Part shown: one piece after another, positions 1 to 64,000 of the stretch
Layout of the letters: every line of letters begins with the position of its first letter
Position numbering within the stretch: position 1 is the first letter of the stretch
From: Dendrobates tinctorius
Taxonomy: Eukaryota
Reading direction: 5' to 3'
Length of the DNA: 64,000 nucleotides
Assembly: GCF_039654945.1 (NCBI RefSeq)
Contig: NW_027361684.1
Location: forward strand, 52,452,001-52,516,000
Position numbers and translations under genes: made by a program
The notes under the pieces: generated by a model
The model's database searches: none
What the model was told of the DNA's origin: nothing
The model's input: the letters and a program-made list of their open reading frames with translations, nothing else

Positions 1-99
1 GTAAAGATGTTTTGCAGAACTAAAAAAAGCAATAGTTCACAGAAGAAATTTAAAGCAAAACTCCATTTAAAATTGATTCACTCCATTATGTTCAGTGCA

Positions 100-450
100 G
101 AGCCCGAGGCACTACAGTAACCCTCCTTATGCCCACTCTTCTTCAAGACTGCGAGGACTCTCTGCAGAGAAAATGGAGGCAGACACGTCTTCACAGACTC
201 CACAGACTTCTCTTCAGGACCACAACCTCTTCCGTCCGCTAGAAGAAAAGTGACACCTCTCACTGGTCTGCTCACGGAAGCTGGGAAGGTAAGTTTTTTC
301 AGGAGATTCTGTGTTTGGCTCGTCGAAGACCATTCGGAAGGCCACCAGGAAGGCCTGTAGGTCCGAAGTGATACGTGATCTCCCATAGGGGAACTAGCCA
401 GGTCAGGGCATCTCCTGTTAGGAAGGACATTAGGAATCCCACCTTAGCCT
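100..450 (-). pseudogene. Collapsed chromoviral Gypsy remnant (gag fragment, chromodomain fragment, PPT, LTR start)
   Basis: Minus strand reads AKVGFLMSFLTGDALTWLVPLWE, the same gag motif as in the gag ORFs at 10273 and 44282. It is followed by RGVTFLLADGRGCGPEEKS (chromodomain-like YLVDWKGYGPEERSW) and a purine tract ending at TGTAG. Confidence 0.55.
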
Positions 451-689
451 GATAAGAGGAAAATTTAAAAAGAACCTAACCACAACAGCATGATCAGGCA
501 TATGTAATGTAAGCACCCAATTCTACCGAACACCTGGGTCCACAATTGGTGCCAGTGGGTGACACCACTGCCTCTTCAGTTGTGCTAGTTGCTTGCCAAT
601 CCCCTGTCCATGACACTGGCGCAGATGCCTCCTGCCCTACACCTGTCCTTGCACATTCTGACATACCATCATAAGGTGCTTCCAAATCC

Positions 690-2290
690 TTGTCCCAGCA
701 CAGCGTTCAGCTGTCCCTATCCTCGGCCATGGAACGGAAAAGAAAGTCTCCAGCCACCCACTCACAGGTTCAAATACTAAATGGGCATATTTGCAGGCTG
801 CTTGCCGTGGAAATGCTGCACGGAAGACTTCCGCCGACTCATTGCGGCAGCAGTCCCTTGGTACTCATTCCCCAGCTGACACTATTTCTTTTCGTGTGGT
901 GTCCCTGGCTTGTACCAGCACATGTCCAGGAACATCATCTGTGTCATTACCAATGACCTTACTGGACATTGTGGAGGTTGGCATGGCACATGTGCTACTG
1001 ACACCGAAGATTGCTGGCTCCACTTCTACCAGGATTTCCTCCAACACCAGTTCCTGCACCCCTTCCTGCTCCTCCTCATTCTCCATCTCCAATGTGTTAG
1101 CTCCCAGCATGTCATCCACATGAGCTGGAATCTGGAAGCTCTGCCGCACTGCCTAACGAAGCGGAAACAGACAAATTAGCTTCAGCAGAGCTTAAGAGAA
1201 ACCGCACAGTGCGGCAGTTATTGAAAGGAGTAACAGACCAGACATATCTGTGGCTCTCATCAATGATCCTTCAACCAGGCATGGTCGAGTGTGATAATTG
1301 CCGTAACCTGGTGGCAGTTGTGAAGCTTGGCAAGCTCACACAAGTACCATGCATGGACCACGTGCAAAACCCGGTGGTTCAGCGGTTTCTGAAAACCTAC
1401 CCAGATTTGCCAGAGCTTCTGGGTCAAGGTATGCCGCGTCAGCTACTTCCACTGCGGCAGTGCTGTAATAGCGCATGCAAGTGACAGCTCACCAACTAGT
1501 GTGCAACGTGACCACGAGCTGAAACTCCACACTGCACATGCTGGCAAGGTATTGTGAGCAGCAGAGGCCAGTTCTTGAATGTCGGCTCTAACACGCCCGT
1601 CAGTATTCTGGTTAGCCTCCGCAAATAACAACTGAAGAGTGGCCATGGTTGTCTGACATTTGTGCGGTTCTCTAAGACTTGAGGATCTCAAAAGATGGTT
1701 AGGGGCGATGACGCCATCATCAGCGCTGCAACAATCTTGCTTCTGTGCCCACTTAAACAGTCACTGCTCACAAATAAGCATGAAGCTTTTCATGCAGACC
1801 AGGTTAAGATGACGGAAGACTGACAGGGAGACTATGCAGCCAAGCCTCATCTCACCTGCTTAGCGTGAATCGAGTAACAATAAGAAGGTGGAGGAGGAAC
1901 AGGAGCTGGTTGCTAGTGCAATAGAGGCTAGTACCCACACAAGTTTCATCCTGTCTCTCCTACGTGGATGGGCTGCAAAGAGAGAGAGGAGGCAGAGAAG
2001 GAGGTGGAGGAGATGGAGAGTTGTCATCATGGTGGAGACAGGGAAGTGTTCAATGTAGAGAGCTTGGCAGATATGGCCAACTTTATGTACAGCTGCATTT
2101 CCCGTGATCCTTCAATTATGTTCATCTTGGCCAAAAAAAAAAGTACTGGTTGTTCATTCTGCTAGACCCACACAACACGGAGAACCTTGCATCCCTCCTT
2201 CCTGAGGCGGAGAGGTCTACTAAAATGGTACTATAACAGAAGGCCACTGTGGAAAATATGTTGAAAAAAATCCCATCAGATATTTTTGGC
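690..2290 (+). pseudogene. hAT transposase pseudogene
   Basis: Fragments: QLSLSSAMERKRK..THSQVQILNGHICRLLAVEML; MVECDNCRNLVAVVKLGKLTQVPCMDHVQNPVVQRFLK (DN..N and CxxH motifs); CNVTTS*NSTLHMLARYCEQQR (DVxTRWNST motif). Many stops and frameshifts. Confidence 0.8.
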
Positions 2291-2407
2291 ACTTCTTTCT
2301 TCCGTCATAAAATTACACTGAATTTTATTTTTTTTATGTACATTTCAATTTTGGTTTAAATAAATTGTTTTTTTAATCTCCTTTTTAAGTTTTCCTTATA
2401 TACAAGT

Positions 2408-3149
2408 TGTGGTGTAGTAACCACTGTGTCCGCTAGGGGGCGATGTGTGGATGTCCCAGGAGAAAGGATGAATGGCAGAATACTGAATGGCCATTATGTA
2501 TCTCAAGGTGGGTGGCTTTGAGATGGATACTTATGTGTTGATCAGCAGTGATACTGCTGAGGTGCTGCTTTAATGTGACAGGGAGAAGTCTCCAGGTAAC
2601 TAGGGAGATGGGTGGGCCAGTTACCTACAAACCCACCCAGGGGGTGTGTTTAAAGAACACTGTTGTAAAGAGTGTGTAAGTGCTTGAAGGACCTGTGATG
2701 AGGTCAGTCATGTGACCCGGTGGGCGTGGCTATGAACCATATAATGTGGCCAGGGTAGGTCACATGTGGTGAATGCAGGTACCTGATTGGTCCGTTTGGA
2801 AGGTCTCGTGTGGCTACCTTCCTGACAGCATGTGGACGCTGTGTTTAATGGCTGCAAGTGCCTGAGAGTTCCCTGGAGGGAATTAATGTCTGCAGTATGG
2901 AGAAGCAGCCATGAGAACCCTGACGGGGCGAGAACTGTGAGGCTGAAAAGCCTGTGTTTTGGACATTGCTAACAGTGAAGCTCTGTCATGGACGCTATGC
3001 CGTTTATATGATCTTTATGTTGCTGGTCATGGTTTATGATGCCTAATAAACCACATGGACTGTTATGATTTTATGGAAAACCTGTGCCGGATCTGATTTT
3101 GTGGCTGCTGATCGAGTATCCCCTAACTGAATAACAGCGCTACCTCACA
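2408..3149 (+). mobile_element. Solo LTR (Gypsy-type, 4-bp TSD)
   Basis: Ends TGTGGTGTAG...CTACCTCACA; TSD AAGT at 2404-2407 and 3150-3153; AATAAA near 3045. Confidence 0.85.
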
Positions 3150-3378
3150 AAGTCATCACAAAGAAAAGAATGTTTCTTAACTTTTTTTTTTTAATTCCAA
3201 TTTCTTGTCGATTTTGAATGTTTTATTGTCAGTCTTTAAAGTGGAGTAAAAGTGTGACACCATTGTTCTCAGCAGCGATCTGCTGAGTCAGAGATGCTTC
3301 TAGCGGTCTTTCCCATGCTATGCTTCCAGTCGGCATTTTTCCATCCATTTCAACATTTTCACTGCCCCTCACACCTCC

Positions 3379-4060
3379 AGGCCCCTTGAAGAAGGCGGGT
3401 CCGAAACGCGCATCAGGGCGGACGCGCTATCCAGACACTGGAGTACCTCCTGACCACCACTGCCGGTAATTATCATAGAATGGGCTTTGTTCCCTGTGTA
3501 TATAGCGGACACTTTTTGGCGGTAATATAGGTAGTGCAATAGGTGACCAGTCAGGATGTGTGGCTGCATTAATGCATTACCCCATAAACGTTTACTGTCA
3601 TGTAGAGGCAATGTATGCTAATTATAGTAGCCATTTTTTAGTGGTGGATGCTTAATATAATAGACATCTATAATGTGGTCTCTTTACATTATGTAGTATG
3701 TGAGGATATGGTATACAACCTCAGTGGTGAAATCTGAGATAATTAATTTTGGTATATGGTAATTGTAATGTTATTATTAATTATTGATTTATTTTGTTCT
3801 CTTTGAGGTTGACCTACTACTTTGAATAAATTGCCATATTTAGATAGCTATACAATTGGAGACATATAGCAGCTCGTATTCTCCATGTGCTGGATGCGTG
3901 CGTCTTTTTTGTGTGTGTAATCACAATATAGATATGTGTATGTCTATTTCCCCTTAGTCCTCTAATTGGTGATGTGTAGTATTTTATATATGGTTCTAAA
4001 AATAAAGTCTTTTTCATATTAGTAAAAGAGCCTTCTAATCATCTTTTTCTTTGTGGCTAT
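3379..4060 (+). mobile_element. Penelope-like solo pseudo-LTR with hammerhead-like motif
   Basis: 13-bp TSD CCCTCACACCTCC (3366-3378 and 4061-4073); hammerhead-like core at 3381-3420; AATAAA near 4001. Confidence 0.7.
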
Positions 4061-4893
4061 CCCTCACACCTCCTTGTAGGGTCTGCCAGAAAAATGTCAG
4101 ATTTCCCATTGACTCCCTCCCATTATACTGTTACTCGAAACGAGCATCCGAGCATTAGGAATTGCTCGGTTCGCATAACGAGCATCTGAGCATTTTAGTA
4201 CTCGCTCATCACTAGCAAGTATCAATTTTCAGCTGGTTCGCTTCGACTGCCAACCAACGTCTAAAACAATTCAAAACATCGGCCATATGGGTTGGATTTT
4301 TCTTCATGAATCTGCAGAAATCTGATGTGTATCAGGCCTTTGAGGACCGATTATCCGTTCAACCGATGATGACCAATCATTTGTCAGCCTATCTTCATCT
4401 AATGCACATGCGGAGTCTTAAAAGATTTGTTATTTTCATGGTAAGAAAAGGACGTATTCTGGAGAAGATATAATCAGTTTCAGAATATGAAACATTCTAT
4501 ATTCGCCTCTGCTCTTTAACAAGCTGTAAGACCTTTAGCCAAATATAGAAAAAATAGCAGGATGAAACACTGACACATAACACAATTCCACTATGTAAGA
4601 CCATTTAGTTCACAGTGAAAGGCTACTCCACGGGGTTAGAGAATTTTGCATTTACATAGCATTGACAGATTGTCCTGAGGCAAGCACAAATATGTGAGCA
4701 ATAGAGAAAGTAGGAAAAACAGACAAAACGAATTGGACAAGAGATGAAGTTACGGTGAAGTAAAATAGAAGTGCGAGACTCATGCTTGTTATATTTTGCA
4801 TCTAATTCTTGGTTTCATACACAATTAATATCATTTTAGTAGCCACAACAAATATTGTAATAAATGGATGGCTGGAACTGGATATTCTCTTAA

Positions 4894-5140
4894 GGGTATG
4901 TGCACATGATCAGTAAATGCTGCGGATTGGATGCTGATTACTTGTGCAGCTGTTAAAGCTTTATGGATGGAATTTCTAGAAATCCCATGACTACTATGCG
5001 CCCACAGACGCCTGCAGATCTCCCATGGAGACTGACATGCGGCGCGTCTTTCCAGGCTGCAGCATGTGAATACGCATCTCCGCAAGAGAAATTTTATCAG
5101 TGGAATGTATTGGATTCGGCAAAGCGCTTTGGACACAGTG
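4894..5140. mobile_element. Harbinger-type MITE fragment
   Basis: TAA followed by the GGGTATGTGCACA terminus and a partly palindromic interior. Right TIR not found. Confidence 0.4.
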
Positions 5141-6588
5141 AAACTGCGCTGCGTCCAATGCGCTGATAGTTCCGGATTGTGGGCAACAGGCCTCAGGGTT
5201 TTGCAAGAACCTGTACTCCAGAAGGATATGGTCTTACTAAAGTTGGAGAGCGGAAAGCTTTGATATATATGATGTTTTCTAGCATTTTAGCAAAGTATGA
5301 TATGTTTTGCAAAATCTTACAGATGTAGTGGAGGAAAAAAAAAGTCAAGAATTAAATTTTAACCTTTCTAAAAATAAAAACATCTGTAGTTTTACCATAT
5401 CATACTGCTAATGAAAATCTAATAACCTAAAAGAAAATACAACCTACAAAGATTAATGCAGTAAAGGACTTCGACATGATACTTTTCTGTCACATCAGTC
5501 CTAAAATAGGGGGTACAGCACAATCCGGATGTAAACAGTCACCACGCTTACCCATCTTACTCACGTTGGACAGAAATCCTTTCTGTCTACAACACTCTCC
5601 CTCTATATCTGATGACTCTCAGCCAGCTTTTTGTCTTAATTGCAAAACCATCATGTCACTTTTTCCTCTACTTGCCATTTTTCCTAAATTTGCTCTAAAC
5701 AATATTATTTCAGCCCTGGTAATGTGAAACTTTAAAAGCCGCTATGGTAAGACCAAAGCTGAAAATTACAATATTTCAATTTATTGTTTTTTATGCAACT
5801 GTAAAAAAATTCTTAATATACTTAAGTTTTCAAATTATCATTGAGTGCACACACAAACAAAAGGTCAACATTTCCATTTTTAAGAATTTATTTGCCAACA
5901 TTGCTAATTAGAATAATTTTATTACCACTAGGTAGTGTCTGAGCTATATCTGATTTTCACTAATTGAACTCGGACCCATTATATAGTCTATGTTGCTCTT
6001 CACATGTATGCCAATGCACGTCTACAGCTGTCCAGTGAAAAAAAAAAAAAGAAAAATAACATACGGTATATATTTTTTAATAATAAAAATAATATTTTTA
6101 TTATTAGACAGCACTTTTTTTTTTTTTTGGGGGGGGGTATTGTCTCATCCAAAAAAGTCCACACTATCAAAATATAACATTAACTAAGCCATGTGCACTG
6201 CAGCATATACTAATGTAGATGGCAGAAAATAAAAATCGGTCAGGCATGGTACTGTAGAGGAGAAGACATACAATGTACCGTATGTAGTGCGCAGACGTAT
6301 AATGTGAATTCTACACTTAGATTAGCTTGATTACAATGCAAAGAGGGGTCTGTCAGGCTCTTACAGGAAAGTGAGGGAGGGGACTGCAGCACTGAGGAGA
6401 AGCAAAGTGCTGCCAGCTTTGTGAAGCTGGATTCACAGAGGGGCAGATAGAGATAGAAAAAGATATAAAGGTAAAAGAAAAAAAAAACTTCACGGTGCAC
6501 ATAGTCTGTACATTAACAATAAGTAAGCATTTACTGGGCTTTGTGAATAATAAATTGATTGTGAGAAAACCTTTATTCTTCCCTTTAG

Positions 6589-6629
6589 AAAAACCTCAGT
6601 GGAACATGACATCGAAGCTCCCAGAAAAG
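6589..6629 (+). other. Candidate host exon (plus strand)
   Basis: Acceptor ttcttccctttag and donor AAG/gtgaga; open frames KPQWNMTSKLPEK or KTSVEHDIEAPRK. Gene not recognised. Confidence 0.25.
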
Positions 6630-7287
6630 GTGAGAGTTTGATCAATGTTCTGCACATCTATCAGGAAACTGCAGACTGAAGGAATTAAGTAATATCATTC
6701 ATAACATAAGCTGGCACTTTGGGAGCATATATTGATTTTATAACTGCTCAGTGAACCAGAACCTGGGAACACAATATCCAGCCAATATAGAACAAATCCT
6801 CACTTGCAGCTGAAAGCTCATTTGCTACAGAAATCAAAGTGAGATCATTATTACTTGCATGAAAAACATTGCCGGGCTTTCTTCATTGTAGACTCCAAAC
6901 TATATGGGCACTGCAAATTGTTCTTGACCTGATCATAAATCTAACATTAGAAATTGTAAAAGTGTGAGCTTATTCACTACATAGGCTTCAAAAGACAATG
7001 ATGCAAACTAGAACCACCATAGTAAGAAATAGTGATAAACAGATGCTGAACCAAAAAAAATCTAGGCCCTGTATGCAATTTGAGAGTTTTTTTTTTTCTT
7101 TTTACTTTCAGTAAAACTGCATAATATTTGACAGTCAAAAAAACAAAAACAAGAAAACACTGCAGCCGCAATGTATAAATACAGTCTAAAAGTCCAACAA
7201 CATTAGCAATCAAGGGAGAGGAGTATCTTTTTTTAAAATGTTACAAATTTAGGATAGCAGTGAGGACAAAATATGTGGTAGTCTTAC

Positions 7288-7358
7288 CAGTCCCACAATG
7301 GGAAGATATGGTGGTGGACTTGAAACTACAAACCTTGACTTACGGGAGAAATACAGTT
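7288..7358 (-). CDS. Candidate host coding exon, 71 nt
   Basis: Acceptor cattcacttttag and donor CTG/gtaaga; single open frame xLYFSRKSRFVVSSPPPYLPIVGL (phase 1 to 0), in sequence with no recognisable repeat. Confidence 0.35.
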
Positions 7359-7879
7359 CTAAAAGTGAATGCATTCGATGTTTTACATGCATATTTATGT
7401 GAATGACATGTATAGAGGGTCACCGTGAATTAATGACATTGTTTTGCCATCTTTAGTGTATACTGCATTTTGATGCTTTATTGTATCTTTTCTTTAAATC
7501 ACATCATAGTCTTGGTTTGGTACTTTTTCCATGGAAGGGAAAAAAAAACAATAGTAAAAAAAAAAAAATAAAAAAAAAAATCTGCAAGTAATATAAGAAG
7601 TAAATTAAGATTTAGACACTTTCTCTCCAGACTAGGACTACATACTGGTTTAGGCCTCTTTCAGACTTTTTTAATTTTTCATGTGAGCAGGTTTTATCAT
7701 CAGTGATTTTCACATATGAAAAAATGTAAAATAAATACATAGCAAAGCTTCTCCAATACAGCGCAAGGTTAATAACAGACAGCACACAGACTGTACGCTG
7801 ATGCCATCCATGTGCTTTCCATAAATTTCAAGGAACCATAGACTTGCTTACTTGTTTTGGTGTTTTCATCCATGACTTA

Positions 7880-8809
7880 CCGTATATACTCGAGTATAAG
7901 CCGACCCGCGTATAAGCCGACCCCCTTAATTTTGCCACAAAAAACTGGGAAAACTTATTGACTCGAGTATAAGCCTAGGGTGGGAAATGCTCCAGAGATT
8001 ATTCCACCATATGGTGTCCCCAGAAGACGCTCCATATTGTTCCCCCATATTCTGCCCCCATAAGAAGCTCCATAGATTATTCCCCCATATGCTGCCCCCA
8101 TAAGAAGCTCCATAGATTGTTCCCCCATATACTGCCCCCATAAGAAGCTCCATAGATTATTCCCCCATATGCTGCCCCCATAAGAAGCTCCATAGATTGT
8201 TCCCCCATATACTGCCCCCATAAGAAGCTCCTTAGATTATTCCCCCATGTGCTGCCGCTGCTGCTGCATGTAAAAATAAAAAAAAATGACATACTAACCT
8301 CTCCGTCGCTGGGTGTCAGATACTCACCTGTCCTGCGTCCATGGCTGCTCACCACTATCTGCCACGTCATCGGTCAGTGACGTTCAGACTGCAGGGGGCG
8401 CGGCACGCACTAATCACGTCACCGCGCCCTCTGCTGTCTGAAGTCACTGACCGATGACAGACAGCAGCAAGCAGCCATGGACGCAGGACAGGTGAGTATC
8501 GCTATACTTACCCGTCCTGACGCTGTCGCTTGAGTCCCCAGCTTCTACGCGCTCTCTCTTCCTGCATTCAGCGGTCATGTGATACCGCTCATTATATTCA
8601 TGAGTTTTAATGAGCGGTACCACGTGACCGCTGAAGGCAGGAAGAGAGAGCGCGGAGAAGCTGGGGGCTCAAGAGACAGCGTCAGGACAGGTAAGTATGA
8701 CCTGACCCCCCGACCCCCCGATGTATATGACTCGAATATAAGCCGAGAGGGGGACTTTCAGCCCAAAAAAATGGGCTGAAAATCTCGGCTTATATTCGAG
8801 TATATACGG
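7880..8809. mobile_element. Non-autonomous Tc1/mariner (Tc2/pogo-like) element
   Basis: TA TSD; TIRs CCGTATATACTCGAGTATAAGCCGA / TCGGCTTATATTCGAGTATATACGG; no ORF. Confidence 0.85.
8030..8250. repeat. 40-bp minisatellite, about 5.5 copies
   Basis: Unit GCTCCATAGATT(A/G)TTCCCCCATAT(G/A)CTGCCCCCATAAGAA, with alternating variants. Confidence 0.9.
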
Positions 8810-10058
8810 TATATAAAAAAATGAACAAGTCACGGTGAATAGGGAGAGATTAATAGAACCATAGATTATGATGGGCGCGTGTTCTCTCCAGGAAAACCAT
8901 GGACAGAACACGTGCGTGGAAAACTACCACCTCCATGAAGCCTTAATTATATAAAGACATTCATAATGCACATTTACAAAAACAATGTAGAATAAATATC
9001 AATTGCACACTCCTTTTGAATGCAAACAAGATTACATTTATTAAAAGTTCAAAACATAGGAGCAACCTTTGAATGTCAATGCGTCAATGCAACCACCCGG
9101 AAATATGTGAAATACAGGCTTTGCACATTTATCAACTTACTGTTGAGAGTCAGATTTCTGCGTTTACTCAGCAGGGATCCAGATCCTCACATTCTGCACT
9201 CTCCTCCTATTTTTCCACTGCAGAGGAGATTGCAGAGGAGATTGCCTTGCAGCAAATCTCTCCTAAGCTAAGTACTTCTGTCCTCTTACTGGGCATGCTC
9301 ATGGGACGATCTCCCATTGGAGATCGGGAGTCATGTGCACAGGTCCCGCTCCAGTTCTCATTGGTCCCTCTCAGAGATCTGGAAGCGTGCAGAAGGTCCC
9401 GGCTGCTATAAAAGGCGCGCATGGCTGTTCCGCCATGCGCTAGTATAGACTTACTTGCTGCTGTGTGTATGAGGACGGATGCATGATTCTGGTGACTGAC
9501 TCATTTGAAACCCCTTCCCTCTGATATTACGCATGTGGATAGGGACTGAGTTAGAATCAGCGCCAGCACTCCTCTGCTGCAACATCCACAGCTGCTAGCA
9601 TCCGACATTGCGCTTGCGCCTTGCCTTTGTCGTTTAGCTGCAGTGTCCACGCCGCGCTGCAGTAGCAGCCTTCTTTGCGTTCGCAGTTGCAACGCCGCGC
9701 ACACGGTAGGTCTAGACGGACGTAGTGTCGCCGTCTTGGGCTACTCCTGTGACCGTATACCGTGTGTGCGCTTTTTACTGAGTACTGTGACTACAACAGG
9801 CTCAGTCATTTGTGTTTGTACTTTTTGGCATCTCTGTGAGTTAACTGAGATTGCTCTGCGCACCTGGGTGAAGTTTAACCGTGTGCATTTCCGCCATATT
9901 GCTCCTGCCACCACTTAGCAGCAGTTATATCACCTACTGCACGGTGGACCCCGAGCGGCGAACGCACTTTATTATTTTTATTTAGTGCATTCCGAAGTTC
10001 CTAACATTATACTAGCGCCAGGGTCTGGCTAGTGATGGCAGAACAGCGGCAATTCTTA

Positions 10059-10253
10059 GGCTGGAGTCACACTACAGCGAGATACGGCTGAGTTTCACAG
10101 GTTAAAACCAAGCTCTGGCGCCGCCACTCCAGAGCGGAGCGTGCAGCTCCATGTATTGCTGTGCGGCTGCACGCTGCGCTCCGGAGTGCCGGCGCCAGAG
10201 CTTGGTTTTAACCTGCGAGACTTGGCCGTATCTCGCTGTGTGTGATCCCGGCC
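10059..10253. mobile_element. Harbinger MITE (palindromic, 195 bp)
   Basis: TTA TSD (10056-10058 and 10254-10256); TIRs GGCTGGAGTCACAC / GTGTGATCCCGGCC; inserted after codon 8 of gag (ATG 10035). Confidence 0.9.
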
Positions 10254-10272
10254 TTACAGTGTATTCGGCAGC

Positions 10273-11355
10273 TTGAGGGCCGGCTGGCCACTCGAGAGGG
10301 CTCTCTCAGCTGCACAATCCACCGAAGCTGCTGTAAAGGCAATCACAGACACAGTTTCCCGTATGTCCACGTCCTCCCCCGCGCCGACAGTTACCCAACT
10401 CCCGTTGCCCGATAAATTTTCTGGTGATGGCGCCTCCTGTAGGGGTTTCATCAGCCACTGCTCCATTCAGCTGAAGTTACTGGCTGCGCGATTCCCTACA
10501 GAACGGGCCAAGGTGGGGTTTATTGTCTCCCTGCTGTCGGGCAAAGCGTTGGAGTGGGCTACGCCACTATGGGAGCGTGGTGACCCAGAGGTCCGGACCG
10601 CTGCTCACTTTCTAACAGCTATTAAGCAGGTCTTCCTCGGTCCACGGGTCACGCACGATACCTCTCTTCAGCTTCTTGCTTTGACTCAGGGTGCACTCTC
10701 GGTTAGTCAGTATGCCGTCCGTTTTCGGACACTGGCTTCCGAGTTGGAGTGGTCCGATAAAGCCCTCATCCCTGTGTTTTGGAGAGGTTTGCCGGAGCAT
10801 GTTAAAGATGCTCTCTCCACTAGAGAGGTTCCTGCCAGTTTGGAAGAGCTGATTGCCATTTCCACCCGCATTGACCTCTGTTTTTCGGAGCGCGGTATGG
10901 AGCGTGCTCAATCCAAACGGAAGGTTACTCCGGCTCCCAATTTTTTTGAGCCTTTGGAACTCTCCGAGCCAGAGGTTCCACCTCCAGAGCCCATGGAGGT
11001 GTCTCCCGCCATTCTTCAGGCGTGTCCGGCACAAGACTCCAGTCGCTGTCATATTTGTCAACACGCGGTGTCTCAGAACAACAGTGCCCCGCAACGGCCA
11101 AATTCTGTACCGCCAGGTAAGGCCCTTGCTCCTCCCCACCTTCAGCCGAAGGTTCTTGCCTGGGCACACACGTCCAGGAGGGGTGGTCACTGTGGCTATA
11201 TGCAGACCACAAAACTCCTGGCAGGGTCTTACTGGTGGCCGCACAGGGCTCGGGATGTTAAAAATATATTCGGGCCTGCGCCTTTTGTGCTCGGAATAGC
11301 CTCCTTAAGCGAAGAGCGAAGACGCCTGCCGACACACGGTGGCGTTCCACTTTAA
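10273..11355 (+). pseudogene. Gypsy gag (PEG10/RTL-like capsid) fused to an integrase zinc-finger fragment
   Basis: LPDKFSGD..CRGFI..C, AKVGFIVSLLSGKALEWA..LW, QG..SV.QYA.RF, EPMEV; then AHTSRRGGHCG..T..LL..YWWP (integrase HHCC region). Confidence 0.85.
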
Positions 11356-12872
11356 CTTCAGCTCCCGTTGTCTCCAACGGGTCCCTTCTCAAACCTGGCG
11401 ATCTTGCCACCCCTGAGGCCTTCCACATGTCCCGGGTCTCTCTGTCATCTACCGGGACATGAGACTTGCCTGCGGACGAGTCTGAAGCCTATACCTCTTA
11501 CGGGCACAAGTTGGTGGATCGTAAGGCTCAGGGGGGGGGGGGGGGGTAATGTTAGGAGTCGGATTTCTGCATTTACTCAGCAGGGATCCAGATCCTCACA
11601 TTCTGCACTCTCCTCCTATTTTTCCACTGCAGAGGAGATGGCAGGAGATTGCCTTGCAGCAAATTTCTCCTGAGGCTAAGTCCTTCTGTCCTCTTACTGG
11701 GCATGCTGATGGGATGATCTCCCATTGGAGATCGGGAGTCATGTGCACAGGTCCCGCTCCAGTTCTCATTGGTCCATCTCAGAGATCTGGAAGCGTGCAG
11801 AAGGTCCCGGCTGCTATAAAAGGCGCACATGGCTGTTCCGCCATGCGCTAGTATAGACTTACTTGCTGCTGTGTGTATGAGGACGGATGCATGATTCTGG
11901 TGACTGACTCATTTGAAACCCCTTCCCTCTGATATTACACATGTGGATAGGGACTGAGTTAGAATCAGCGCCAGCGCTGCAACATCCACAGCTGCTAGTG
12001 TCAGACATTGTGCTTGCGCCTTGCCTTTGTCATTTAGCGGCAGTGTCCACGCCGTGCTGCAGTAGCAGCCTCCTTTGCGTTCGCAGTTGCAAACAGTAGG
12101 TCTAGATGGATGTAGTGCCGCCGTCTTGGGCTACTCCTGTGACCGTATACCGTGTGTGCATTTTTTACTGAGTACTGTGACTACAACAGGCTCAGTCATT
12201 TGTGTTTGTACTTTTTGGCATCTCTGTGATTTAACTGAGATTGCTCTGCGCACCTGGGTGAAGTTTAACCTTTTGTGCATTTCCGCCATATTGCTCCTGC
12301 CACCACTTAGCAGCGGTTATATCACCTACTGCACGGTTGACCCCGAGCGGCGAACGCACTTTATTATTATGTTTATTTAGTGCTTTCTGCCGTTCCTAAC
12401 ACTTACTCAAGGATATCTCTTGAACAATACCTTCCAGACTTAAATTGCATGTCCAGGGAAGAGAAATCCCTTTCTAGAAGAGAATACCTACTGAGTGCAA
12501 CTGTCGTGAAAAAGGCTTATTTGGCCGAAACGTGTTGACATTCAAAGGTTGCTCCTATGTTTTGAACTTTAATAAAAGTAATCTTGTTTGCATTCAAAAG
12601 GAGTGTGCCATTGATATTTATTCTACATGGTCTACGAGGGATCTCACCAATGCCCTCAATTGGCACCTCCGTTAGTGAAACTCAGAGTGCACGCCGATAT
12701 CTAATTTTCATTTACAAAAAACAAAACATCTCAATGAACAAAAGAAAACTCATCTCCAAACATCTGTCACATAAGTATACCATGTGAGAAGAAAAAGTGT
12801 ACGCAAAACAATTCCTGCATGTGTAAAACGTTCTCAAAAATGGCATATCTGTGCCATACACATTTCTATCAG

Positions 12873-12937
12873 GTCCTATATGAGGCTCATCAGTTTTCTC
12901 CAGAGCAAGAACAAGTTTTCCCTTATACACAGAAGAG
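12873..12937 (+). other. Candidate host exon (plus strand)
   Basis: Acceptor catttctatcag and donor GAG/gtgaga; open frame VLYEAHQFSPEQEQVFPYTQK; phase-compatible with 6589-6629. Confidence 0.25.
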
Positions 12938-13377
12938 GTGAGAACTATTAGATCAGCGGGGCTCTGAATGCTGAGACTCCCAACAGAACGGGGCACTTGT
13001 AGCAGCGGTTGTGCATGCAGTATGTGCTGCTGCTACATTGATTCTCTAAGGCTAGTTTCACACTTGCTTTTTTTTGCAGCGCGTTTTTCCCGCAAAAAAA
13101 CGCATTAAAAAAACGCATACAAATGCATACAAACGCTGCGTTTTTTTCCAGCATTTTAATGCGCATGCAGGAAAAAAACGCAGCGTTTTTGCGCGTTTGT
13201 ATGCGTTTTTTGTGCGTTTGCGTTTTTTTACAGATTTTGGAAAAACCCCACAAAAAAGAAAAAACAACCATTCAACAACACACAAGACCAATGGGACTTC
13301 ATTGTGGGTGTGGTATGTTAATATATATACACCCTGTCTACAGTATTCTTCACATTTGCTTGATTCTTCTCGTGACC

Positions 13378-14765
13378 ATGGATCTGCGCTGGAAGAGTTT
13401 TCACTTCAACTTGGATTTGGACATCGCGATGGCTCAGGCGTATGCAGTTGCTTGCCATGAACAAAGGAAGAGAGAGAGGCAGCGAAGACGGCGGCGTATG
13501 TGGATACATCCGATTGTTGAACTCCGGGAGAGCCGTGGGGCATACCATACCCTCTACAGCGAGCTCCAGTCAAACCCGGAGAAATTTACAGATTATATCC
13601 GGATGTCCCACGAAAGTTTCATGGATTTGCTTGCTCGTGTCCAACAATCCATCCGGAGACAGGACACACAGCTCCGTCGTGCGATTCCTCCTGAGGAACG
13701 GCTACTGGTGACATTACGGTATGTTTTAAAAACAAAGGGGTGTGGTCTGATGTTTTTTTTTGTAAATTTAGTATTCAAAACCTTGGGTAATTAGTTTTCG
13801 TGAATGTACTAATATTTTTTTTATAGTTTTTAAAAATAATATACATAAATATTAATTTTACTTCTTTGTCTGTTCACAGATTCCTGGCGACTGGAGAAAC
13901 CCTATCCTCACTACACTTCCAGTACCGTATTGGAATCTCTACCTTGTCTGGAATTGTTGCTGACACCTGCCGGGCTCTCTGGAATGTTCTTTGCCCAGAA
14001 TTTATGCCCCTGCCCACCGCTGAAAAGTGGATGGAAATTGCTGACAAATTCTGGACAGTATGCAATTTTCCCAACTGTTTGGGAGCTGTTGATGGGAAAC
14101 ACATACGGATCATCAAACCCCAAAGAACGGGATCTGAGTACTATAATTACAAAAAGTACTTTTCAATAGTACTCATTGCAATTGCGGATGCCGGATGTAT
14201 GTTTGTAGCAGTGGACATTGGAGCATTTGGCCGTGGTAATGACTCGCAGGCTTTTAAAAACTCAGACATGGGCCGGAGGTTGTATGGCAACCAATTTAAT
14301 TTCCCTATGCCACGGCCTCTTCCTCACACCGAAGCTCCGCCACTGCCCTTTGTAATGGTTGGCGATGAGGCTTTTCAAATGTGCGGAAACTTACTGAAAC
14401 CCTACTCCAGCCGGGACTTGGACCACACCAAAAAAATTTTTAATTACAGGCTGACCAGGGCCAGAAGAACTGTCGAGTGTGCTTTTGGGATTCTTGTTTC
14501 CAGATGGCGAATTCTGGGCACGGCCATTAATCTTAAACTTGAAACAGTCGATGAGGTGGTGAAGGCCTGTGTGGTTCTACATAACTTTGTGATGGCTAAA
14601 GAGCACCCGACCTTTGAACTGGACGATGATGCTCCTAACCCATTGCCTGAATTCACTCAGCACACTCTCAGGTCATCCGTTGAAGTTGGCCAAATGAGGG
14701 ACAAATTTGCGGCCTACTTTATTTCTGATGTAGGACGGGTGCACTGGCAAGATGAAATGGTGTAA
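13378..14765 (+). CDS. Harbinger transposase (HARBI1/ALP1-like DDE_Tnp_4), 2 exons, 408 aa
   Basis: Exons 13378-13718 and 13880-14765; the GT-AG intron restores LLVTLR-FLATG. Catalytic motifs GAVDGKH, VGDEAF and RARRTVECAFG present; no stops; AATAAA at 14782. Confidence 0.95.
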
Positions 14766-15133
14766 TGTTGTTGTTTATGGTAATAAAAATCCTTATTTGA
14801 TACCATTACTGAGTGCACTATATTTTTTAAACTCCGATTAATTAAAAAACTTCCCATATATAACTGAATTTTATTATGTTCACACACCTGGGCAGGTAAA
14901 TACACATACGAGTTAAAATGCAGCATTGCTAGTCTGCGTTAAATATATTGGAATGAGCAAAGCTGCAGGCCATGAATCAGGAAACCATTTTTTTTCAAGA
15001 TAAAATTGTGCAAATAGTTTAAAACAAAGTATGTGATTTTCTCAAAACACAACACTCAAAACCCAACCCCAATGAAAGTCCATGGGGAATACAAGTCAGC
15101 ATTGAGTGGATGAATGTAATCTGCTCCATTAAA

Positions 15134-15975
15134 AGTTATTACACTAGGCCTTTGAATGACTATACTAGGCCGTGGTATTTCAAATATGAGTATACTAGGC
15201 CTTGGGGCTAGTAGTATAGTAATATGTGAAATACCACGGCCTAGTATAGTCATACCAAGGCCTACTGTAATAACTCGATTTTTAACAACTAGCATCTTGT
15301 TTCACCAAAAACAAACTGGTGAAACTAGAAAGAAACTTATTTTTTAGACAAGTTTCAACAGTTTGTTTTTCATGAAACCAGATTCTATTTTGTAAAACTA
15401 GAGTTATTACACTAGGCCTTGGAATGACTATACTAGGCCGTGGTATTTCAAATATGAGTATACTAGGCCTTGGGGCTAGTAGTATATGTGAAATACCACG
15501 GCCTAGTATAGTCATACCAAGGCCTACTGTAATAACTCGATTTTTAACAACTAGCATCTTGTTTCACCAAAAACAAACTGGTGAAACTAGAAAGAAACTT
15601 ATTTTTTAGACAAGTTTCAACAGTTTGTTTTTCATGAAACCAGATTCTATTTTGTAAAACTAGAGTTATTACACTAGGCCTTGGAATGACTATACTAGGC
15701 CGTGGTATTTCAAATATGAGTATACTAGGCCTTGGGGCTAGTAGTATATGTGAAATACCACGGCCTAGTATAGTCATACCAAGGCCTACTGTAATAACTC
15801 GATTTTTAACAACTAGCATCTTGTTTCACCAAAAACAAACTGGTGAAACTAGAAAGAAACTTATTTTTTAGACAAGTTTCAACAGTTTGTTTTTCATGAA
15901 ACCAGATTCTATTTTGTAAAACTAGAGTTATTACACTAGGCCTTTGAATGACTATACTAGTCCATGTTATTTCAC
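15134..15975. repeat. 262-bp tandem array (about 3.2 copies), each unit made of two long inverted repeats
   Basis: Period 262 (identical ORFs at 15282/15544 and 15424/15686). In one unit, hairpin A spans 15401-15538 and hairpin B 15541-15659. Confidence 0.92.
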
Positions 15976-16121
15976 ATATGACTATACTAGCCCTTGGGTT
16001 GGTTTTTAACATGTATTTACCCATCAGTGTGTGTGAGCGGCGCAAACAACATTAATGAAACTTATTAATGGTGAACCACAAATGTAAATTTATTTTTTAT
16101 CACAAAAAAAAAATTTAAAAA

Positions 16122-19100
16122 TTATTTTTTACGGCGTTTGGGGGCAGATGGTTTCAATTTGGGGGTGTGCAGGGAATATGCAACACTTGCAGTTGAAGAC
16201 GGTGTTTGAGGGGAAGGGGCAACAAAACTTGTGGGGGAAGGTAGTCCAGTTAAGGGAATTAAACTTGGAACACTTGTAGGAGAGGAAATCTGTTCAGTTA
16301 CATTAGTTGTAATGGCATGTCGCCGTAGGCTTGTGTGCCTGGACCGACTTTGGCCCAATGCCCGCCTTGATTGATTTCGCCTTGAAGTAGGGGCAAATAT
16401 GGAATGTAGGTCCCCCGTCTGCTGGTATGGCTGCTGCTGCTGAGGTGGCGGCTGCTGCTGCAGAGGTTGCGGCTGCTGCTGAGGTGGCGGCTGCTGCTGA
16501 GGTGGCGGCTGCTGCTGAGGTGGCAGCTGCTGCTGAGGTGGTTGCTGCTGCTGAGGTGGTTGCTGCTGCTGCTGAGGTGGCGGCTGCTGCTGAGGTGGTT
16601 GCTGCTGCTGCTGAGGTGGCGGCTGCTGCTGAGGTGGCTGCTGCTGCTGAGGTGGCGTCTGCTGAGTTGGCTGCTGCTGCTGAGGTGGCTGATGCTGCTC
16701 TTCTTGGTCAGTGCTCGTCCTTGCAGGAGGACTGGTGGCGGCAGTGATGGCCCAGGTTTGCAGAGTGGTGGTGGCAGGGCTACTACATGTTGTTGTAGCG
16801 GCAGGGCTGTTCCATGTTTGCCTAGTGGTGGCTGAGCTCCACGCATGCATGGGATTGGCGGTGGTGCTCCAGACAGGAGCAGCGCTTGCCATGGTGGTGT
16901 CGGTGAAGTGACCAGCTGCACTCAGACTTGTGGTGGTGTAACGGTGGGTGTCCAGCCTTTGAAGAGAGGTGTCCGTGCAGTGGTATGCAGCACAAGTCGG
17001 TAGTGAGGTGAAGCGAGTCAATGGTGGCACAGGTGGAAAGGACACCACTGACTGCTGACCGTACCGATTATGCTGCATAGCCTGCAAGAAAGCATTGTTG
17101 CAGGCCTGCAGCACATTCAGCTGTTGATCAGGACTAAGGTGTTCCGCCATGCCCTTTTCAATCTTACTAAAAAAATGGTGTGCTGGTCTGTTGAGGTCGG
17201 CCTCCAGACGGTCAAGGCGCTGTTCTACAGAATTGAAGCGGTGTTCAAAGTGGTTAAAACCACGTTCCATCAGTGCAAAACCGCTTTCAACTCTGTCGGA
17301 CAGTGACTTGAGGCTGGAATTAAATGTCTCGCTCAAATGCATAAACTCGGGCAAGACATTCCTGTCCAAGGCCCTCTGCCGCTGGCGGGTAGTGCCCGCA
17401 TAACCAGTGGCAGAGACCTGGGACAGGGGAACACCTGATGGCCCAGCTTCCTGGTCACCAGCTGTGTGTGTGTGGGACCTGCAAGGTGCTTCCTGGCTGT
17501 CGGATGGCTGGGACGGGTCAGAGGACGTCCGACGAAGGACCGCTCCAGGGCCAGGTTGCAGGGTGCTGCTCCAGGTGCTGTGGAAGAAAGGAAAATCATT
17601 ACTACCATGCCTTTACAAGAAGCATCAGCTGTGGATTAGAAAAACACAGATTAATAAAAATAAAAACCCAAAATGTATAATACTTACGATCTTGTGGCAA
17701 GGACCGGTCTTAGGAACTGCAACGCGTGATAGTGACGGTATCTAGTTCTGGTCCTTGACGCAGATCCACTGCGAACCTGGCCCTCAGCACGAACATCACT
17801 GTTGAAGCGGTCCTTGATCGAACGCCAACGTGTTCGGACTTTGTCCACTGTTGATAAAAAAAAACAGTGCCGTCAAGTACAACACTCACTGCTTCACAAT
17901 TTAGCAATACAATACTCAAAGCAGTCACTGTACACCCCGATGACACTGTTGGGTTTCCTGCTAGAATACACCTAGCACGAAACCCAACAGTGCCGTCAAG
18001 GACAACAGTCACTGCGGCACAATGTAGCAATACAATACTCAAAGCAGTCACTGTAGACCACGATGACACTGTTGGGTTTCCTGCTAGAATACGCCTAGCA
18101 CGAAACCCAACAGTGCCGTCAAGGACAACAGTCACTGCGGCACAATGTAGCAATACAATACTCAAAGCAGTCACTGTAGACCACGATGACACTGTTGGGT
18201 TTCCTGCTAGAATACGCCTAGCACGAAACCCAACAGTGCCGTCAAGGACAACAGTCACTGCGGCACAATGTAGCAATACAATACTCAAAGCAGTCACTGT
18301 AGACCACGATGACACTGTTGGGTTTCCTGCTCGAATACGCCTAGCACGAAACCCAACAGTGCCGTCAAGGACAACAGTCACTGCGGCACAATGTAGCAAT
18401 ACAATACTCAAAGCAGTCACTGTAGACCACGATGACACTGTTGGGTTTCCTGCTAGAATACGCCTAGCACGAAACCCAACAGTGCCGTCAAGGACAACAG
18501 TCACTGCGGCACAATGTAGCAATACAATACTCAAAGCAGTCACTGTAGACCACGATGACACTGTTGGGTTTCCTGCTAGAATACGCCTAGCACGAAACCC
18601 AACAGTGCCGTCAAGGACAACAGTCACTGCGGCACAATGTAGCAATACAATACTCAAAGCAGTCACTGTAGACCCCGATGACACTGTTGGGTTTCCTGCT
18701 CGAATACGCCTAGCACGAAACCCAACAGTGCCGTCAAGGACAACAGTCACTGCGGCACAATGTAGCAATACAATACTCAAAGCAGTCACTGTAGACCACG
18801 ATGACACTGTTGGGTTTCCTGCTAGAATACGCCTAGCACGAAACCCAACAGTGCCGTCAAGGACAACAGTCACTGCGGCACAATACAGAGCAGGGAAATA
18901 CTCACTAAACGCCTTTTTGGCGGATGCTGTGGCGCTGTCCCAGCCATCCATCAACGCTGCGGCCACCTCATTCCATAGCCGCCGTGTCACCACATTGTCC
19001 TTGTACAGCCGGTCACGGCTGTCCCACAACGGCGAACGCTCCTGGACCAGGCTGATGAGCTGCTCATTATCCAGGTAGACGTCTTCATCCCGTTGTGGAA

Positions 19101-19449
19101 CCTAGACAAAACACATTCATTAGAATAATCAAATTTAAATTGACTAAAAAGTTACAAAAAAAGAAAAAAAAAAAAGAGTAAAAATAGAAGATAAAAAAAA
19201 AAAAAAAACATTACAAATCATTTGATACTTACATTACGTATCACCACCGGGACTTGGCTTCGCTGCTCCTGCTGTTCGCCCTCACTATTCCCGTCCGCAG
19301 ATGATGATGACGATGTCTGAAAATTGAAAAAAACGTAAGAGATTTGGAGAAGCAGCAGATATACTTACCAGATGCACGAAAATAATCACCTCACGGTCTG
19401 CTTGCGCCAATTCCTGCCGCGATGGGGAATACTCCGATTCTGAAGACAT
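16122..19449 (-). CDS. Harbinger Myb/SANT-like (MADF) DNA-binding protein, 5 coding exons, about 651 aa
   Basis: Exons 19449-19390, 19316-19233, 19101-18906, 17847-17688 and 17577-16122, all GT-AG and phase-consistent. MADF signature LISLVQERSPLWD..Y......LWNEVA....VRTRWRSIKDRF; coiled-coil-like region, Q/P tract, C-terminal PKRRKK. The first donor has an alternative at 19369. Confidence 0.88.
16425..16700 (-). repeat. Coding CAG-rich repeat (QQQQPP tract)
   Basis: Repeated GCTGCTGCTGAGGTGG units on the plus strand encode PPQQQ repeats on the minus strand. Confidence 0.9.
17862..18884. repeat. 123-bp intronic tandem array (8.3 copies), one hairpin per unit
   Basis: CCTAGCACG recurs at 17971, 18094, 18217 ... 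18832. The array fills intron 17848-18905 of the MADF gene. Confidence 0.95.
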
Positions 19450-19612
19450 ACTGCATGTAAAAATAATAAAAATCATTAGTACATACATAATTTAAAAGGA
19501 CAGGCATATAATGTAATATACTCACATTCTTCGCTGATATAATGTGTTCTTGGTTGAATGTCTGCTCTTCAATCTGTCTAGTGTAGTAGTGGCAGAGTTT
19601 TGGCAGGCACCT

Positions 19613-19625
19613 CCTTTATATAGCC
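19613..19625 (-). promoter_or_regulatory. TATA box of the MADF gene
   Basis: GGCTATATAAAGG on the minus strand, about 90 bp upstream of a gtgagt donor at 19525 (non-coding first exon). Confidence 0.55.
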
Positions 19626-20619
19626 TTTTTTTTTTGGACTTTAGAAGATTCTAACTAGGATAAAAAGTGGACACCACCCAAAAAACGCTGCGCTAAAAAA
19701 GCGCATACCTGCGCATGCCAGTGCGCACGTATGCGCATCCATAGGCTATAATGGCCATTTTTAGCGCAAAACGTGCGCATACGTGCGCATGCGATTTTTT
19801 CAAGGGCCAAAAAATGCAACATGCAGCGTCTGGAAAATACCAACGCACACCCCAAAAAAACGCAGCGCATGAAAATCGCATACATGCGCTTACAAGTGCG
19901 CAGGTATGCGCACCCATGTTAAATATAGGGGAAAAATCGCATGCGCACGTATGCGTTTTTTTCCAGCGCTAAAAAACGCAAATGTGAAACCAGCCTAAGC
20001 GACTGCTGAAAATAACAGAGTGCTGTACTTGGCTCCATGGCAATATCATAGAACGTGAACTGAGCAGGGGTGTAACCACCACTTCATTCTAAAGAAGAAA
20101 AAACTGACAAATCGGTAGGTAGAATTTGCCAAAATTCAATGCAAATTATGATAAACACAATTTTTTTTTTGGAGATATTATTTAGAGAACCATAAGTAAA
20201 TAGGCTGACATTCTGCCATATAGAAAAATAAAACCTTCCGGTAATTTCATATTACATACCGCCTCTTCACATTCAAATCATATGGTGACATGGGTAGCGC
20301 AACACCAAAATTGCAGCGACACATTGCAACATTGATATAATATTTCCTTTGATGCCTTACCGACACCTACGGCACAAAGTTACATATTTCCAAATGTGTG
20401 GGACTTTCTATTGCTGTTTGCAAGTAACACCAACCCGCTTCATTGGTTTGAATGCATGTTGCACACGACATGCAACTTGTCTGCAACCTACTTTATTATT
20501 ATTACTTACAACATTTGTGTACCTTGTCTATGACTTGCCATTTTGCAGCTATTTTACAGCTATGATTATGATATTGCTGTACATAACACAGCCAAGTTGA
20601 ACATTTCTTTAGAAAATAC

Positions 20620-21465
20620 CTACTTGAGGATGGTGGTGGCTATGGCCAGGAAAGAGTTTGCTCATTTCAACTGTTTTATGTGTAGAAGCATGCCCTCCAG
20701 GATTTGCAAAAACAGAATGGTATGCCAGAATGCTGACTGATTTGCAATGTCACAACCTGCTTGATGTCGTAACTGCATATGTTGGAGATTCTGTATGAGC
20801 AGTGTAAAGTGATCAAGGACTATATAATGCTGCAGCATAGTTTACTACTTTGAGATACTTTGAGATTGACAGTCGATGATAACCCTTTCCTGTGTCACCA
20901 ACTGAAGTACTTCAAAAGAGGCTACAAAATTTGTTATCTGGGACAACTGCAGCAACACCTATGTCATTCCCATCAACTTTATCTTTGGAAAAATATTCAC
21001 AAAGATGCAACACAGGATTGAGGAAGAACAGCAACTTGTAAACATTCATTTGAGCATTGGGCTGTTAGGTACCCTGAAGGTATATGCAGCAGAATCTGGA
21101 GGGGGAAAAGCAGCAGTAGCAAATGGATGTGGGGCGGAGGGGGAGAAGCAGCAGCAGGTGCATGTGGAAGGTGATATTCCCTTATTCCAGGCACAGGACA
21201 AGGCTGACAGAGAAAAAGTGATAATGATATTGGGTATGATGACTATGTGTTGTTGTAGCACAGTGTAAGTTGTATGCTGAAATACTTCCAGGATGAAAGG
21301 TATACTGTTACCATCAAACAAAGAGACTATCGTATATCTATGCCTTTACACCATCTCTATAAAAGAAAATGGGGGAATGCATCCAGGCTTCCAAAAGGGA
21401 GTCCAAATTCTTGTGTTCCCTGCTCGGCAAAGCTTCTGTCAAGAGGACTTGTGTTGAACACACTG
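20620..21465 (+). pseudogene. Second hAT transposase remnant (probably continues at about 29620-29920)
   Basis: KHALQDLQKQNGMP..LICNVTT and MLKYFQDERY..IKQRDY..LHHLYK; a DFW.SRLD-like C-terminal piece lies near 29760. Confidence 0.55.
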
Positions 21466-22656
21466 CTATAGAAGAAATGGCCGGAGCTGAGCCTCCGGGC
21501 AGTCGGCCCCGTCGGCGTTGAGGGAGCGGCGTTCAAAACGGGTGAGGCCTCCAGACCGGCTCTCACCCGATTTGGCTCCCCGGGCCTTGTGCCGCCGCAG
21601 GAGCCCCTCCCGGGACCCTCCAGGCCGGGCGCCATGCAATCCCCGCACGTGCCCCGCTCTGGGAGGAATCCACAGGCTCGGTGAGGCCCCGCGGCGGTGT
21701 CTAGTCCTCCGTTTCGCTCTCTGGAGGGGGAGGAGCAGCCACGTGCCAGGCGGCACATTTTACCTGCCTCATCGGGGGCCACGGCGGTAGCATCCCTGCC
21801 GCGCGGCCTGCTCCCTCCTCCAGGCCCCGGGCGTTCATCGGCAGAACTGCGGCCTGTCAGTAGGCAGGGCTCTCGTCACCATCCCCCAGTGGTGGGGGGG
21901 GCATCAGTTCCTGTGAGGGGCCGCGGCAGCGGAGGGCCCGCAGCGCAGCCTGCTTTGTCAGCCGGAACTAGGTGTGTTAGTCCCCATAGCAGTGTGTCAG
22001 CGGCCTGCAGCACTGCAGGGCTTGTGCCGTCGATTCCCACGAACGGAGGCAGTGGGTTCTTTCCGGGCATCCAGGAAGCACCACGGGGGGCCATTGATGT
22101 CTCCACACAAAATAACGGTACATTACCAGGAGCTCTCAGCGTGACGACCCGGACAGCTTCGTTATCCGGGGTCCAGCAATCGGGATCCCCCCGGGGTTCA
22201 GGCCTCACACCCCTGTTCTGTGGGGAGTCTCAGAGGTCAGCAGCAAGCCGGCGGGACCTTCATCGTCAGGCGGGACGGCGACGATGCATCCGCGGATCCA
22301 GGTTTTCCGGCTGGAGGGCACACAGCCCCCTCGCAGCCTGGTGAGTATGCTTCTGTGTCCACTGTGTATCATCCATTTTTGTCATCATTGGAAGGGGGGG
22401 TCCGTTGGCTGGATCTCTCGGTGTTGGAGGGGGGAGGGTCGGCGTTGAGTGGGGTAGCCGCGGTCGGGGGAGTTAATGATGTGCTTGCGGATGTGCGCAA
22501 TTTGCTTTCACTCTTGGAGTGGGGTTTGGTCGCACAGTCTCCGTTAGCAGCTTGGGTTGGGTCGAGGGTCGGGTACCTACTTCGCAGAGCAGACCAGAGC
22601 CGGCCGAGCGCGCCGGTGAGCCGGTGTCGGTGCAAACTTAAAAGGAGGAGTGTCGT

Positions 22657-23361
22657 GTGCATTTGAACGACAGGGTGCATGGGGAGGTGTATGTCTGCTT
22701 TGAAGGCCCGCTGGGGGCTCATTTAAAGAAGGAAGTGAAAGAGCGCATTTGGAAGGATGAGTACGTGGAAATATTTTCCTTGTTGCCTCTCAAGAAATTT
22801 AATCTGGATAAGAGTAAGAAAGAGGCTAGCAAGAAGGAGGAGGAAGAAAAACGCAGGTGGCGCTTAATCCCTCAGACGTTTATCAACTGGCAGCAGGCCT
22901 TTGCCATTTTGGCAAGCGTCATTGGGGAAAAAGCCCCTGACAATTGCTCTGCCCTGTTTTGTTACCTGGATGCTATAGGGGAAGCTTACAGAGTGTATGG
23001 GGGTCAGGCGGGGCTGAGGTACAATGAGCAATTTCGGCAGAGGAAGGCTGTCCGTACTGCTATCTGTTGGGACCAGAAGGACATTGGCCTGTGGATGCGT
23101 GTTATAGCACAAAATAAGTTTGGGAGCTCCTTTCATGGGGGGCTGGGAGCACCAGCCAAAGTAGCAGTAACTTCAGCGGCACAAGCGGAAGCGGGCAAGG
23201 GCAAACAGCAAGTCACAAATTGGGTGTGTGCTGGCAGTTTAACGACGGCCAGTGTAAGTTTGGGGCAAATTGCAAATTCAAGCATCTCTGCTCCAACTGC
23301 AACGCGCTTCACAAGGAGCGTCCGAGTGTTTCAAAAAAGAGAAGCCCAGAGCCCGGAGTAG
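22657..23361 (+). pseudogene. Ngaro gag-like ORF
   Basis: PLGAHL..EVKERIWKDEYVEIFSLL, W.QAF.ILASV, Y.EQFRQR; frameshifted CWQFNDGQCKFGANCKFKHLCSNC zinc finger. Confidence 0.8.
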
Positions 23362-23379
23362 TAATTCACAAGGGGGAGA

Positions 23380-24490
23380 CTCCAGTGAATCTGGAAAAGA
23401 TGGACCCTTCTCCAAATAGATATACGGACAGGGATAAAGCAGCATTGCTTTATGCGGGTTTTAAGGAGGGTTTTGTTATCCCTCATCCCCCGTTCGTCAT
23501 TCCGCTAGTTTTGAAGAATTTGCGTTTGGCTCTGTTGCATACCGCGGTCATTTCAGAGAAACTTGAAAAGGAAGTTTCGTTGGGCCACATGGCTGGCCCC
23601 TTTGTTTCTCCCCCGTTTTCGGACTTGGTGGTTTCCCGTTTGGGAGTTGTTCCGAAAAAGGAGCCGAATAAGTTTCAGCTTATTCAGCACTTGTCTTACC
23701 CACGTGGGAGGTCGGTTAACGACGGTATTGATCCAGAGATCTGTTTGGTGGTTTACTCATCCTTCGATGAGGCAGCACGGTGGGTGTGGAAGTGCGGTCG
23801 GGGGGGCCCTCATGGCTAAGACTGATGTCGAATCCGCATTTTGTCTTTTACCAGTCCACCTGGATAGCATGGAGCTGCTGGGTTGCTATTGGGAAGGCAT
23901 GTTTTTCGTGGACAGGTGTTTACCCATGGGATGTTCGTTGTCCTGCGCGTATTTTGAAGCCTTCAGTTCTTTTCTTGAGTGGGTTGTGCGTGATGTTTCC
24001 GGTTTCGAATCGGTCACTCACTACTTTGATGATTTTTTGTGCGTTGGCCCTGCGGATTCATTGCGTGGTCACAGGATCTTGAAAGCCATTGAGTGGGTGG
24101 CTGAGCGTTTTGGAGTCCCACTGGCGCCCGGTAAAACGGAGGGCCCTAGTACGTGCCTGCGTTTCTTTGGGATTGTCATTGAGTTCAGGCTGCCTGAGGA
24201 CAAGGTAATGGATCTGCAGGCGGAAGTGGTTCGGGCGCGCCGTTTGAAGAAAGTTTCGCTGCGTGATCTCCAGTCGCTGTTGGGGAAGCTAAACTTTGCA
24301 TGTCGAGTTATGCCGATGGGGCGGGTTTTTTCACGTAGGCTGGCAAGCGCTACTGCGGGGATTCGAGCCCTTCATCATTTCATCAGATTGTCGTCGGAAC
24401 TCAAGGCAGATTTGGCGGTTTGGGAGTCTTTTTTGGAGGGGTATAATGACAGCTCGTTGGTGATGGCTGAGGTTGTTGGTAACGACGCGG
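23380..24490 (+). pseudogene. Ngaro reverse transcriptase (frameshifted, RNase H deleted)
   Basis: LGVVPKK..FQLIQHLSYP, MAKTDVESAF, LPMGCSLS, HYFDDF, KTEGP, LQSLLGKLNFA. Confidence 0.9.
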
Positions 24491-24499
24491 GTTTTCACC

Positions 24500-25076
24500 T
24501 CTTCAGAAGCAGGGGCGATTTGAGGCGGCCAGTATCTTTTAATTTATTGGAGCAGTTGGGCATCATTTTGGAATCGGTATGTTCTTCGCGTTACGAGGTT
24601 TCGTTGTTTCATCTAGCTTTTTCGTTTGCATTTTTGGGGCTTTACGCGTGGGAGAGCTTGTTTCCTCCAGCAAATAGTAGTTAGGCGGGTTATTGGCTAG
24701 AGATGTCATATTGACCTTGCGAGGCGTTGAATTTTGGCTGCGGCGGTCCAAGACGGATCAGTCGGGAAAAGGCCGAGTGGTGTTGGGCAGCGTGCCCGGT
24801 TCCTTAATGTGCCCCGTTCAGTGCTTACAGCGTTTTTGGGAGCTTCGTCGCAGCTTGAACGGCTCTCTGTTGTGTCATGTTGATGGTGGTAGTCTGTTCG
24901 GCGCCGTTTTCAAGAAATCCATTAGGTTGTTGGGCCTGGACGACTCCCGCTTTGCTCCTCATTTTATCAGGATAGGGGCAGCAACGGAAGCAGCAGCTGG
25001 GGGTTTGGGTCCGGCTTCTATACAGCGCATTGGTGGTTGGAAGTCCAATCGGTACTGCAGTTACATTAGGCCTTAA
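24500..25076 (+). pseudogene. Ngaro tyrosine recombinase, C-terminal part
   Basis: D.RRPVS, AF.GAL-like, RRSKTDQ.G.G, CPV, PH.IRIGAAT.AA, IQRIG.WKS..Y.SYIRP. Confidence 0.88.
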
Positions 25077-25781
25077 TTTTGCTGTCATCTAGTGCAATCT
25101 TTCATTTAATGGTACAATCTCTGCTCCTGCTGCAATCCCTGTTTGCTGTCATCTAGTGCAACCTTTCATTTAACGGTATATAACAGTGCCTACTAAATGT
25201 TTTCTAAATTCATTTGTTGCATTGAACTCAATACTTACTGCTGTATAGCCATCTTGGGGCCAGTAGAGATGTTATCAGGTGTAAGGTGCTACTAGCATAT
25301 GGATGTAGCCAGGCCCTGTGCCTTTGATTTGTCTAACATCCCCTGGTGTGCTAGGCAATTGGTAATTTATCCCAAATCAGTTCCCACAATCCATCTCACC
25401 TGATCCTCTACTTAGCCCTATATATTCAGATGCCTTCTAGGGGGGCACGTGTGCGGGTCAGGCACACGTGTCTCCCTGCAGCAAAAGTATAGCGAAAATG
25501 CAGTTATTACTACGGCAGTTAGTCTTGGCAGGAGTCAGGACCCCACACTATCTACCTGTCTCTTTTGGGTATGTCTGCTGAGTAAGCCATTCTTATTACT
25601 TGGACCTAGCTTATTTCTTCACCATGTTTACATATGCCCTCACAGTGTTGTTTGCTCCTTTAGTCCTCATTCTCCTTCGCTATCCCCAAACCCCAGCAGC
25701 CTCTAACCAAATAATCATCTCCCCTTCCCTCCCCACCTGACCTCCTTTGCTGAACTGCTCCTCAACCTCAAATCTGTCCGA

Positions 25782-26756
25782 ATGAAACATAAAACAAGCT
25801 GCCCACTCTCCTTCTCCCATCTGCTCTCCCTTTCTCTGCTTCTCCTCACTGCTGGCGACATATCTCTCAATCCCGGACCCCCACAGCTCTCACCCCCCAC
25901 TACTTCCCCTTCCTACCGCTCCCTATCTAATAAGAACTACCACAATCTTTCCAACTTAAAACCTGTGCCATTGACACCCAACCCCCTGCTCCCTCTCTCG
26001 GGTGCACATTGGAATGCCCGCTCCATATGCAATAAGCTCCATGTGATTCATGACCTCTTTCTCTCTCACAATCTTGCCTTCCTCGGCCTCACAGAAACAT
26101 GGCTGACACCCTCTGACACCGCCTCCCCTGCTGCGCTGTGTTACGGCGGCCTCCACTTTACCCACACTCCTTGCCCTGGCAACAGACACGGTGGAGGAGT
26201 GGGTCTTCTCCTTTCTTCCAACTGCACCTTCAACCCAATCTCACCTCTTCCCTCCCTAATCCTTCCCTCTTTTGAAGTCCACTCTGTCCTCATCTACTCT
26301 CCCTCCAACCACCAAGTGGCCGTCATATACCGACCTCCAGGCCCGACCACTGCCTTCATTGACCAATTCTCTACCTGGTTTCTTCATTTTCTTTCAACTG
26401 ACACCCCCACTATCATCATGGGTGACTTCAACATCCCCACTGATACCCTTCAGTCAGCAGCCTCCAAACTCCTGTCCCTTACTTCATCCTTTGGACTTAC
26501 TCAGTGGTCCTCCTCAGCCACCCACACAGATGGACACACATTAGACCTGGTCTTCACCCATCTCTACTCTCTTTCTAACTTCACCAACTCCCCTCTCCCT
26601 CTATCTGACCATCATCTACTCACTTTCTCATCCCTGTCCTCCTCACCTGGCACCCATGTCCAGCAACACGCACACCCCCGCAGAAACCTTGCACACCTAG
26701 ACATCCACCCCCTCTTACTCTATTCTACCACTGGCATCCATATCCTCACTCCATGA
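25782..26756 (+). pseudogene. L2 ORF2 N-terminus: 2A-like motif and APE endonuclease
   Basis: LLLLTAGDISLNPGP, WNARS, LTETWL, GGGVG, IYRPP, MGDFN, TH.DGHTLDLV, LSDH; frameshift after 26700. Confidence 0.9.
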
Positions 26757-27521
26757 CACAGACAGTGCCACTGCTTTCTACAATGCCACTCTCGCATCAG
26801 CTATTGACACGGTTGCCCCTCTTGTTCATGGTAGAATGCGACGTATCAACAGACAACCCTGGCACAATAACACCACTAAAAAGCTCCGGCAAGTGTCCAG
26901 GACTGCAGAGCGGTGCTGGAAGAAAACAAATTCGCAAGATGACCACCACATTCAAACAGGCAACACTCGACTTCAAATCTGCCCTCACCTCTGCTAAACA
27001 GGCCTAGTTCACAACCCTCATATCTTCCCTATCTTAGAACCCAAAACAGTTATTCAAAACTTTTAACTCCCTCCTCCACCCACCACTGCCTCCTCCAACC
27101 TCCCTCATCTCTGCCGAGGACTTTGCCACACATTTCAAAAACAAGATTGACCAAACAAGGCAAGTCTTCATCACTCAACCACCACAACCCCTTTGTATAC
27201 CAGACCAATGCCCAAACCCCATAACTTCACTCTCCAACATCAGTGAAGGGGAGCTTAATCGCCTCTTTTCCAAATCGCACCTCACAACCTGTGCACTTGA
27301 CCCCATCCCATCCCACTTCCTCTCCAACCTCACCACCACACTTATCCCATCCCTAACCCACCTCTTCAACCTATCACTAACGTCCGGTACCTTCACTTCT
27401 GCTTTCAAGCATGCCACAATCACGCCTATCCTTAAAAAGCCAACCCTGGACCCAACCACTATGTCCAGCTATCGCCCAATATCATTGCTTCCATTCGCTT
27501 CCAAACTCCTGGAACAGCATG

Positions 27522-28245
27522 TGTTATGAATGAGTCACCGAGGAGGAAAAAACAAACAGCAAGCTAAGCCCAGAAAACCGGAGAGGTTGGTAACTAGCGG
27601 ATTGCAGACCCCTGTTCCTATCCCCACAACTAGCAGTAGCCGTGGAGCGTGCCTACGGTGGTCCTATATGCCTCGTCACGGCCGGAGAACTAAATAAGCC
27701 TAAAGAAAGGGAAAATCTAAACTGCCCCAGAGCAGACCCCAAAGCAATAGACAGCCCCCAACATGTATTGTCGGTGAAACAAGATGAAAACACAAACACA
27801 GATAGAAAGATAGGCTGAGCAAATGATGGGGCCCTCACTAACTAGAAAGGACAGGAAAGAAAAGCTGCTGTCTGCAGTCACGCAAAAAACCCTGCCAACA
27901 CGTCTGATAGAAAAAGGCCCTGAAGTCGCTAGACTTCAATTCCCTATATCAGCACTCAGGTATATTCTGAAGACAGAGCAAAAGAGGTAAACTGATCAGA
28001 GACAAAATGGGGATTCAGCCCAGTCCCAGCCAGGGCTGACTGAACACAAAAACGAAGCAAACCAGACGAAAATTCATATGAACAATTGCAGAGAAAACTT
28101 AGCTTTAAGAAGGCAGGAACCAAACTGGAAACCAGAAGCCACAGTCAGGAGAAATCACCAGCAAGAAACTAGGGAGTCGGCTGCCTTAAATCCAATCAGA
28201 AATTCCTGATGTCCAATCACAGTCCTCTTCCTCAGGTGGCCCGCT
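27522..28245. mobile_element. Truncated LTR fragment inside L2
   Basis: Begins TGTTATG exactly where L2 coding similarity stops. The other end was lost together with the L2 RT; no TSD. Confidence 0.55.
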
Positions 28246-28595
28246 GCCTCCTTCTCTCACCACTACTGGTGATATCACCTCAACCAACACCGGAACTGCT
28301 GCAACCCACCAACCTACTGTCTCCTTCCCCACCATCCTGTAGCATGTAAGCCTGAAAGGGCAGGGTCCTCTCCCCTCTGTATCAGTCTGTCATTGTTAGT
28401 TTGTTTACTGTAAGTGATAACTGTAATTTGTATGTAACCCCGTCTCATGTACAGCACCATGGAATCAATGGTGCTATATAAATAAATAATAATTTTGGGG
28501 GTTGGCTCGGGGAGAGCATGGGGGGGTGGAGAGAGAGTTACGTTCACTAGTATTTCAGGTATGTTTATGATTTTAGCAATGCCTTTTTGTTTCAG

Positions 28596-29287
28596 GTGTC
28601 GAGCCTTTGCTGGTTTGCATTTTTGGTCATTCCTTTGTTTATTGGGGAGCATTGCGAGCCGATATCAGGAACGAAGGCAGACAGCTGGGCTTCCCCAGGA
28701 CCATGGCGTTGGTGCGGTGGCTTGGTTTCAGGAGAATGGAGTGGAGAAGGGTTCTACAGGAAATACATGACTGCGCCCAGTTGGACCGTGCACCGGACAT
28801 TCTTATTCTTCACGTTGGGGGCAACGATCTGGCGGTCCAACCCTTTCGTGAACTGATAAAGGACATTAAGCAGGATTGTTTGCGGTTGTGGTTGTTGTAC
28901 CAGGGGGTTACTATCGTCTGGTCTGATATTGTTCCATGCAGGCGATGGCCTTCTATGAGGTCCTTGGCAAAGGTAAATAAGGCCAGGATCAAAGTCAACA
29001 AGGCGGTGTCTCCTTTTGTTGTTAGGAATGGGGGAGTGGCTGCGCGACATTTTGACCTGGAAAAGGGCGAGGGCGATTTTTGGCTGGCCGACGGGGTCCA
29101 TTTAAACGGTGTTGGTTCCGACATTTGGGCTCTCGGTCTTCAGGAGGGCATAGAGAAGGCCATAGCATGGCGGGTTGAGGGGGGATTCAGGCCATTGAGG
29201 TGTTCAGGGGCCCTTGTTGTGACGGTTCGGAGGAGGGGGGAGTCCTTGAAGTCGGTTGGAAATTGCTTTTGGAGACTCAGTGTTTAG
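28596..29287 (+). CDS. SGNH/GDSL hydrolase ORF of the Ngaro element
   Basis: Block I IFGHSFV, block III ILHVGGNDL, block V DGVHL; the open frame begins at acceptor tttttgtttcag. Confidence 0.85.
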
Positions 29288-30075
29288 GGTCTCCTCCATT
29301 AAAAAGGTATGTTGGTGGTGATCTGGTGAAAGGTGGATGGGGAGTTTCCGACAGAAGTGGGCGGATCCCCAAGTAGCTTAGTGGACAATATATCTCGGTG
29401 TGTTGGTGCTCCTGAGCCTGTGGGGTAACGGCAGTGAGTAATATGATGGGTTTTGTTCACAGCATTTTCGGGCTACTTCACCTAGATCTTGTGGCTTCAA
29501 GGACTCCTCCTCAGTGTTCAAGTTTATTGTATTTATGTCATTCATAATACATTGTCTACTGTTTGTTGTTTAATAAAAAGCTGCTGTGGCCATAAATATA
29601 CAGAGTCTATAGTATACTTGATATGATAAATCAAATGTTTTATTTGCTGTTGTACCAGCCAGACACAATGGCTGAACAGACACGTTCATTCATACATGGA
29701 CTGTGTCTTCTCTATGGCAGAAAGAAAACCCTTTCTACATCAGAAATGAAACTATAGAAAGTGGATTTCTGGATAAGCAGATTGGACCTTGATATCTTCA
29801 TCAAGCTCAGAAAACCTTGTATTTGTTAAAATAAAATAGGCATCCATCACTGCCGACCTTTAATCACTTCTGGCTGATGCCAAAGCCTATATAGCTATAT
29901 CATTCGACTGTCCGCTGTATAATACAGTAATGCTGCTGTCAGTGCATTTCTCCAACGCCTTGCCAGGCATCTCCTCCCTGTTCATCATGCCATCTATATT
30001 GTGCTATATAAAGCTGCTACTAAACAGCCATGCCAGTAAAAACATCTCCTGCCTGCTTATGTGTTATAGGGCTAC

Positions 30076-30892
30076 TGTCACGTGTACTTGTCCTGTGTGA
30101 CATGACCCGCAGGTCGGTAACTGAAACATCAAGACAAAAGGGGAACACCAGGGAAACAGTTACAATGGTGGGTCCTGCAATAGGGAACGGGGACGTGGAG
30201 ACCTCCTGAACTCCCCTGAGGCAGTGTCCCTGAACACTCCTAACGTTCCCTATACAGGCTCTTCACCTGTCACCGACCAAATACCTGAATTACTCACTAG
30301 CCCTGCACCTATCCGTTACTTTGGAAATGGATAGTGCGGACACTGGTCCCACCGCTGCACTAATACACACAAACGAAAAATACACCAAACCGGGGAAAAC
30401 AAAACATTTATCTTTCTCTGCTACAGTCATCGGGCAGCAGAGGTCATCACCGGATTAGCTTTCAGCAGTGGCTCGACACCTAAAAGCCAGCTGCTACCTT
30501 CACCATCTTTCTCTGCTGCAAATACCGGGCAGCAGAGTTCAGCACCAGATCAGCTTTCAGCAGTGGCTAAACACCTCAGAGCCAGCTGCTAACTTCACTG
30601 TGGTTGGAATCCACCAAGGACCTGCTATTACCACTCAGCTGATACACCAGGTGACCTTACATAGCAAAGGAGGAGTGGTCACCATCAGCAGAGAAACCAA
30701 AGACATGTAATAACCCCAGTGACCACCGGGGGCAAAAGGTAAAGCAAAGAAAACTATCAGACATCTAATAACACCTGTGGCCACCGGGGGGCAAAAACCC
30801 ATATTAAGGCCCCAAAGGCCTGAAAGGAAAAAAAAAAGGTTTAAATGAGGGAATCCAGAATCTGACACAGATCCAAGAATTGGACTGTGACA
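30076..30892. mobile_element. Solo LTR
   Basis: TGTCAC...GTGACA with 5-bp TSD GCTAC (30071-30075 and 30893-30897). Confidence 0.88.
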
Positions 30893-31624
30893 GCTACACT
30901 GTAATACTGCTACAGGGACTGACAGAGCTGGCTCTACAATGCTGGAAATTTCCTTGCATGCAATGTCTTGCTCTACACTGTCTGCTGTTGCTACTTCCCG
31001 TGACACTGCCACTAGACATGCAAACACTCTGTGCTTGTCAAGAGTGCTCTATAGCAATAAATGTTCTGCTGCTGGGAAGTGTACCCTCTTCAGGGTGCAC
31101 AAACATGAAAAAAGTGCTCCCAAATTAGGGATAATTGTTTCACAATTTGCTGATAAATCATTGCTTTTTCTTCTTAATAGCTAATCTTTTTCTGCTTCCT
31201 ATAAAAGGGGATAATCTTTGAATGGCTTCGGGAAAAAAAAAAAAAAAAAAAAAAAAACCACATTGCAATTCTTTATTCCATTTTGTTAAATCGCAAACCT
31301 GATGCAAATAGCAAATCATTTTGTCTTCAATATGAAAAAAGCAAACATTTAACAAATAAAAAAAAAAAAAAAACACATCGCTTTTACTCGAGCTATCCAA
31401 AAATGAGCGCTTCTTCATTTAGCAAAAAGCACACCTCTTGGTGCTCCCAAAACATGTTTGTCTTTTGTGCCCCTCATGAAGCTTTGGCTTCTTCTGTGTA
31501 TACTGCCCATGTATAAAATCTGCAAGACAGGCATCTTCCCTAAAAAAAGATATAACATGTGGACCATTTCTACAACTAAAAAAGCCTAAAAAGCCTGTGT
31601 TACACATCTTTTTGAGGCAATTAA

Positions 31625-32219
31625 AGGGAATCGGTCACAGTTTTCTTTTTTTGTTTATAAACTATGTCCGTCACCTTTAAGGTCATAAGAATGTGGTTTC
31701 TACAACCTCGTTATATCTCAGACGTGCCTTTGCATACCTTAGAAAAAGCCACCTTTTCTAATTGCATGTACGTGGATGATGTCTCTCCGTCATCTGTGTA
31801 GTGCCTGAAGTCTCGCGCCTGGGCAGCAGAAACGGAGATCTACGCAGGTGCTTGCCACTGTGCACTATTGAGCAGTCACTGATTCCACTACACAGGTGTG
31901 AGACTTCAGGCACTACCAGGATGACGGAGAAACGTCATCCACTTACATGCAGTTAAAGGAGGTGGTGTTTGACGGGACTGGGCCAGCGTTTGAAGGGACC
32001 AAGATGACACTAACCACAATCAGAAAACACCAATTGGACCATACCGCGCAATTTACATTCAGCGTGGGACAAGAATAAAACAAACACTTTTTCTGAAGTA
32101 TACAGCGACATGTCTGAGGATATAAAGAGACAGCAGGAAGCCAATTCTTATGATATTGGAGGTGAAGGGCACAGTTTATAAGCAAAAAAAAAACCAAACA
32201 AACTGGTGACAGGTTCCCT
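31625..32219. mobile_element. Kolobok/T2-type MITE
   Basis: TTAA TSD; termini AGGGAATCGGTCAC / GTGACAGGTTCCCT; central palindrome at 31760-31950. Confidence 0.8.
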
Positions 32220-33106
32220 TTAAAGGCTTAGTAGTACTGGTGATTTGTAACAAACTGGTTTCCTAAGAATCTATTTTTTTGGAAAAATTAGCTGAACCCA
32301 GCAAATTCAAAGTTTAAAAGATTTGATCATCTCCATTACAATAGATACAGAATAATTTAATATGGTACAGTTTTTCACGTAAGATGATAGGGTTACAGAC
32401 ACATAGAACACTACTTTGAAGCAGCTGATCAGGTGCATGGATGGCAGTCATGTGATTTAAAACAATCACAAGTATGATCTCTAGTTAAGCCACAAATAAG
32501 GACATCTGACCAAAATGCCTAAAATGGCCACAAAGTCTAACTTTTAACATAACTTGACGTTTAACAAGGATTCAGTCCCCGATTCTGGATAGTTCTAGAA
32601 TTCTCTCTGGTGGAAGAAGTCTCCATTCATCCATGCACTGTATGGGGAACCATTTAGTGGGAAGTGGTGAGATGATGCCGACCGTTGTACAGTATTTTGA
32701 TTCATTAGTTACTTATCACTAATAAGAGATATAGGGGTTTTCAAGAAAAAAAAAATACATAAACAGCGTATGCATAAAGAAAATATTCCAGACAGATACA
32801 AAATAATTCTAGAAGTTGTAAGACAAGCGTCCCTTTTTTTGGAAAGAGACAATATTAAGTGAAAACGGACAAAAAAAAACCCACTTAATTTCTAGGTCAG
32901 ATTACGGGTTATGTTACATAATAGGGGGTTTCTAAACCAAAACAATTATGATGAATCAGCAGTGGTCTATACAGTATATAGTAAAAAACAAAACTATTAT
33001 GGATACACATCTGTATGTCTTCTATATGAGTTTTAAATTTATTTACAGTCCTTATACTTAACTTTGAGTGTGATGTGTGGTGGAGGTCTGACCCTGGGGA
33101 TCTTAC

Positions 33107-33180
33107 TAATCCTGCAATCTCTTTCATTGTCTTAGTAGGCAAAAGTGGTGCTAGAATATCTAAGACAGCAATGTAATTTC
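33107..33180 (-). CDS. Candidate host coding exon, 74 nt
   Basis: Acceptor ttatcag and donor TTA/gtaaga; open frame GNYIAVLDILAPLLPTKTMKEIAGL (phase 1 to 0). Gene not recognised. Confidence 0.35.
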
Positions 33181-46464: not shown

Positions 46465-48052
46465 CCCCTTAATGACCGCAAATATGTCTTTTAACTGACG
46501 TGAGATATAAGAGAATAGCATCCCCATACAGGTGACAATCCAGCAGCTGTTGGCTGTACACTATAGCTGACAAATTGCTGCATCAGCCACAATCAGTGTT
46601 TGCACCGTCCAAATCATTTTAACCCCTTAGATGCTGCTGTTAATAGTGACAACATCATATAAATGGTTAACAGAGTGTGGGGGCTTCCTCTTTATCCCCA
46701 TCGGCACCCTGAGATCATGATTGTGTGGTCCTGATGTTTGCCATGGCAATTCAGGACCAAATAGTGGCCTTAGAGCCTGACGGCTGTTGTAACCTGTTCA
46801 GAAGTTAGCGGCATTTAGGTAGTAAAAAACACACTTTTTCATTTCTGTCATGCCACTTTGCATTAATGCCTGAAAATGACCTGAAGGATTAATAAACTAC
46901 CTGACTGCAGTTCTCAATATGTCAGGGGGTGCCGTTTTTAAAATGGTATAACTTTTGGGGGTTTTCCAATATATTGCACCCCCAAAGTCACTTCAAACCT
47001 GGATAGGTCCCTAAAAAAATTTTTTTGTAAATTTCCTTGATAAAATGAAAAATTACTACTACATTTTTAGACCTCCTAAAATGCTAACAAAATAAATGAA
47101 CTTTTTACAAATGGTGCTGATGTAAAGCAGGCATGTGGAAAATGTTATTTATTAATGTTTTTGTGTGATATGACAATCTGGATTAAAGGGATAAGCATTC
47201 AAAGTTTGAAAATTGCTAATTTTTTAACATTTTTCTTAAATTTCTGATATTTTTTATAAATAAAAACAAAACATATTGACCTAAATTTACCGTTATCATA
47301 AAGTACAATGTGTCACGAAAAAACATTCTCAAAATCACTGGGATTTGTTGAAGCGTTCCAGAGTTATTACCACATAAAGCAGAGTAGGTATTGGTGTGCA
47401 CTCAAGGTCACTGTAGAAGCGAGGTGCTGGTAGAACGGACCGTGGTGGTCCCTGAAATAAGTAGCAAAAATTCACCGCACACTCTAATGAAATAGTTTGC
47501 AACCAACAGTGGAATTTTATTTTTGACAAACAGATAAGTGCCAAGTAACAAAAATTGTTCCAAAACCCAGTAAAATAGAAACACCTGATGTTTCGACCCT
47601 CCCGGGTCTTAATCATGGGGCTTACTTGGGTTCAAGCGGAATGGGAGCCAGGGTTAGAGAATAGCCATATATAAGCTTCCATGCAGGTAATGGTAGGCTG
47701 TAAATAAATGGTCACCTTTGGAGGATATGGAGTATACCATGTAGTGATAGGTAATAGGTTAGCGGTAACCTTAAGAGGCTTGAAAAACAGGCCCGGTAGA
47801 GTCCTATGCAAAAAAAAAAGGCTTTGCTTTTAGTGTGTAATTTTTTTTTTTCGTATCCGGTATGGTAAGACATATGCCAGGGAAGCAGGGAGCAAGCATA
47901 TCCCGGACGGTCCTACAGCCTCAGGACGCAGTTTCCACCGCTGGCCACCTATGATTGGCACTACTCTGACTATAAGTATGCAGCAATACATATATCTTAC
48001 CACATAGTGACACTGGTCAGATTTAAAAAATTTGGCTCCGTCACTAAGGGGT
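46465..48052. mobile_element. Non-autonomous piggyBac-like element
   Basis: TTAA-CCCCTTAATGAC ... GTCACTAAGGGG-TTAA. Confidence 0.8.
47377..47996 (-). mobile_element. Penelope-like insertion with hammerhead-like motif
   Basis: 10-bp TSD TTACCACATA (47367-47376 and 47997-48006); motif at 47582-47620. Confidence 0.7.
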
Positions 48053-48454
48053 TAAAGTAGGGATAGTCTGAGCTGAAAGTAAGAAAATAATGGAAATGTA
48101 CAGTGTAAAGTAAGCAAGTGGCGAAAGGTGCCCGACACTACGCATTAAAGAGAACCTGTCATGTCATTTCAAGCCTCTAAAACTGTCCCCAGTACGTGGT
48201 TAATGATGCAATGTGCATCACTAACACATTTTTTAAATTAAAAATGGAGCTGTAATGATGTCTATAAAGCACTTTATATAGTTACATCGTACTTGCTCAT
48301 TTAGTCTTGCTTCATTTTTTATTCAGTCACGAGCATCGCCGCCCACTCAATTTGATTGATTTCCCTGGTTGAGCCAACATCACTGGAGTCCTGCCATTCA
48401 TCAGTGTGGCGCATGGAGCTGCGCTTGCGCAGTGTCGAGTGGCAGTCGCGCTTT

Positions 48455-51400
48455 TTATTATTATTATTATTTATAAAGCACCATTGGTTCCATGGTGCTG
48501 AACATGAGAAGGGGTTACATACGAATTACAGATATCACTTACAGTAAACAAACTAACAATCACAGACTGATATAGAGGGGAGAGAGGACCCTGCCCTTTC
48601 GGGCTTACATGCTACAGGATGATGGGGAAGGAGACAGTAGGGTGGGGGGTTGCAGCAGCTCCAGTGGGGCAGGGAATTCCAGAGGATTGGGGCTATTCAG
48701 GAGAAGTCTTGGTGGCGATTGGTTGAGGAGCGAATAAGTGTGGAGGAGAGAAGGAGGTCTTGGGAGGACCGGAGATTATGTGAGGGAAAGTATCGGGAGA
48801 TTAGTTCAGAGATGTAAGGAGGAGACAGGTTGTAGATGGCCTTGTAGGTCAGTATTAGTAATTTGAATCGGATACGCTGAGGGAATGGGAGCCAGTGAAG
48901 AGATTTGCAGAGGGGAGAAGCGGAGTAGAGAAGACAGAGATGAATTAGTCAGGCAGCAGAGTTGAGGATGGACTAGAGAGGTGCAAGGGCAGGGAGGCAA
49001 CAGAAAAGGATGTTGCAGTAGTAGAGGCTGGAGATGTTGAGGACATGCACAAGTAGTTTAGTAGATTGAGGGTTGAGGAAGGGACGGATTCTGGAAATAT
49101 TTTTGAGTTGGAGGCGACAGGAGGTGGAGAGAGCTTGGATGTGCGGTTTGAAGGACAGGGCAGAGTCAAGGGTTACTCCAAGGCAGCAGACCTCCGTTAC
49201 AGGGGAAAGCGTGATGTCAATTGTTATAGAAAGGTCGGGTAAGGAAGATCTGTGGGAAGGGGAAAGATGTTTAGTTAAGATTTGTCCACATTGAGTTTGA
49301 GGAAGCGAGAGGAGAAGGAGGATATGGCTGATAGACACTCTGGGATTCTGGAGAGCAGAGAGGTGACGTCTGGGCCAGAGAGGTAGATCTGAGTATCATC
49401 AGCATAATGGTGGTACTGGAATCCGAGGAACTTTACGAGTTGCCCCAGGCCAAGTGTATAAATTGAGAAGAGTAGGGGTCCTAGAACAGAGCCTTGGGGG
49501 ACTCCAACAGAGAGAGAGTGGGATGAGGAGGTATTGTGGCAGTGGGAGATGCTGAATGTGCGGTTGGAAAGGTATGAGGAGATCCAGGATAGGGCGAGGT
49601 CTTTGATGCCAAAGGAGGAGAGGATCTGTAGTAGGAGGCAGTGGTCAACTGTGTCGAAAGCAGAGGACAGATCCAGAAGGAGGAGTATAGAGTATTGTCC
49701 GTTAGCTTTGGAAGTAAGTAGGTCATTGGTAATTTTGGTCAGGGCTGTCTCAGTGGAATGATGGGGGCAGAAGCCAGATTGTAGATTGTCAAAGAGCAAG
49801 TTAGATGAGAGGTGGGAGGAAAGTTCAGCGTGGACATGCTGCTCCAGGAGTCTAGAAGCGAATGGAAGTAGCGATATTGGGCGATAGCTGGACGTGGCTG
49901 TTGGATCAAGGGTTGGCTTTTTAAGGATAGGTGTGATTGTAGCATGTTTGAAAGCAGAAGGGAAGGTACCAGAAGTTAGTGATAGTTTGAAGAGGTGAGT
50001 TAGGGATGGGATAAGAGTGGTGGTGATGTTGGGGAGGAGTTGGGATGGATCGGGTCAAGTGCACAAGTGGTGAGGTGTAATTTGGAGAGGTGAGCAAGCT
50101 CCCCTTCAGTGATGTTAGATAAGGAGGTTATGGGGCATTGGTCTGGTTTGCAAAGGGGTCGTGGTGGTTGAGGAATAAAGACTTGCTGTGTTTGGTCTAT
50201 CTTGTTTTTGAAGTGTGCGGCAAAGAACTCGGCCAAGATTAGGGAAGTCGGAGGGGGCAGTGGTGGGGCAGTGGTGAGCGGAGGAGGGAGTTAAAAGTAT
50301 TGAACAAATGTTTGGGGTTGTGGGATAAGGAAGATACAAGGGAAGATACAAGGGATGTAAAGTAGGCCTGTTTAGCAGAGGTGAGGGCAGATTTGAGTGC
50401 AAGTGTTGCTAGTTTGAGTGCAGTGAAGTCGTCTTGCGAATGTGTTTTCTTCCAGTGCTGTTCTGCAATTCTGGATGCTTGCCGAAGCTTTTTAGTGATG
50501 TTATTGTGCCAGGGTTGTCTATTGATTCGTCGCACTCTGTTATGCATGACAGAAGCGACCGAGTCGATGGCTGATGCAAGAGTGGCATTGTAGAAAGTAG
50601 TGTCAGTGTCGTGGAGTGAAGATAGAGGACAGTGGTAGAATAGAGTCAGAGACTGTGCGAGTGTCTAGATGTGCGAGGTTTCTGCGGGGGTGCGCATGCT
50701 GCTGGACATGGGTGACAGGTGAGGACAGGGATGAGAAAGGGAGTAGATGGCGGTCAGATAGAGGAAGAGGGTAGGTGGTGAAGTTACAAAGAGAGCAGAG
50801 GCGGGTGAAGACCAGGTCTAATGTGTGTCTGTCTGTGTGGGTGGCTGAGGAGGACCACTAAGTCCAAAAGATGAAGTAAGGGACAGGAGTTTGGAGGCAG
50901 CTGACTGGTGGGTGTCGATGGGGATGTTAAAGTCACCCATGATGATGGTGGGAATGTCAGTAGAGAGGAAATGAAGGAGCCAGGTAGATGTCACGGCCGC
51001 CGCTGATACTCACCTGCCGTGTCCTGTGCGCACCTCCCGGCGTGCACCCGCTCCCCGGCGCGTCCCCGCTGCTGACCTCCAGCCTCCCCGACGTCGCTCC
51101 CACGCTCCTCTGGCCGGAGCTCTGACGGCGTCATGTGACACTGTGGCTCCGCCCCCAACATGGCGGCGCCGCGTCATGTGATGCGGTGGCTCCGCCCCCA
51201 ACATGGCGGCGCCCATCAGCTATTTCTGGCAGGCGTCTCCCCAGGTAAGACGCCTGTGAATCGTTCTCGGACTGCTGTCCTTTTGGCCAGCGCCCTGCAC
51301 GCTCTCAGGCCCTGCTACACTTCTCCTCCTACCCCTGCTCTGTTAGGTTTCCTTGACTGTTCTCTCTCGGTTCGCTCCTCTGGCTGTTCCGTTTCCCTGT

Positions 51401-52560
51401 CTCCTTCCCGGTGTGCTAGCGCCCTGTGGACTCCTTGTCCGTGCCCTCTCTCACCCGCTCTCTCCTTCTGTCTCCTACCACTGACCTCCCGTGCCGCTGC
51501 TCCGCTGACTCTCCACCCTAGTTCCTCTGGTGCTCACCCAGTCGCCCCTTTGGCTCCGGCTGTCACGGTTCCATCCCTTGTGGGCCTGCCCCTAACACTC
51601 CCTGTATAGGGGGTGGCTCCACCTGGTCTAGCTCACCCGCAGGGGCTCTGGGGCCATGACCCAGAGGGTCCACTCCGTGTTGCTCTCCTTGTTTTCTGCC
51701 ACCCGTAACACTCCGTAACAGTAGAGAATTGGTCAATGAAGGCAGTGGTCGGGCCCGGAGATCGGTATATGACAGCCACTTGGAGGTTGGAGGGAGAATA
51801 GATGCGGACAGAGTGGACTACAAAAGAGGGGAGGACAAGGGAGGGAAGAGGTGGGATTGGGTTGAAGGTGCAGTTGGAAGAAAGGAGAAGGCCAACTCCT
51901 CCACCAAGTCTGTTGCCAGAGCGAGGAGTGTGGGTGAAGTGGAGGCTGCCGTAACTAAGCGCAGCAGGGGAGGTGGTGTCGGAGGGTGTCAGCCATGTTT
52001 CGGTGAGGCAAAAGGAAGGAAAACTTACGAGAGGTAAAGAGGTCGTGAATCACATGGAGTTTATTGCAGACGGAGCAGGCATTTCAGAGTGATCCAGAGA
52101 GTGGGAGCAGGGTGGTGGTTGTCATGGGCATGGATCTGAGGTGGGAAAGATCTCTGATGTTTATGTTTGTTTTGGTACGATAGAAGGGGGTAATAATGGG
52201 AGGTATGAGCTGTGGGGGTCCAGGGTTGGTAGATATGACGCCAGCAGTGAGGAGAAGCAGAGAGAGGGAGAGTATGTGGGAGGAGGGTGGGTGGCTTGTT
52301 TTGTATTTTATTAGGAGAGCTCTGAGGTTGAGGAGCAGTTCAGCAGAGGAGGTCAGGTGGGGAGGCAAGAGGGAAGGAGAGATTACTATTTGGTTAGCGG
52401 GTGCTGGAGTGTGCGGATAGCCAAGGAGAGTGAGGATTAATAGAGCCAAAACTGTCAGCATGGTGAGGGTAATTTAGAAGGCAAAACAAATTTAGTACAT
52501 CTAAACGCAGTGGTTAGTCGTTCCTTCTGGTCACTTCAGGCATATTTCAGAATTTATCCT
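48455..52560 (-). mobile_element. Near full-length degenerate L2 LINE
   Basis: (TTA)n tail at 48455; RT motifs [37 protein letters not shown]; APE fragments; 2A-like GVISTNPGP. Confidence 0.92.
50989..51720 (+). mobile_element. Solo LTR inside the L2 endonuclease region
   Basis: TGTCACGG...CCGTAACA with 5-bp TSD GTAGA. Confidence 0.9.
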
Positions 52561-52765
52561 TAGAAGATAAGCTTGCGCAGTGTGTAGCATGGAGCCAGCT
52601 ATGCATGTGCAATGTTGAGTGGGAAGCTGTGCACGCGGGGGATTCCAGTGACGTCGGTGCAACCAGAGAAAACAATCAAATTAAGTTGGCGGCTATGCCC
52701 TTGACTGAACAGAAAATTAAGCACATCACTATAACTAAATGAGCAAGTACGATAAAACTATATAA

Positions 52766-53202
52766 GGCTAGTTTCACACTAGCGTCACAGGGCGAAGCGC
52801 ACGGCCGCCGCTAAGCTCCGCCCCAGCTGCACCCCCTCCGGTCGGCTCCTCCTTTGATCGCATGACGCTGCATGCGATCAGTGTACCCTATATTTAGCGT
52901 TGGGTATGCTGGTCGTGTGCTGGCACACTTTTCCCGGCGTATTCGCCCTTTTGGAGCTGCGCCAACGTGCGCCAAACGCACTGTGTTGCATTTTTCTGCC
53001 CTCGACGCAGCGCCAAAGGGGCGGATGCGCTGGCAAAAGTGTGCCAGTGCATGACCAGCGTACTCAACGCTAAATATAGGGTACGCTGATCGCATGCAGC
53101 GTCATGCGATCAGAGGAGGAGCTGACCGGAGTGGGTGCGGCCAGGGGCGGCGCTTAGCGGCAGCCATGCACTGTGCCCTGTAACGCTAGTGTGAAACTAG
53201 CC
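52766..53202. mobile_element. Harbinger MITE (palindromic)
   Basis: Perfect TIR GGCTAGTTTCACACTAGCGT; TAA on the left flank. Confidence 0.9.
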
Positions 53203-53205
53203 CGA

Positions 53206-53553
53206 GTCTGTGTGCCCACGTAGCGTTTAAGCATTTCCGCTGCGTTTTTAAACGCACAATTCTGCCGCGGAAACGCTTAAGAAAAGCATTCCATTCAATC
53301 ATAATTGAAAACGCACATGTTGTGGAATCGCTTAGCTGTAAAAAACACAGCATGTTCTTTAATTTTGCGGAATCGCACACGATTCCGCATACCATCAATT
53401 GTACGGGCAAAAACGCATAGGAAAACGCATGCTAAAACGCTTGACAAACGCTTAAAAAAGCGCGTCAAAAACCACATGCGTTTTCCCGGGAGCAGGGTGT
53501 GCGATTCTGCTCAGGAATATTCTGCTTCAGAATCGCTTCGTGGGCACATAGCC
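53206..53553. mobile_element. Harbinger MITE, second family
   Basis: GTCTGTGTGCCCACG ... CGTGGGCACATAGCC-TAA; AAACGC motifs. Confidence 0.8.
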
Positions 53554-53578
53554 TAAAGCGCTTTTTGGACGTCATTAC

Positions 53579-53830
53579 TAGAGATGAGCAAATTTGTTCA
53601 GATTCGGTTCCGAATACAATCGGAATCAAATTTTATTTTTGCAATATTCGTTGAACACAGCCAAACGTCATTAGAGTCAAAAGGAGTAAAAATTGCCGAA
53701 TATGTTTGGAACCGATCATAAGACATACATTCAGCACAAATAGTGTTCGAGTATGGCCCGAATATGTCAAAATAGAGAAACAAAAGCATAAGCAGTATGG
53801 AGCCATAGACATTCAATTTATTCTACAAAC
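53579..53830. mobile_element. hAT-type terminus fragment
   Basis: TAGAGATGAGC terminus followed by TTCG/CGAA-rich subterminal sequence. Confidence 0.5.
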
Positions 53831-56800
53831 CAAACTGTAGCAACAGAAAGAAATTTACCGTAATTGGAATTTAAAAAAAACATTCCATATAAAGATATAA
53901 TTTTAACACATTTGCGTTGGTGCCCTCTGGTGTTTTTTTATTCCATCCTAAAACATCTATTGGGTACAGTACTTTTTTTTTTACATGGATTTTGAAAAAT
54001 CTGCTTTAAAATCCACATCAAAAGGATTTTGATACGGATCCACTTCAAAATCTACTTAAAGAAAAAAAACATTGAAAATTGAATTTAGAAAGCACCAGGA
54101 AGCATTGTATAACAGTGATGTCTAAACAAATGCATTTTTTAAGCAATTCAAAAACATTTGATTATCCAACAGAGAAATGCAATATCTATTCAAGAGGCAA
54201 CCCCTCTAACTAAAGATACCCCAACATGCACTAAGACAACCATTGTATACAGCAAACATTTACCACGTGCATTGCTTCCTTCACCCTGGGGATTCTAGCC
54301 ACATACTTTTACTTTTGTTCTGCCTTTTAAACAATTACAGAAAAATAACTTCACTAGCGAATATTTCACAAACCTTCAATTTTATTATCATTGTTAAGTT
54401 TTTGTTTCTGAACTGATGTTCAGTTCCAATTAATTTTTGTCTTTAATTTGGGTGAGATTTACCGCCTTTCCATATTTACTGTAAATTCACAAAACAAAAT
54501 GAAAGACAACCGAGATGTTATCATTTGCAGAGCAGATTACAAAATAAATGATCCGAATAGCTGCGGTGATCAACTAGTTCTTATAAACAAGGCCACTAAT
54601 TATTGTTCCTGGTTTTAGTAGGGCTGAGTTTGAGGTGCAATAATAGGAAGATTTCAGTGGGTATACAAAAACATCATGCAGTCATAAATGTCAAACAGCT
54701 TAAAAATGTTTTTTAAAAAAAATCATAACTTGTTATTGTTCCAACCAAGTATATGTGACAGAGAGGGAACAGTAGGCTGTGGGAAGGAGAATGAACAATA
54801 AAGGGTACAGTAATTGCTCTTCATTGTATTGCAGAATGAAAAGCAAATATATATTGTATATACTGCATGTTTTTCATTCTGGAATACAAAGAAAAGCAAA
54901 TACTCTACCCTTTATTTACCTATATATATCTTTATTTTTTTCATATAACATGTCCTAGAAGCAGCAGGGCAGTCATTATTGTGACCTGGTCCCCCACCTT
55001 AAAGGGAATCCGTCAACACTTTTTTGGGATATCATGTAAAAATATCATTCATTTTAGCGTCACCTCTGCAGTCTACAAGTACTTTTGATACCCCTTGACT
55101 CCCCACCAATGGTTTCGAACATAATCTTTCATTGCATGCGACTCAGTGCAACACTGCATGCGCATGCTCGCAGAGCAAGAAGAAACGAATGGGTCGAAGG
55201 CCGACAAAATACAGGTCCTGGCCCAAGCACTGGGGTCTACGGGTATCTGTACAGGAGCTGGATAAAAGGCAATCGAGGCCGTAAGCCTGAGGTTCACCAC
55301 TGCTGCTTTAGTGGAACAAAACAATGGAAAGGTTTAATGAGCAGGACATTGGAGAGGGTTAGCTATAGTGTGAACAGAGCCCTAAAAGGGGATGTCCATT
55401 TTTTCCCCAACATTTTCATTATGTCGCCATAATGGGAAGAAAAAAAAAATAGTATAGTTAGGGGAGTGTAGTCAGGGATGTGGTCCCTTCACTTTGCAGA
55501 GGCGCACTGTGCCCATTAAATAATGTTTTCCTTTTTCGCTTCTTCAGATGTTCAAAGGTATGCTTCAGAGGAGAAGCTGCCAGTCTGAGCAGGCAGCCAT
55601 ATCTCTGATGCTGGCATTCACAGGAAATAACAAAATATTAAACATCTGGATGTATTTTACTAACTGCTTGCTGCTGTCAAAGACGTTAAAAGGCTCTGCA
55701 ATGAGCATAGAAACATATCTGAATGACAGTGCCCCGGGATGACCACAAAATATCGAAATTTCATTTCAGAATCTGTAACATTGAGCCATGTAAAATACGT
55801 GATATACAGAGGACTGACACATTGCCAGGAGGACATTTTTTGCCATCATAAGCCTTCTACTCAGCAAATAAAGAAAACTCAAATCTAAAAACTGCCAAAT
55901 ACATGTAACAAAGCAGCACAGGGTGGTAGTCATGGGTGAGAGCCTTAAGCAACAGTCAGTGAGCACCTCGGCACCTTGTACATGGAAAGATAAGTGAAGT
56001 CCCAGTCCTGTGGTACAGTCAGTACCTTCATCACACGTTTACTTCGGTTGTAGAGGACCAGATCTCAGAAAACACCACAAGCCACAGTTCTGTTCCAACG
56101 ATAAAACTTTACTGAACAGTCACAACCGTGGCACGGTACAAACAAGGCAAGGTTTCCTGTACTTTCCCTGCGGCCTCGGTATGTTGCACGCCACCAACAC
56201 CTATCCTGGACCCGAACCCCGCATTTCTCCTGGGGATGATCCCGCAGAGCCAGTGTCCATCCAAGCTGCCCGGCAAACTAGGGCAGCTTTTATTCCCACT
56301 ACCGGGGAATCCTCTGTCCTCGCTATGGCGCATGACTCGCCCTGGGCAAGCCTGCCTGAGCTCTGCCCTGAAGGCAGGTAATCCTCTCCCTATATCTCTG
56401 AGGAATTGCCCTGTCCCCCTTTATCTCCTCTCAACTGTTTAACCCTTAATACCCCATTCTGTCCCTGAGCTAAAGAATACATTTTATCTTATAGTAGTAA
56501 ACATCACATTATAGTACAGCACGTTACACAATGCAAGAACATTGGAAAACGGCACATTACATTAATAAAAGGTTAGGAAGCTGCACGCGGCACATGTGCT
56601 CAGTATTCAAGAGAGAGGAGGCAAGATCTGACACGTAAAATGATATAATATGCTGCATTATTGGACTATCATCGAAAAAATATAACGAAAAAGATAAAGG
56701 GCCTTATTTAGCAAAACAGTCTAAAAGAAAAAATGTCTTTACTGCAACCAAAGTTCAGCTTTAAAGAGGTTGTCCATTACTCAAACAACACTATGTCCCC

Positions 56801-57139
56801 CCCCCCCCACAAGTAAAGAAACAATAGTTTCACCAAGGCTCCTGTGACACTGTCATGTCATGTGAGCTCTGCAGCCAATCAGTGGTCAGTTCACTCTCCT
56901 TTCCCTTGGATAAATCTGACATCCTAAGGAAGTCAGAGCAGCCACAGCTCTCGGCTCCTCTGGATGTCAGATTTGTCCGAAGGAGGGTACATTGAAGCGG
57001 ACGCAGATTGGCTGCAGGGCTCATGTGGCATAATGTCATTTGACCCCCCCGGGAGAGCCATGTCGACACCGCTGGAATGGCATCTGCACCACTTTCCTAT
57101 GTATGTGCATATGCTCAAATAACCTGTCAATAACTGCCT

Positions 57140-57965
57140 TCTGGACATCTGTCAAGTCAGCAGTCTTCCCAATGATTGTCGAGCCTACTGAAACAGGCAA
57201 AGGGACCTTTGTAAATGCTTAGGAAGCCTTTGCCGGTGTGTTTTGCTAATTTTTCATAATCATCAACATTAACAGAAATAAACACTTCAAGTAGATCACT
57301 CTGCTCGTAATGACTATATATGAGTTTCACTTTTTGTATTGAAGAACTGAAATAAATTAACTTTTTAATGATATTCTAGTTTTGTGAGAAACACCTGTAT
57401 ATACTCACAGTTTTTAGAACTGCTTCACAGCTATGTTGCATAGAGTCAACCAACTTCCGGCACCTGTCAACTGTTATTCCAGCCCAGGTTGATTGGACTA
57501 CATCCCACAATTTTATGGCATTTGCTGGCTTTGCCTTAGAAACTGAATTTTTGATGTCACCCCACAAGTGTTCTATCGGATTAAGCTGGTCACTCCATAG
57601 CCTCAATTTTGTTGGACTGGAACCAAGAGTTTGCTAATTTATTGGTGTGTTTAGAGTAGTTGTCTTGTTGAAACACCCACTTCAAGGTCATATCCTCTTC
57701 ACCATAAGGCAACATGACCTCTTCAAGTATTTTAACATATGCAAACTGGTCCATGATCCCTGGTGTGCAGTAAATAAGTGCAGTCATAGTAAGAGAAACA
57801 TGCCCATATCATGATGCTTGCACCACCATGTGTTCAGCGTGTACTGTGGCTTGAATGCAGAGTTTGGGTGGTCATCTGATGAACTGTCTGTGGTCCTTGG
57901 ACCCAAAGAGAACAATTTTACTTTCATCAGTCCACAAACTGTTTCTTCATTTCTCTTTAGGCCAG
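57140..57965 (-). pseudogene. Old Tc1 transposase remnants and a Tc1-type terminus
   Basis: [20 protein letters not shown]; Tc1-type end CACCTG-TA at 57391-57398. Confidence 0.8.
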
Positions 57966-57974
57966 TTTGGCAAA

Positions 57975-58130
57975 TTGTATCCTCTTTCCTCATAAGACAG
58001 GGTTTGCAGACCGGTCACCATTCTGGTTGCTCTTTTCTGAACTTGCTCCAGTTTGTTGATGTCTTTTTTAAAATGTGGTGCCCAAAACACATAGATTCCA
58101 TCCTTGTTATAACTGTTAAAAACATGGGTC
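57975..58130 (-). pseudogene. CR1 LINE ORF2 C-terminal fragment
   Basis: FWAPHFKKDINKLEQVQKRATRMVTGLQTLSYEER. Confidence 0.85.
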
Positions 58131-58477
58131 ATATGAATTAAGCCTAAGGCCTCATTCACACATCCATGTTTAAACAGTTACATGGAAAAAATTAAACCGT
58201 TACCAAGTGTGGTAACACTCAAATCCTCATAGCGCATGCTGTGAGGATTCTCTGGTGTTGACTGTTAGGGTGGGTGGTCATGTGACCACAAGTATGTGAC
58301 TTCTATACTTCTGGCCACATTATATCTAGACATGTATTGAGTGAGTCCACAGAAGTCTAGTCTGAATATGGCTGTTAGTATGGAAATCAAATGACTTCTG
58401 GATATGGTCTGAACCCTCATTTATTAGCACATAACCCAAACTACATAAAAGACAAAAATAAATCACGGTTATAGTTA

Positions 58478-58822
58478 GGTTATGTGCACACATTGCAGAT
58501 TCACCTGTGGGTTTTTCCGCGCGGATCCGCAAGTAAAACCGCAGGTAAAGTGACCTGCGGTTTTCCTGCGGTTTAGCCCTGCGGTTTCACACCTCTACTA
58601 TGTTAAAGGTGTGAAACCGCTGCGGAAACCGCCCAAACAATTGACATGCTGCGGTTTGTAAACCGCAACAAAACCGCGCAGAAAAAACGCAGCATGAGCA
58701 CAGCGATTTTGAAAAGCCATAGGGTTACATGTTACTGTACCATGTCAGTGGAACTGCTGCGTTTCCGCAGGGCCAAAACCGCTGCGGAAACGCAGCAGAA
58801 TCCGCAACGTGTGCTCATAGCC
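58478..58822. mobile_element. Harbinger MITE
   Basis: TTA-GGTTATGTGCACAC ... GTGTGCTCATAGCC-TAA; many AAACCGC/TGCGG motifs. Confidence 0.82.
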
Positions 58823-59104
58823 TAAGAGTGTGTTGAAATACTAGGCAAGTATATTCAGAGATTCAAGGACACGTGAGATCCCAGAGCTGCCTGCCATACA
58901 GCAATCAGCAGGAAGCAATCCAGGGGAGGTACGCTATGACTTGCTACAGTAGCAAAGCCAGTCCACTTCCAGGGCTCCAATGACCCTTCTTGCAAAGATG
59001 CTCATTCCTGTGCCTTAACCCCTTTACCCCCAAGGGTGGTTTGCACGTTCATGACTGGGCCAATTTTTACAATTCTGGCCACTGTCCCTTTATGAGGTAA
59101 TAAC

Positions 59105-61579
59105 TGTGACGGAGTCAGCTTACGCTGAGTCGATTTCTTTAGAGTGGACCCTCTGGGTCGTGGCACCCACCCACCTAGGGCGAGCTGAACTGGTGAGGAA
59201 CCACCCCCTATACAGAGAGTGTCAGGGGCAAGACCAAGGGGGTGAGCCATCACGACTGCTGGAACCAGACGGCCGGCTCAAGTAGACACTAGGTACGAGT
59301 GTCTGATGACAAAGGACGTGCAGGAAACAAGACAATACGTGAATTCAAGGAATCTTCATTAAGGCAAATTCAGGATAACATTAAGTGCAAAACGTAACAG
59401 GCAAACACAGCAAGGTGCATGCGTGGCACGCCAAGGTCCATGGCATGGTACGTGCCAGAAGGTAAGCCTGGTTACCGGCAAGGACATGATGGCATCGGAC
59501 TCCGGACAGCTGGCAAGGATCAGGGCATCAGGCTGCGGACACCAGCTCCAGACATCAGGCCGCAGTCTTCATGCTTACGATCTCTGGCAGTGATGGCAGG
59601 TTCCGGGAATCCAGCAGGCAATCCAAGGTACAGGCAAGGAGGCCCGACAGATCTCCAGACATGGTGCGTGTTAGGGAACACGCCGAGGTCCAAGGCAAGA
59701 TTCCAGGCAGGGTGCGTGCTAGGGGCTCACCAGGGTCCAAGGCAAGGTGCAAGGTGCGTGTGTAGGGGACACGCCAGGTTTAACGTGCAAAGTACGGTGC
59801 GTGTGTAGGGGACACGCCAGGGTTCAAAGTTCAACATACGAGACAGGGTGCGCGTAAAGACATGCCAGGGTTCGAAGTCCAAGGCAAGGTCCTGCGCGTG
59901 CCAAGGGGCACGCCAGGGCCAAGGTTCAAGGCAGAATCCTGCGCGTGCAGAGGGGCACGCCAAGGTCAGGGTTCGAGGCAGAGTCCTGCGTGTGCAGAGG
60001 GGCACACCAGGGGCAGGGTTCGAGGCAGAGTCCTGCGCGTGCAGAGGGGCACGCCAGGGTCAGGGCTTGAGGCAGAGTCCTGCGCGTGCAGAGGGGCACG
60101 GCAGGGTCAGGGTTAAAAGCAGAGTCCTGCGCGTGCAGAGAGGCATGCCAGGGTAAGGCTAGGACCTGTGCGTGCTAGAGGGCACGACAGGGTACATGAC
60201 AAGACCTGTGCGTACTTTTACAGAAGCACGCAAAGCACAGTGCAGAGACAGCGTGGGTGCAGGGAAACAGAGAGCACAGCTGGGCACTGGCTAGCTGGGC
60301 GGGCTGCAGCACAGACAGGCGGGCAAGACTCCAGCGAACCCGGCTGGGGCATAACAGGCGACACAGCTGTCACTGGCAGACGAACACGGCTGAGGCACAA
60401 GCAGGCGGGCATGGCTAGGGCGGGCACGGCTGAGGCACAAACAGGATTCTAGGAAGGCCAGGCGCATGCAAAGGGCACACGAAGAAACAAGGCAAGGCAA
60501 GAAACCAGGAAGACAGGAAGACAAGGTGCAGGGCAATGAGCAGAACGTAGGCAGAAACACAGAATCAGGTCAGAGTGAGAACAGAGCTAGCAGCGGAGCG
60601 TAGGACGAAGCCCAGAGCAGGGTCAAGAGGGACCCTTGAAACTAGCCCCGAAATGTGCAAGGGAGCACAAAAAACGTCAGAGAGCAGGAATGGTGCATGT
60701 GCCAGGAGGCACAACAGAGCACCATAGGTAAGAGAGGAGGAATGGTGCGTGTGCCGGGAGGCACCACAGAGCATCATAGGTCAGAGCAAGGAAGAACAAG
60801 CAAAGACAGAGATCATAGGAAGGACCACAAGGCAAAGCATAGCAGAGGCAAGACATGGCAAAGCAGGCAAGGCAGAGAACACAGGAAGAACTACAAGTCC
60901 AAGCATGACAGAGACAAAACATGGCACAAAGGACAAACATAAGACAAGGCACGGGACAACAGGCAGAGTAAAAGCACAGAGCATGTGAAGAGACAGGGCA
61001 GAGTGCAGGGGCACAAAATACAGAGAGCGACCGAGCAGACCAAGCAGCCATGCAGGGAAGCAACACGATACTCAGGCCCCGACCATAGGAAGGGGCGGTC
61101 TGATATAGGGCATTAGCACCTGCACTTCTGGGTCAGGACCAGGGGCAAACTGCCGGTTCTGTTCCTCCAGGATCATAGAGAGCGTTGCTAGATCAGACTG
61201 TGCTGGACCATAGAGAAGGTCACATAATCAGGGGCTCCACAAACACTGAGAGGTTAGCTGGGTCAGGCAGTGCTGGAAAATAGGAAAGGTCACATGATCA
61301 GGGGCTCCAGGAATTCAGAGAGGATTGCAAAATCAGAGCAGAGACGGATGGTTACCTAGCAACGGCGTGCAGCCATGAGGTAAGGCACGCGTGCACACTG
61401 CTACAGGTATCTTGCAGCACACCAGTCACGAGGTCCGTGTGCACACTGCTTCCAGGGATCTTGCAGCATGAGACATAACGGGCATGAGAATTTAGTGCAC
61501 GTGCACACTGCTCCAGGGTTCATGCAGCACAACAGACATGGCGGGCATGACAGGCATAACGGACATGGCGGGCATGACA
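59105..61579. mobile_element. 2475-bp solo LTR-like insertion
   Basis: TGTGAC...ATGACA with 5-bp TSD ATAAC; no coding motifs. Confidence 0.85.
59650..60200. repeat. 47-bp GC-rich tandem repeat
   Basis: GAGTCC recurs at 59981, 60028, 60075 and 60122; degenerate copies lie further left. Confidence 0.85.
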
Positions 61580-61939
61580 ATAACTCTGAAATGCTTCCAT
61601 GGATCCCACTGATTCTGACCTTGTTTTCTCGTGACATATTGTACTTCATGTTAGTGGTAAAATTTCATTGATATAACTTGCGTTTGTGAAAAAAACGGAA
61701 ACTTGGCGAAAATTTTTAAAATTTCGCAATTTTCCAACTTTGAACTTTTATGCCCTTAAATCACAGAGATGTGGCACACAAAAAACTTAATAAGTAACAT
61801 TTCACATATGTTTACTTTACATCAGCACAATTTTGGAACCAAAATTTTTTTTTTTGTTAGAAAGTTATAAGGGTTAAAAGTTGACCAGCGATTTCTCATT
61901 TTTGCAATACCATTTTATTTTTACGGACCACATCACATT

Positions 61940-62571
61940 TTTATTATTATTATTACTATTTATTTATATAGCGCCATTGATTCCATGGTGCTGTACATGA
62001 GAAGGGGTGACATACAAATTACAGATATCACTTACAGTAAACAAACTAACAATCACAGACTGACAGAGGGGAGAGAGGACCCTGACCTTTTGGGCTTACA
62101 TTCTACAGGATGGTGGAGAAGGAGACAGTAGGTTGGGGGGGTTGCAGCAGCTCCAGTGATGGTGAGGCGGTAGCTCCAGTAGTGGTGAGGAGGTAGCGGG
62201 GTCATTGCAGGCTGTAGGCTTTCCTGAAGAGATGGGTTTTCAGGTTCCGTCTGAAGGATCCGAGTGTGGTTGATAGCCGGACGTGTTGGGGCAAAGAATT
62301 CCAAAGGATGGGGGCTATTCGGGAGAAGTCTTGGAGGCGGTTGGGTGAAGAGCGAATAAGTGTGCAGGAGAGGAGGTGGTCTTGGGAGGATCGGAGATTA
62401 CGCGAGGGAAGATATCGGGAGATTAATTCAGAGATATTGAAGGAGACAGGTTATAGATGGCCTTGTAGGCCAGTATTAGTAATTTGAATTGGATACACTG
62501 AGGGAATGGAAGCCAGTGAAGAGATTTGCAGAGGGGAGAAGCGGAGGAGGAGCGAGGAGAGAGATGAATTA
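61940..62571 (-). mobile_element. L2 3' fragment
   Basis: Same tail as at 48455 and 28300-28490; cut by the Tc1 insertion. Confidence 0.88.

Positions 62572-64000
<1,429 letters not shown>

What the first reader, a model, noticed from the sequence alone, without database searches (positions are those of the whole stretch)
15134..15975. Array of long hairpins between the convergent 3' ends of the two Harbinger genes
Seen: each 262-bp unit has a 55-bp stem with only 3 mismatches (27-bp perfect core; 15401-15538) followed by a 49-bp imperfect stem (15541-15659). The array lies downstream of both AATAAA signals (14782 on plus, 16089-16094 on minus), so read-through from either gene would fold it. 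Inference: a transposon-encoded dsRNA module that could yield small RNAs, act as a Microprocessor-type terminator preventing antisense overlap, or decoy dsRNA-binding proteins. I know of no such module in the standard Harbinger description.
Basis: partly seen in the sequence, partly recalled or inferred. Interest (0 to 1): 0.75.

Follow-up and report, generated by a model that had tools for sequence, protein, structure and literature searches.

The report
Hairpin-forming repeat inside frog Harbinger transposon
A young jumping gene of the dyeing poison frog carries a real, strongly hairpin-forming 262-base repeat between its two genes. The repeat changes in copy number, drifts like unconstrained DNA and is missing from related elements, so it is most likely an ordinary unstable repeat and not a purpose-built RNA device.

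Summary
Window 15134-15998 holds 3.3 tandem copies of a 262-bp unit made of two long hairpins (RNA folding energy about -131 kcal/mol on either strand, z about -19). It lies between the poly(A) signals of the convergent transposase and Myb/MADF-like genes of a Harbinger element (13050-19995, TAA target-site duplication) in Dendrobates tinctorius.

Seven independent insertions of this young subfamily (98-99% alike) all carry the array at the same place, with 2.3 to 5.3 units. Five more distant lineages (74-88% transposase identity) have no trace of the unit.

Across 20 full units, stem columns vary as often as loop columns (20/208 against 6/54). No change is compensated, and 41 pair cells are broken. 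The edge units have lost their hairpins. The units have diverged about ten times more than transposase exon 2 and roughly as much as the flanking unique spacer.

In relatives the same spacer holds other insertions: Tc1-like ends and (TA)n palindromes.

Best reading: a palindromic minisatellite inside a transposon, which is a known kind of feature. The proposed dsRNA, terminator or decoy module gains no comparative support, but it cannot be excluded without RNA data.

The scan had already flagged this array on another piece of this genome (s1-386087), without follow-up.

The parts
13050..19995 (.). Autonomous two-gene Harbinger element. TIRs start GGCTAGTTTCACA / GGCTGGTTTCACA, and TAA target-site duplications lie at 13047-13049 and 19996-19998.
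   Evidence: Ends read. The same ends, with TAA/TTA duplications at different flanks, occur in six other copies.
13866..14765 (+). Transposase exon 2 (DDE_Tnp_4), with its stop codon at 14763-14765.
   Evidence: Pfam PF13359 E=5.4e-27. 100% identical to a D. tinctorius protein, P0001.
14782..14787 (+). AATAAA poly(A) signal of the transposase gene.
   Evidence: Read. An AATAAA sits at the same place in L002, L003, L008 and L009, and ATTAAA/AATAAA in L004.
14878..14970 (.). Left arm, loop and start of the right arm of an older spacer hairpin. This hairpin is intact in relative L002 (11686-11816).
   Evidence: blastn 14855-14969 to L002 11665-11779, and in reverse to 11813-11724. The L002 hairpin folds at -57 kcal/mol, z = -8.2, whereas the window remnant alone has z = +1.0.
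15134..15998 (.). The array: unit 1 at 15134-15400 (267 nt, with a 6-nt loop insertion), unit 2 at 15401-15662, unit 3 at 15663-15924, and a diverged partial unit at 15925-15998.
15401..15538 (.). Hairpin 1 of the reference unit. Each arm holds three direct sub-repeats of the motif TACTAGGCCKTGG.
   Evidence: Fold. The motif occurs 12 times in the window, all inside the array, against 0.12 expected.
15547..15655 (.). Hairpin 2 of the reference unit (imperfect, A+T-rich).
   Evidence: Fold.
16012..16036 (.). End of the right arm of the older spacer hairpin, complementary to 14880-14904. The array therefore lies inside a block of about 1 kb (about 14971-16011) that splits that hairpin.
   Evidence: Inverted repeat I10, and comparison with L002.
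16089..16094 (-). AATAAA poly(A) signal of the Myb/MADF-like gene.
   Evidence: Read.
16122..17369 (-). Last large coding exon of the second (Myb/MADF-like) gene, including a coding repeat at 16428-16699.
   Evidence: ORF and TRF. A MADF match, below Pfam's threshold, lies in the upstream exon 18901-19029 (E=0.0058). The homologous segment is kept in L003, L004 and L008.
17862..18884 (.). A second, unrelated 123-bp hairpin array in an intron of the same gene. It is the subject of another finding. Its unit number also varies among copies (6 to 11).

Best explanation
The array is a palindromic minisatellite carried inside one young Harbinger subfamily of Dendrobates tinctorius. A sequence made of two adjacent palindromes, possibly debris of a MITE or a foldback-type element, came to lie in the spacer between the two convergent genes. 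That spacer is the one long stretch of the element free of coding or terminal constraint. There the sequence was duplicated head to tail. Since then the array has hitch-hiked with every transposition. It expands and contracts by slipped or misaligned DNA synthesis, which hairpin-forming repeats favour, either during replication or during gap repair after excision. Its sequence drifts at about the neutral rate. Read-through RNA would fold into long double-stranded stems, but that is a by-product and not a selected function. Shown here: the structure, carriage in all sampled copies, copy-number change, lineage restriction and lack of structural constraint. Inferred: the mechanism of expansion, the origin of the unit and the absence of function.
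For: (1) Seven insertions with different flanks and their own TAA/TTA duplications carry the array at the same place. Unit counts are 3.3 (window), 3.3 (L001), 2.3 (L005), 5.3 (L006), 4.3 (L007), 4.3 (L010) and 4.3 (L011). L011 alternates short and long units.
(2) blastn and a profile (nhmmer) of the unit find nothing in five other lineages of the same Harbinger family: L002, L008, L009 and L003 from D. tinctorius, and L004 from Ranitomeya. Nothing is found either in about 290 kb of other fetched DNA.
(3) In 20 full units (14 distinct), 20 of 208 paired columns vary against 6 of 54 unpaired ones (Fisher p = 0.80). There are 0 compensated pairs and 41 broken pair cells. The RNAalifold covariation term is unfavourable, +4.0.
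(4) Edge units decay. In the old first unit of L006/L007/L010, hairpin 2 has z = -1.6. The last partial unit has z = -0.7.
(5) Between the window and the L006 lineage, the units differ by 1.9-2.4% and the flanking unique spacer by 3.3-3.9%, against 0.1-0.2% for transposase exon 2 and 0.3-0.5% for the Myb-gene segment.
(6) The spacer tolerates other insertions in relatives: Tc1-like ends in L008 and L009, and (TA)n palindromes in L003.
(7) The two other repeats of the element also vary between copies: the intron unit count, and the coding-repeat stretch, which differs in length.
(8) Tandem repeats inside DNA transposons with variable unit numbers are documented (PMC4079207, PMC3879986, review PMC6947457).
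Against: All seven sampled mobile copies keep at least two full units, and none has lost the array. This is what a required part would also show, although the copies are so young that it may be plain inheritance. Hairpin 1 diverges somewhat less (1.4-1.7%) than the flanking spacer (3.3-3.9%), though the counts are too small to be significant. One unrelated lineage (L003) has two very strong hairpins at the same position (p about 0.002 against background). That could hint at repeated gain of hairpins between the convergent genes. No RNA data were available, so lack of function is inferred and not shown.
Confidence: 0.7

Rival explanations
1. The array is a selected RNA-level module of the transposon. 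Read-through transcripts from either gene fold into long hairpins that are cleaved or that stall the polymerase. This would end transcription before the convergent gene is read antisense, or would yield small RNAs or soak up dsRNA-binding proteins to the element's benefit.
For: The array lies after both poly(A) signals and folds equally well on both strands. It is kept in 7 of 7 mobile copies. L003 has two unrelated long hairpins at the same place. The older L002-type spacer also holds a hairpin with z = -8.2.
Against: Stems show no constraint and no compensatory change. Edge hairpins decay. The unit number is unstable. The unit is absent in the five nearest lineages, and the spacers of L002, L004, L008 and L009 are no more foldable than random background segments (p = 0.23-0.38). 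Stems of 53-55 bp do not look like Microprocessor substrates. No Rfam family reaches its threshold.
Confidence: 0.1
2. The hairpins matter, but to the host. Read-through RNA forms long dsRNA that is diced into siRNAs, feeds piRNA production or is heavily edited by ADAR. The array would then work as a built-in silencing trigger that limits this subfamily, a liability and not an adaptation, in the manner of Mu killer-type hairpin transcripts.
For: Near-perfect stems with a 27-bp perfect core on both strands. From my own knowledge, not tested here: hairpin RNA from inverted transposon sequence triggers silencing in maize (Mu killer) and nematodes (Tc1 read-through).
Against: The subfamily is young, has many copies and has intact genes, so it is clearly not shut down. 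No small-RNA data exist here. The 91-aa frame of the unit found no called product in public assemblies, including transcript-derived ones. That is a very weak test.
Confidence: 0.12
3. The array acts at the DNA level in transposition. The TACTAGGCCKTGG sub-repeats would be extra binding sites for the transposase or the Myb-like protein, or the palindromes would form cruciforms that help assemble the transposition complex.
For: Each hairpin 1 arm contains three direct sub-repeats, like the sub-repeated long TIRs of Foldback and Galileo elements (PMC3688188 for Galileo).
Against: The motif occurs nowhere else in the window, including the ends of the element. Their repeated motif is different, of the AAAAACGC type. 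Relatives transpose without the array.
Confidence: 0.04

Closest known systems
Tandem repeats inside DNA transposons (Tetris foldback element of Drosophila virilis, PMC4079207; DTC84 MITE of the clam Donax trunculus, PMC3879986; review PMC6947457)
   Same: Head-to-tail units inside a TIR-bounded element. The array moves with the element. The unit number differs from copy to copy. Edge units are more diverged than central ones.
   Different: Here the host element is an autonomous two-gene vertebrate Harbinger. The array lies between convergent 3' ends, not in the TIRs or the core of a MITE. Each unit is a pair of long palindromes. No spread into a free-standing satellite was seen, and that could not be searched genome-wide.
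MITE-derived hairpin microRNA genes (Made1 elements giving hsa-mir-548, PMC1784062)
   Same: A near-perfect palindrome of transposon origin that folds into a long hairpin when transcribed through.
   Different: The stems are 53-55 bp and about 43 bp, not pre-miRNA sized. There is no small-RNA evidence. Only sub-threshold Rfam matches were found, to plant long-hairpin miRNA models (best 58 bits against a gathering score of 139). Structure is not conserved.
Foldback/Galileo-type long inverted repeats built of sub-repeats (PMC3688188)
   Same: Palindromic arms composed of short direct sub-repeats.
   Different: The palindromes are internal, not terminal. They are not related to the element's own ends. 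Nothing shows that they are bound or cut by a transposase.
The 123-bp hairpin array in the Myb-gene intron of the same element (earlier notes s1-389123, s1-382810, s1-386048)
   Same: A hairpin-forming unit amplified in tandem in a non-coding part of the same Harbinger, with 6-11 units depending on the copy.
   Different: The sequences are unrelated. For the intron unit, earlier agents report a single conserved hairpin in related families. For the intergenic unit I found no homologue at all in relatives.

Membership tests
Transposon-internal minisatellite | Two or more head-to-tail units | tested here: met
   3.3 units of 262 nt at 97% identity.
Transposon-internal minisatellite | Lies inside an element bounded by TIRs and a target-site duplication | tested here: met
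   Element 13050-19995 with TAA duplications.
Transposon-internal minisatellite | Same array at the same internal position in independent insertions | tested here: met
   7 of 7 copies with different flanks.
Transposon-internal minisatellite | Unit number varies among copies | tested here: met
   2.3, 3.3, 3.3, 4.3, 4.3, 4.3 and 5.3 units. L011 has a two-unit higher-order pattern.
PIF/Harbinger transposon (host element) | DDE_Tnp_4 transposase, 3-bp TWA duplication, short TIRs | tested here: met
   PF13359 E=5.4e-27. TAA/TTA duplications in 6 of 7 copies, with one mismatch in L010.
PIF/Harbinger transposon (host element) | Second gene with a Myb/SANT/MADF-type DNA-binding domain | tested here: inconclusive
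   Only a sub-threshold MADF match on one exon (17.4 bits against a cut-off of 22). Exons were not joined.
microRNA / pri-miRNA cluster | Match to a curated family at its gathering score | tested here: not met
   Best match MIR5512, 58 bits against 139. All matches are sub-threshold long-hairpin plant models.
microRNA / pri-miRNA cluster | Stem of roughly three helical turns with a terminal loop | tested here: not met
   Hairpin 1 has 53 pairs in 56 positions. Hairpin 2 has about 43 pairs.
microRNA / pri-miRNA cluster | Discrete small-RNA reads from the arms | not testable with these tools
Conserved structured RNA element of the Harbinger family | Homologous hairpin present in related subfamilies | tested here: not met
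   No blastn or nhmmer hit in L002, L003, L004, L008 or L009.
Conserved structured RNA element of the Harbinger family | Pairs kept by compensatory change, and stems more conserved than loops | tested here: not met
   0 compensated and 41 broken cells. 9.6% of paired columns vary against 11.1% of unpaired ones, p = 0.80. Covariation term +4.0.
Independent nested MITE | Own TIRs with a flanking target-site duplication | tested here: inconclusive
   The units are palindromes, but no duplication flanks a unit, the array or the 1-kb block. Only a weak 15-nt inverted pair was seen by eye, at about 15066-15081 and 15993-16008.
Independent nested MITE | Dispersed solo copies elsewhere in the genome | not testable with these tools
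   None in the window or in about 226 kb of fetched loci. The frog genome itself cannot be searched by DNA here.

The most novel reading that the evidence does not exclude
Harbinger lineages of poison frogs repeatedly and independently acquire long hairpins exactly between the convergent 3' ends of their two genes: the 262-bp double-hairpin array here, two (TA)n-looped 72-73-nt-arm hairpins in L003, and a 58-nt-arm hairpin in L002. They would do so because dsRNA structures there are useful to the element, for example as a two-way stop for read-through transcription or as a source of small RNAs. That would make this array a transposon-borne, expandable RNA device.
Probability: 0.1. Interest if true: 0.7.

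Novelty: new member of a known kind. Interest (0 to 1): 0.27.

Why it matters
As it stands, this is a clean, well-bounded example of how a mobile element carries and reshapes a hairpin-forming minisatellite. Seven dated insertions with 2.3-5.3 units give a natural series for measuring how fast palindromic repeats expand and contract, and for seeing how such arrays are seeded across a genome. It also warns against reading long hairpins in this very palindrome-rich genome as RNA genes. If the minority reading were right, it would be the first described dsRNA or terminator module of a vertebrate DNA transposon with convergent genes.

Tried and rejected
1. Searching for the unit outside the element.
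- Self-blast of the window found only the array.
- blastn and nhmmer over all fetched loci found only the seven family copies.
- An exact-pattern scan of metagenome contigs found 0 hits.
- The scan's own index, searched by sequence, found 0 hits.
- A word search with the spurious 91-aa reading frame of the unit, meant to catch called ORFs on other contigs, found 0 hits.
- None of these can exclude solo copies in the frog genome.

2. Testing whether related Harbingers keep hairpins at this position. A first look seemed to say yes: every relative has some inverted repeat. A length-matched background control removed most of that signal. L002, L004, L008 and L009 give p = 0.23-0.38, and only L003 stands out at p = 0.002.

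3. Looking for a clean nested-transposon boundary around the array or around the 1-kb block 14971-16011. No convincing TIR plus duplication was found.

4. Asking whether the array motif is related to the ends of the element. It is not.

6. One Pfam call failed on a frame with stop codons and was redone.

7. The two transposase exons were searched apart, and the spliced protein was not assembled. Only exon 2 was used, by reference, for the homology search.

8. No contig that looked human was met.

9. P0002 (99% copy) could not be fetched because its gene model spans more than 100 kb.

Full report
**What is there**

Window 15134-15998 is a tandem array with a period of 262 nt, 3.3 copies and 97% matches. 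Its units are in register at 15222/15484/15746.

Each unit is two adjacent palindromes. Taken as RNA, unit 15401-15662 folds into two hairpins:
- Hairpin 1 (15401-15538) has 53 pairs in 56 stem positions, with a 27-bp perfect core.
- Hairpin 2 (about 15547-15655) has an imperfect stem of about 43 pairs.

The minimum free energy is -130.7 kcal/mol on the plus strand and -133.2 on the minus strand. Both have z = -19.4, and no shuffle out of 200 folds as well. As single-stranded DNA the value is -84.5 kcal/mol, z = -20.3.

Each arm of hairpin 1 contains three direct sub-repeats of TACTAGGCCKTGG. There are 12 matches in the window, all inside the array, against 0.12 expected.

So the description is correct. 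The array runs 23 nt further than the coordinates given.

**Context**

The array sits in a 6,946-bp Harbinger element, 13050-19995. Its TIRs start GGCTAGTTTCACA, and it is flanked by TAA duplications.
- Transposase exon 2 (13866-14765, +) matches DDE_Tnp_4 at E = 5.4e-27. It is 100% identical to a Dendrobates tinctorius protein, which identifies the genome.
- The second gene runs on the minus strand. Its last large exon is 16122-17369. An upstream exon gives only a sub-threshold MADF match.
- I searched the exons apart, by reference, and did not join them.

**Is it part of the mobile element?**

Yes. Using the transposase hits I fetched six further copies of the same young subfamily from the D. 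tinctorius assembly: L001, L005, L006, L007, L010 and L011. They are 98-99% identical to the window copy. Each lies in different flanking DNA with its own TAA or TTA duplication.

All of them carry the array at the same position, with these unit counts:

| Copy | Units | Notes |
|---|---|---|
| Window | 3.3 | 262-nt units |
| L001 | 3.3 | 262-nt units |
| L005 | 2.3 | 268-nt units |
| L006 | 5.3 | one old degenerate unit, four 268-nt units and the partial one |
| L007 | 4.3 | old degenerate unit first |
| L010 | 4.3 | old degenerate unit first |
| L011 | 4.3 | short (238-240 nt) and long (265 nt) units alternate, a higher-order repeat |

The array therefore travels with the element and changes length on the time scale of transposition. 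The 123-bp intron array varies in unit number in the same way (6 to 11 units), and the stretch that holds the coding repeat at 16428-16699 also differs in length between copies.

**Is it kept in relatives?**

No. Five more distant lineages of the same Harbinger family were compared. They have 74-88% transposase identity and the same two-gene layout where complete:
- L002, L008, L009 and L003 from D. tinctorius
- L004 from Ranitomeya imitator

None gives any blastn or profile (nhmmer) match to the unit.

Their spacers are 0.4 to 2.7 kb long and contain other things:
- L003 has two palindromes with (TA)n loops, with arms of 72-73 nt.
- L002 has a hairpin with 58-nt arms (z = -8.2) and another inverted repeat with 150-nt arms.
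- L008 and L009 have what look like Tc1-type ends inserted next to or into that same 58-nt-arm hairpin.

In the window subfamily, the left arm and loop of that older hairpin survive at 14878-14970. The tip of its right arm is at 16012-16036. So the array lies within a block of about 1 kb that splits it.

The spacer thus behaves as the place in the element where foreign or novel DNA can settle without harm.

**Do hairpins recur at this position more than chance?**

I folded every 200-nt window (step 50) of the window and of nine fetched loci. I regressed folding energy on G+C. For each spacer I then asked how often a background segment of the same length contains a window at least as foldable.

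| Spacer | Fraction of background segments at least as foldable |
|---|---|
| Array-bearing spacer (window) | 0.069 |
| L003 | 0.002 |
| L002 | 0.26 |
| L004 | 0.23 |
| L008 | 0.375 |
| L009 | 0.31 |

Strong palindromes are simply common in this genome. Apart from L003 there is no sign that hairpins are favoured between the two genes.

**Is the structure under selection?**

In 20 full-length units (14 distinct sequences) from the seven copies, 20 of 208 paired columns vary against 6 of 54 unpaired ones (Fisher p = 0.80). No pair is rescued by a change on both sides, and 41 pair cells are broken. RNAalifold gives an unfavourable covariation term of +4.0 kcal/mol.

Units at the edges of the array have decayed:
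- The old first unit of L006/L007/L010 keeps hairpin 1 (z = -14.8) but has lost hairpin 2 (z = -1.6).
- The last partial unit does not fold (z = -0.7).

The older unit type has a more perfect apex in hairpin 1 than the current majority type. This fits a DNA palindrome that is decaying, not an RNA stem that is being maintained.

Divergence between the window lineage and the L006 lineage:

| Segment | Divergence |
|---|---|
| Array units | 1.9-2.4% |
| Flanking unique spacer | 3.3-3.9% |
| Transposase exon 2 | 0.1-0.2% |
| Myb-gene segment | 0.3-0.5% |

The array therefore evolves roughly like unconstrained DNA. The counts are too small to say whether hairpin 1 (1.4-1.7%) is really slower than the spacer.

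**Comparison with known things**

Rfam gives only sub-threshold matches to plant long-hairpin microRNA models. The best is 58 bits against a gathering score of 139. Any long palindrome would produce matches of this kind.

The stems are far longer than pri-miRNA stems. If transcribed they would behave as long dsRNA and not as Microprocessor substrates. This is an inference from general knowledge.

Tandem repeats inside DNA transposons, with unit numbers that differ between copies, are well documented: Tetris (PMC4079207), DTC84 (PMC3879986) and the review PMC6947457. Palindromic MITEs that become hairpin RNA genes are known from Made1/mir-548 (PMC1784062).

The D. tinctorius genome paper does not mention Harbinger, hairpins or small RNAs. 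The Xenopus small-RNA paper on intronic transposon remnants has nothing specific to this case.

**Verdict**

The feature is real, belongs to the transposon and would fold on either strand. Every comparative test that could have shown a selected RNA device came out as expected for a neutral, unstable, lineage-specific palindromic minisatellite.

I put that reading at about 0.7. I give about 0.1 to a selected RNA module, about 0.12 to a by-product that the host's RNA-silencing or editing systems act on, and about 0.04 to a DNA-level role in transposition.

What remains open is whether read-through RNA exists and is processed. Only RNA data can tell.

The same array was flagged earlier on another piece of this genome (s1-386087) and was not followed up.

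Noticed in passing
L002:11686-11816; window 14878-14970 plus 16012-16036: An older spacer hairpin with 58-nt arms (z = -8.2 in L002) is bounded by TA and by the near-palindromic motif CACCTGSSCAGGTG. It may itself be a small TA-flanked MITE. In the window subfamily it is split by the 1-kb block that holds the array.
   Followed up: partly
L008:~9246 onward; L009:~8829 onward: Sequences that look like Tc1-type terminal repeats (starting TACAGT...) are inserted next to or into that same spacer hairpin in two different relatives. The spacer seems to be a repeated landing place for nested elements.
   Followed up: no
L003:24475-24818: The spacer of a related Harbinger is almost entirely two long palindromes with (TA)n loops, arranged X-(TA)n-X'Y-(TA)n-Y'X. 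It is the most foldable 200-nt stretch in all the DNA examined (residual -111 kcal/mol). It looks like fold-back duplication around an AT microsatellite.
   Followed up: partly
L011:8674-9753: The array in this copy alternates short (238-240 nt) and long (265 nt) units, a two-unit higher-order repeat. The short type lacks the loop of hairpin 2 and the last 9 nt of hairpin 1.
   Followed up: partly
L011:12738-16716: An insertion of about 4 kb interrupts the 123-bp intron array of this copy.
   Followed up: no
L010:28237-29063: A short non-autonomous derivative of about 830 bp carries the left end (89% identity) and right end (72%) of this Harbinger family and nothing of the interior.
   Followed up: no
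window 16428-16699 (-): A coding repeat with an 18/39-nt period (Q/P-rich run) lies in the last exon of the Myb-like gene. The stretch that holds it differs in length between copies.
   Followed up: no
window 17862-18884 and sister copies: The 123-bp intron hairpin array has 8 units here and 6, 7, 10, 6, 11 and about 9.6 units in L001, L005, L006, L007, L010 and L011.
   Followed up: partly
several NCBI gene models (P0002, P0004, P0013, P0017, P0035): Transposase exons of this family are fused in annotation to host genes (GABA receptor beta-2, sirtuin-3, SPF27, ILRUN, phosphomannomutase). These are probably annotation chimeras from intronic insertions.
   Followed up: no

What the first reader, a model, noticed from the sequence alone, without database searches (positions are those of the whole stretch)
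17862..18884. Eight pre-miRNA-like hairpins arrayed in the intron that splits the MADF domain
Seen: on the transcribed strand each 123-bp unit contains GACGGCACTGTTGGGTTTCGTGCTAG-GCGTATT-CTAGCAGGAAACCCAACAGTGTCATC. This is a 26-bp stem with two mismatches, one G-U pair and a 7-nt loop, extendable by looser basal pairing; hairpins recur every 123 nt. The eight copies are near-identical and fill almost the whole intron. Known: this geometry resembles intronic polycistronic pri-miRNA clusters. Inference: together with the 262-bp array, this Harbinger may carry its own small-RNA or structured-RNA system co-expressed with the partner protein. This is my best candidate for an undescribed system here.
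Basis: partly seen in the sequence, partly recalled or inferred. Interest (0 to 1): 0.82.

Follow-up and report, generated by a model that had tools for sequence, protein, structure and literature searches.

The report
Amplified conserved hairpin in transposon intron
A poison-frog Harbinger transposon has one intron filled by eight tandem copies of a 123-base hairpin; related transposons carry the same hairpin once, kept by paired compensating mutations, so it is probably a functional RNA structure, though nothing yet shows it makes microRNAs.

Summary
Window 17863-18884 holds 8.3 units of 123 bp at 98% identity. Each unit carries the described 26-bp stem, which extends to 45-nt arms. The array fills 1022 of 1058 nt of a real intron (17848-18905, minus strand). 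RNA-derived contigs skip this intron, and it splits the MADF domain of the partner gene of a complete PIF/Harbinger element (13050-19996, TSD TAA) of Dendrobates tinctorius.

The scan met this array before on other copies (s1-386048, s1-376857), and both follow-ups called it an ordinary minisatellite. I agree that the array itself behaves like one: 5.3, 6, 8.3 and 12 units in different copies.

The unit, however, is not junk. Five diverged lineages in D. tinctorius and Ranitomeya variabilis carry one intact hairpin in a ~160-nt intron at the same position; a sixth, in R. imitator, carries a partly deleted one. Its 16-bp core is more conserved than codon position 2. Fifteen of 23 stem pairs show compensatory double changes. 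A Bufo homologue has a sense-strand-only hairpin in the same intron.

Best reading: an ancestral, selected intronic RNA stem-loop acting in cis, later amplified in tandem. MicroRNA or siRNA production was not testable here, matches no known family, and stays a live rival. Function remains inferred.

The parts
13050..19996 (.). Complete PIF/Harbinger element. TIRs are GGCTAGTTTCACAC (left) and GGCTGGTTTCACAT (right, reverse complement), flanked by a TAA target-site duplication.
   Evidence: Searches give the ends and the TSD. One search shows the same TIR in other lineages. One search finds the DDE_Tnp_4 transposase and the MADF partner.
13866..14765 (+). Main transposase exon (DDE_Tnp_4). The upstream exon is joined by splicing out 13718-13878.
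   Evidence: One search gives Pfam E 5.4e-27. One search shows the GT..AG joint 13717/13879.
16122..17577 (-). Last exon of the MADF partner gene, containing a PQ-rich repeat at 16428-16699.
   Evidence: One search lists the ORF. One search shows the joint 17577/17688. One search finds homologues at 96-100% identity in D. tinctorius.
17688..17847 (-). Partner-gene exon encoding the second half of the MADF domain (DKVRTRWRSIKDRF...).
   Evidence: One search matches MADF profile positions 44-84. One search gives the joints.
17848..18905 (-). The intron that splits the MADF domain. It is 1058 nt, begins GTGAGT and ends (T)9ATCAACAG.
   Evidence: an X17 contig skips it and X1 loose ends match both exon edges; the P0008 junction; the sequence.
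17863..18884 (-). Tandem array of 8.3 units of 123 bp. Each unit is nearly the whole body of the ancestral intron.
   Evidence: homology of unit and flanks to the single-copy introns.
18785..18873 (-). Hairpin 1 (first transcribed). The seven others lie at 18662-18750, 18539-18627, 18416-18504, 18293-18381, 18170-18258, 18047-18135 and 17924-18012.
   Evidence: One search gives covariance-model hits of 73-84 bits. One search gives the fold at -62.4 kcal/mol, z -10.3.
17863..17900 (-). Final partial unit, 5' arm only. It holds the CTTGAC branch-point-like motif about 26 nt upstream of the real acceptor. Its CACTGTT can pair with the AACAGTG of the acceptor.
   Evidence: Read directly. The branch-point role is inferred.
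18906..19099 (-). Partner-gene exon encoding the first half of the MADF domain (...KKAF).
   Evidence: One search matches MADF profile positions 1-37. One search gives the joints 17847/18906 and 19099/19231.
15134..15998 (.). Second internal array, 262 bp x 3.3 and itself palindromic, lying between the convergent 3' ends of the two genes. It is not part of the intron hairpin system but belongs to the same element.
   Evidence: One search shows an X17 contig lacking 792 bp of it. One search shows 240 bp x 5.3 in the L001 copy.

Best explanation
The array is a tandem amplification of almost the whole body of a short ancestral intron. The core of that intron is an evolutionarily conserved RNA stem-loop of about 40 bp.

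Shown. In related Harbinger lineages the intron is about 160 nt and holds one hairpin. In the D. tinctorius subfamilies nearest to this copy, the 123-bp intron body was duplicated head-to-tail. Its number now drifts between copies (2 to 12 units), as in a minisatellite. The hairpin's pairing has been kept through many compensatory substitutions.

Inferred. The hairpin acts in cis in the partner-gene pre-mRNA. Each unit folds on itself as it is transcribed. Folding keeps the 5' splice site and the branch point/acceptor effectively close. It also buries the decoy acceptor (CAACAG|TG) and the branch-point-like motif (CTTGAC) that every unit carries. This would explain why a 1058-nt intron made of eight units is still removed correctly, and why amplification was tolerated.

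Dicer or Drosha may cut such stems as a by-product. Small-RNA production is not required by this reading and has not been shown.
For: 1. The intron is real and is spliced out despite the array (joint 17847/18906; P0008 junction).

2. The single hairpin is ancestral. L003, L004, L006, L007 and L009 each have a 160-178-nt intron at the same MADF position with one intact hairpin of 31-40 bp. The hairpins alone fold at -42 to -51 kcal/mol, z -8 to -11. L008 has the same intron with a partly deleted hairpin.

3. The sequence is conserved. Among the five intact lineages, hairpin identity is 0.69 and core-arm identity is 0.83. Codon positions 1/2/3 give 0.71/0.75/0.59. With L008 included or excluded, neighbouring introns give 0.38-0.47.

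4. The pairs covary. On 12 hairpins, 90.1% of cells are paired against 73.7% in shuffles. Fifteen of 23 pairs changed on both sides. No shuffle in 500 reached the observed value on any of five measures. Shifted-partner controls give 27-46% paired. On the five single-copy lineages alone, 12 of 39 pairs show double changes.

5. The pairing leans towards the transcribed strand. Arms hold 36 G.U against 13 A.C pairs. The sense fold is better in 7 of 10 hairpins. The Bufo intron folds only in sense (z -3.1 against +1.3).

6. The Bufo gene has no transposase or matching TIR within 4 kb yet keeps a structured intron there. This points to a role tied to the gene's RNA, not to transposition.

7. The stem base lies 36-40 nt from the 5' splice site and 37-41 nt from the acceptor in four of the single-copy introns (read). 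Intron-bridging stems built of GT/AC repeats are a known class (PMC4691745).

8. Copy number varies between copies: 8.3 here, 5.3 in L001, about 6 in L002, 2.2 in L005.
Against: - No experiment or read data bear on function. The splicing role is inferred from geometry alone.
- A 160-nt vertebrate intron does not need a bridge. Structure-only selection also does not explain why the 16-bp core sequence is so strongly conserved in the single-copy lineages.
- The strand bias is not uniform: L004 and L007 fold better in antisense.
- About 14 of 19 compensatory change types are transversion pairs (GC<->CG, AU<->UA). Such pairs cannot pass through a G.U intermediate. They fit arm-to-arm template switching (PMC8794818), or misalignment between the two hairpin groups, as well as selection.
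- The units in this window lack the GT/AC repeats of the known bridging class.
- The runs used are labelled 'RNA?' by guess only.
Confidence: 0.42

Rival explanations
1. Small-RNA precursor. Each hairpin is cut from the intron by Drosha/Dicer, or by Dicer alone after debranching, into miRNA-like or hairpin-siRNA products. That production is the selected function. The array then works as a polycistronic cluster that raises dosage.
For: - The stems are 38-45 bp, in sense orientation, in a spliced intron of an expressed gene.
- In the single-copy lineages the conservation pattern resembles a pri-miRNA: a moderately conserved ~13-bp base, a highly conserved 16-22-bp core duplex (identity 0.83), and a variable apical part.
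- The Bufo hairpin is imperfect, rich in G.U pairs, and has a large terminal loop.
- Tandemly amplified intronic hairpin clusters are known. From memory: mouse Sfmbt2 miR-466/467/669, zebrafish miR-430, primate C19MC.
- A near-perfect 40-bp dsRNA is a plausible Dicer substrate.
Against: - No small-RNA data could be reached.
- No Rfam family is near threshold. Hits are generic and occur on both strands.
- Apical loops are only 4-7 nt and the stems are nearly perfect, which is atypical for animal Drosha substrates.
- Arm sequences differ between this copy, L002, L005 and the single-copy group, so no seed is conserved.
- The hairpin has no extended complementarity to the transposase or to the rest of the window; the best match is 12 nt at E 0.26.
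- The benefit to a transposon is unclear.
Confidence: 0.25
2. No RNA function. The unit is a DNA palindrome whose arms are kept alike by replication or gap-repair template switching. The array is an ordinary transposon-internal minisatellite, as the two earlier follow-ups of this scan concluded.
For: - Unit number varies among copies: 5.3 in L001 and 8.3 here, plus the scan notes of 6 and 12.
- The hairpin folds on both strands in most lineages.
- Many compensatory changes are transversion pairs, as expected if one arm is copied onto the other in one event (mechanism in PMC8794818).
- Internal arrays are common in this element; a second array of 262 bp exists.
- Cut-and-paste transposons are copied by gap repair, which is prone to slippage at palindromes (general knowledge).
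Against: - Template switching keeps arms complementary. It cannot keep the sequence alike between lineages whose other introns are saturated: hairpin core 0.83 against neighbouring introns 0.38-0.47 and codon position 3 at 0.59.
- There is an excess of G.U over A.C pairs.
- The Bufo hairpin folds in sense only.
- Variant units within this array carry uncompensated changes, for example CTAG>CTCG in two units.
Confidence: 0.2
3. DNA-level cis element. The palindrome is a binding site for the transposase, the MADF protein or a host factor. It could be an internal TIR-like decoy or a transposition enhancer.
For: - Both arms of the palindrome are strongly conserved in sequence in the single-copy lineages.
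- The apex GGAGTTTC...CACAC loosely resembles the TIR GGCTAGTTTCACAC.
- The Bufo intron loop holds an exact 12-nt TIR match, CTAGTTTCACAC.
Against: - Hairpin k-mers are not enriched in the terminal 300 bp of four elements.
- The motif changes freely with covariation across lineages, which a protein-binding site would not tolerate.
- The TIR-like stretch is not at homologous positions in the two hairpin groups.
- The solitary Bufo gene keeps a structured intron without any transposon ends within 4 kb.
- A MITE in the window with the same TIRs lacks the hairpin.
Confidence: 0.1

Closest known systems
Transposon-internal minisatellites (tandem repeats inside DNA transposons and MITEs, variable between copies)
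   Same: The units are head-to-tail and 98% alike. They lie in a non-coding part of the element. Their number differs between copies (2.2, 5.3, ~6, 8.3; scan notes 6 and 12). The edge units are the most divergent.
   Different: The unit is not arbitrary sequence. It is the body of an intron whose hairpin pre-dates the amplification. That hairpin is conserved with covariation across lineages and genera.
Intron-bridging RNA structures, (AC)m-(GT)n introns (Lin et al. 2016, PMC4691745)
   Same: Complementary intronic segments form a stable stem between the 5' splice site and the branch/acceptor region. The single-copy relatives use a GUGUGUG/CACACAC core.
   Different: Here the structure is one discrete, sequence-conserved ~40-bp stem-loop, not simple dinucleotide repeats at the intron ends. 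The units in this window have lost the GT/AC core. Dependence of splicing on the stem is untested. The host is a transposon gene in a frog.
Polycistronic or tandemly amplified intronic miRNA clusters (from memory: mouse Sfmbt2 intron 10 miR-466/467/669, zebrafish miR-430, primate C19MC)
   Same: Arrays of similar hairpins about 120 nt apart sit in an intron on the transcribed strand and arose by tandem duplication.
   Different: No small RNAs are known from these hairpins and no known family matches. The stems are nearly perfect with 4-7-nt loops. No seed is conserved between lineages. The locus is multicopy and mobile.
Hairpins created and maintained by template switching (Monttinen and Loytynoja 2022, PMC8794818)
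   Same: A long perfect stem shows compensatory changes, including transversion pairs.
   Different: Between-lineage sequence conservation at or above exon level, and a sense-strand G.U excess, are not explained by that mechanism alone.

Membership tests
PIF/Harbinger transposon | Terminal inverted repeats flanked by a 3-bp TWA target-site duplication | tested here: met
   GGCTAGTTTCACAC and GGCTGGTTTCACAT sit at 13050 and 19996, and TAA flanks both ends. The same TIR occurs in five other lineages.
PIF/Harbinger transposon | Two genes: a DDE_Tnp_4 transposase and a Myb/SANT-like DNA-binding partner | tested here: met
   Pfam gives DDE_Tnp_4 at E 5.4e-27. The MADF domain is split over two exons.
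Transposon-internal minisatellite | Head-to-tail units inside the element, with unit number differing between copies of the family | tested here: met
   There are 8.3 units here and 5.3 in L001 at 96-98% identity. L002 has about 6 and L005 has 2.2. Scan notes report 6 and 12.
Animal miRNA / polycistronic pri-miRNA cluster | Discrete 20-24-nt 5p and 3p reads with 2-nt 3' overhangs and homogeneous 5' ends | not testable with these tools
All runs offered are Logan contigs, which cannot show small RNAs.
Animal miRNA / polycistronic pri-miRNA cluster | Imperfect stem of about 35 bp with single-stranded flanks and a sizeable terminal loop | tested here: inconclusive
   Stems are 38-45 bp and nearly perfect, with loops of 4-7 nt and 28-nt spacers. 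In the full intron many inter-unit pairings compete with the local hairpins.
Animal miRNA / polycistronic pri-miRNA cluster | Membership of a described miRNA family | tested here: not met
   The best Rfam hit in the array is MIR447 at 38.5 bits against a gathering score of 200. Nothing reaches gathering in seven related loci.
Animal miRNA / polycistronic pri-miRNA cluster | Mature or seed sequence conserved among homologous hairpins | tested here: inconclusive
   The core is conserved (0.83) within the five single-copy lineages. It differs between this copy, L002, L005 and that group, with both arms covarying.
Structured (bridging) intron, Lin et al. 2016 | Complementary segments on either side of the intron form a stable stem between the 5' splice site and the branch/acceptor | tested here: met
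   In the single-copy introns the stem base is 36-40 nt from the donor and 37-41 nt from the acceptor. Here eight such stems lie in series and the intron is spliced.
Structured (bridging) intron, Lin et al. 2016 | Arms made of AC and GT dinucleotide repeats | tested here: not met
   The relatives have only (GT)3-4/(AC)3-4 inside a longer unique stem. This window's units read TTGGGTTTCG/AGGAAACCCAA.
Structured (bridging) intron, Lin et al. 2016 | Splicing accuracy depends on the stem | not testable with these tools
   This needs minigene mutagenesis with compensatory rescue.
Nested MITE / foldback insertion | Target-site duplication at the ends of the palindrome, and dispersed copies elsewhere in the genome | tested here: not met
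   No TWA duplication flanks the stem in any lineage. The covariance model finds the hairpin only in this intron across 262,936 bases held. That sample is small, so the absence is weak evidence.

The most novel reading that the evidence does not exclude
A vertebrate DNA-transposon family encodes its own selected small-RNA gene. An intronic hairpin has been conserved by compensatory evolution across dendrobatid Harbinger lineages, and perhaps retained in a solitary Bufo MADF gene. It would be processed into miRNA-like or hairpin-siRNA products. The most prolific D. tinctorius subfamily has amplified it into a polycistronic array of 5-12 hairpins that is co-expressed with the partner protein.
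Probability: 0.17. Interest if true: 0.82.

Novelty: new variant of a known kind. Interest (0 to 1): 0.55.

Why it matters
Tandem repeats inside transposons are usually dismissed as slippage products, and two earlier follow-ups of this scan did so for sister copies. This analysis shows that the repeated unit is an old, conserved, covarying RNA stem-loop. It sits in the intron that splits the DNA-binding domain of the Harbinger partner gene. I found no report of a selected non-coding RNA structure in a eukaryotic cut-and-paste transposon.

Whichever role proves correct, it offers a tractable case of a mobile element regulating its own expression through RNA structure. It may control splicing of the partner protein, or it may yield small RNAs. 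It also gives a natural series of 1, 2, 5, 6, 8 and 12 hairpins for testing how structured repeats affect splicing and small-RNA output. If it is only a palindrome kept by template switching, it is still a clean example of that mechanism acting over long evolutionary time.

Tried and rejected
- **Known RNA family.** Rfam, at both gathering and permissive thresholds, was run on the window, seven related loci and two hairpin introns. It returned only generic sub-threshold miRNA-model hits on both strands. Rejected.
- **Target in cis.** The hairpin was compared with the rest of the window by blastn-short. The longest match was 12 nt at E 0.26, and nothing hit the transposase gene.
- **Copy of the subterminal binding motifs.** No 8- or 9-mers of the hairpin are enriched in the terminal 300 bp of four elements.
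- **Nested dispersed MITE.** No TSD flanks the stem. A covariance-model search of 263 kb found the hairpin only in this intron. The MITE at 52766-53202 shares only the TIRs.
- **TIR mimic at the apex.** The resemblance is loose and lies at non-homologous positions in the two hairpin groups. Only the 12-nt Bufo match is striking, and it is left unexplained.
- **Small-RNA evidence.** The one run search returned only Logan contigs. The one read-laying run gave splice joints but cannot show small RNAs. A preprint with poison-frog small-RNA data (Allobates, PMC13622530) mentions neither these sequences nor transposons.
- **Literature.** No paper on hairpins or arrays in Harbinger introns was found. 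The D. tinctorius genome paper does not mention Harbinger.
- **Failed look-ups.** P0131 and the Anomaloglossus protein P0195 had no gene on record.
- **Failed scripts.** Two scripts for shuffle z-scores timed out. The fold tool's own shuffles were used instead.
- **Coding repeat.** The array is open in the exon-2 frame (439-aa ORF). One NCBI model, P0060, translates a sister array in frame. In this copy retention shifts the frame, because 1058 is not a multiple of 3. One frame open over 41 codons is not unusual. Rejected as the primary role.
Full report
**1. What is in the window**

Tandem Repeats Finder reports one array at 17863-18884. Its period is 123 bp, with 8.3 copies, 98% matches and no indels. 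The unit listing shows six almost identical inner units, two units with a CTAG>CTCG change, a more divergent edge unit, and a 38-nt partial unit.

Its 26 positions comprise 23 Watson-Crick pairs, one G-U pair and two mismatches, around a 7-nt loop. The inverted repeat continues outward to arms of 44-45 nt that are 82% complementary. A unit is therefore a 95-nt imperfect palindrome plus a 28-nt spacer.

The hairpin folds at -62.4 kcal/mol (z -10.3) on the minus strand and at -52.9 (z -9.8) on the plus strand. The 19-nt core motif occurs 16 times in the 64 kb, all inside the array, where 0.03 are expected.

**2. Context**

The array lies in a complete PIF/Harbinger element at 13050-19996.
- The TIRs are GGCTAGTTTCACAC and GGCTGGTTTCACAT, flanked by a TAA duplication.
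- A DDE_Tnp_4 transposase lies on the plus strand (Pfam E 5.4e-27).
- A convergent MADF-domain partner gene lies on the minus strand.
- Protein homologues at 96-100% identity are all annotated in Dendrobates tinctorius, which identifies the genome.

Laying the contigs of four public runs on 13500-19450 gave canonical joints. They are 13717/13879 on the plus strand and 17577/17688, 17847/18906 and 19099/19231 on the minus strand. Each has GT..AG on its gene's strand. The 17847/18906 joint skips 1058 nt. It is seen in a contig of X17, and loose ends in X1 read exactly the neighbouring exon edges.

The runs are only guessed to be RNA. However, four canonical introns in two genes, the small size of the contig sets, and the NCBI model P0008 of a sister copy all point the same way. 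P0008 reads ...SSKKAF-M-DKVRTRWRSIKD across the junction. The intron 17848-18905 is therefore real. Exon 2 matches MADF profile positions 1-37 and exon 3 matches positions 44-84, so the intron does split the domain. The array is 1022 of its 1058 bases.

**3. Other copies and other lineages**

Nine partner-gene loci were fetched through homologous proteins: L001-L009. A more distant Bufo locus, L010, was also fetched.

| Locus | Species / relation | Intron content |
|---|---|---|
| L001 | sister copy, 92-98% identical | 5.3 units |
| L002 | family about 75% identical | about six 123-bp units: five of one diverged hairpin type, one edge unit close to this window's type |
| L005 | D. tinctorius | 2.2 decayed units, then a ~6-kb LTR-element insertion |
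| L003, L007, L009 | Ranitomeya variabilis | one long hairpin in a 160-178-nt intron |
| L004, L006 | D. tinctorius | one long hairpin in a 161-164-nt intron |
| L008 | R. imitator | apex of the hairpin partly deleted |

The two earlier scan notes on this genome report 6 and 12 units.

In the five intact single-copy lineages the intron lies at exactly the same place in the MADF domain. Each holds one hairpin of 31-40 bp with a 4-6-nt loop. The hairpins alone fold at -42 to -51 kcal/mol, z -8 to -11.

The multiple alignment shows that the 123-bp unit is homologous to almost the whole body of these short introns. The homology runs from just after the donor to just before the polypyrimidine tract. 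For example, L005 reads TTGGCCGTGATGACA and L006 reads TTGGCCGTGATCACA.

A tree of the two MADF exons groups this copy with L001 (support 100) and then with L002 (88). L005 is the next nearest. The single-hairpin lineages lie outside this group, and L008+L009 form a deep branch. The single hairpin is therefore ancestral. The tandem amplification is specific to a group of D. tinctorius subfamilies. This rests on only 348 columns, so one origin of the amplification is likely but not proven.

**4. Is the hairpin maintained?**

*Sequence conservation.* Among the five intact single-copy lineages:

| Segment | Mean pairwise identity |
|---|---|
| Codon position 1 | 0.71 |
| Codon position 2 | 0.75 |
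| Codon position 3 | 0.59 |
| Whole hairpin | 0.69 |
| 16-bp core arms (CCAACTGTGTGTGATG / CATCACACACAGTTGG) | 0.83 |

In the separate comparison, run both with and without L008, the two neighbouring introns give 0.38-0.47. That is about what alignment of unrelated sequence gives. The core of the hairpin is thus the best-conserved stretch of this part of the gene.

*Covariation.* On an alignment of 12 hairpins from all lineages, RNAalifold predicts a 23-pair helix. Fifteen of its pairs keep pairing through changes on both sides. Counting that structure gives:
- 90.1% of cells paired, against 73.7% after shuffling partners;
- 43 double-change cells, against 15 after shuffling;
- 0 of 500 shuffles reaching the observed value on any of five measures;
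- 27-46% paired when the partners are shifted by 1-3 columns.

On the five single-copy lineages alone, where the alignment is unambiguous, 12 of 39 pairs show double changes. One example is T-A to C-G in the L008/L009 branch.

Three caveats apply. Rows are related, and two are near-duplicates. The alignment between the two hairpin groups is uncertain in the apical part. About 14 of 19 types of double change are transversion pairs, which cannot pass through a G-U intermediate.

**5. RNA or DNA?**

Non-Watson-Crick positions in the ungapped arms are G.U on the transcribed strand 36 times and A.C 13 times. Leaving out the sister copy and the dead L005 copy gives 22 against 8. A DNA palindrome or neutral decay predicts equality.

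The sense fold is the more stable in 7 of 10 hairpins, by 4.8 kcal/mol on average. L004 and L007 go the other way.

The Bufo bufo homologue is 34% identical and is also present in B. gargarizans. It has no transposase or Harbinger TIR within 4 kb. Its intron lies at the same MADF position (L010:4525-4733) and forms a ~33-bp, G.U-rich hairpin in sense only (z -3.1 against +1.3 in antisense).

Together these results lean towards an RNA-level structure on the transcribed strand. They do not prove it.

**6. What it is not, as far as can be tested**

- It matches no Rfam family.
- It has no extended complementarity to the transposase gene or to anything else in the window.
- It is not a copy of the subterminal motifs.
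- A covariance model built from the alignment finds it only in this intron across 263 kb of held sequence. No target-site duplication flanks it, so a nested dispersed MITE is not supported.
- No paper describing it was found.

**7. Mechanism**

*Shown.* This is an ancestral, conserved, covarying intronic stem-loop. It was amplified in tandem in some subfamilies. Its copy number is unstable. The amplified intron is still spliced.

*Inferred.* I take it to be a cis-acting structure of the partner-gene pre-mRNA.
- In four single-copy introns (L003, L004, L006, L007) the stem base sits 36-40 nt from the donor and 37-41 nt from the acceptor. Once folded, the intron is effectively a minimal one.
- Stems that bridge splice sites, built on GT/AC complementarity, are an established class (PMC4691745).
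- In the array each unit carries CAACAG|TG, a copy of the true acceptor ATCAACAG|TG. Each unit also carries a CTTGAC branch-point-like motif. Both are buried in the stem.
- Only the last, partial unit leaves them exposed, next to the T9 tract.
- The donor-like GTGAGT has become TTGAGT in the repeated copies.
- Local folding would thus explain how eight units can be tolerated.

The full-intron fold (-569.6 kcal/mol) shows many equally good inter-unit pairings. Co-transcriptional folding would have to favour the local stems.

I give this reading 0.42. Its main weakness is that a 160-nt intron hardly needs a bridge, and structure alone does not explain the sequence conservation of the core.

**8. 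Rivals**

- *Small-RNA precursor as the selected function (0.25).* The conserved-core and variable-apex pattern and the 38-45-bp stems fit a pri-miRNA or hairpin-siRNA. No reads were available, loops are tiny, and seeds are not shared between lineages.
- *Neutral palindrome kept by template switching plus minisatellite dynamics (0.20).* This fits the transversion pairs and the copy-number drift (PMC8794818). It does not fit the between-lineage sequence conservation.
- *DNA-level binding site (0.10).* The only support is the loose TIR likeness and the unexplained 12-nt TIR match in the Bufo loop.

**9. Relation to earlier notes of this scan**

The same array was found on two other pieces of this genome, and both follow-ups filed it as an ordinary transposon-internal tandem repeat (s1-386048, s1-376857). 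I agree about the array's dynamics and that a miRNA cluster is not shown. I add that the repeated unit is an ancestral, conserved, covarying hairpin. This raises the interest of the unit itself, not of its eight-fold repetition.

**10. Verdict**

This is a new variant of known kinds (structured intron element; transposon-internal array). Function is unproven.

Noticed in passing
window 52766-53202: A 437-bp MITE with the same Harbinger TIRs (GGCTAGTTTCACACTAGCG...). It is itself a long foldback. It shares only the TIRs with the autonomous element and lacks the intron hairpin.
   Followed up: partly
window 17051-17121 (minus strand); also L001:66251-66321: A ~24-bp hairpin lies inside the coding last exon of the partner gene, in the region encoding LNVLQACNNAFLQAMQHN. 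It folds at -40.6 kcal/mol, z -4.0. The intron-hairpin covariance model picked it up weakly (E 0.009 and 0.0016).
   Followed up: partly
window 15134-15998; L001:67307-68579: The second internal array (262 bp x 3.3 here, 240 bp x 5.3 in L001) is itself palindromic. It varies between copies: one X17 contig joins 15133 to 15926 and so lacks 792 bp.
   Followed up: partly
L010:4613-4624 (Bufo bufo): The apical loop of the Bufo intron hairpin contains CTAGTTTCACAC. This is an exact 12-nt match to the dendrobatid Harbinger TIR GGCTAGTTTCACAC. The locus has no other such motif and no transposase within 4 kb. Roughly 1e-4 such matches are expected by chance. Unexplained.
   Followed up: partly
window 17710-19029 (minus strand); protein P0060: The array is open in the exon-2 reading frame, giving a 41-residue repeat (AAVTVVLDGTVGFRARRILAGNPTVSS...). 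One NCBI gene model of a sister copy, P0060, translates the array in frame into exon 3. In this copy retention would shift the frame.
   Followed up: partly
L005:4400-10420: In this copy the hairpin intron holds 2.2 decayed units followed by a ~6-kb insertion. The insertion has 49-bp tandem repeats at both ends, consistent with an LTR retroelement. This copy is therefore dead.
   Followed up: no
window 16428-16699: An 18/39-bp tandem repeat encodes the (PPQQQ)n tract of the partner protein. Contigs of other copies carry 3-bp insertions here (GCA, GCT), so its length varies between copies.
   Followed up: no
window 13108-13211 and 19680-19980: The subterminal regions are built from short GCGTTTTT/TGCGCA-type motifs in both orientations, including a 47-nt inverted repeat at 13108-13211. 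These are likely binding sites for the element's proteins.
   Followed up: no

Follow-up and report, generated by a model that had tools for sequence, protein, structure and literature searches.

Introduction

In retroviruses and gypsy elements, the env protein is expressed from an RNA in which a single splice removes the pol region and reaches the 3' gene; the protein contains no or few Gag codons and brings a signal peptide and a membrane anchor of its own. MLV also produces an alternatively spliced fusion of Gag with the integrase frame, and foamy viruses express pol from a spliced RNA. Ty1/Copia elements balance their proteins by conserved alternative splicing of the genomic RNA, which gives the shGAG RNA (passages of PMC5580714). 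Among elements of the Ngaro type, Xenopus DIRS-53_XT and DIRS-54_XT have been described, in the passages available from PMC9210276, as carrying a fourth ORF for an SGNH hydrolase "with no proven function". The papers examined leave unexplained how the overlapping, ATG-less recombinase and hydrolase ORFs of DIRS-order elements are expressed. The strings "splic" and "intron" do not occur in the main text of PMC9210276, and a Ngaro splice is absent from the passages seen of PMC7192593, PMC8547959, PMC2632668, PMC9341512 and PMC4495291. In the literature examined, we found no published description of such a splice, which older Ngaro papers or Repbase may nevertheless mention.

A preliminary description of a Ngaro copy from the frog Dendrobates tinctorius proposed that a spliced subgenomic mRNA joins the N-terminus of ORF1 to the SGNH hydrolase, skipping the gag core, reverse transcriptase (RT) and tyrosine recombinase (YR), and raised the possibility that a lipid-acting enzyme is in this way brought to particles. 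Comparison of this copy with its relatives suggests a broader arrangement, in which frog Ngaro elements very probably use one donor and two acceptors to encode three proteins with a common N-terminal part.

Results

A decayed Ngaro copy with an SGNH hydrolase

The window, the whole 64,000-nt stretch analyzed, contains a decayed Ngaro copy, recognized from its sequence and its alignment to relatives (Table 1). ORF1, RT/RNase H and YR follow one another in overlapping frames, in the order typical of Ngaro; the full layout is seen in relatives, and self-comparison recovered split direct repeats of the form A1 ... B1-A2-B2 in copies L001, L007, L008, L011, L038, L041, L047, L048 and L050. The window copy retains Pfam matches to RVT_1 (E 4.7e-06), Phage_integrase (E 0.002) and zf-CCCH, and of the split direct repeats only the A1 stub and part of B1 are left. 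The SGNH ORF lies 3' of YR, as in the amphibian type, beginning 40-100 nt past the YR stop in relatives, and in the window it matches Lipase_GDSL_2 (E 0.00026). Blocks GHS, GxRG, GGND and DGVH are present in 10 of 10 subfamily representatives, the fold predicted by structure modeling matches GDSL lipases and PAF-acetylhydrolase, and a median dN/dS of 0.09 over the 23 of 45 pairs that were not saturated indicates purifying selection.

The ORF1 start codon and about the first 35 codons are absent from the window copy: relative to L011, a deletion of ~280 nt directly after the A1 stub takes the remaining A1 together with the start codon and the helical hairpin at the N-terminus. A second deletion, of ~730 nt at 24488/24489, loses RNase H, the recombinase acceptor discussed below and the 5' part of the recombinase. 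An L2 LINE, foreign to the Ngaro element and flanked by an 8-nt target duplication (TAATTTTG, at 25074-25081 and 28490-28497), accounts for 3.4 kb of the putative intron, an insertion that the preliminary description had omitted; the interval measures 6.25 kb here, compared with ~3.5 kb in undisturbed relatives (L002: 2993-6498). At the 3' end, the SGNH stop of most subfamilies is the equivalent of 29196-29198, and in three of four copies of the window's subfamily the frame stays open for about 30 codons beyond it. The window copy is a dead member of the family and cannot make the fusion product.

Table 1. Coordinates of the Ngaro copy in the window; exons and splice sites are predicted.
Feature	Position	Strand	Remarks
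5' split direct repeat A1, stub	21475..21496	+	alignment to L011
Putative shared exon 1, remains	21492..22340	+	basic, low-complexity ORF1 N-terminal region; frameshifted in window copy
Candidate splice donor GTGAGT	22341..22346	+	phase 1 in ORF1
ORF1 C-terminal half (gag core, CCCH finger)	22341..23419	+	would be skipped by splicing; broken in window copy
Reverse transcriptase remnant	23118..24488	+	up to the ~730-nt deletion
Tyrosine recombinase C-terminal remnant	24489..25076	+	includes stop
L2 LINE insertion	25082..28489	+	endonuclease ORF, truncated RT, AATA tail; carries ~700-nt extra insert
Polypyrimidine tract and CAG, candidate acceptor	28580..28595	+	phase 1; GHS codons 29 nt downstream
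SGNH hydrolase, putative exon	28596..29287	+	GHS, GGND, DGVH kept; one conserved block-II residue lost
Repeat B1 remnant	29220..29599	+	element truncated there; A2 and B2 absent

Conservation of the donor and of the SGNH acceptor

Both proposed sites hold on re-examination. The donor at 22340/22341 (...cctcgcagcctg/gtgagt) is in phase 1 of the frame 22145-22666, which is that of ORF1 in those sister copies where ORF1 is intact (L001, L002, L007, L009); the acceptor at 28595/28596 (...tttttgtttcag/gt) is likewise in phase 1, within the SGNH frame 28577-29287, and the joined reading follows from the sequence. Since we estimate that one perfect G/GTRAGT arises by chance about once per 6-kb element, the donor of a single copy proves little and it is the family data, from 60 sister copies in at least 10 subfamilies, that carry weight. 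All 36 close copies that could be aligned have the GT, 34 of them within a full GTGAGT, and 16 of 17 distant copies also have GTGAGT. Among 83 conserved GT columns the donor ranks first, scoring 4.83 of 5 against 3.17 for the runner-up, and one subfamily, where the split codon has changed from Gly to Cys, has nevertheless kept GTGAGT. Of 31 ORF1 homologues, only 12 show the donor footprint, and chance may account for some of these. A phase-shifted donor in L058 was dismissed as a counterexample, the 5-nt insertion that causes the shift also breaking ORF1.

The acceptor AG is retained in 59 of the 60 sister copies: its offset is unchanged in 40 of 41 close copies from 6 subfamilies and in all 19 further copies from more distant ones (L041, a deletion derivative, excluded). 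The site is located in a non-coding spacer, the upstream part of which is poorly conserved, with the modal base mostly at 33-72%, whereas CAG/G is 100% conserved. The conservation of donor, acceptor and phase, which the initial proposal had named as a check, extends across subfamilies.

The reported lack of a start codon is borne out as well. In the window, a stop lies 17 codons ahead of GHS with no ATG between, and close copies have their SGNH-frame stop at a median of 18 codons. Alternatively, the esterase could be a free protein of ~200 residues whose expression depends on an internal promoter, on reinitiation once the recombinase has terminated or on a near-cognate start codon, with the splice-like sites as by-products. 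The short distance from the recombinase stop suits such a reading, as does the fact that no junction read has been seen. An in-frame ATG before GHS (block I), named at the outset as an observation that would speak against splicing, does occur in a minority of 10 of the 60 copies, including four of the five in one subfamily, where it lies 18 codons before GHS. The positions vary, however, none is common to the family, and in 50 of 60 copies no ATG at all is in frame ahead of the catalytic serine. A free esterase also fails to account for the conservation of a non-coding pyrimidine tract and CAG, or for gene-model joins that fall exactly on the acceptor (see below), and we consider it very unlikely.

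The run of T residues ahead of the SGNH start, together with Xenopus consensus ORFs that are reported as overlapping in the passages seen of PMC9210276, could alternatively point to a YR-SGNH fusion produced by ribosomes that shift out of the recombinase frame or read through its stop. In the largest subfamily, however, the recombinase stop comes first, followed by the SGNH-frame stop and only then by the T run, and the spacer length is free to vary among subfamilies. Such a fusion is extremely improbable, and for the Dendrobates tinctorius genome it is largely refuted.

A second acceptor ahead of the recombinase

The relatives reveal a second acceptor, missed by the preliminary description, that opens the ATG-less recombinase in phase 1 at 53 of 60 loci, most of which have a stop 7 codons upstream. 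Together with the SGNH acceptor, it takes the first two places among 48 conserved AG columns, the recombinase acceptor being first, although its conservation partly reflects protein constraint because the site is embedded in RNase H coding sequence. Among gene models, the Val expected from the join is found in 6 of 23 longer recombinase homologues. It is likely, from these sequence patterns, that the same donor serves the recombinase too. Comparison of conserved AG columns revealed no evident conserved acceptor ahead of RT.

Fusions in the gene models of other frogs

Thirty of 41 longer SGNH homologues present the hallmarks of the ORF1 N-terminus and lack gag core, RT and YR, two of them adding CCCH fingers. 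The predicted junction motif, under a definition broadened after the data had been inspected, appears in 24 of the 41, as against 1.8% of background positions. Fusion models occur in Bufo, Dendropsophus, Rhinoderma, Hyperolius, Eleutherodactylus, Pristimantis, Rana and other frogs, at many loci and as numbered isoforms. In Pristimantis, the N-terminal parts of an SGNH protein (P0022) and a recombinase (P0269) are 98% alike over 240 aligned residues. The cross-species support consists of gene models, and gene finders favor strong splice sites; the RefSeq models concerned include XP_044155768.1, XP_040279005.1, XP_069842788.1 and XP_068116462.1.

Other models open the question of whether the acceptor usually pairs with a different donor, located in an ORF1 mini-exon, in RT/YR or, by exon trapping, in host exons, the fusion at this donor then being a minor isoform. 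RT, YR or gag-core pieces are joined to SGNH in 5 of the 41 homologues, in a KRAB zinc-finger gene model (P0041, compared with its paralogues P0074-76) a host exon runs into SGNH at the same point, which also counts in favor of the acceptor itself, and the Bufo isoforms P0012 and P0013 contain 27-40 extra residues. Yet every other conserved donor scores at most 3.2 of 5, the direct join is the commonest form, and the mini-exon isoforms still yield a fusion of the ORF1 N-terminus with SGNH, making a different usual partner quite unlikely. Because P0012, P0013, P0104 and P0126 connect the donor to an acceptor close by within ORF1, several isoforms may exist.

Sequencing runs and genomic retrocopies

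Four contig runs mapped at L038:1859-7600, none listed as RNA: one, of unknown kind, spans 30 of 30 bins and the other three 2-4 bins each. None of the 8 joints that they yielded falls on the donor or the acceptor, a result that is uninformative on splicing. The donor has 596 exact 19-nt matches in the genome, all unspliced, in the first subfamily group, and a search of two subfamily groups for spliced retrocopies, with the donor abutting the SGNH start, gave 0 matches. Four genomic matches to the donor abutting the recombinase start proved either to be unrelated or to lie within RT/RH. L041, with an open frame of 518 codons, resembles a spliced copy, but it arose when one deletion joined two similar sequences, one at the end of ORF1 and the other at the start of SGNH.

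Discussion

The conserved sites and phase and the frog gene models argue for the proposed joining of ORF1 to SGNH, which is well supported, though indirectly, while the reading of the preliminary description as a whole finds partial support. In the arrangement favored here, the donor lies about 318 codons into ORF1. Unspliced RNA would yield full ORF1, removal of an intron of about 2.5 kb would yield an ORF1N-recombinase, and removal of one of about 3.5 kb an ORF1N-SGNH esterase; we infer that this splicing also takes place in cells of Dendrobates tinctorius itself. The common part is predicted to comprise a short helical hairpin and about 285 basic disordered residues, and it may act as a tag bringing esterase and recombinase to the RNA-protein complex of the element. 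A shared spliced exon would explain the frog RefSeq models named "collagen-like" or "IF-2-like", and it provides defined proteins for expression and assay.

Extended to vertebrate Ngaro elements at large, the arrangement would be a shared-leader splicing program, in which the Gag N-terminus serves as an address tag on recombinase and esterase, the proteins are ~2x their annotated length, the three products co-assemble on element RNA, the esterase serves to deliver the complex of cDNA and recombinase by acting on a membrane, for example the nuclear envelope, and host genes acquire the esterase through its ready-made acceptor. We advance this scheme tentatively, as possible but rather doubtful.

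The suggested parallel with env stands for the RNA layout, one splice past pol reaching a 3' gene, and is incomplete because the recombinase is likely supplied from that donor too. A spliced esterase that works like an envelope protein, in particle exit or cell entry, would fit this 3' position, the GDSL esterase that forms ORF3 in rotifer LTR elements (passages of PMC5408684) and the liposome binding of the ZfL2-1 esterase (passages of PMC3905857). Unlike env, however, the Ngaro fusion would keep ~317 ORF1 residues; a hydropathy scan of the fusions (values <1.9) and the structure model, which consists of hairpin, disorder and alpha/beta hydrolase, revealed no signal peptide or membrane segment; and the recombinase, a nuclear enzyme, would have the same N-terminus. 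An envelope-like role is hence unlikely. What MLV and foamy virus have in common with the scheme proposed here is an integration-related protein that comes from an in-gag donor or from a spliced RNA of its own, but they belong to another element class and involve other enzymes.

The Ty1/Copia splice yields Gag alone (passages of PMC5580714), whereas the Ngaro splice would drop the gag core and build fusion enzymes. Like the frog family, the Xenopus Ngaro elements combine split direct repeats with ORF1, RT/RH and YR, plus SGNH as a fourth ORF; they are presented as four separate ORFs (passages of PMC9210276), two of which appear, in the frog family, to be exons spliced onto a shared ORF1 leader. 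In protein layout the predicted fusion resembles the ORF1p of the CR1/L2 element ZfL2-1, with a helical N-terminal domain, an arginine-rich linker and a basic SGNH domain (passages of PMC3905857; PDB 4C1B), to which the predicted fold matches with E 2.4e-07 and the sequence weakly (E 0.55). The layout suggests convergence with the esterase of CR1/L2 ORF1p, for which a membrane role in retrotransposition has been proposed. ZfL2-1 makes one unspliced ORF1 as its sole RNA-packaging protein, however, whereas the Ngaro fusion would be a second isoform beside Gag.

Results

The window carries a decayed Ngaro tyrosine-recombinase retrotransposon, in which Pfam remnants of a CCCH finger, reverse transcriptase (RT), recombinase and GDSL/SGNH domain are found in that order. 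Alignment to the nearest of the fetched relatives shows that ~280 nt are missing from the 5' end of this copy (the ORF1 start among them), ~730 nt from RNase H and recombinase, and the A2-B2 end of the split direct repeats altogether. Between the recombinase stop and the SGNH acceptor it has gained an L2 LINE, flanked by a target duplication of 8 nt. The window copy cannot make an esterase fusion product, and the question therefore concerns the family rather than this single copy. The splice signals proposed in the preliminary description were located where they had been placed, each in phase 1, and the SGNH frame of the window copy has no ATG ahead of the first catalytic block (GHS).

Features of the window, in window coordinates
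Feature	Position	Observation
Decayed Ngaro element	21475-29599	Pfam remnants and alignment to relatives
ORF1 donor	22340/22341	GTGAGT
AG behind donor	22394	counterpart of AG in L047, L048 and L050
L2 insertion	25082-28489	
SGNH acceptor	28595/28596	
L2 copies related to the insertion	48467-52372; 61952-62549	inverted matches, 76-93%
Open reading frame, minus strand	17710-19101	463 codons, covering nine tandem repeats of 123 nt; two frames open
Long direct-repeat pairs	9138-12631; 40292-46021	spaced 2.4 kb and 4.9 kb; suggest LTR elements

An SGNH-domain search of the 6.36-Gb genome, whose closest named homologues are frog sequences, returned 6514 first-look candidates, of which 150 were scored, and a non-random sample was fetched, comprising 40 loci among the best SGNH matches and 20 of 112 matches to a more distant query. 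Together with the window copy, the first 40 form six subfamilies (SGNH identity 78-89%), and the other 20 add more distant subfamilies (amino-acid identity 64-77%). Split direct repeats are evident in the fetched copies, and the SGNH domain, with a median dN/dS of 0.09 (22 of 45 pairs saturated and excluded), is under purifying selection. On contigs C68, C76, C197, C251, C402 and others, dozens of SGNH matches have identical scores, which suggests a subfamily that is very young or has spread by segmental duplication.

At the ORF1 donor, GT is present in all 36 aligned close copies and GTGAGT in 34 (the region is missing at five loci). GTGAGT also persists in 16 of the 17 distant copies inspected, and the donor is in phase 1 wherever ORF1 is unbroken. 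The donor tops 83 conserved GT columns (4.83 of 5; runner-up 3.17). One subfamily has replaced the split glycine codon with cysteine and still retains GTGAGT, suggesting that selection acts on the RNA signal and not on the residue. In several subfamilies an AG with a pyrimidine-rich lead lies close behind the donor (~36-39 nt past it in loci L047, L048 and L050). This AG coincides with the point at which Bufo isoforms P0012 and P0013 begin their extra segment; its use would mean either an intron of unusual shortness or an additional isoform.

In 40 of 41 close copies (window copy included) and in 19/19 distant copies (L041 left out), the SGNH acceptor AG keeps its expected distance to GHS. Across 18 aligned copies, conservation is 72-94% at most positions of the T tract and 100% at CAG/G, against a poorly conserved upstream spacer. 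Donor, acceptor and phase, whose conservation had been proposed as a check, are maintained across close and distant subfamilies. The main result against splicing is an in-frame ATG before GHS, named in the preliminary description as one part of its grounds for refutation; it occurs at varying distances in 4/41 close and 6/19 distant copies, including four of five in one subfamily, and is absent from the rest. Read-through from the recombinase is excluded in the largest subfamily, because the recombinase stop is followed by an in-frame stop ahead of the acceptor.

The recombinase frame likewise opens at an acceptor in phase 1 that has a pyrimidine tract (53/60 loci) and, in most subfamilies, a CTGAC branch-like motif; a stop lies seven codons upstream in most loci, and an upstream ATG in 5/53. 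This acceptor ranks first and the SGNH acceptor second among conserved AG columns (n = 48). Since the site falls within RNase H coding sequence, protein constraint may explain part of its conservation. Six of 23 longer recombinase homologues are fusions to the ORF1 N-terminal part (ORF1N) and have the expected Val where the two parts meet. In a Pristimantis family the SGNH and recombinase products have a common N-terminus (98% across 240 residues).

Among 41 longer SGNH homologues, 30 bear ORF1 N-terminal hallmarks without gag core, RT or recombinase, five carry pieces of these, and six lack an ORF1 hallmark. The junction motif (QP, QL or VP plus a residue with a G-starting codon, 3-8 residues before the first strand), broadened after data inspection, occurs in 24/41 versus 1.8% of background positions. 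ORF1N-SGNH models are multi-locus (one Bufo cluster has 30 members), with relatives in Hyla, Engystomops and Xenopus, and are present as numbered isoforms, a form of RefSeq annotation that is normally based on RNA alignments. The donor footprint (QPGE, QSGK) is retained in 12 of 31 contiguous ORF1 homologues tested. In a Dendrobates KRAB zinc-finger gene model, a host exon leads directly into SGNH at this same start, where the paralogues run into their own next exon.

The similar ORF1N-SGNH models P0008, P0018, P0038, P0039, P0142, P0234 and P0255 (Phyllobates, Ranitomeya, Engystomops, Hyperolius) have their N-terminus in common, several with the motif EESIELRIERLL, and may represent a domesticated gene; no near-identical D. 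tinctorius counterpart was found among the 112 scored matches (best 69%). In the ranid models P0029-P0031, P0033, P0034 and P0036, acidic repeats follow ORF1N and SGNH comes last, some of the models having repeated CCCH fingers before it; this is possibly a second domestication.

Discussion

The sequence evidence makes it likely that the ORF1N-SGNH splice is real for the Ngaro family, and that splicing is broader than first proposed, the recombinase probably using the same first exon through its own acceptor. The RNA runs screened did not contain the element, and contigs aligned to a family copy had no joint at the donor or acceptor; neither outcome counts for or against the splice. No spliced genomic copies were found on searching the genome for the joined donor-acceptor sequence; reverse transcription of the spliced RNA is not a requirement of the splice model. 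The candidate L041 (4103-8382; G000:C86) was rejected, its RT and recombinase having been deleted between similar sequences, so that all of the C-terminal half of ORF1 runs in frame into SGNH; this derivative has intact split repeats and a single match genome-wide. No published account of the splice was found in the passages covered of the literature on Ngaro/YR/DIRS splicing, amphibian Ngaro transcripts, copia splicing, SGNH hydrolase ORFs and esterase ORF1p, the two founding Goodwin, Poulter and Butler papers and Repbase notes being outside this scope.

The proposed analogy with retroviral env holds for the RNA layout and goes no further. No membrane segment is evident in the fusion products by hydropathy scan; an envelope-like role for the esterase fusion is unlikely. 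The predicted structure of a natural Bufo fusion starts with a helical hairpin modelled with confidence (residues 2-30), continues through ~235 disordered residues and ends in an SGNH domain; its fold matches are to GDSL lipases, to PAF-acetylhydrolase and to the ZfL2-1 esterase. In locus L002 the leader spans 317 residues with a pI of 11.7, that of the esterase being 11.0. The leader may serve as a common tag for the RNA-protein complex of the element. The ORF1N-SGNH layout parallels that of ZfL2-1 ORF1p, from a CR1/L2 non-LTR element, which consists of a coiled coil, an arginine-rich motif and an esterase (PMC3905857).
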